Source of the DNA: a virus
Lineage: Duplodnaviria; Caudoviricetes
Strand: one strand, 5' to 3'
Virus record (IMG/VR): IMGVR_UViG_3300036876_000121
Coordinates: 1 to 25,940 of that record
Length of the DNA stretch: 25,940 bases
In this document: in pieces, positions 1 through 25,940 of the stretch
How positions within the stretch are numbered: the first letter of the stretch is position 1
Layout of the letters: each line of letters begins with the position of its first letter
Program-made: the position numbers and the translations under genes
The notes under the pieces: generated by a model
What the model was told of the DNA's origin: nothing
What the model saw: the letters and a program-made list of their open reading frames with translations, nothing else
Databases searched by the model: none

Positions 1-55
1 ATGAACTTCAAAAACATATATGAGCGTATGGAGAAAGAAGGGACGGTTATTGTTG

Positions 56-277
56 ATGAATGATGATATAGATAAAGCAACTGAATTGACCATCGAAGAT
101 ATAGATATCTTTGTCGCAAAATTGATGAATGGTGATTATGATATTAAAATGCGTCTTTGCTTCAAATGCAGCAAAGATTTTATTCCTAATTATCATGATT
201 TTGAATGCGATGAATGTTATTTCTCTAAATGGCCAGAAGAAGAAAGAAAAAGGTTTTTTAGGAGTTTTTTTGAATGA
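56..277 (+). CDS. Hypothetical small protein with two CxxC motifs (putative Zn ribbon)
   Basis: ORF 20..277, likelier start at ATG 56, which overlaps the end of an upstream frame (TGA 61-63). Contains CFKC...CDEC. Its stop overlaps the next ATG (ATGA). Confidence 0.6.
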   Translation: MNDDIDKATELTIEDIDIFVAKLMNGDYDIKMRLCFKCSKDFIPNYHDFECDECYFSKWPEEERKRFFRSFFE

Positions 278-582
278 GCGGTGAATGTGATAAATGCATT
301 AAACATTCTGTAGATTGTGAATGCCATGATTTAGTTGATCCAAGGAAAAAGAATATGACAACATTAAACGAATATTTAGAAAGACTTAGGGAAGCCTTAC
401 CAGATTTTATTAAAGCCAGTGACCTTGTAGAACTTGGAATCGTAGGATCTAGAACCACCTTAGCCACTGATCGTCGAGAAAATATTGGAATACCTTATGT
501 TCAATTTAGCAAGAATCGAATTCGATATCCTAAAGATGCAGTACTTAAGTATATAGCCGAGCACTTTAACGAGACTAAATAG
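274..582 (+). CDS. Excisionase/AlpA-like helix-turn-helix DNA-binding protein
   Basis: C-terminal half 'LPDFIKASDLVELGIVGSRTTLATDRRENIGIPYVQFSKNRIRYPKDAVLKYI' resembles the MerR-like winged-HTH pattern of phage excisionases. Cys-rich N-terminus. Confidence 0.6.
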   Translation: MSGECDKCIKHSVDCECHDLVDPRKKNMTTLNEYLERLREALPDFIKASDLVELGIVGSRTTLATDRRENIGIPYVQFSKNRIRYPKDAVLKYIAEHFNETK

Positions 583-592
583 AAGCATTTGA

Positions 593-1150
593 TTAGGGCA
601 TCAATAACTTAGTCTTCTTCTGACCATCAGAGCTACCCATGAGACTATCTCCTCGATACAACTCGTTCTCTATCCAGTTTCCATCTTGATCTTTAGTAAA
701 TCCAAAATATTCAAGCTGGAGGTTTTCCCATCGCTTAATCATTTGAACTCGAGCAGGATCGAAAAGATCTGGACTCATGAGAATATTCAACATGGCCGAT
801 CTATGAGGCAATTCCCAACAGAAGTAGACATCATCATTCGGGAAAACATGAAACACCATTGTATCCTGTTCAGGATATGGGCGGTATTTTGTAATCTTCC
901 GAATACGAGCCAAACCCCTTTTCATCATCAAGTCATATTTTTCATAAATGGCTAGATAAAAAGGTTTACCAACAAAATCAGGATGCGACCTTCCTTGCTG
1001 AATCGCTTCATTGATATCTACAACTAGATCTTTCTTTATTTCATGACTTACGTCGCCTATTACTACGCCTCTCTCGCCATTAATTTGCGCGTCTCTATAA
1101 ATGGCTCCTGCCGTCTTCCGTGTAGGGTCAATATGTGATTGATTTTCCAT
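593..1150 (-). CDS. Hypothetical phage protein
   Basis: 185-aa ORF with globular composition, 6 nt downstream of the Zn-finger ORF. No recognised family. Confidence 0.75.
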   Translation of the reverse strand: MENQSHIDPTRKTAGAIYRDAQINGERGVVIGDVSHEIKKDLVVDINEAIQQGRSHPDFVGKPFYLAIYEKYDLMMKRGLARIRKITKYRPYPEQDTMVFHVFPNDDVYFCWELPHRSAMLNILMSPDLFDPARVQMIKRWENLQLEYFGFTKDQDGNWIENELYRGDSLMGSSDGQKKTKLLMP

Positions 1151-1156
1151 AATATA

Positions 1157-1459
1157 CTAATCTATCTCCTCTGGAAGCCAGGTGTCCTTATCTCTAATAC
1201 GCCTAGTCCAGTGATTTTTTAATTGTTTCTCATGACCTTTCTGAGCACATTCTTTTGAACAAAAAACCGTTCTCTGACGTTTTTTCTCGTTCTCTTTTCT
1301 TATTATTTCGTTCTCACAAGTACGACAAATCAAAACCTTCACGTCTTGCTTTTCCGTAATATTTTCCATCTTTTTACGATAAGCGCAACGAAAACAATAT
1401 TTATTATTATTTATAAAGTCGTCTTCATTTCTATCTATTTTGCAACTATCGCATATCAT
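1157..1459 (-). CDS. Cys-rich zinc-finger protein (CDSC, CFRC, CRTC, FCSKEC)
   Basis: ORF 1157..1567. The probable start is ATG 1459 (MICDSCK...), because the upstream extension overlaps the scaffold leader. The FCSxxC motif is common in small phage Zn-finger proteins. Confidence 0.65.
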   Translation of the reverse strand: MICDSCKIDRNEDDFINNNKYCFRCAYRKKMENITEKQDVKVLICRTCENEIIRKENEKKRQRTVFCSKECAQKGHEKQLKNHWTRRIRDKDTWLPEEID

Positions 1460-1591
1460 GTAATCACTTTTTATTGGACTTATAAGATTTTTATTAAACA
1501 AAGTCAACAATAGGCGTACATAAGGCGAACTAGCCCTTCGCATTGGCGTATTTGTGGAGTTAGCCAACCACCGAACAAAAAGAGGAATTCA

Positions 1592-2356
1592 ATGACAGAA
1601 AGTCAAAACCAGAACAGCGAAATTCAAGAGGTAGCGCCTCAGGTAGAAACACAAGTCAGTGAAATAAAAGAGACTCAGAGCAATCAAGAGCCAGTCACGA
1701 ACCAGCACTTGAAGGCGATGCGTCTTAAGAATGACCAACTCGAAAGAGAACTGAAGCAATTACGAGACAATCAGATGGCCATAATGCAAGCACAACTTTC
1801 AAATGCGCCAGCTGCTCGTCAAGAGGTCGATGAATTCGATAAAATTGGTGATGATGAGTTTATTCCTTTTAGTAAGGTGAAAAAGCTGGCTGAGAGAAAC
1901 TCTCAGAAAGTACTCAAAAATACCGAAGAACTTGTACGTCAAGAAGTCCAAAAAGCTCTCAAGACACAAGAAGATAGTCAATTCCTAGATCGCTTGAATC
2001 GTAAATATTCGGATTTCTCCGAGATCGTCACTGCTGAAACTTTATCAATTTTAGAAGAAAAGGAACCAGAGTTGGCGGCTGCGATAGGAGCATCGAAAGA
2101 TGGTTATCAAATCGGAGTTCAAAGCTATAAGTACATCAAAGCCATGGGGCTTTCTAAAGAAGCAAAAGAAGGTAGAAGAGAAAAGGAAATAGACAAGGCT
2201 ATCGCAAAGCAAGAGAAGGCGGTTACGTCTCCTATGGCTTACGACAAGCGTCCTATTGCCCAAGCTTTTCAACTAACTGATGCCATGAAGAAAGATCTTT
2301 ATCGCGAGATGAACGGATATGCTGCAATGGCTAGCTCGGTTCCCGAAATGACCTAA
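1592..2356 (+). CDS. Probable capsid scaffolding protein
   Basis: Acidic Q/E-rich N-terminus and coiled-coil character. SD GAGG upstream. Lies immediately before the major capsid gene (synteny). Confidence 0.7.
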   Translation: MTESQNQNSEIQEVAPQVETQVSEIKETQSNQEPVTNQHLKAMRLKNDQLERELKQLRDNQMAIMQAQLSNAPAARQEVDEFDKIGDDEFIPFSKVKKLAERNSQKVLKNTEELVRQEVQKALKTQEDSQFLDRLNRKYSDFSEIVTAETLSILEEKEPELAAAIGASKDGYQIGVQSYKYIKAMGLSKEAKEGRREKEIDKAIAKQEKAVTSPMAYDKRPIAQAFQLTDAMKKDLYREMNGYAAMASSVPEMT

Positions 2357-2377
2357 TAGGTCTAAGGGAAATAAACA

Positions 2378-3541
2378 ATGACAGTATCAATTGCATCGTT
2401 GCCTCCACAGATACAACAGAGGTACAACGCAAAGCTTTTGTCAACTCCTGAGCATAATCTGATTCACCAGCTTTTTGCTACACCAGTTGAGTTGCCAGAC
2501 AATAATGGCTTTATTGATCGTCAGTCACGTTATGACAGACTAGATCTGTTTGAGGTGCCTCTCGATGATGGCCAAAACAACCCACCACCACAGCAGCTCA
2601 ACAGAGTCGACGTGGATTGCCGAGTACGCGTTTACGCTACTTATATCGTTTTGACCAGACAGGTCACAATTAGTAACGAAGATCCGGTTCTTAATAGTGC
2701 CGCGGCTCGTTTAGGACAGTCGCTTAACATTCTAGGTGACTTTAAATCTTCTCTGATTGACTTGGAACTCCTCGCTGCTTAAGCAGACGGACAACAAGGG
2801 GCAAGCGAAAGCAGCCTGAACGACTAAGTGAGAAGACCTCGAAAGAGGAAGCGATAGTCTGACCTCTATGGAGACATAGAGAGGTCGATCCGAAGAGGTT
2901 GACCCGCCTAGAAATAGGTCAAAAAAAAAGTAACAGACGGTAGAGAAACTCAGGACGCTCTTCAAAGAGATAATCTTGAGTCGAGTGCAAGTATTATAAA
3001 CTGCGTTGGTGGAACTAATGGTGATATCCCAACAGAGATGACAATCTCAGATGTGGATGACGTCTTCACAGTTCTGCAAAACAATAGCGGTGAATATATC
3101 ACCAACATTGTTGAAGCTGAGCTACGTTTTGGAACATCACCAATCGGCGATGCATATGGTTGTATGTTAACGACTAGGATGATTCCTACGTTATATAACA
3201 TGACTGGATTTATCAAGAAATTCCAGTATCCAAATATCTCTCAAACTTTGAGTGTGGAAATTGGCGGAGCGAACAACATTCGTTTCTTTGCTTCTGAGCA
3301 AGGTTCTGTCACTCCAAATGGCTCTATGCTTGGTAATGATATCGCAAATTGCTTCGTGAGCGCTAAAGAGGCTTACAAAGTTGTTTGGCAAGCAGGGGGT
3401 AAAGCACGCTTTATCTACCTACCGCCAGGGTACAATAATGATCCATGTATGTTGAGACATACAGCAGGTTGCTCGTTCTATCAAGGACAGTGCATCACTA
3501 ACGATCTTTGGATTCAAAACCTACGCTCAACAGGAATCTAA
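2378..3541 (+). CDS. Major capsid protein (probably N4-gp56-like, HK97 fold), intron-split: join(2378..2724,2941..3541), 315 aa
   Basis: Two same-frame ORFs (2378..2782 and 3038..3541) join after removal of 2725-2940, giving ...NEDPVLNSAAARLGQSL^RETQDALQRDNLESSASIINCVGG.... Motifs DPVL..., EIGGANNIRF and NDPCMLRHTAG recall N4-gp56-type capsids. Located after the scaffold. Confidence 0.85.
2725..2940 (+). ncRNA. Group I self-splicing intron (216 nt, no homing endonuclease ORF)
   Basis: P1: exon AGUCGCU (2718-2724) with IGS GGUGACU (2735-2741), U.G at the splice site. P10: UUCUA (2730-2734) with 3' exon UAGAG (2941-2945). P3: UCUUCUC (2747-2753)/GAGAAGA (2830-2836). P7: GACUA (2822-2826)/UAGUC (2855-2859). 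P8: CCUC-GAAA-GAGG. P9: CUCUAUG-GAGA-CAUAGAG. Terminal G at 2940. At least five in-frame stops inside (2780, 2825, 2855, 2909, 2915). Confidence 0.93.
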
Positions 3542-3554
3542 GGAGGATAAATAA

Positions 3555-4646
3555 ATGTTACCATTTTCTTTTATTGGGTCTTGGTCTTACACCAACCCAG
3601 CAACTCCAGTTGCAGTTAATATCCCAATGACAGCAAAACCCGACTGGTTTTTCGTTAAGGATGTAACGAACTGGGGCGCACAAAGCACAGCTGCTAATCC
3701 GATTTATGCGGAATGGTTCAGTGCTACCATGGCACAAGGTTCATACCTTGCTTTAGGACAACCAAGCTCTACAGGAGCTGGAGTCACCACATATGCTTCT
3801 CAAGGCACATCGGGCGGCTTTACATTCATTGATCAAGCTAACCCTCCAACTTTCACAAAAGTTGCGGTTACAACAGTCAATGGAACCACGTTTGTTGTTG
3901 CGACAGCAAATACAACAGGAATTAATGTCGGCGATTTCATTCGCTTATTTAACATTGTTGGTGGTCAGCAAATCAGCGGACCAAACCTTTATCAAGTTAC
4001 AGCCGTATCAGCTGGCGTAAGCATTACCTTAGGGTTTGCTGCTTCTGCTGCTTCTGCTGGATTAGTTGTTGCCAATGGAACAACTGGGTTCTACCAAAAG
4101 GTTTATCCTGGCTTCTTCCTGCCTAATACATTGCCAGTTGCTTACATTACGCAAGCGACTCAAGCAGTTGTCTATTTCTTCAGACAAAACCCATATACAC
4201 CAGGTGAACTTGTAGATTTCCAAATCCCAACACCTTACGGAATGATTCAATTAAGCAATCTGACACGTAAGGCCGGAAGTGGCCCTTTTACAAATAACCC
4301 ATCCGGTGCAGCAAGAGTCTTGAGTGTTGTTAATTCCGCAACTGTCTCATCGATCACTATCGACGTAGACACAACCGGCTTTACAGCATTCCAATTCCCA
4401 ACTTCGGCTGCCTTTGCAGGTGGAGCTTCTCCAGCTGTGTGTATGCCTGCCGGATCAGGTGTTGTGCCTCTTAATGGAAGTGCAACAATCCCTGCATCGC
4501 CTCCAGGAACAAACCTTGCTGACGCATTCGATAACAGATCGCAATACGTCATGAATATCGGTTTATCTGCTGTAGGAGTCGCGAATGCGAACATGCAAGT
4601 GTTTGCGTTCAAGGCTGATTTCGTCAACGGAATCACCAACGCATAA
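3555..4646 (+). CDS. Virion structural protein (head decoration/accessory), beta-rich, with C-terminal E1-FCCH-like domain
   Basis: Strong SD AGGAGG directly after the capsid gene. Rich in T/G/A/S. C-terminal ITQATQAVV...GMIQL...DTTGFTAF...PAGSG...DAFDNR. Confidence 0.7.
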   Translation: MLPFSFIGSWSYTNPATPVAVNIPMTAKPDWFFVKDVTNWGAQSTAANPIYAEWFSATMAQGSYLALGQPSSTGAGVTTYASQGTSGGFTFIDQANPPTFTKVAVTTVNGTTFVVATANTTGINVGDFIRLFNIVGGQQISGPNLYQVTAVSAGVSITLGFAASAASAGLVVANGTTGFYQKVYPGFFLPNTLPVAYITQATQAVVYFFRQNPYTPGELVDFQIPTPYGMIQLSNLTRKAGSGPFTNNPSGAARVLSVVNSATVSSITIDVDTTGFTAFQFPTSAAFAGGASPAVCMPAGSGVVPLNGSATIPASPPGTNLADAFDNRSQYVMNIGLSAVGVANANMQVFAFKADFVNGITNA

Positions 4647-4653
4647 TTAAATT

Positions 4654-4674
4654 GAGAGGGGTTTTTCCCCTCTC
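4654..4674 (+). terminator. Stem-loop after the capsid/decoration genes (possible attenuator or mRNA stabiliser)
   Basis: GAGAGGGG-TTTTT-CCCCTCTC, an 8-bp perfect stem just after stop 4646. There is no downstream U-tract, so a terminator role is uncertain. Confidence 0.45.
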
Positions 4675-4696
4675 TCCAATTAAAGGATTCATATTC

Positions 4697-5059
4697 ATGG
4701 AAGTAAGAGAATTAAATAAAAAAGCAAAACATACGTTACCACCAGCTGAAAGAGATGAACTGGTTAAAAAAATGCGTAAAGAAGACGATAAAATCCGAAC
4801 TGGAATGTTTGAGTTCTTAGATGCTCAAGGCGGATGGTTTGAATTTTCTTATAGAAAATATCCTGGCGAACCAATTCAGATGATTAAGTTGATTCATGGT
4901 GAGATTTGCGATTTGCCCATGGGAATTATCAAGCATTTGAACAACACGAAAAAGAAAGTTCGGCGCTATAGCATGGAATTGCCAGCAGCAGGACAAAGGA
5001 CTCCTCGTAGTTATGAAGTTGTCTCTAGGCTTAGATTTACTCCAACAGATGTGTTATGA
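4697..5059 (+). CDS. Hypothetical phage protein (head module)
   Basis: ORF 4652..5059. Likely start is ATG 4697 after AAAGGA, since the longer start lies in the hairpin. Stop overlaps the next ATG. Confidence 0.7.
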   Translation: MEVRELNKKAKHTLPPAERDELVKKMRKEDDKIRTGMFEFLDAQGGWFEFSYRKYPGEPIQMIKLIHGEICDLPMGIIKHLNNTKKKVRRYSMELPAAGQRTPRSYEVVSRLRFTPTDVL

Positions 5060-5439
5060 CAGCGCCTTATAATTCAAATTATGGGCCTCCTTTTGGTGCG
5101 GATTTTATTCCTAACCTGCAATACATAACTAATATCACTCAATCCAATCCTGGAGTTGTCACTTTTACGACTGATACAAATTTTACCATTGCGGAGTGGA
5201 TTAGTTTCCGTATCCCTCCGTCCAATGGGATGATTCAGTTAAATAATCAAAAAGCACAAATAATCTCAATCAATGGAAACATAGTAACAATAGCTATAGA
5301 CACTAGCAATTTTTATCCTTTTATATCTGTAGAAGACCCTCAAATTCCCTGTGTTGCCGTGCCAGCAGGCTCTGGGATAATACAAGGAACTACGACGGTC
5401 ACATTAGAAGATGCATTTGATAATAGGCCGGTTTTATGA
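5056..5439 (+). CDS. Small structural protein, stand-alone E1-FCCH-like domain (paralogous to C-terminus of 3555..4646)
   Basis: ITNITQSNPGVVT...GMIQLN...DTSNFYPF...PAGSG...LEDAFDNR. ATGA-coupled on both sides. Confidence 0.7.
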   Translation: MTAPYNSNYGPPFGADFIPNLQYITNITQSNPGVVTFTTDTNFTIAEWISFRIPPSNGMIQLNNQKAQIISINGNIVTIAIDTSNFYPFISVEDPQIPCVAVPAGSGIIQGTTTVTLEDAFDNRPVL

Positions 5440-6575
5440 CAGTCACATTTGTCCCCACATATCCTCTATTTCCGACTCTAGCCGATGCGATAACTAAGAC
5501 TAGAAAACTGACAGGTTCTAGCAATGCTTTTCAGGTAACGGATGCATATATCGTAAAACAAATGCATAGCTTCTATGCCTATGATTTGCCGGCTAAATTC
5601 AGATCTCTAAAGCTTAAAGATATTTATACCTTTACAACCAATGTCGGCCAGGATGTCTATCCTTTTAATAGCGAGCTTTACATTACTGTAAATAATCCCT
5701 GCTATTGTGCTAAGAGGGAGATAAAACTATTCCATGATCCTTGGCAATTCTATGGAGTCAATTTCAACTGGCAACAGCATGGAACTTTTGCTTCAGGAGA
5801 TAATACTGCAGGGCCGTATAGCGGCTTTACAATTGCAAGACCTTTGATAGCCAGCGTCAATAATGATCCAGGAACTCAGACTAATCGGAACCTTTTCTTT
5901 CCTCAAGGAAGAGTTCAAAATATCCTCATCACAGCAAATGTTATCGGGCCTAATGGTATTGGCCAAACTCAGAATGTCACGGACGATGGACAGGGTAATT
6001 TAATTCAGATTTTCCAGACATCGAATAATGGTAATCAAGAATATGGATGGACGTACTATCGACAGTATGCTTCGTCAACACCAACTATCCCAGGCAATGC
6101 AACGATTAATTATCAAACTGGAGAAATTACGGGTCTTGTTTTTGCTGAAGCTATTCCTGACGGAACACCGATTCAAATTCAATACAACCCTAAGAAATTC
6201 TCCATTCCCCTTGCAATCATGTTCTATCAGAACCAGTTCACACTTTCACCAGTGCCCGATAAAGGCTATACGATCGAAATGACCTGTTATCGTCAGCCTA
6301 TTCAAGCTCTCATAGCGTCTGACATGGCTGGCAATCCTGAACTATCCGAATGGTGGGAAATTCTATCAGTAGGATCCTCAAAGAAAATATTCGAGGAAAG
6401 GCTAGATTCTGATGGTGTGCTTTTCATCGATAAGATGCTGAAAGAGCGCTACGACATAATCGAAACGCGTACCTATGCGCAAATAGGACAAGAAAGGATC
6501 TCAACACTTTATACCGATCAACTCACTTACAACTATGGTTCTAGTGGATCGGGAACATCATTTGGTTCTCTATGA
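5436..6575 (+). CDS. Probable head-tail adaptor protein (podovirus P22 gp4/T7 gp11 position)
   Basis: N-terminal TLADAITKTRKLTG, an 'FTTNVGQDVY' strand, 'LSPVPDKGYTIEM' (PVPD motif typical of adaptor proteins) and a helical C-terminus. Synteny upstream of the nozzle. Confidence 0.65.
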   Translation: MTVTFVPTYPLFPTLADAITKTRKLTGSSNAFQVTDAYIVKQMHSFYAYDLPAKFRSLKLKDIYTFTTNVGQDVYPFNSELYITVNNPCYCAKREIKLFHDPWQFYGVNFNWQQHGTFASGDNTAGPYSGFTIARPLIASVNNDPGTQTNRNLFFPQGRVQNILITANVIGPNGIGQTQNVTDDGQGNLIQIFQTSNNGNQEYGWTYYRQYASSTPTIPGNATINYQTGEITGLVFAEAIPDGTPIQIQYNPKKFSIPLAIMFYQNQFTLSPVPDKGYTIEMTCYRQPIQALIASDMAGNPELSEWWEILSVGSSKKIFEERLDSDGVLFIDKMLKERYDIIETRTYAQIGQERISTLYTDQLTYNYGSSGSGTSFGSL

Positions 6576-6706
6576 AAAAGAAGCAAAATAGAAGTCAGCC
6601 ACAGAAGATACCAAATATTAATAAAAAGAAAAAACTTAAATCATTGCCAAACAAGCCTATTCCTCTTGGAGGAGGGCCATTTGTTGGGCGCCATACAACA
6701 GGGTAG
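6572..6706 (+). CDS. Small Lys-rich peptide (44 aa, MKKKQNRSQPQK...GRHTTG)
   Basis: Translated by hand, not in the ORF track. ATG overlaps the adaptor stop (ATGA) and the ORF fills the gap. Confidence 0.5.
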   Translation: MKKKQNRSQPQKIPNINKKKKLKSLPNKPIPLGGGPFVGRHTTG

Positions 6707-6714
6707 ATTATTTT

Positions 6715-6852
6715 ATGGCAGTCATTAAAGGAAAAGAAAAGAAGTTAAAAAAACCTCTTTCTCCTGCGAAAGCTAAATTGAGCAAAGAGTCGAAAAAGAA
6801 ATTACGCAGACCACAAGATTGTCAGCCAATAGCAACTGTTTGCGTTAGCTAG
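6715..6852 (+). CDS. Small Lys-rich peptide (45 aa, MAVIKGKEKKLKKPLSPAKAKLSKESKKK...)
   Basis: Translated by hand. Its TAG stop is embedded in the AGGAG SD of the next gene. Confidence 0.5.
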   Translation: MAVIKGKEKKLKKPLSPAKAKLSKESKKKLRRPQDCQPIATVCVS

Positions 6853-6860
6853 GAGTTTAA

Positions 6861-7472
6861 ATGCCAATTCCAACATACACGCCAGGATATCCACCAGATG
6901 GTGGATCTTTAGGGCAAACGAAAGTGACTATTCGAAATAATCTCGACGGCACATTCCAAACTCTAGGTATTGATCACGTCAATAACAATGGTCAGCCAGG
7001 TTCTCAGCCGGCCGGTTATCATACGATTATACATCAAGTTCCTCAAGCAGCTGTCACGACCGTCACGGGATATAATCAGGTTTTCTCTGGAGTTCCTGGC
7101 AACCTTACCGTCAATGCTACGACTACACCTGCGATACCATCTGGAGGAGATCAACAACTCTATTCCTTGACTGGTGGAGGCGTTCTTGCACAATTAACTG
7201 GATATAATGCGGCTAATAATGGATTTTGCTGGGCCGGAGGTATCCTTTTTCAATGGGGCGTTACTACTGCTTCGACTGGAGATATCAACGTACCCTTCAC
7301 TCCTGCTTTTCCTAATAATGCATTCAATGTTCAAGCAACAGTTTTAAGGACTTTTGGTACATTTACAACCAATTTTTCAGTCACTAGTTTGACTAAGACA
7401 AACTTTGTAATTAACAACGCGAATAGTTCTGCTACAAATTTAGCCTATTATTGGTTAGCTATAGGTAATTAA
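6861..7472 (+). CDS. Tail/fibre-associated protein with gp53-like C-terminal domain
   Basis: C-terminal 'GGILFQWG...VPFTPAFPNNAFNVQAT...YYWLAIGN' is the familiar gp53-like tail-fibre tip pattern. SD AGGAG. Confidence 0.75.
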   Translation: MPIPTYTPGYPPDGGSLGQTKVTIRNNLDGTFQTLGIDHVNNNGQPGSQPAGYHTIIHQVPQAAVTTVTGYNQVFSGVPGNLTVNATTTPAIPSGGDQQLYSLTGGGVLAQLTGYNAANNGFCWAGGILFQWGVTTASTGDINVPFTPAFPNNAFNVQATVLRTFGTFTTNFSVTSLTKTNFVINNANSSATNLAYYWLAIGN

Positions 7473-7474
7473 TA

Positions 7475-10006
7475 ATGACTGGTTTTCATCAAGTTACAAT
7501 TGGCGGTTATCCAGGAGGCGGTCTTACACAGGATAAAAAGCCTGCGCTTCTAGCCAATGAGGCTTTCTCTAATCTTGAAAACGCCTATATCTTCCGTGAT
7601 CGGACAAAGAAAAGAGATGGCGAAGTCCCCATGGGGCGCTTGTCTAGAATTTTTTCATCTATTTCAATTGGAGACAGTTCAGCTTCTCCTTGGACTTTCA
7701 ATCTTTATACCGCTCTGTCCATAACTCCTGAAGCTAACGCAGAGATTGCTCCAGGAAGCGTTACTATCACGATTGCGACTCTTGCCACTCCTTTCATTGA
7801 TCAAGGCAATGGAACGCTTACAAATGCGACTGCTGACAATTCAGGCATTATTAACTACATGACTGGTTCCGTGACTTTGACCACGACGGTAGGTGCTGGA
7901 CATGCGACCACAGTATCTCTGACTTATTACCCGGCTTTACCTGTCATGGGAATCTTGAAGAGGGATGTCGCAACTTTTGGTATTGATGCTACCGTTTTTT
8001 TCGATACTAAATATGCCTATCAATATATCAACGGGTTTCAAGAATTAGCTCCTGGCACTACATGGACTGGAACAAACACTGACTTCTTCTGGGCGGCAAA
8101 TTATCAAGGGGCTACTCCCGATTTAAGGTACTTTTTCGTCACGAATAATAATATTGATATACCTGCTACTTCTTACGATCCAATAAGATTTTACAATAAT
8201 ACCGCTTGGACAGATTTACAACCCCTTCTCACTGCAAGCATTACCCTATGGCAAGCTCTTATTATAATCCCATATTATGGGCGCCTCTTGGCTCTAAATA
8301 CTTGGGAAGGAGCAACAACTTCGACTTACACAGGCGCAACTAACTTCTTCGCTCGATGCCGCTTTAGTCAAATAGGAGATCCTACCGATCAAACGAATGG
8401 ATGGAGATCTGATATTTTCGGTCGCGGAGGATTCATCGATGCTCCTACAAATGAGGCGATAGTAAGCGCAGCTTTCTTTAGAAATACTTTAATCGTCTTC
8501 TTTGAATATTCTACATGGCAACTTAGATATATCGGCGAATATGGACTCCCTTTCATCTGGGAGCGTATTTCTTCTGATTTTGGAGCCGTAAGTCCTTATA
8601 GTCCTATTGTCTTTGATCAAGGCGTCATGGTCATTAGTGATAGAGGAGTAATTCAAGCAGCAGCCAATGGAGTTAGTAGATTAGATGAACAAATTCCCGA
8701 ACAAGTCTTTAGCTTTGAGATTCAAAATAGCGCTCCTAATTTTGTTCATGGTGTCAGAGATTTTGAGAAAGAACTTGTCTATTGGAATTATTTAGATACT
8801 TCTAATGCCTCAACAACTCAGACATATCCCAATACAGTTCTCCTATTCAACTATCGAAACAATACGTGGGCAAAATTCCGCGATACCATCACTTGCTTTG
8901 GAACCTCACAATTCCAATTCGGAATTACTTGGGACAGTTTCACAACTCTCTGGGAAAGCAACGTCACTTGGGATAATGTAGATGATCAGCAATATGTCGA
9001 CTATGTGACTGCCGGAACTCAGCAAGGCTTCATCAACATCTATCAGAACCCAGATGCTGAAACCCCCTTTGGATCTCCAACGCTATATGCCAATACCATG
9101 GCGATTACTGCTGTTAACTTTTCTACAGAGCCTACGCAAATCACCATCCCAAATCATAATTTAGCAAATAGTGAAATTATTTATATCGAAGGGGCAATCT
9201 GGCTTGGCACTGATCCCGGTTTAAATAATATGATTTTCAATGTCACTATTAGCGATAACGATCCGAATATTATCACTTTATCAACCTGGGACTTTCTATC
9301 TCAAAACTACGATGCTGTTGATATCAATTCTACGGCGGTTTATTTGGGCGGTGGACGTATAACCCTCCTTCCGAAGATGAACATACAGGGTAAGGACTTT
9401 AATCCTTTCCAGGGGCAAGGAAAACAATTTAAGCTTTCTTTCATAGATTTCCAATTAGATTCAAATTTATTCTCTCCTGCCATTACCGCTACTACTGTAC
9501 AGTTATTTGTAAACTCTTATTTAGGAGAGCAAGCAAACCTAATCAACACAAATCAAGAGCTTATCAATTCATCCCAAGCCTGTGGTTTTATCACAAACGC
9601 AACTCAATCTAATCCTTGTAAAATCACAAGTCCTAATCATAGCCTTACCTCTGGAACTCAGATTTACATTGCTAATGTTCAAGGAATGATTCAATTAAAT
9701 GCGGTCATTTACCCAATAACCGTGATAGATGCAAATAATTTTACTTTGAACGGCTTGGATTCAACCGGCTTTACAGCCTATACCAAGGGGGGAATATGGA
9801 ATACCTCTTCGGTCGATGGTCAAGTTTATATCCCTGGCTCGGAATATGCATGGTATCGCTTCTATAGTACTCAATTCGGTCAATATCTACGCATTGGCTT
9901 GACTTATGATGATAATCTAATGAATCAATTAGCCACGCATCAAACTCCTTTTGAGCTTAATGCTATGAACATTTGGTTCCGCGAAGGTGGCCGTTTAATC
10001 AATTAA
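7475..10006 (+). CDS. Probable tail nozzle/stabilisation protein (P22 gp10/T7 gp12-like) with inserted FCCH-like domains
   Basis: 843 aa, beta-rich. 'AFSNLENAYIFRDRTKKRDG' N-terminus and 'RCRFSQIGDP...W' propeller-type motif. Position after the adaptor. Confidence 0.7.
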   Translation: MTGFHQVTIGGYPGGGLTQDKKPALLANEAFSNLENAYIFRDRTKKRDGEVPMGRLSRIFSSISIGDSSASPWTFNLYTALSITPEANAEIAPGSVTITIATLATPFIDQGNGTLTNATADNSGIINYMTGSVTLTTTVGAGHATTVSLTYYPALPVMGILKRDVATFGIDATVFFDTKYAYQYINGFQELAPGTTWTGTNTDFFWAANYQGATPDLRYFFVTNNNIDIPATSYDPIRFYNNTAWTDLQPLLTASITLWQALIIIPYYGRLLALNTWEGATTSTYTGATNFFARCRFSQIGDPTDQTNGWRSDIFGRGGFIDAPTNEAIVSAAFFRNTLIVFFEYSTWQLRYIGEYGLPFIWERISSDFGAVSPYSPIVFDQGVMVISDRGVIQAAANGVSRLDEQIPEQVFSFEIQNSAPNFVHGVRDFEKELVYWNYLDTSNASTTQTYPNTVLLFNYRNNTWAKFRDTITCFGTSQFQFGITWDSFTTLWESNVTWDNVDDQQYVDYVTAGTQQGFINIYQNPDAETPFGSPTLYANTMAITAVNFSTEPTQITIPNHNLANSEIIYIEGAIWLGTDPGLNNMIFNVTISDNDPNIITLSTWDFLSQNYDAVDINSTAVYLGGGRITLLPKMNIQGKDFNPFQGQGKQFKLSFIDFQLDSNLFSPAITATTVQLFVNSYLGEQANLINTNQELINSSQACGFITNATQSNPCKITSPNHSLTSGTQIYIANVQGMIQLNAVIYPITVIDANNFTLNGLDSTGFTAYTKGGIWNTSSVDGQVYIPGSEYAWYRFYSTQFGQYLRIGLTYDDNLMNQLATHQTPFELNAMNIWFREGGRLIN

Positions 10007-10152
10007 TGCACATATATAAACATATTTGAACACTATTATAAACATATGAGAAACAGAGATAAAACCATGACTTATGAACAAATCCACAGTGTCTTAAGAA
10101 GAAGAGAAAGTATATATATGTATTATCTTATTAGAAGGCTGTGGAAAACATC

Positions 10153-10656
10153 ATGACTTCCTCAAGCAATAATCCTCTAAATACAAATCAACTCCCTGTA
10201 TCGCTAGATGTAAATCCTGAAGATGAAGGCTTTGAAAATATTTTATTGCTCTATCTTCGTAGAGTAGCTAATGCCGTAAATACTAAAGAAAGTGGTCTTT
10301 TCCTTTTGCAGGAGAATGCCAATTTCGAGCAATGGTTTCAAAATGGAAACCCTCAACAGAATAGAAATGCCTATAGAATCACTGCTGATTTGGTCATGCT
10401 AAATGGCGGAAACATCCCTACTGGAGCGACGAGCATAGTTCTTTCGGCAACAACTCAGCCAATGAACATCATGGGGTATCTATATCCTGTTCAAGGCTTT
10501 GGAGGAGCAAAAGATACTAATGGCCTTTCTTATTTCTTAAACGATCCAGACCTTTATGTGAGATATAATAACTCGACAAATACAATTATTATTCAAAACA
10601 ATTCAGGTAATGCCCTGACATGGTGTGTATGGGTCATGGAATATTTGAAAAACTGA
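10153..10656 (+). CDS. Hypothetical tail-associated structural protein
   Basis: ORF 10141..10656 (ATG 10153). N-terminal helix 'RRVANAVNTKE' then a beta-rich domain ending 'VMEYLKN'. Lies between the nozzle and the ejection-type genes. Confidence 0.65.
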   Translation: MTSSSNNPLNTNQLPVSLDVNPEDEGFENILLLYLRRVANAVNTKESGLFLLQENANFEQWFQNGNPQQNRNAYRITADLVMLNGGNIPTGATSIVLSATTQPMNIMGYLYPVQGFGGAKDTNGLSYFLNDPDLYVRYNNSTNTIIIQNNSGNALTWCVWVMEYLKN

Positions 10657-10668
10657 GGTAAAAAGAAC

Positions 10669-11337
10669 ATGCCGAGTTTTAACGATTGGATCTTCGGAAG
10701 CGAAGATAAATTTACTAAACTTCCAAATGGCAACAAACAGCAACAGGGCTTGCATAATGATGTCATTCAAAAAGCTATGCAATCGGGAGCCGGAGGTGGT
10801 GGTTATGATCTTGCAAATCAATATTACAATAACCTACTCGGCCCAAATCAGGGACAAGCTTTCAATCAATTCTCACAGCCTTATATGCAGCAGTTCAATG
10901 AGCAAACTCTGCCGCAGATAGCTGAAAGGTTTGCTGGTGGTGGCGCTTTATCATCTAGCGGCTTCGGGCAAGCTTTAGGAGGTGCAGCATCCGGTTTACA
11001 AGCTCAGTTAGCTCAATTATTCTCTCAGCTGCAAGGAAACGCTGCACAGCAGCAATATGGTCAATATAATCAAAACGCCCAGACAGGATTAAATTATCAG
11101 CCTTTTTCATATCAACAACAGCAAGGGTCGGGAGGACTTTTAAACCCTCTTTTAACTGCTATAGGAACATATGCCGGTGGGCCAATTGGTGCTGGCATAG
11201 GTAATCTAGTTAGCAGTGGAATCAGTAGTTTATTCAAAAGTGGTGGGGGCGGCGGCGGTGGATCATCCGGAACTGGAGGAATAAGTGCAGGAAGCGGTAC
11301 GGGCAAATATGGTTTACCAAACTTTTTAGGTATGTAA
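10669..11337 (+). CDS. Probable DNA ejection/pilot protein (Gly/Gln-rich)
   Basis: SD GAGG. G/Q-rich, with a hydrophobic Gly-rich C-terminal segment (LLTAIGTYAGGPIGAGIG). First of three ejection-position genes. Confidence 0.6.
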   Translation: MPSFNDWIFGSEDKFTKLPNGNKQQQGLHNDVIQKAMQSGAGGGGYDLANQYYNNLLGPNQGQAFNQFSQPYMQQFNEQTLPQIAERFAGGGALSSSGFGQALGGAASGLQAQLAQLFSQLQGNAAQQQYGQYNQNAQTGLNYQPFSYQQQQGSGGLLNPLLTAIGTYAGGPIGAGIGNLVSSGISSLFKSGGGGGGGSSGTGGISAGSGTGKYGLPNFLGM

Positions 11338-11341
11338 TATT

Positions 11342-12559
11342 ATGGTTCAAGTTTTTCAAACAAGTAATCCCCATGGCAAATTATCCGAAGCTCTCGGTAT
11401 GAGTCTAGGTCAAGGCATTGGAAACGGTTTAAATACCTTCTTTGCTAATAGAAGCCTTGATAGCGTCATGCAGGATAAAGCCCTTGAAGGCGCTCCGCAA
11501 TCCAAGAAATTAGAAGCAATACGCTCTGCTCTTAGTCCCTATGGTGAGAAAGGTCAAGAAATCTTTCAACAGCGGATGCAGATTGAACAATTAGAAGCGC
11601 AAGAGAAAGAGAAAAAAAAACAAGAGGGTATTCAAAAACAAAAAGGGAAAGCTGTTGGCAAATATCTTAAAGGTGGACAGTTAAGTGAAGATGAAGAAAG
11701 CCTTTTTACTCCCCAGGAATTTGCTGCACTGCATAAAGCTAAGAATCCTAAACCTCAAGGTGGCCTAACAGGTCAGGCAATTCCCCCTGAAGTTAACCAA
11801 GTCATGAGTCAGATTTTGAATAATTCCAGAGATTTGTCAGCTGATGAATTAAAAAGCGCCTTTGATCAAGCGCAAGTTCCTCCTATCTATAGCAATCCTT
11901 ATGTTGAAAATCGTCGTAGAACACAAGAAACAGGCTCAGAGCATGATATTAAATTCCATCAGGAATCAGCAGATTTTGATAAATCAGTAAAGACACATGC
12001 AGATACAGCTCGAAGACAAATACCTCTTATAGAAAGTGGTATAAAGTCGGTTTCTGAAGGTAAAATTAAACCTACTAGTCTAGCTAATGTTTTCAATTTA
12101 TTTGGCGATACTGGAAAGAAAATAGCTAATGCATTGCTTTCTAAAGATGAATCAGCTCTTTTAGGATCTATTCCTGAGTTTTTAGAAGGAAGAAAGGAGC
12201 TTTTCGGTGTAAGATTATCTGATGCTGACTTAAAAATATTGCAGGATAAATTGCCCGACATTGGAAAAAGTAAAGAAGCAAATCTAGCTATTCTTAATTT
12301 AATGAAAAAAGCGGCAGAGAGATCTTTACAATTAGAGCAAATTGCTAACGAAGTCTTAGAGAAAAATGGCCTTCCCTATAGAAGTGGTAAGCTTAGACCT
12401 TTAGGTTATGAAAGACAAGTAGCTAATGCTTTTGAAGAGTTCCAAAATGAAGAAGAAAATGGCGTTTTAATGAGACTTCCTGATGGACGTCAAGTTCCAA
12501 TTGAACGCAATAAAGTCAAAGAAGCTGAATCTTTAGGCGCAGTAAGGATAAAAAAATAG
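11342..12559 (+). CDS. Probable DNA transfer/ejection protein
   Basis: 405 aa, helical. N-terminal 'ALGMSLGQGIG', internal 'FGVRLSDADL' and C-terminal 'PDGRQVPI...AESLGA' are typical of podovirus internal virion proteins. Synteny. Confidence 0.6.
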   Translation: MVQVFQTSNPHGKLSEALGMSLGQGIGNGLNTFFANRSLDSVMQDKALEGAPQSKKLEAIRSALSPYGEKGQEIFQQRMQIEQLEAQEKEKKKQEGIQKQKGKAVGKYLKGGQLSEDEESLFTPQEFAALHKAKNPKPQGGLTGQAIPPEVNQVMSQILNNSRDLSADELKSAFDQAQVPPIYSNPYVENRRRTQETGSEHDIKFHQESADFDKSVKTHADTARRQIPLIESGIKSVSEGKIKPTSLANVFNLFGDTGKKIANALLSKDESALLGSIPEFLEGRKELFGVRLSDADLKILQDKLPDIGKSKEANLAILNLMKKAAERSLQLEQIANEVLEKNGLPYRSGKLRPLGYERQVANAFEEFQNEEENGVLMRLPDGRQVPIERNKVKEAESLGAVRIKK

Positions 12560-15081
12560 TGGATGATGATCCTTTTCAAAGTTTGATTAAAACCTCTCAA
12601 AGAGGAAGCCCAAGGGTTCAAACAATAGATAGTCAATCAAATCAAAATCTACCTCAATCGTCTCAAACATCTCAAACAAATAATGATCCTTTTCAATCAT
12701 TAATTAAACCTACTACTCCTGAAGAGAAGCCCAGAGAAAGAAAATTGGAAGATTTAAATTGGGTAGAAAAAAACTTTACACTCGAAGGAAGCCGGCTTCA
12801 AGGAGAAAGAAATAGAAATACTCTTAAGGCAGGTCTATCAGGTGCTACAGCTGGCTTTTCTGAATATTTCGATTTATTAAAAGTAGATTATGAAGAAGAA
12901 GGCAGTGGAATTGGTTATTTCGCAGGAGCTTTGTTGCCCATTAGTTTGACATATAAGGGTATAGGACTTGGATTTAACGTATTAAAAAATCTTTATAATT
13001 TTGGGCCAAAGGCTCTTACTGGTTTAGAGATTTTGCATCAGGGATTAACAGGGGCAACATATGGAGCAACCAAGCAAGCCGCAAACGTCACTCAGGGAAA
13101 AGAATTTGATCCATATGCTCCAGTAGAAGAAGGTCTTGAATTTGCCGCCTTTGGCGCTTTGCTTCATGGCTTAGTGAAATATGCTCCCAAAGCAAAAGAT
13201 TGGCTGAGTTCTTTAAAACCAGGCCAAACAGAAGAATTCCTTCAAGGAGTACTTCCTTCCGATCTAACTCCCAATCAATATAAATTCTGGCAAAATGAAG
13301 TTGCTCCTGAATGGTTGGAAAGTTCACAAAAAAAATATCAAGATTCTGTAGTCAACGCTAATAAAGCAGCTGATGCTAAATATCAACAAGACCTATCAAT
13401 AGCTAAAGCTAATCATGAAAGTGACTTATATAAAGCTAGACAAGAGAACAACCTTAACCAGGAAAAGTATGAACGATCTGTTAGGGAATATGAAAAAAAT
13501 CTTGAAAAAGCCATGAATGAACATGAGGCAAAGGCTTCTGAAATTAAAGCTGAAAATGAGCAAATGACTAAAGAGTTCGAGGAAGCTGAAACATCTTTTC
13601 AGCAATTAAAAACAAGGGAAGCGGCCGTTGAAAACGCTACGATTCTCCGTCCCGGCGAAGAAAACCTTCCATATCGTCCTGCATCAAATAATATCGAGAA
13701 TCCTTCTACATCAAATGAAGTCGGAAATATCATAAGCAAAAATGAGATGGTTAATAGTGAGAATATGGGAAGATCCCAAATTGAAGCTATCCGTGCTAAT
13801 GATGCTTGTGATTACAGAGTTATAAATGAAGCATATGCATTATCTGATGAGTTGAGTAGAGATGTATCCGCTTTTCATACTGATTTAATAAATCAACTAC
13901 AAACATCTGCTCGCGAACTTCAGGAAATTGCCCACCTATCTGCTCCTCAGACACAACATTTACGTGCAATTGAAGATATTTTACAAAGACTTGGAACTTA
14001 TGGAGAAAATGGACAAATTACAGGACTTTTAGAAGTAAATAATCATTTTTTGCATGAACAGGCAAAATCTTTACGCTATGTCATGGATTTCACTTTTGAG
14101 CATGGTAATACTAGAGGCATCTTTGGTAGAACTGTCGGACAACTTGAAGAAGCCGCTGAAATTGCCGCTAGATCTCAAGGAAATGATGCTGCTGCTGATG
14201 CTAACATCAATGCGAGAGGGTTATATCGCCAATGGGCTAATGAATATGATAATAATTATATTCGCCCTTTTAGAGATACGAAAAATCAAGATTTTAGCGG
14301 TGTAACAAAAAGACTAATTAATGATACCGACGAGTTTAATGCCGTAAATAGAATTCTCTCTAAATCAAATGCCGGTCAGCAATTATCATCAGCGACAAGA
14401 AGAGGCTTAGTAGAAAATAAACTACATAAATTCCTCGAAAATCCCCATGCAGCAAATGGAAGAGAATTTGAGTTAGCGATTAGAGAACTTGGATCAGCTA
14501 TTACACCTCAAGAAGCTGGGCAAATAAGAGAGGTTTTTCGTAATGCAAGAAATGCTCCGCAGTTAGTTAATAAGCCTCCAAAACAACCTTTCTTGAAACA
14601 AATTGGAGAAGCTAAACTACCAGAATTTAGAGGTGAAACTCCGAGAGCGAAAGAAGTCACTTCGGCTAAAATTCCTCATAGAGAATTCAAAGAAACTCCT
14701 GAAGTTAAAATTGCAGCGAAAGAGATGAATAAAACCCCTTCGGAAATTAGAAATTTAGCAGAAAATCCTGAAGGGATACAAAAATTGAAAGAAAATGTTT
14801 CTCCGGATGTATTTAAAAAAATTGGTCAACAGAGATTAAGAGAAATATTTTATAAAGGAGACGTGAATCCAAGAAAAGTCACGGGAAAACAAATAGCTCA
14901 GAGACTAAATGAAGGACATAATTATGAAATCATGTCCGAATTTTTAGGGGAAGCAGAAGCTAAGGAAACCTTAGAAGCAGCACAAGCCTTGCGTGATAGT
15001 CCCTTTACAAAAGAAAATCTCCTTAAGCTTGGAAAAAACATTTTAGCAATAAAGGCTTTAGTCACTTTAGGAATTCTCTAA
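12559..15081 (+). CDS. Large probable ejection (internal virion) protein
   Basis: 840 aa, GTG start overlapping the previous stop. Duplicated N-terminal DDPFQSLIK/NDPFQSLIK motif, hydrophobic Gly-rich segments and a long coiled coil. Confidence 0.6.
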   Translation: MDDDPFQSLIKTSQRGSPRVQTIDSQSNQNLPQSSQTSQTNNDPFQSLIKPTTPEEKPRERKLEDLNWVEKNFTLEGSRLQGERNRNTLKAGLSGATAGFSEYFDLLKVDYEEEGSGIGYFAGALLPISLTYKGIGLGFNVLKNLYNFGPKALTGLEILHQGLTGATYGATKQAANVTQGKEFDPYAPVEEGLEFAAFGALLHGLVKYAPKAKDWLSSLKPGQTEEFLQGVLPSDLTPNQYKFWQNEVAPEWLESSQKKYQDSVVNANKAADAKYQQDLSIAKANHESDLYKARQENNLNQEKYERSVREYEKNLEKAMNEHEAKASEIKAENEQMTKEFEEAETSFQQLKTREAAVENATILRPGEENLPYRPASNNIENPSTSNEVGNIISKNEMVNSENMGRSQIEAIRANDACDYRVINEAYALSDELSRDVSAFHTDLINQLQTSARELQEIAHLSAPQTQHLRAIEDILQRLGTYGENGQITGLLEVNNHFLHEQAKSLRYVMDFTFEHGNTRGIFGRTVGQLEEAAEIAARSQGNDAAADANINARGLYRQWANEYDNNYIRPFRDTKNQDFSGVTKRLINDTDEFNAVNRILSKSNAGQQLSSATRRGLVENKLHKFLENPHAANGREFELAIRELGSAITPQEAGQIREVFRNARNAPQLVNKPPKQPFLKQIGEAKLPEFRGETPRAKEVTSAKIPHREFKETPEVKIAAKEMNKTPSEIRNLAENPEGIQKLKENVSPDVFKKIGQQRLREIFYKGDVNPRKVTGKQIAQRLNEGHNYEIMSEFLGEAEAKETLEAAQALRDSPFTKENLLKLGKNILAIKALVTLGIL

Positions 15082-15161
15082 TCAGTTAAAATAGACCATG
15101 CTATTGCTAATCCTATAACTTTAAATCCAAATATACAACAAATACAAAATAAAATAATCAT
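15078..15161 (-). CDS. 27-aa hydrophobic peptide MIILFCICCIFGFKVIGLAIAWSILTD
   Basis: Translated by hand. ATG is 2 nt after the rtcB stop, SD AAGGA lies at 6-nt spacing inside the rtcB 3' end, and the stop overlaps the convergent gene's stop. Confidence 0.5.
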   Translation of the reverse strand: MIILFCICCIFGFKVIGLAIAWSILTD

Positions 15162-15163
15162 AA

Positions 15164-16342
15164 TTAATCCTTATACGGGTCTTTGCATCTATCATCAGCC
15201 ATACAAACTCCGATAGGCGTCAATTTATGCAATATCTTTATTGTTCCTTCATGCGCTTTGAGGACTTCTTCGATCCTTTTGTATGCGTATGGTGATTCGT
15301 CAAGATCTCCTCCGCGCACTTCGACACCAATTTTTTTAATCCAGATATCGTGTTCTTCACGTTTGACGAGACCTTGCGTGAGCTTCTTTCCCGTTTTTCT
15401 ACAGGTTTTTCCTTTGGCTTGAGTTCTTCCAAGTAGACGTCCTGCTCCGTGAATAGTCGAGCACAGAGAAGCTGCTGATTCAGGGGATTCAACTCCTTCG
15501 AGGATAACCGACATATCTCCCATAGATCCTCCAACAAAACCTTTTTGACCAGGAAAAGATGGTGTTGCGCCCTTTCTGACGACCCATAGATCTTTATCAA
15601 AATGTCGCTCTTTCCAGGCAAAGTTGTGATGGTTATGGATTTCTTCCAAAATTTGTCCTCGAAGAATTTGCGCCACTCGTGAACATACCCAATCTCTTCC
15701 AGCGTAAGCATAGCGACCAGCAAGTTCCATGCATTTGAGATATTGGGTTCCGAGGTCTGAATTCTCATCAAGAACGACCGGCTCTGCGTGGACGCCATCT
15801 TTTCCTCCTGCCTGTTTTATGAAATGTGTTGCAATACTATGTCCAAGTCCTCTACTTCCGAAATGAACTCCAATCCATATTCTGTTTGATTCATCTGTAA
15901 AGAGGTCAACATAATGGTTTCCTGATCCCACTGTACCGAGTTGAGTTCTAGCTTTGTCTTTAAGTCCTTGTAACACTTCAATTTCATTCCAGATTGGGTC
16001 ATCGAAAAGGCTATGCTCAACTTTTTCATCATTTTTTCTTCCTACTCCAAAGCTAATCTTGCTCTGAATTTCATTCATCGTCCTATAAATGTTATCTTTA
16101 AGCTGTTCAGCAGAACAATCCACCATAACAGCCTTATTACCGCAAGCAATATCAAATCCCACGCCGTTAACGCAAATCTTCCCTTGGTAAGCAATAACAC
16201 CTCCAACAGGAATAGAATACCCAATGTGATGGTCGGCCATGAGGGCACCGTAAATCGCACCATACTTCATAGCCTCCTTCATTTGTTCTACTGCTTCAGG
16301 TAGAGGATCCCCCCAAACCGGAATTCCATCAATTAGATTCAT
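15164..16342 (-). CDS. rtcB: RtcB-family RNA ligase (3'-phosphate or 2',3'-cyclic phosphate/5'-OH ligase)
   Basis: Full motif set: DHHIGYSIPVGGV, GVGFDIACG, LGTVGSGNHY, HFGSRGLG, HNHHN, RKGAT, GGSMG, HGAGR (guanylylated His), DESPYAYK. Probable start ATG 16342; the ORF track extends to 16354. Confidence 0.95.
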   Translation of the reverse strand: MNLIDGIPVWGDPLPEAVEQMKEAMKYGAIYGALMADHHIGYSIPVGGVIAYQGKICVNGVGFDIACGNKAVMVDCSAEQLKDNIYRTMNEIQSKISFGVGRKNDEKVEHSLFDDPIWNEIEVLQGLKDKARTQLGTVGSGNHYVDLFTDESNRIWIGVHFGSRGLGHSIATHFIKQAGGKDGVHAEPVVLDENSDLGTQYLKCMELAGRYAYAGRDWVCSRVAQILRGQILEEIHNHHNFAWKERHFDKDLWVVRKGATPSFPGQKGFVGGSMGDMSVILEGVESPESAASLCSTIHGAGRLLGRTQAKGKTCRKTGKKLTQGLVKREEHDIWIKKIGVEVRGGDLDESPYAYKRIEEVLKAHEGTIKILHKLTPIGVCMADDRCKDPYKD

Positions 16343-16370
16343 TTTCCCTCTCAATTTTCATCACACAAAT

Positions 16371-16562
16371 TCATTTTGTTTTGTTCTCACACATGCTTTG
16401 TAAATGCAATCTCTCTAATTCAGAATAAGCAATCCTATAGGGCGACTTTTTACCTAAACCGGGTCGACTGGCGTATATCTTTCCAGCCTTAATGGCTCTT
16501 CTGACGCTTCCTGGATGCATCTTCATGATCTCAGCAAATTCTTCAACAGTAAGATAATTCAT
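16371..16562 (-). CDS. Excisionase-family (HTH_17-like) DNA-binding protein
   Basis: 'YLTVEEFAEIMKMHPGSVRRAIKAGKIYA...YRI' is a classic excisionase-type HTH. SD GGAG before ATG 16562. Confidence 0.8.
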   Translation of the reverse strand: MNYLTVEEFAEIMKMHPGSVRRAIKAGKIYASRPGLGKKSPYRIAYSELERLHLQSMCENKTK

Positions 16563-16724
16563 GCTTTTTTTCTCCATAATTATTTGCATCACATAAGATC
16601 ATATTGTTTCATATTGAACATTATAAGTCAAACTTATATCGAACAATATAGATTAACATTGACGTCTGTGAAATTTATACAGCAAATATGAATTTTAAAA
16701 CACTAAATGGAGTTGTCTCTCATT

Positions 16725-17429
16725 ATGTCTAAAATGTTTCAAGTTTATGGAATTGGTCAGGCTCTTATCCCAGTATTACCCCCTCCTCTTCCTTTCGAGA
16801 ATCCACCAACAATCAATCAAACTAATTATGAGATTGGACAGATGGTATTTACACCACCTAAGGCGCCTACAGCATTTTTCCTTTATGGGGGAGCAGGCAA
16901 TTGGATTGAGTTTGCCACTAATACAGGAGCAATTGTCGCTATCAATGGAACGGCTAGTCAAGTCACAGTCACTACAGTCGCAGGTGTGGCAACTATTTCT
17001 CTCCCTGCTGCTATCACAACACCGGGATCTTTAGCGACTACTTCCACTCTAGCTTCAGGAACGACTCTAGCTGCTGGAACAAGCATGTCGGCCGGTACTT
17101 CGATCACGGCTGGAACCTCGCTGACTGCGACATTGGGGAATATCACAGCTACCAATGGCAATCTAGTCCTAGGAACAGCTGGAAATAAGCTCTCGATCGC
17201 CACTGGAACTAATGCATCCGTAGGTACTACAGCAGCAATGTCCGGAAGCCCTGGAGCAGTCACAGTATCTTCAACCGCCGTAACCACCTCAAGCATCATT
17301 CTATTTAGTAGAAATGTTACCGGAGGTACTCCAGGACAGGTTTCAATTACAGCCCAATCGGCGGGAAGCTTTACTCTGACTTCGACAGGCAATGAAACTT
17401 CAACATTTAACTATTTGATCATTAACTAA
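16725..17429 (+). CDS. Virion structural protein (T/S/G/A-rich, fibre-like)
   Basis: ORF 16707..17429. Low-complexity A/T/G/S repeats (LAAGTSMSAGTSITAGTSLTA) and a beta-rich C-terminal domain. Confidence 0.65.
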   Translation: MSKMFQVYGIGQALIPVLPPPLPFENPPTINQTNYEIGQMVFTPPKAPTAFFLYGGAGNWIEFATNTGAIVAINGTASQVTVTTVAGVATISLPAAITTPGSLATTSTLASGTTLAAGTSMSAGTSITAGTSLTATLGNITATNGNLVLGTAGNKLSIATGTNASVGTTAAMSGSPGAVTVSSTAVTTSSIILFSRNVTGGTPGQVSITAQSAGSFTLTSTGNETSTFNYLIIN

Positions 17430-17449
17430 TTATCGGAGGGTTTTTTATT

Positions 17450-17794
17450 ATGGCTTTTACAAGTCAAGCAAGAGTTGACACATTAAGAACGGTAGCTTTT
17501 GGAAGCATCACAGGAGCTTATACACCTGTTGGCCCTCCACTTGCATTTCAAGCGCGTATTATCTGCTTTACCAATACAACCAATGAAGATGTGACGTTCA
17601 GCATGGATGGCATTACCGATCAATTGATTGTTCCGGCCGGTAGCTTCAAACTGTTCGACATAACGACAAACCATAGACCTGTGAATCAGGATGATTTTTG
17701 TTTTGCAAATGGCACGCAGTGGTATGTCAAATATGCATCTGCGCCATCTTCGGGAGCGGTTTATATTGAAGTCGTCTACGCACAACCTTTCTAA
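17450..17794 (+). CDS. Small beta-rich structural protein
   Basis: 114 aa with SD GGAGG. Alternating beta-strand composition, in the fibre module. Confidence 0.65.
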   Translation: MAFTSQARVDTLRTVAFGSITGAYTPVGPPLAFQARIICFTNTTNEDVTFSMDGITDQLIVPAGSFKLFDITTNHRPVNQDDFCFANGTQWYVKYASAPSSGAVYIEVVYAQPF

Positions 17795-17810
17795 TTTGCC
17801 CTCTACCTCT

Positions 17811-18458
17811 ATGAAGGCAGATGCAAAGCTTAATGCTCTTCTCAAACAGCAAGCGGAAGAGCATAAGCATCTTTTGGATAATCATAATAAAGAGATGCAA
17901 ACTCTTAGGGATTCCCTAACAGTTGCTAAGGAGAAATTTGAGTCTATATCTGAGCGCAATGAGAAGGATTTAAATGATTTTCAAAAGAAGATGCATGATC
18001 AAATTTGTTTATTGAAAGAAAGAATTTATGCCGATGAATATATTATTTCTGAACAGCAGAAAACTATCAAATCGCTGTATCAGCAATTGGATGAATTTCA
18101 TGAACAACATGCAAGCAAGTCTAGTATAGAGAAATTTAAGACAAACCTTCAATCGGCAATACAAAATAACACAAATAGTCATTTAGAAACCTTTCAGAAA
18201 TACCAAAGAGAATTGGATACCCTGCTTCATGAGGTGAAAGAAGATGTGATCCAATTGAAAAAGTATATTGATCAACAGAATGATTTATTAATTCTAAAAA
18301 TTGAAAGCAATTTCAACCTTTCACGAATAGATAAAGATAGTGTTCTAAAGCTAATGCAAATACAGGGAAAAAACACCTTCATCATCGAAAAAAAAATTGA
18401 AAATATCTACACATTAATTGAAAGAATAAACCAAAAAAAAAGAGGTGAAGAATCATGA
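17811..18458 (+). CDS. Coiled-coil hypothetical protein
   Basis: ORF 17691..18458, likely starting near 17811. Heptad-like K/E/Q/L-rich sequence. Stop overlaps the fibre ATG. Confidence 0.65.
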   Translation: MKADAKLNALLKQQAEEHKHLLDNHNKEMQTLRDSLTVAKEKFESISERNEKDLNDFQKKMHDQICLLKERIYADEYIISEQQKTIKSLYQQLDEFHEQHASKSSIEKFKTNLQSAIQNNTNSHLETFQKYQRELDTLLHEVKEDVIQLKKYIDQQNDLLILKIESNFNLSRIDKDSVLKLMQIQGKNTFIIEKKIENIYTLIERINQKKRGEES

Positions 18459-21181
18459 GTCAGGCAGGAATAGTCGATTTCGAGGGTTCTCATCCTCAAG
18501 TACCAACAGCTTTTATTGCAAATATGGGGACAGCCGTTCCAATAGCGAATACTCTTGAAATTCTTGGTGATGCAGTACTTGCTCATAGCGTTCCTTTGCA
18601 GACCGTGGCATCTGGGAATACAATCTCTATTAATGTTCAATATGCCTCAGCTGCTGCTTCATCAGTCGCAACAAATGCCGGTATTGCTTCTTTTAATTCA
18701 GCTCAATTTACTGTTGACGCCAATGGCTTTGTTTCCTTCACAGGAGGCGCAGTTACTGAATCTTTCGAGGTAGATGCCTTTACAGCTCCCGGAACTAATC
18801 CAGTCGTTCCTAATGGCTCTGGAATGGTCATCGTAACAGGTGGTCAGGTCGCAGCTGGCACAACGACCAATGTCATAAGAACCGATTCCCTAGCCGCCAA
18901 TACCTACACAATTCAGATTCAGAGAAGCCAGGCCGTCGCTTCTTCAACTATCGGGGACAATGGAGTTTCTCACTTCAACTCGACTTACTTCACCGTGGAC
19001 GCCAATGGATTTGTCTCTATAGTTCCTTCGTCTGTCGGAAGTTCTGTCACTGTAGACACTTTCACGGCCCCTGGAACCAATCCAGTCATGCCAAATGTCT
19101 CAGGCAATATAACAATCACGGGAGGTCAAGTCGCAGCAGGAACGACCCCAAACGTCATTAGAACGGATTCCCTTGCGGCCAATACGTACATCGTCCAAAT
19201 TCAAAGATCTCAAGCAGTAGCCACTTCGACGGTCGGAGATAACGGGGTATCCCACTTCAACTCAACTTTCTTCACTGTAGATACCAATGGTTTTGTCTCC
19301 TTGAATGGAGCAGCTGTTGCCGAGACAATCACGGGGAATACAGGGGGCGCTCTTTCTCCCACGGCTGGAAACTGGAATATTCTAGGAACCTCAACGGCGC
19401 CTGGTACAGTCCCAGTCGAAACTTCAGGAACTGGAAGTACATTAACGGTACAGGTGCAAAAAGCACAGGCTATAGCTTCCACGAACGCCACGAATGTTGG
19501 TCTAGCTGCTTTTAATAGTGCTTTCTTCACTGTCGATAGCAACGGTTTCGTTTCATTAAGCGGTACAGCCATCGGAGAAACGATAACAGGCAATGTCGGT
19601 GGTGCTTTATCTCCTACAGCTGGAAATTGGAATATCCTCGGTACTTCGACAGCAGCAGGAGCCACGCCGGTTCAGACATCGGGTACAGGAAGCACTCTCA
19701 CGGTTCAGGTTCAAAAGGCGCAAGCAATTGCATCCACAAATGCAACTAATGTTGGTCTTGCAGCTTTTAACTCAGCAGATTTTACCGTTGATGCTAATGG
19801 TTTCGTCACGTTGGCCTCTGGGTCCGCAGCTGTTCAAACCCTAACAGGCAATTCCGGAGGTGCAATTAGTCCAACGGCCGGGAATATTAATACTGTCGGG
19901 ACTGGAAGCATAACGGTTGTGGGATCGGGATCCACTTTAACAACTCAATTGACTGGCCTGACTAATCATGCTGTTCAAGTTGGTGCTGGTACAGCTACCC
20001 TTACACAAGTCGGCCCATCTGCAACTGCCGGATCGGTATTGGCCTCTAATGGTGCTTCTTCAGATCCTTCATTTCAAACTATAAGTTCTCTAGGTGGTAT
20101 CACAACTATTACGGGTAACACGGGGGGAGCGGAATCGCCTTTGAGCGGTAATTTCAATATTCTCGGAACTGGAAGTATTACCGTCGTAGGATCAGCTAAC
20201 ACCGAAACCGTTGAATTGACCGGATTGACCAATCACAATGTGCTTGTAGGAGCTGGAACCGCAACGATAACCAATGTTGCCCCTTCTGCAACCGCCGGAA
20301 TACCGCTTATTTCGGAGGGTTCAACTACTGATCCGGCTTTTGGAACCGCTGTTGTTGCTGGCGGAGGAACAGGAAATACAACCTTTACTGCCTATTCTGT
20401 TATTTGTGCCGGGACTACAGCAACAGGGGCATTTCAAAACGTCTCGGGACTTGGAAGCACTGCACAGGTTCTAACCTCTAATGGAGCGGCAACTTTACCC
20501 ACTTGGCAAGCATCTTCTGGCGCTAATGCTTTTAATTCTATAAATATCCAAACTTTCACATCATCAGGCACATATACCCCGACTTCGGGAATGATGTATT
20601 GCATTGTCCAATGCATAGGAGGAGGGGGAGCTGGTGGAGGAGTAGCCGCAACAGGTGCGGCCAATTATGCAGTAGCTGGTGGTGGCGGAGCAGGTGAATA
20701 TTCTGTAGGGGCTTTTAGCGCCGCAACAATCGGAGCATCTCAAACCGTTACAATTGGCGCAGGTGGAACACCTGGTTCAGCAGGAGCCAATGCTGGAGGA
20801 ACAGGCGGTACGACTTCTTTAGGAGCTTTAATTACTTCTGTCGGAGGTGTAGGAGGGGGAGGAGGAGCAGTTCAAACTTTAGCGACTTTTGAATTCGGTG
20901 GAGCCGGTGGCAGCGGTGGAACAGGTGGACAAGTTCGCATTGGGGGAACAGCTGGATTTTATGGTATTGGTCAACAAGGTACACAGCTTTTGATCGGAGG
21001 TTCAGGTGGTAATAGTCCATTAGGAGGAGGTCAAGGATCATTTTCAAGCAACACAACAGGTCCGGCTGCATCAGGTTATGGCGCAGGTGGCGGAGGTTCA
21101 TCTAATGGTAATTCTCAATCTGCAAAAGCAGGCGGAGGCGGAGGGAAAGGAACAATTATTATCACTGAATATATTCACTAA
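18455..21181 (+). CDS. Tail fibre protein with tandem repeats and Gly-rich C-terminal domain
   Basis: 908 aa. Five copies of FNSxxFTVDxNGFV. C-terminal 'FTSSGTYTPTSG...IGGGGAGGG...GTIIITEY' Gly-rich domain typical of phage fibres. SD GAGGTG. Confidence 0.85.
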   Translation: MSQAGIVDFEGSHPQVPTAFIANMGTAVPIANTLEILGDAVLAHSVPLQTVASGNTISINVQYASAAASSVATNAGIASFNSAQFTVDANGFVSFTGGAVTESFEVDAFTAPGTNPVVPNGSGMVIVTGGQVAAGTTTNVIRTDSLAANTYTIQIQRSQAVASSTIGDNGVSHFNSTYFTVDANGFVSIVPSSVGSSVTVDTFTAPGTNPVMPNVSGNITITGGQVAAGTTPNVIRTDSLAANTYIVQIQRSQAVATSTVGDNGVSHFNSTFFTVDTNGFVSLNGAAVAETITGNTGGALSPTAGNWNILGTSTAPGTVPVETSGTGSTLTVQVQKAQAIASTNATNVGLAAFNSAFFTVDSNGFVSLSGTAIGETITGNVGGALSPTAGNWNILGTSTAAGATPVQTSGTGSTLTVQVQKAQAIASTNATNVGLAAFNSADFTVDANGFVTLASGSAAVQTLTGNSGGAISPTAGNINTVGTGSITVVGSGSTLTTQLTGLTNHAVQVGAGTATLTQVGPSATAGSVLASNGASSDPSFQTISSLGGITTITGNTGGAESPLSGNFNILGTGSITVVGSANTETVELTGLTNHNVLVGAGTATITNVAPSATAGIPLISEGSTTDPAFGTAVVAGGGTGNTTFTAYSVICAGTTATGAFQNVSGLGSTAQVLTSNGAATLPTWQASSGANAFNSINIQTFTSSGTYTPTSGMMYCIVQCIGGGGAGGGVAATGAANYAVAGGGGAGEYSVGAFSAATIGASQTVTIGAGGTPGSAGANAGGTGGTTSLGALITSVGGVGGGGGAVQTLATFEFGGAGGSGGTGGQVRIGGTAGFYGIGQQGTQLLIGGSGGNSPLGGGQGSFSSNTTGPAASGYGAGGGGSSNGNSQSAKAGGGGGKGTIIITEYIH
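18770..20345 (+). repeat. A-A-B-B-C-C internal tandem repeats of the tail fibre
   Basis: A units start at 18770 and 19052 (282-nt period), B at 19322 and 19577 (255 nt), C at 19838 and 20105 (267 nt). End coordinate approximate. Confidence 0.85.
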
Positions 21182-21214
21182 AAAAATATTGATAAAATAA
21201 ACCGGAGAATATAA

Positions 21215-21466
21215 ATGAATTATTTATTGTTGCTTTTGATCCTCTTAGGGGGTTGTCAATTTATTCCAGAAATGGCTAAAGACTTAGAGAGCATAGAAAC
21301 AGATACAGCGATTAGAATTGAGGTTTCTAGGGAAACATTCCAAAAAGAAACTGATTTGCAAATCAACGTCAATGTCCAGAATAAGGATTCAAAAATACCT
21401 GTAAAAACATCCTTTCTTATAGAAAGTGAAAAACTAAAGAAAAAAAGGAATTCAACTATATGTTAG
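21215..21466 (+). CDS. Small putative lipoprotein
   Basis: MNYLLLLLILLGG-C: hydrophobic signal with a lipobox-like LGGC. SD GGAG. Confidence 0.6.
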   Translation: MNYLLLLLILLGGCQFIPEMAKDLESIETDTAIRIEVSRETFQKETDLQINVNVQNKDSKIPVKTSFLIESEKLKKKRNSTIC

Positions 21467-21693
21467 ATAAAATCAAAGAACTTTTCAAAGAAGAACTGAA
21501 ATATACTCACGTAGCTGGTCTTCTTCAACAGATAGCCAATGTTGTGAATATCGTTAATGCTCAATATATGAAAGAAGATCAAGGAAAGAATGCTGCTATT
21601 GATGCCATTTGTGAAATTTTACAGAGCCATAAAGATGTACCAGCCTCAGCACAGCCGGCCGCGACTCAAGGGGCATCTAATGCCGCTCAATAA
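21460..21693 (+). CDS. Hypothetical protein
   Basis: 77 aa, SD AAGGA, overlapping its neighbours. Confidence 0.6.
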   Translation: MLDKIKELFKEELKYTHVAGLLQQIANVVNIVNAQYMKEDQGKNAAIDAICEILQSHKDVPASAQPAATQGASNAAQ

Positions 21694-21835
21694 ATCCGGA
21701 TCAAAGAAATCTGTTGGTGAGAATATTAAGACAGAAATGAAAGCGGGCAAACCAAAGGCCCAAAGTGTGGCCATTGCTCTTAATGTAGCAAGAAAAGCCG
21801 GCGCTAAAATCCCTCAGAAAAAAGGAAAGAAGTAA
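21680..21835 (+). CDS. Small basic phage protein (MPLNKSGSKKSVGENIKTEMKAGKPKAQSVAIAL...)
   Basis: Start ATG 21680 within ORF 21590..21835. Matches the familiar small phage pattern MPLxKGxSxKxxxxNIxxExxxGKPxxQAVAIAL. Confidence 0.7.
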   Translation: MPLNKSGSKKSVGENIKTEMKAGKPKAQSVAIALNVARKAGAKIPQKKGKK

Positions 21836-21843
21836 TTATTATT

Positions 21844-21978
21844 ATGGATAAAGCCATCAAAAAAGAAAAGAAAGCTATGGATAAAGGCATGAATAAGCTC
21901 GCTGCCATGGATAAGAAAAATGACAAGAAGCATGAGAAGAAAGGCATGAAGAAGGCTATGAAAAAAAAAGGCTGCTAA
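21844..21978 (+). CDS. 44-aa Lys/Met-rich peptide (MDKAIKKEKKAMDKGMNKLAAMDKKNDKK...)
   Basis: Translated by hand. Fills the gap before the terminator and has three MDK repeats. Confidence 0.55.
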   Translation: MDKAIKKEKKAMDKGMNKLAAMDKKNDKKHEKKGMKKAMKKKGC

Positions 21979-21982
21979 ATGC

Positions 21983-22018
21983 AAAACCCTATGGTAACTC
22001 AATACCATAGGGAATTTT
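21983..22018. terminator. Probable bidirectional intrinsic terminator between convergent late and recombination operons
   Basis: CCCTATGGTA-ACTCAA-TACCATAGGG, a perfect 10-bp stem (21987-22012), flanked by AAAA and AATTTT. Confidence 0.75.
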
Positions 22019-22036
22019 AAGGAAGAAGATTTTAGA

Positions 22037-22897
22037 TTATGCAACTAAAATTTTCCAAGTAACAGTTGAACCTTTTCGATATTTATCGAGATCTAAGGCT
22101 TTAATTTCAGGGATTTCATCATATGCCACACGACCGCGAACTGTGGTCTTCATGACTCTCACTCCTTCTCCCATACAACTTTGATCGCCTGAAAGATTCA
22201 AAAGAAGTCTCCTGTATTCTTCTTTACGAGCTTCTAATTCTTTAATTTGCCAACTGACTTTTTTATAATCATTAGCAATATTAATCCAAGGCATATCATG
22301 AGACATGTCCTTATAGTCTGAATCCTGTAAAGCAGGCGCTTCATTGAAAGCTACGCACTTCCAGAATTCGCGAGCTTTAGCCAGGAATTTAGCTTCAAAC
22401 TCTGGATCGGGTAGAACTTCAATACAAATCCCATCGACGCCATCAAAACTGTAATAGAAGCACTTTGAAGCTCTAGTAACAAGCAATTGATGTTGCATTT
22501 GATCCATGTAATATGGGGGTATTTCTCCTTTCTTAGCCATAGCATGAAGTTTTTCTCCTCCGCATTTGATCTCAAGGATAGAATTCGCTAAATGAGACAT
22601 GCCATCCAAGGAAGCTCCGAGAAAGTCAAATTCCGTGCTTTCTACAACCATAGATTCCATTTCGACCCCAAAACGTTGCACAAATTGCGCTCTCGCCTCT
22701 GGTTCTAGTCGTTTTCCTCTTTCCATGGCCTCGTTACTTTTTTGCTCAGGAATAAGGTCTAGCTTTCTTTGCCAAACCTTATAGGCCGTTGACCAGGGAG
22801 AGGAACCCAGGATCGCTGGGCAGTCTGTTGCGGTTATGACTGACTTTCTCCAAGAGAGCCATTCTGAGGAACCTTGTTCGACTTGGATAATTTTCAT
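22037..22897 (-). CDS. YqaJ-like (lambda-type) exonuclease
   Basis: QGSSEWLSWRK...ITATD...ILGSSPW...MERGKRLEPEAR...LGASLDG...ILEIKC...YYMDQMQHQL, the PD-(D/E)xK viral recombinase exonuclease motifs. Confidence 0.92.
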   Translation of the reverse strand: MKIIQVEQGSSEWLSWRKSVITATDCPAILGSSPWSTAYKVWQRKLDLIPEQKSNEAMERGKRLEPEARAQFVQRFGVEMESMVVESTEFDFLGASLDGMSHLANSILEIKCGGEKLHAMAKKGEIPPYYMDQMQHQLLVTRASKCFYYSFDGVDGICIEVLPDPEFEAKFLAKAREFWKCVAFNEAPALQDSDYKDMSHDMPWINIANDYKKVSWQIKELEARKEEYRRLLLNLSGDQSCMGEGVRVMKTTVRGRVAYDEIPEIKALDLDKYRKGSTVTWKILVA

Positions 22898-23100
22898 ACT
22901 ACTACCGCCTCAGCTTCCTTACTTTGAACCTTTCCCGTGTCTCTTAATTCAAAAGTGGTTAATACTCCATTTATTTTTTTAAGAGTAATTTCATACTTCC
23001 TTTCTGACATTTCAAAAACAACACAAGATTGGATAGTATCAAAGTCATAATGAAGATTTCTTATTGTACAAATTGTATTTATTAAATCAGTACTTTTCAT
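22894..23100 (-). CDS. Hypothetical protein
   Basis: Probable start ATG 23100 with SD GAGG. Coupled between the annealase and exonuclease genes. Confidence 0.55.
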   Translation of the reverse strand: MKSTDLINTICTIRNLHYDFDTIQSCVVFEMSERKYEITLKKINGVLTTFELRDTGKVQSKEAEAVVV

Positions 23101-23101
23101 G

Positions 23102-23911
23102 TTATACCGCCTCATCAATTTTGTTTTCTTTGTTTTTATCATTCAAATATTTAATTTTAGCTAAGAGAGATCTTTCGCACTTTTCAAAACTATTTTCGGG
23201 CAATTCAGTAACTGAAATTGCATTGTATTCTTTTTTAATCCATGCATCAAAATTTGCAACACTCTCTAAGTCCAATTGACTAGTTAAGTTCAATAGGATT
23301 TTTGCTTTCTCACCGCTTAAGAATTCGGGTAAATACGACTCATCAACATTAGGGCTAACTTCAATGGCATCCGGGTCTTCAAGCGGTCTATCTGCTGGAT
23401 CTACATTCATAATGTCCCACTTTTCATCCTCAGAGTAGCTATTTCCAATTACATCAGGAAATAGAGTCCTTGCTAGAGTTGACATGGCCCGATTGTATAA
23501 CATTTGCTTAGGAAACTTCTTCCAGGTAGGAGAGTTCAAAAGCCCTGCGTTTAGAGCATCTTCAATTGTGTACTCAAACTTTACACTGTCTCCATTGTCT
23601 TTTCTTACTCCTATAATGACGCAACTCTTGTTCGTCCATTCAGGAATCTTAATGCTATGGCCCTCCTTGCGGATTCTATCAGCCATGAGTGCAGTACTCA
23701 TGCTTATTTTGCCGTTAACGATATAAAAACCGCCATTGATAGCCTTCATTGGGCTTATCCCAAGGTCTTTCGCCGTGAGCATGATATTCATTAGGGTTTC
23801 TGGAGAACCGTTAGAGCTTCCTCCCTTTGATGCAATACTGGCAAGCATACGAAAGTGATCGATATCGTGAGCTTTCGATTGGTATTTTGTTAATGATGTT
23901 GATGTTGTCAT
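23102..23911 (-). CDS. RecT/Bet-like single-strand annealing recombinase
   Basis: 'AKDLGISPMKAINGGFYIVNGK...AGLLNSPTWKKFPKQMLYNRAMSTLARTLFPDVIG.YSEDE' is the RecT-family pattern. Paired with the YqaJ exonuclease. SD AAGGA. Confidence 0.85.
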   Translation of the reverse strand: MTTSTSLTKYQSKAHDIDHFRMLASIASKGGSSNGSPETLMNIMLTAKDLGISPMKAINGGFYIVNGKISMSTALMADRIRKEGHSIKIPEWTNKSCVIIGVRKDNGDSVKFEYTIEDALNAGLLNSPTWKKFPKQMLYNRAMSTLARTLFPDVIGNSYSEDEKWDIMNVDPADRPLEDPDAIEVSPNVDESYLPEFLSGEKAKILLNLTSQLDLESVANFDAWIKKEYNAISVTELPENSFEKCERSLLAKIKYLNDKNKENKIDEAV

Positions 23912-24006
23912 AAATTTTACTTCCTTTATTTGTTGTTTTTGATGATATTGGCGTTAGCACGTATCCTTTTCATAGTGGGGAGAGGCTACAACCTCTCTCC
24001 GCCTCC

Positions 24007-24195
24007 CTACATAAAATCTGAATAAGACATTCCTAAACAGATCATACACACATTTGAACAAGAACATTCTTTTTGTTTTTCATCTTTTTGTTCTTTATCT
24101 TCTTGATAGTCGTTTAACTCCACACCTTGCCAAGATAATAGCTCGGTGCGACTCCATTGGTTCCAGTAAGCGGCTGTCATAATCCTAACTTCCAT
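24007..24195 (-). CDS. Hypothetical small Cys-containing protein
   Basis: 62-aa ORF in the early leftward operon, with CSCSNVCMIC at the C-terminus. Confidence 0.5.
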   Translation of the reverse strand: MEVRIMTAAYWNQWSRTELLSWQGVELNDYQEDKEQKDEKQKECSCSNVCMICLGMSYSDFM

Positions 24196-24370
24196 ACATA
24201 TATAGGAATTCTTTCAGCTCACTGGCCCTTTTTTGTAAGTCCCAGGAGACTTCCTCTAAAAATATAGCCTTAGAGGTATTGTAGTTCTTAGGATCGTTAC
24301 AATATTCCTCAAGCTTTTGCGATGTCGAAACTATATTGGCGATAGCTTCGCTTATTGGGCTGGTATTCAT
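24185..24370 (-). CDS. Hypothetical protein (first gene of the leftward early operon)
   Basis: 61 aa, SD AAGGA upstream. Confidence 0.6.
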   Translation of the reverse strand: MNTSPISEAIANIVSTSQKLEEYCNDPKNYNTSKAIFLEEVSWDLQKRASELKEFLYMYGS

Positions 24371-24393
24371 TCGATTAATTTCCTTAATGTTTG

Positions 24394-24456
24394 TTGTTTT
24401 TATTGTTTTTGCTTGTTATACTCATTACTGTATCGGAATACCGAATTTTTGCACAA
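24394..24456. promoter_or_regulatory. Face-to-face sigma70-type promoters with a central palindrome
   Basis: + strand: TTGTTT (24394)-17 nt-TATACT (24417) with TG extension. - strand: TTGTGC (24456-24451)-18 nt-TACAGT (24432-24427). Palindrome TCGG-AATA-CCGA at 24433-24444. Confidence 0.5.
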
Positions 24457-24480
24457 CAAAAATAAATAAAAAAGAGGGAT

Positions 24481-24741
24481 ATGCTGAATAAATTTGCTAT
24501 CTGGATGAAAAGCAATGATAAGAAACAGAGAGGCGTAGCAGAGAAGATAGGTATCAGTACCTCTACGTTGCATGATATACTTCGCAAGGGGCAGATGCCA
24601 AGCTTGCGTCTGGCTTATGAGATAGAGAAATACACACATGGGGCCGTGACAATCTACGATTGGATTGATCAGTCTATCCAGATAGATAAGAACATCAACG
24701 AAACTGTAGCCACAACTAAGACCAAGAAGATCAAAACATAA
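24481..24741 (+). CDS. Cro-like XRE-family HTH transcriptional regulator
   Basis: 'KQRGVAEKIGISTSTLHDILRKGQMPSLRLAYEIEKYTHGAVTIYDW' Cro/XRE pattern. SD GAGG. Confidence 0.85.
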   Translation: MLNKFAIWMKSNDKKQRGVAEKIGISTSTLHDILRKGQMPSLRLAYEIEKYTHGAVTIYDWIDQSIQIDKNINETVATTKTKKIKT

Positions 24742-24892
24742 CGAAAGTCTTGGCTCGTCTTTAAGCCTTCCAAAAGCTCCAAAAAAACTTCTTTCATACA
24801 TAATCCCTCATACGAGGGACTCTATATAATAATCAAAAGATCTTGCAAATATATTTTAAGAAATATTATGAGGAGTGACGCCATTAAAGGGT

Positions 24893-24929
24893 GACGCAGC
24901 TAACGCCAATCAGCTGCGCCGTTTTTTTT
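24893..24929 (+). terminator. Intrinsic terminator
   Basis: CGCAGCT-AACGCCAATC-AGCTGCG stem followed by CCG and eight T. Confidence 0.65.
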
Positions 24930-25124
24930 GAATATGAATGAATACCATCAAAACGCCAAAAAGTTTCCGGAGGTTTACAGACTTATAAATTAGCCTATAA
25001 ATTCGAGGAAGCGGACATTTCTGCGTCAGATCGTAAGTTATCCTCGAAATAAATACAACTAGAACATCTTGAGGATAATAACTTTGAAAAATCATCTATA
25101 TAACTCCACAAAGACTATCTTTTT

Positions 25125-25433
25125 ATGAGTAAGATCAAAAATAAGATTAAGAAAGTTGGAGAAATCAAAGAAAAGAAAAGCAAAATAAATCCTATCACTG
25201 GGAAGTTAAACCATATCAAAGTCCTCTATACCTACAATGACGTTGAATATGACATTGACGGTTGGGCGGATTGCATGAAATATCTACCTGCCGATTTTGA
25301 CCTAGTTTACCTAAGACTTGAAAGAGAGAGGACAATACCAGGCTGGATCAGCGGAACGAATTGGGATGCTATAAGACTAAAATCGACCGATAAAGTTCTT
25401 TATTGGAAGAGAAAAATGGAGGCTGAAGAATAA
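25125..25433 (+). CDS. Hypothetical protein
   Basis: 102 aa, Lys-rich N-terminus and Trp-containing C-terminal domain. Confidence 0.65.
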   Translation: MSKIKNKIKKVGEIKEKKSKINPITGKLNHIKVLYTYNDVEYDIDGWADCMKYLPADFDLVYLRLERERTIPGWISGTNWDAIRLKSTDKVLYWKRKMEAEE

Positions 25434-25435
25434 GC

Positions 25436-25726
25436 ATGGTAATAATAATGAAAGATTATAGTCATTTTCCCCCCTTTAACTACTTTATAAGGGTTTTAAA
25501 AAGCTGTCCTAAGTCAGCTCTACTCTATATCCAAATTTGGAAAAACAAAGGCAAATACAACAACATTATTGCCGACAAAAAGGATATCCGGAAGGACTAT
25601 CTCATGTCGCCTACCATGTTTCGGAATTTGCTTTCTCCCCTGGCGTTTCTTAATCTAATTCAATTTGTTGAATCAGGTGAAAAATATCAAATAGAAATCC
25701 TAGGGACTAAGACAAATGACTTATGA
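25436..25726 (+). CDS. Hypothetical protein, possibly winged-helix
   Basis: 96 aa with SD GGAGG. 'ALLYIQIW...DIRKDYLMSPTMFRNLLSPLAFLNLIQF' has a wHTH-like spacing. Confidence 0.6.
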   Translation: MVIIMKDYSHFPPFNYFIRVLKSCPKSALLYIQIWKNKGKYNNIIADKKDIRKDYLMSPTMFRNLLSPLAFLNLIQFVESGEKYQIEILGTKTNDL

Positions 25727-25773
25727 AAAAGTCTATTGCTTAGGGTTTTATAGATGTGCTAACGTCGTAAATG

Positions 25774-25807
25774 AAAAAGCCTCGACGGGTAATCGAGGCT
25801 TTATTTT
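25774..25807. terminator. Bidirectional terminator-like hairpin in the leader of the last gene
   Basis: AAAGCCTCGA-CGGGTAA-TCGAGGCTTT perfect stem (25776-25802), with an A-tract on the left and TTTATTTT on the right. Confidence 0.7.
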
Positions 25808-25849
25808 GATTCTGGGAGAATCGCTATGAGAGTCATGGAGACTATAATC

Positions 25850-25878
25850 ATCATAGCATTCTCTCTAAAACCTCGCAA
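25850..25878 (-). promoter_or_regulatory. Antisense sigma70-type promoter
   Basis: - strand: TTGCGA (25878-25873)-17 nt-TATGAT (25855-25850), with extended TGnTATGAT. Confidence 0.55.
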
Positions 25879-25895
25879 TATTTTTATGGAGAGTT

Positions 25896-25940
25896 ATGGC
25901 TGATAGATTTCTTAAACTTATTCCTTCAGATGAAACTCGT
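25896..25940 (+). CDS. 5' end of a gene truncated by the window edge (MADRFLKLIPSDETR...), possibly a replication initiator
   Basis: SD GGAG then ATG 25896, open to the end of the window. Function inferred only from its position downstream of cro. Confidence 0.45.
   Translation, partial: MADRFLKLIPSDETR

Follow-up and report, generated by a model that had tools for sequence, protein, structure and literature searches.

The DNA examined here is a stretch of 25,940 nucleotides from a Caudoviricetes record (IMG/VR IMGVR_UViG_3300036876_000121), hereafter the window, in which the gene for the major capsid protein is broken by a segment that closes its reading frame. The locus raises the question of how a capsid protein is made from such a gene, and of whether the interruption serves the phage, serves only itself or is a lesion. 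A preliminary description of the window had proposed a compact group I intron and had given it a possible regulatory role. The first proposal was confirmed by sequence comparison: positions 2725-2940 are a group I intron without an ORF and without the P2 helix, located in the gene of an N4-gp56-type capsid protein, and its splicing is predicted.

The interrupted capsid gene

Exon 1 (2378..2724, + strand, as are all features of the gene and intron given below) comprises codons 1-115 and two bases of Leu116. It spans positions 5-111 of the TIGR04387 profile and is 97% identical to residues 1-116 of the homolog P0004. Exon 2 (2941..3541) runs from the last base of Leu116 to the stop codon, covers TIGR04387 positions 115-317 and matches PHROG 1357 (major head protein). 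The 216-nt intron between them (2725..2940), assigned by homology, fold, Rfam and a family profile, follows U2724, the last base of exon 1, and ends with G2940, its omega-G. Six stop codons lie within it in the capsid frame (2780, 2825, 2855, 2900, 2909 and 2915), the earlier count having been at least five. An open capsid frame can be obtained with many U/G boundary pairs, so that the junction is not fixed by the frame alone and was therefore set by homology. Nucleotide alignment with the intron-less locus L003 delimits the insert to exactly 2725-2940, the boundaries proposed at first.

The search with exon 2 returned 638 relatives, and of the 120 listed ones 89 are 315 amino acids long. The predicted spliced product has this same length and aligns without gaps to all 89 of these intron-less homologs (among the matches listed), which bears out the expectation that excision rebuilds a continuous 315-residue protein. 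P0004, the closest among the matches listed, is intron-less, 97% identical to the spliced product and scores 104.6 bits on TIGR04387 (cut-off 60), the profile of the N4-gp56-type major capsid protein. Taken separately, the exons score 35.7 bits (positions 5-111) and 51.7 bits (positions 115-317), both below the cut-off, and fragmentation of the gene by standard annotation was thus correctly foreseen: gene callers report the capsid gene in pieces, and at the Rfam threshold the intron goes undetected (see below). On this reading of the gene, capsid synthesis in the window's phage must depend on intron removal.

Across relatives the capsid protein is ~97% constant and its DNA ~82%; residues R111-Q114 and R117-D121, which flank the intron site, are invariant. 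A PDB sequence search with the capsid protein found no more than a weak match to a capsid (E 0.41), and an AlphaFold model built from a 51-sequence alignment (pLDDT 33.5) was set aside. The window is more than 99.9% identical to G001, a complete 39,325-bp record that has terminal repeats and in which the terminase and portal ORFs are unbroken. Comparison with genome bins yielded eight matches in unrelated phyla, mostly to phage-sized contigs, and indicated no host.

Ribozyme architecture and predicted splicing

All group I hallmarks listed in the preliminary description (P1 with its U.G wobble, P10, the P3/P7 core, the guanosine-binding site, GNRA caps and omega-G) could be drawn. P1 (7 bp) pairs exon bases 2718-2724 with the guide 2735-2741 and sets the U2724.G2735 wobble at the 5′ splice site, while P10 (5 bp) pairs 2730-2734 with bases 2941-2945 of exon 2; both are read from the sequence. 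P3 (2747-2753 with 2830-2836) is 99% paired, and both bases vary in 7/7 of its pairs across the family. P2 is absent, as had been stated, because only 5 nt separate P1 and P3. In the 14-sequence alignment P4 (2761-2764/2795-2798) is 100% paired, P5 (2769-2771/2789-2791) 93% and P6 (2800-2802/2814-2816) 100%. P4 consists of four standard pairs and a conserved A.G, the P4-P5-P6 domain has an A-rich J4/5, and P5a (2775-2778/2783-2786) was drawn from the sequence. P6a (2805-2806/2811-2812) is a 2-bp hairpin with a GAAA loop, at the place that holds an endonuclease gene in relatives; that the window's intron carries none had also been noted. The guanosine-binding helix P7 consists of the pair A2820-U2860, the bulged C2821 and the pairing of 2822-2826 with 2855-2859 (GACUA/UAGUC). 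It is 99% paired, its G2822-C2859 pair is invariant (14/14 sequences) and J7/3 has 3 nt. P8 (2837-2840/2845-2848, GAAA loop), inside P7, was drawn from the sequence.

The 3′ domain (2861..2940) comprises P9.0, P9, P9.1, P9.2, a conserved A-rich tail and omega-G. P9 (2864-2870/2875-2881, GAGA loop), P9.1 (2883-2890/2897-2904) and P9.2 (2907-2910/2915-2918, GNRA-capped) were again drawn from the sequence. P9.0 (2861-2862/2919-2920), with 77% of cells paired, is the weakest element and is weakly supported. Its probable partner lies ~20 nt upstream of omega-G, as placed by the conserved 3′ tail at 2916-2940 (GGUCA, an A-run and GUAACAG).

The fold was compared with chance in an alignment of 14 short family members (584 cells in 42 pairs), in which 94% of the cells pair and 35 of the 42 pairs show compensatory changes on both sides. 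None of 500 shuffles came up to this. Controls slid along the alignment pair at 39-47%; the fold has an advantage in this comparison, since it was derived from the row of the window, whereas the compensatory changes were counted in the other rows. A further signal comes from the 40 introns that could be parsed among 47 distinct ones. In 40/40, the base two positions upstream of the P7 stem is paired with the one that follows the stem, and this closing pair co-varies with the bulge (AC/U 32, GA/C 6, UC/A 2), a bulged C going with an A-U or U-A pair and a bulged A with G-C; the five P7 stem pairs, being a condition of the parser, are no evidence. The fold z-score is -3.2. The recommended comparison with Rfam RF00028 succeeded in part: a 371-nt query matched at 2679-2881 (model positions 1-253; 27.6 bits, E 3.1e-5), the score remaining below the gathering score of 50, and a search of the whole window returned nothing at E<=1. 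The Rfam model and the subgroup scheme are reported to miss phage intron variants (PMC11878797; this and the other publications cited here serve as sources within their accessible text). A sequence-only profile built from 10 relatives, from which the window's intron and its closest kin were left out, scores the intron at 130 bits (E 1.7e-39).

Introns of subgroup IA2 are defined by P7.1/P7.2 helices between P7 and the 3′ strand of P3, and those of subgroup IC3, the Azoarcus type, by the presence of P2. The Azoarcus tRNA-Ile intron is of type IC3, measures ~205 nt and possesses P2. By these definitions the window's intron, which lacks P2 as well as P7.1/P7.2 (J7/3 being as short as given above), fits neither subgroup. 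It is like the Azoarcus intron in size and in a minimal periphery rich in GNRA loops, and unlike it in that the latter has P2 and sits in a tRNA, whereas the window's intron has an extended P9.1/P9.2 domain. The near-minimal size had been regarded as special; members of 202-227 nt are common in its family. With the IA2 phage introns (T4 td, nrdB, nrdD; Twort; Bastillevirinae, PMC11878797) its family shares the core, the bulged-C guanosine site, the placing of an endonuclease in a peripheral loop and the existence of deletion derivatives; a further difference is that the relatives of the window's intron put LAGLIDADG genes in P6a. For structural and engineering work, the family offers a compact ribozyme that lacks P2 and exists in dozens of natural variants.

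From established group I chemistry, P1 would present the bond after U2724 to attack by a free guanosine bound in P7. Omega-G 2940 would next occupy the guanosine site while P10 aligns exon 2, and exon 1 would then attack at omega-G, rebuilding Leu116 and the 315-residue capsid protein. A variant compatible with this scheme, to which we assign a minor share of probability, is that the intron is genuine and its splicing requires a host chaperone or another protein. The short P4 and the weak, distant P9.0 hint at a need for help from host or phage proteins, as do the missing P2 and the conserved 3′ tail, and many group I introns depend on or gain from protein factors in vivo (PMC3984707). Against such a need, the catalytic core is complete, P6a, P8, P9 and P9.2 are capped by GNRA loops, and no LAGLIDADG match that might act as a maturase was found in the complete sister genome. 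An RtcB-family RNA ligase gene lies at 15164-16354 (- strand) of the window and was matched in only four of the compared related loci. It was set aside: group I ligation needs no RtcB, and no link to the intron was found.

An intron family of the capsid gene

The location in a capsid gene had been presented as surprising, which is contradicted by published cases. Mycobacteriophage LittleE has a group I intron in its major capsid gene, with splicing established by RT-PCR and protein sequencing and with an intron ORF on the opposite strand (PMC3706429, Pope et al. 2013). The same report cites a Tuc2009 capsid intron and describes an ORF-less intron of 265 nt in a BAKA tail gene (PMC3706429). The LittleE and BAKA introns are like the window's in lying in virion structural genes, in the exon-1 U and the terminal G, in having related cores at different sites and in occurring in forms with and without an endonuclease; an antisense ORF is found both in LittleE and in relatives of the window's intron. 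They differ in that splicing was shown there and is predicted here, in the phage and capsid family, and in length, the window copy being shorter (216 nt). The capsid gene of crAss-like phages is likewise in several pieces through group I introns, with up to five fragments (PMC7886860, Yutin et al. 2021). Those are gut phages of 100-190 kb whose introns were found via protein domains, whereas the window's family is largely ORF-less and belongs to 39-kb phages with an N4-gp56-type capsid. The preference of phage introns for nucleotide-metabolism genes is still described as unexplained (PMC12350094). Capsid group I introns are thus already known, and the novelty here resides in the core-less inserts of relatives described in the last section rather than in the window's intron.

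Occupancy of the codon-116 site was scored in 80 loci found with exon 2, of which one is cut short and 79 are informative. The site is empty in 76 and occupied in three (L001, L002 and L080), two of which (L001 and L002) are identical to the window where sequence exists and are not independent carriers. Scanning for a pattern at this site retrieved seven loci, namely G001, three with introns of 1178-1184 nt and three with ORF-less introns of 214-257 nt. The long same-site introns (1169-1184 nt; L080, with 1169 nt, L273, L274 and L278) hold an antisense ORF of 309-353 aa in P6a. The two such ORFs that were scanned match LAGLIDADG_1 at E 4e-11 and 1e-10. The short ORF-less ones (214-257 nt) are found in L194, L195, L275, L276 and L279; that of L194 and L195, of 218 nt, has a core different from the window's.

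Related introns occur at 12 other sites of the capsid gene (coding nt 265, 288, 306, 309, 417, 656, 792, 838, 853, 857, 885 and 902), from which we infer that one intron family has settled in at least 13 sites of this gene. Within the 924 kb that surround 80 related tail genes, a set that seldom extends to terminase or portal genes, 33/33 family matches fall inside the capsid gene; five of these 33 comprise the introns at coding nt 902 together with one truncated intron at 306. The complete record G001 holds a single family copy by the 10-relative profile, and no endonuclease match was found in 22 further ORFs of that record. No free-standing endonuclease lies beside the window's capsid gene: the next gene starts 14 nt past its stop codon and the upstream neighbour has no family match. 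A small Cys-rich ORF at 1157-1567 (- strand) of the window has a weak HNH match (PHROG 1271, E 1e-5) and is conserved in intron-less relatives.

Several members of the family show structural variants. In four introns (L073:1575-1902, L075:2593-3000, L016:2536-2961 and L066:3555-3978) P6a holds 100-200 nt with short sense ORFs in place of the antisense LAGLIDADG gene, and the site-902 intron of L064 has a longer sense ORF interrupted by the locus end. P7 variants with one additional base in the 5′ strand are found in L163 and L168 (site 306), L152 (853) and L195 (792), and a hairpin in the 3′ domain of the L163 intron is tandemly doubled. The introns at L039:1173-1399 and at site 288 of L195 have an unusually long segment 5′ of P3, in which a simple P1 search found none.

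The core of the window's intron resembles those of another site more closely than those found at its own. Over 131 nt it shares 123 positions (94%) with the cores of L073 and L075, at site 417 (codon 139), as compared to 69-93 positions (53-71%) with seven same-site introns; cores therefore move between sites. In a tree of 46 cores, three of them from the same site (the parser had discarded another five same-site rows and one additional row), a single clade for these three was rejected (p-AU far below 0.05). Descent from a same-site mobile intron by loss of its endonuclease was set aside in view of the low same-site identity. The window copy likely combines a codon-116 guide with a core nearly identical to that of introns at codon 139, having arisen through exchange or retargeting between paralogous introns. 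Exchange and independent retargeting are indistinguishable because the exon sequence dictates most of the guide (P1). With at least 13 sites in one capsid gene and cores that do not follow them, the family is well suited to studies of the ways in which group I introns spread to further positions.

The patchy occupancy, the LAGLIDADG-bearing introns at the same site and the absence of any aptamer match fit a selfish element. We consider it very probable that the window's intron is functional and is a selfish, near-neutral passenger devoid of its own endonuclease rather than a regulator; its neutrality is deduced from the distribution across relatives. The capsid gene, constant in protein and variable in DNA, would be a durable target for homing endonucleases, and the window's intron would persist because exact loss is rare. 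The preliminary description had instead suggested a domesticated switch that gates capsid production, and hence head assembly, on GTP or Mg2+. Group I splicing does require guanosine and Mg2+. A riboswitch-controlled group I intron is known in C. difficile and splicing can be coupled to translation (PMC3984707), and the gene preference seen in the 924 kb is real. The switch nevertheless appears improbable to us, since the intron is missing from nearly all informative relatives and mobile versions share its site. Furthermore, the spread of the family over the gene fits homing to conserved codons, such as the invariant ones around codon 116, and homing targets usually sit at conserved codons (PMC3984707). 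The peripheral helices are minimal and no Rfam aptamer family matched in 2650-3020 at E<=10, which leaves room for an aptamer of an undescribed type.

Five RNA-type runs were retrieved by a run search, none with more than 0.06 of the query words. Four runs compared with window positions 2300-3600 contained only divergent relatives and no 2724-2941 joint, and carry no weight either way given the divergence of the strains; one run gave a single contig matching 61 letters past the capsid stop codon. That the locus is a dead pseudogene, a naturally two-part protein, an assembly artefact or a ribosome-hopping element is very improbable: the exons are separate ORFs as read and the RNA of these divergent relatives showed no junction, but each exon is otherwise undamaged and matches intact homologs at 97% identity, no second capsid gene was found among the scanned ORFs of the complete sister record and of the window, other phages have introns with different cores at this very site, and covariation supports the ribozyme fold.

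Core-less mini-inserts in related phages

Among the first 80 loci, four have an insert of only 38-47 nt after capsid codon 80 (L004:2136-2182, L032:2146-2187, L033:2147-2188 and L064:2147-2184), and more are found among L161-L196 and L280-L308. The window's own capsid gene has no such mini-insert. A scan blind to length, for any insert with a guide at the codon-80 site, used a pattern that fixed one valine codon, so that other alleles can escape it. It gave 28 matches, 18 of them in this capsid gene, and all 18 inserts measure 38-59 nt. Every one of the 18 genes also contains a full intron that begins at coding nt 306 (cut short by the contig end in one case), with an additional intron between the two in two genes. 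Conversely, a search for introns at nt 306 found 29 matches, 26 in this gene, with a mini-insert present in 23 and absent in three. The dependence is one-way: a mini-insert was never seen without the codon-102 intron, while the converse occurs.

All 21 mini-inserts tested shift the frame or carry a stop codon. Ribosome hopping was considered for those of L004, L032, L033 and L064 and rejected, as the codon before the resumption point mismatches the take-off codon. In the 18 distinct mini-inserts P1 measures 6-10 bp and includes the U.G wobble, P10 is partial or full and the last base is G; P1 and P10 track synonymous changes in the exon. The strand that follows their P1, which we call the tether, pairs over at least 8 bp with the exon directly before the P1 of the neighbouring intron in 14/18 cases versus 13/270 control windows, counts in which the mini-insert rows share kinship and are not independent events. 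The tether helix ends exactly seven bases 5′ of the neighbour's splice site in 16/18; the tether is absent in L032 and L033 and reaches only 5-6 bp in two others. The neighbouring full introns belong to several lineages of the 46-core tree.

The same layout is seen at a second site. In L279 (minus strand), whose capsid is only ~40% identical, a mini-insert of 50 nt at coding nt ~256 lies 35 nt before an intron of 690 nt, and L278 has a full intron of 689 nt at that mini-insert site. This pair suggests that mini-inserts arise by core loss.

The arrangement at these two sites, codon 80 beside codon 102 and the site in L279, suggests a shared engine: the core of the neighbouring intron probably excises the core-less mini-insert, which would be its satellite. 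The satellite would keep a guide (P1 and P10), the tether strand and a terminal G, and the tether, paired to the exon directly 5′ of the full intron's P1, would bring the P1 of the satellite to the position that P1 occupies in an intron with P2. One core would then perform two excisions, the satellite leaving first. If true, the satellite would represent a group I intron that occurs naturally and is not autonomous, on the way from self-splicing to a shared splicing machinery.

In the accessible literature our search found no natural core-less or non-autonomous group I intron of phages, only engineered systems. The nearest published precedents found are engineered ribozymes and small fungal inserts. 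In engineered trans excision-splicing ribozymes a group I core excises a short internal sequence, a reaction that is chemically established (PMC6155759). The guide is supplied there by the ribozyme, whereas the phage mini-insert brings its own and pairs beside its natural neighbour intron. The 'degenerate' group I introns of 56-81 nt in Phialophora SSU rDNA, like the mini-inserts short and endowed with P1 and P10, are reported to keep P7 and to splice alone (PMC3160393), whereas the phage mini-inserts have no room for a core. With the mini-inserts, the ability of a natural group I core to splice out a dependent second intron could be examined in a simple bench experiment. When four RNA runs were compared with the mini-bearing locus L004, one contig crossed the mini-insert site without the insert; it stems from a divergent strain and may represent an intron-less allele.

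Two further features of capsid genes among the relatives were recorded. The gene at L192:2501-3444 is shifted out of frame by one base close to codon 65, which may reflect an error of assembly. Those of L194:3-3464 and L195:3-3917 hold five or six inserts (six credible ones in L194), with exons down to ~19 nt.
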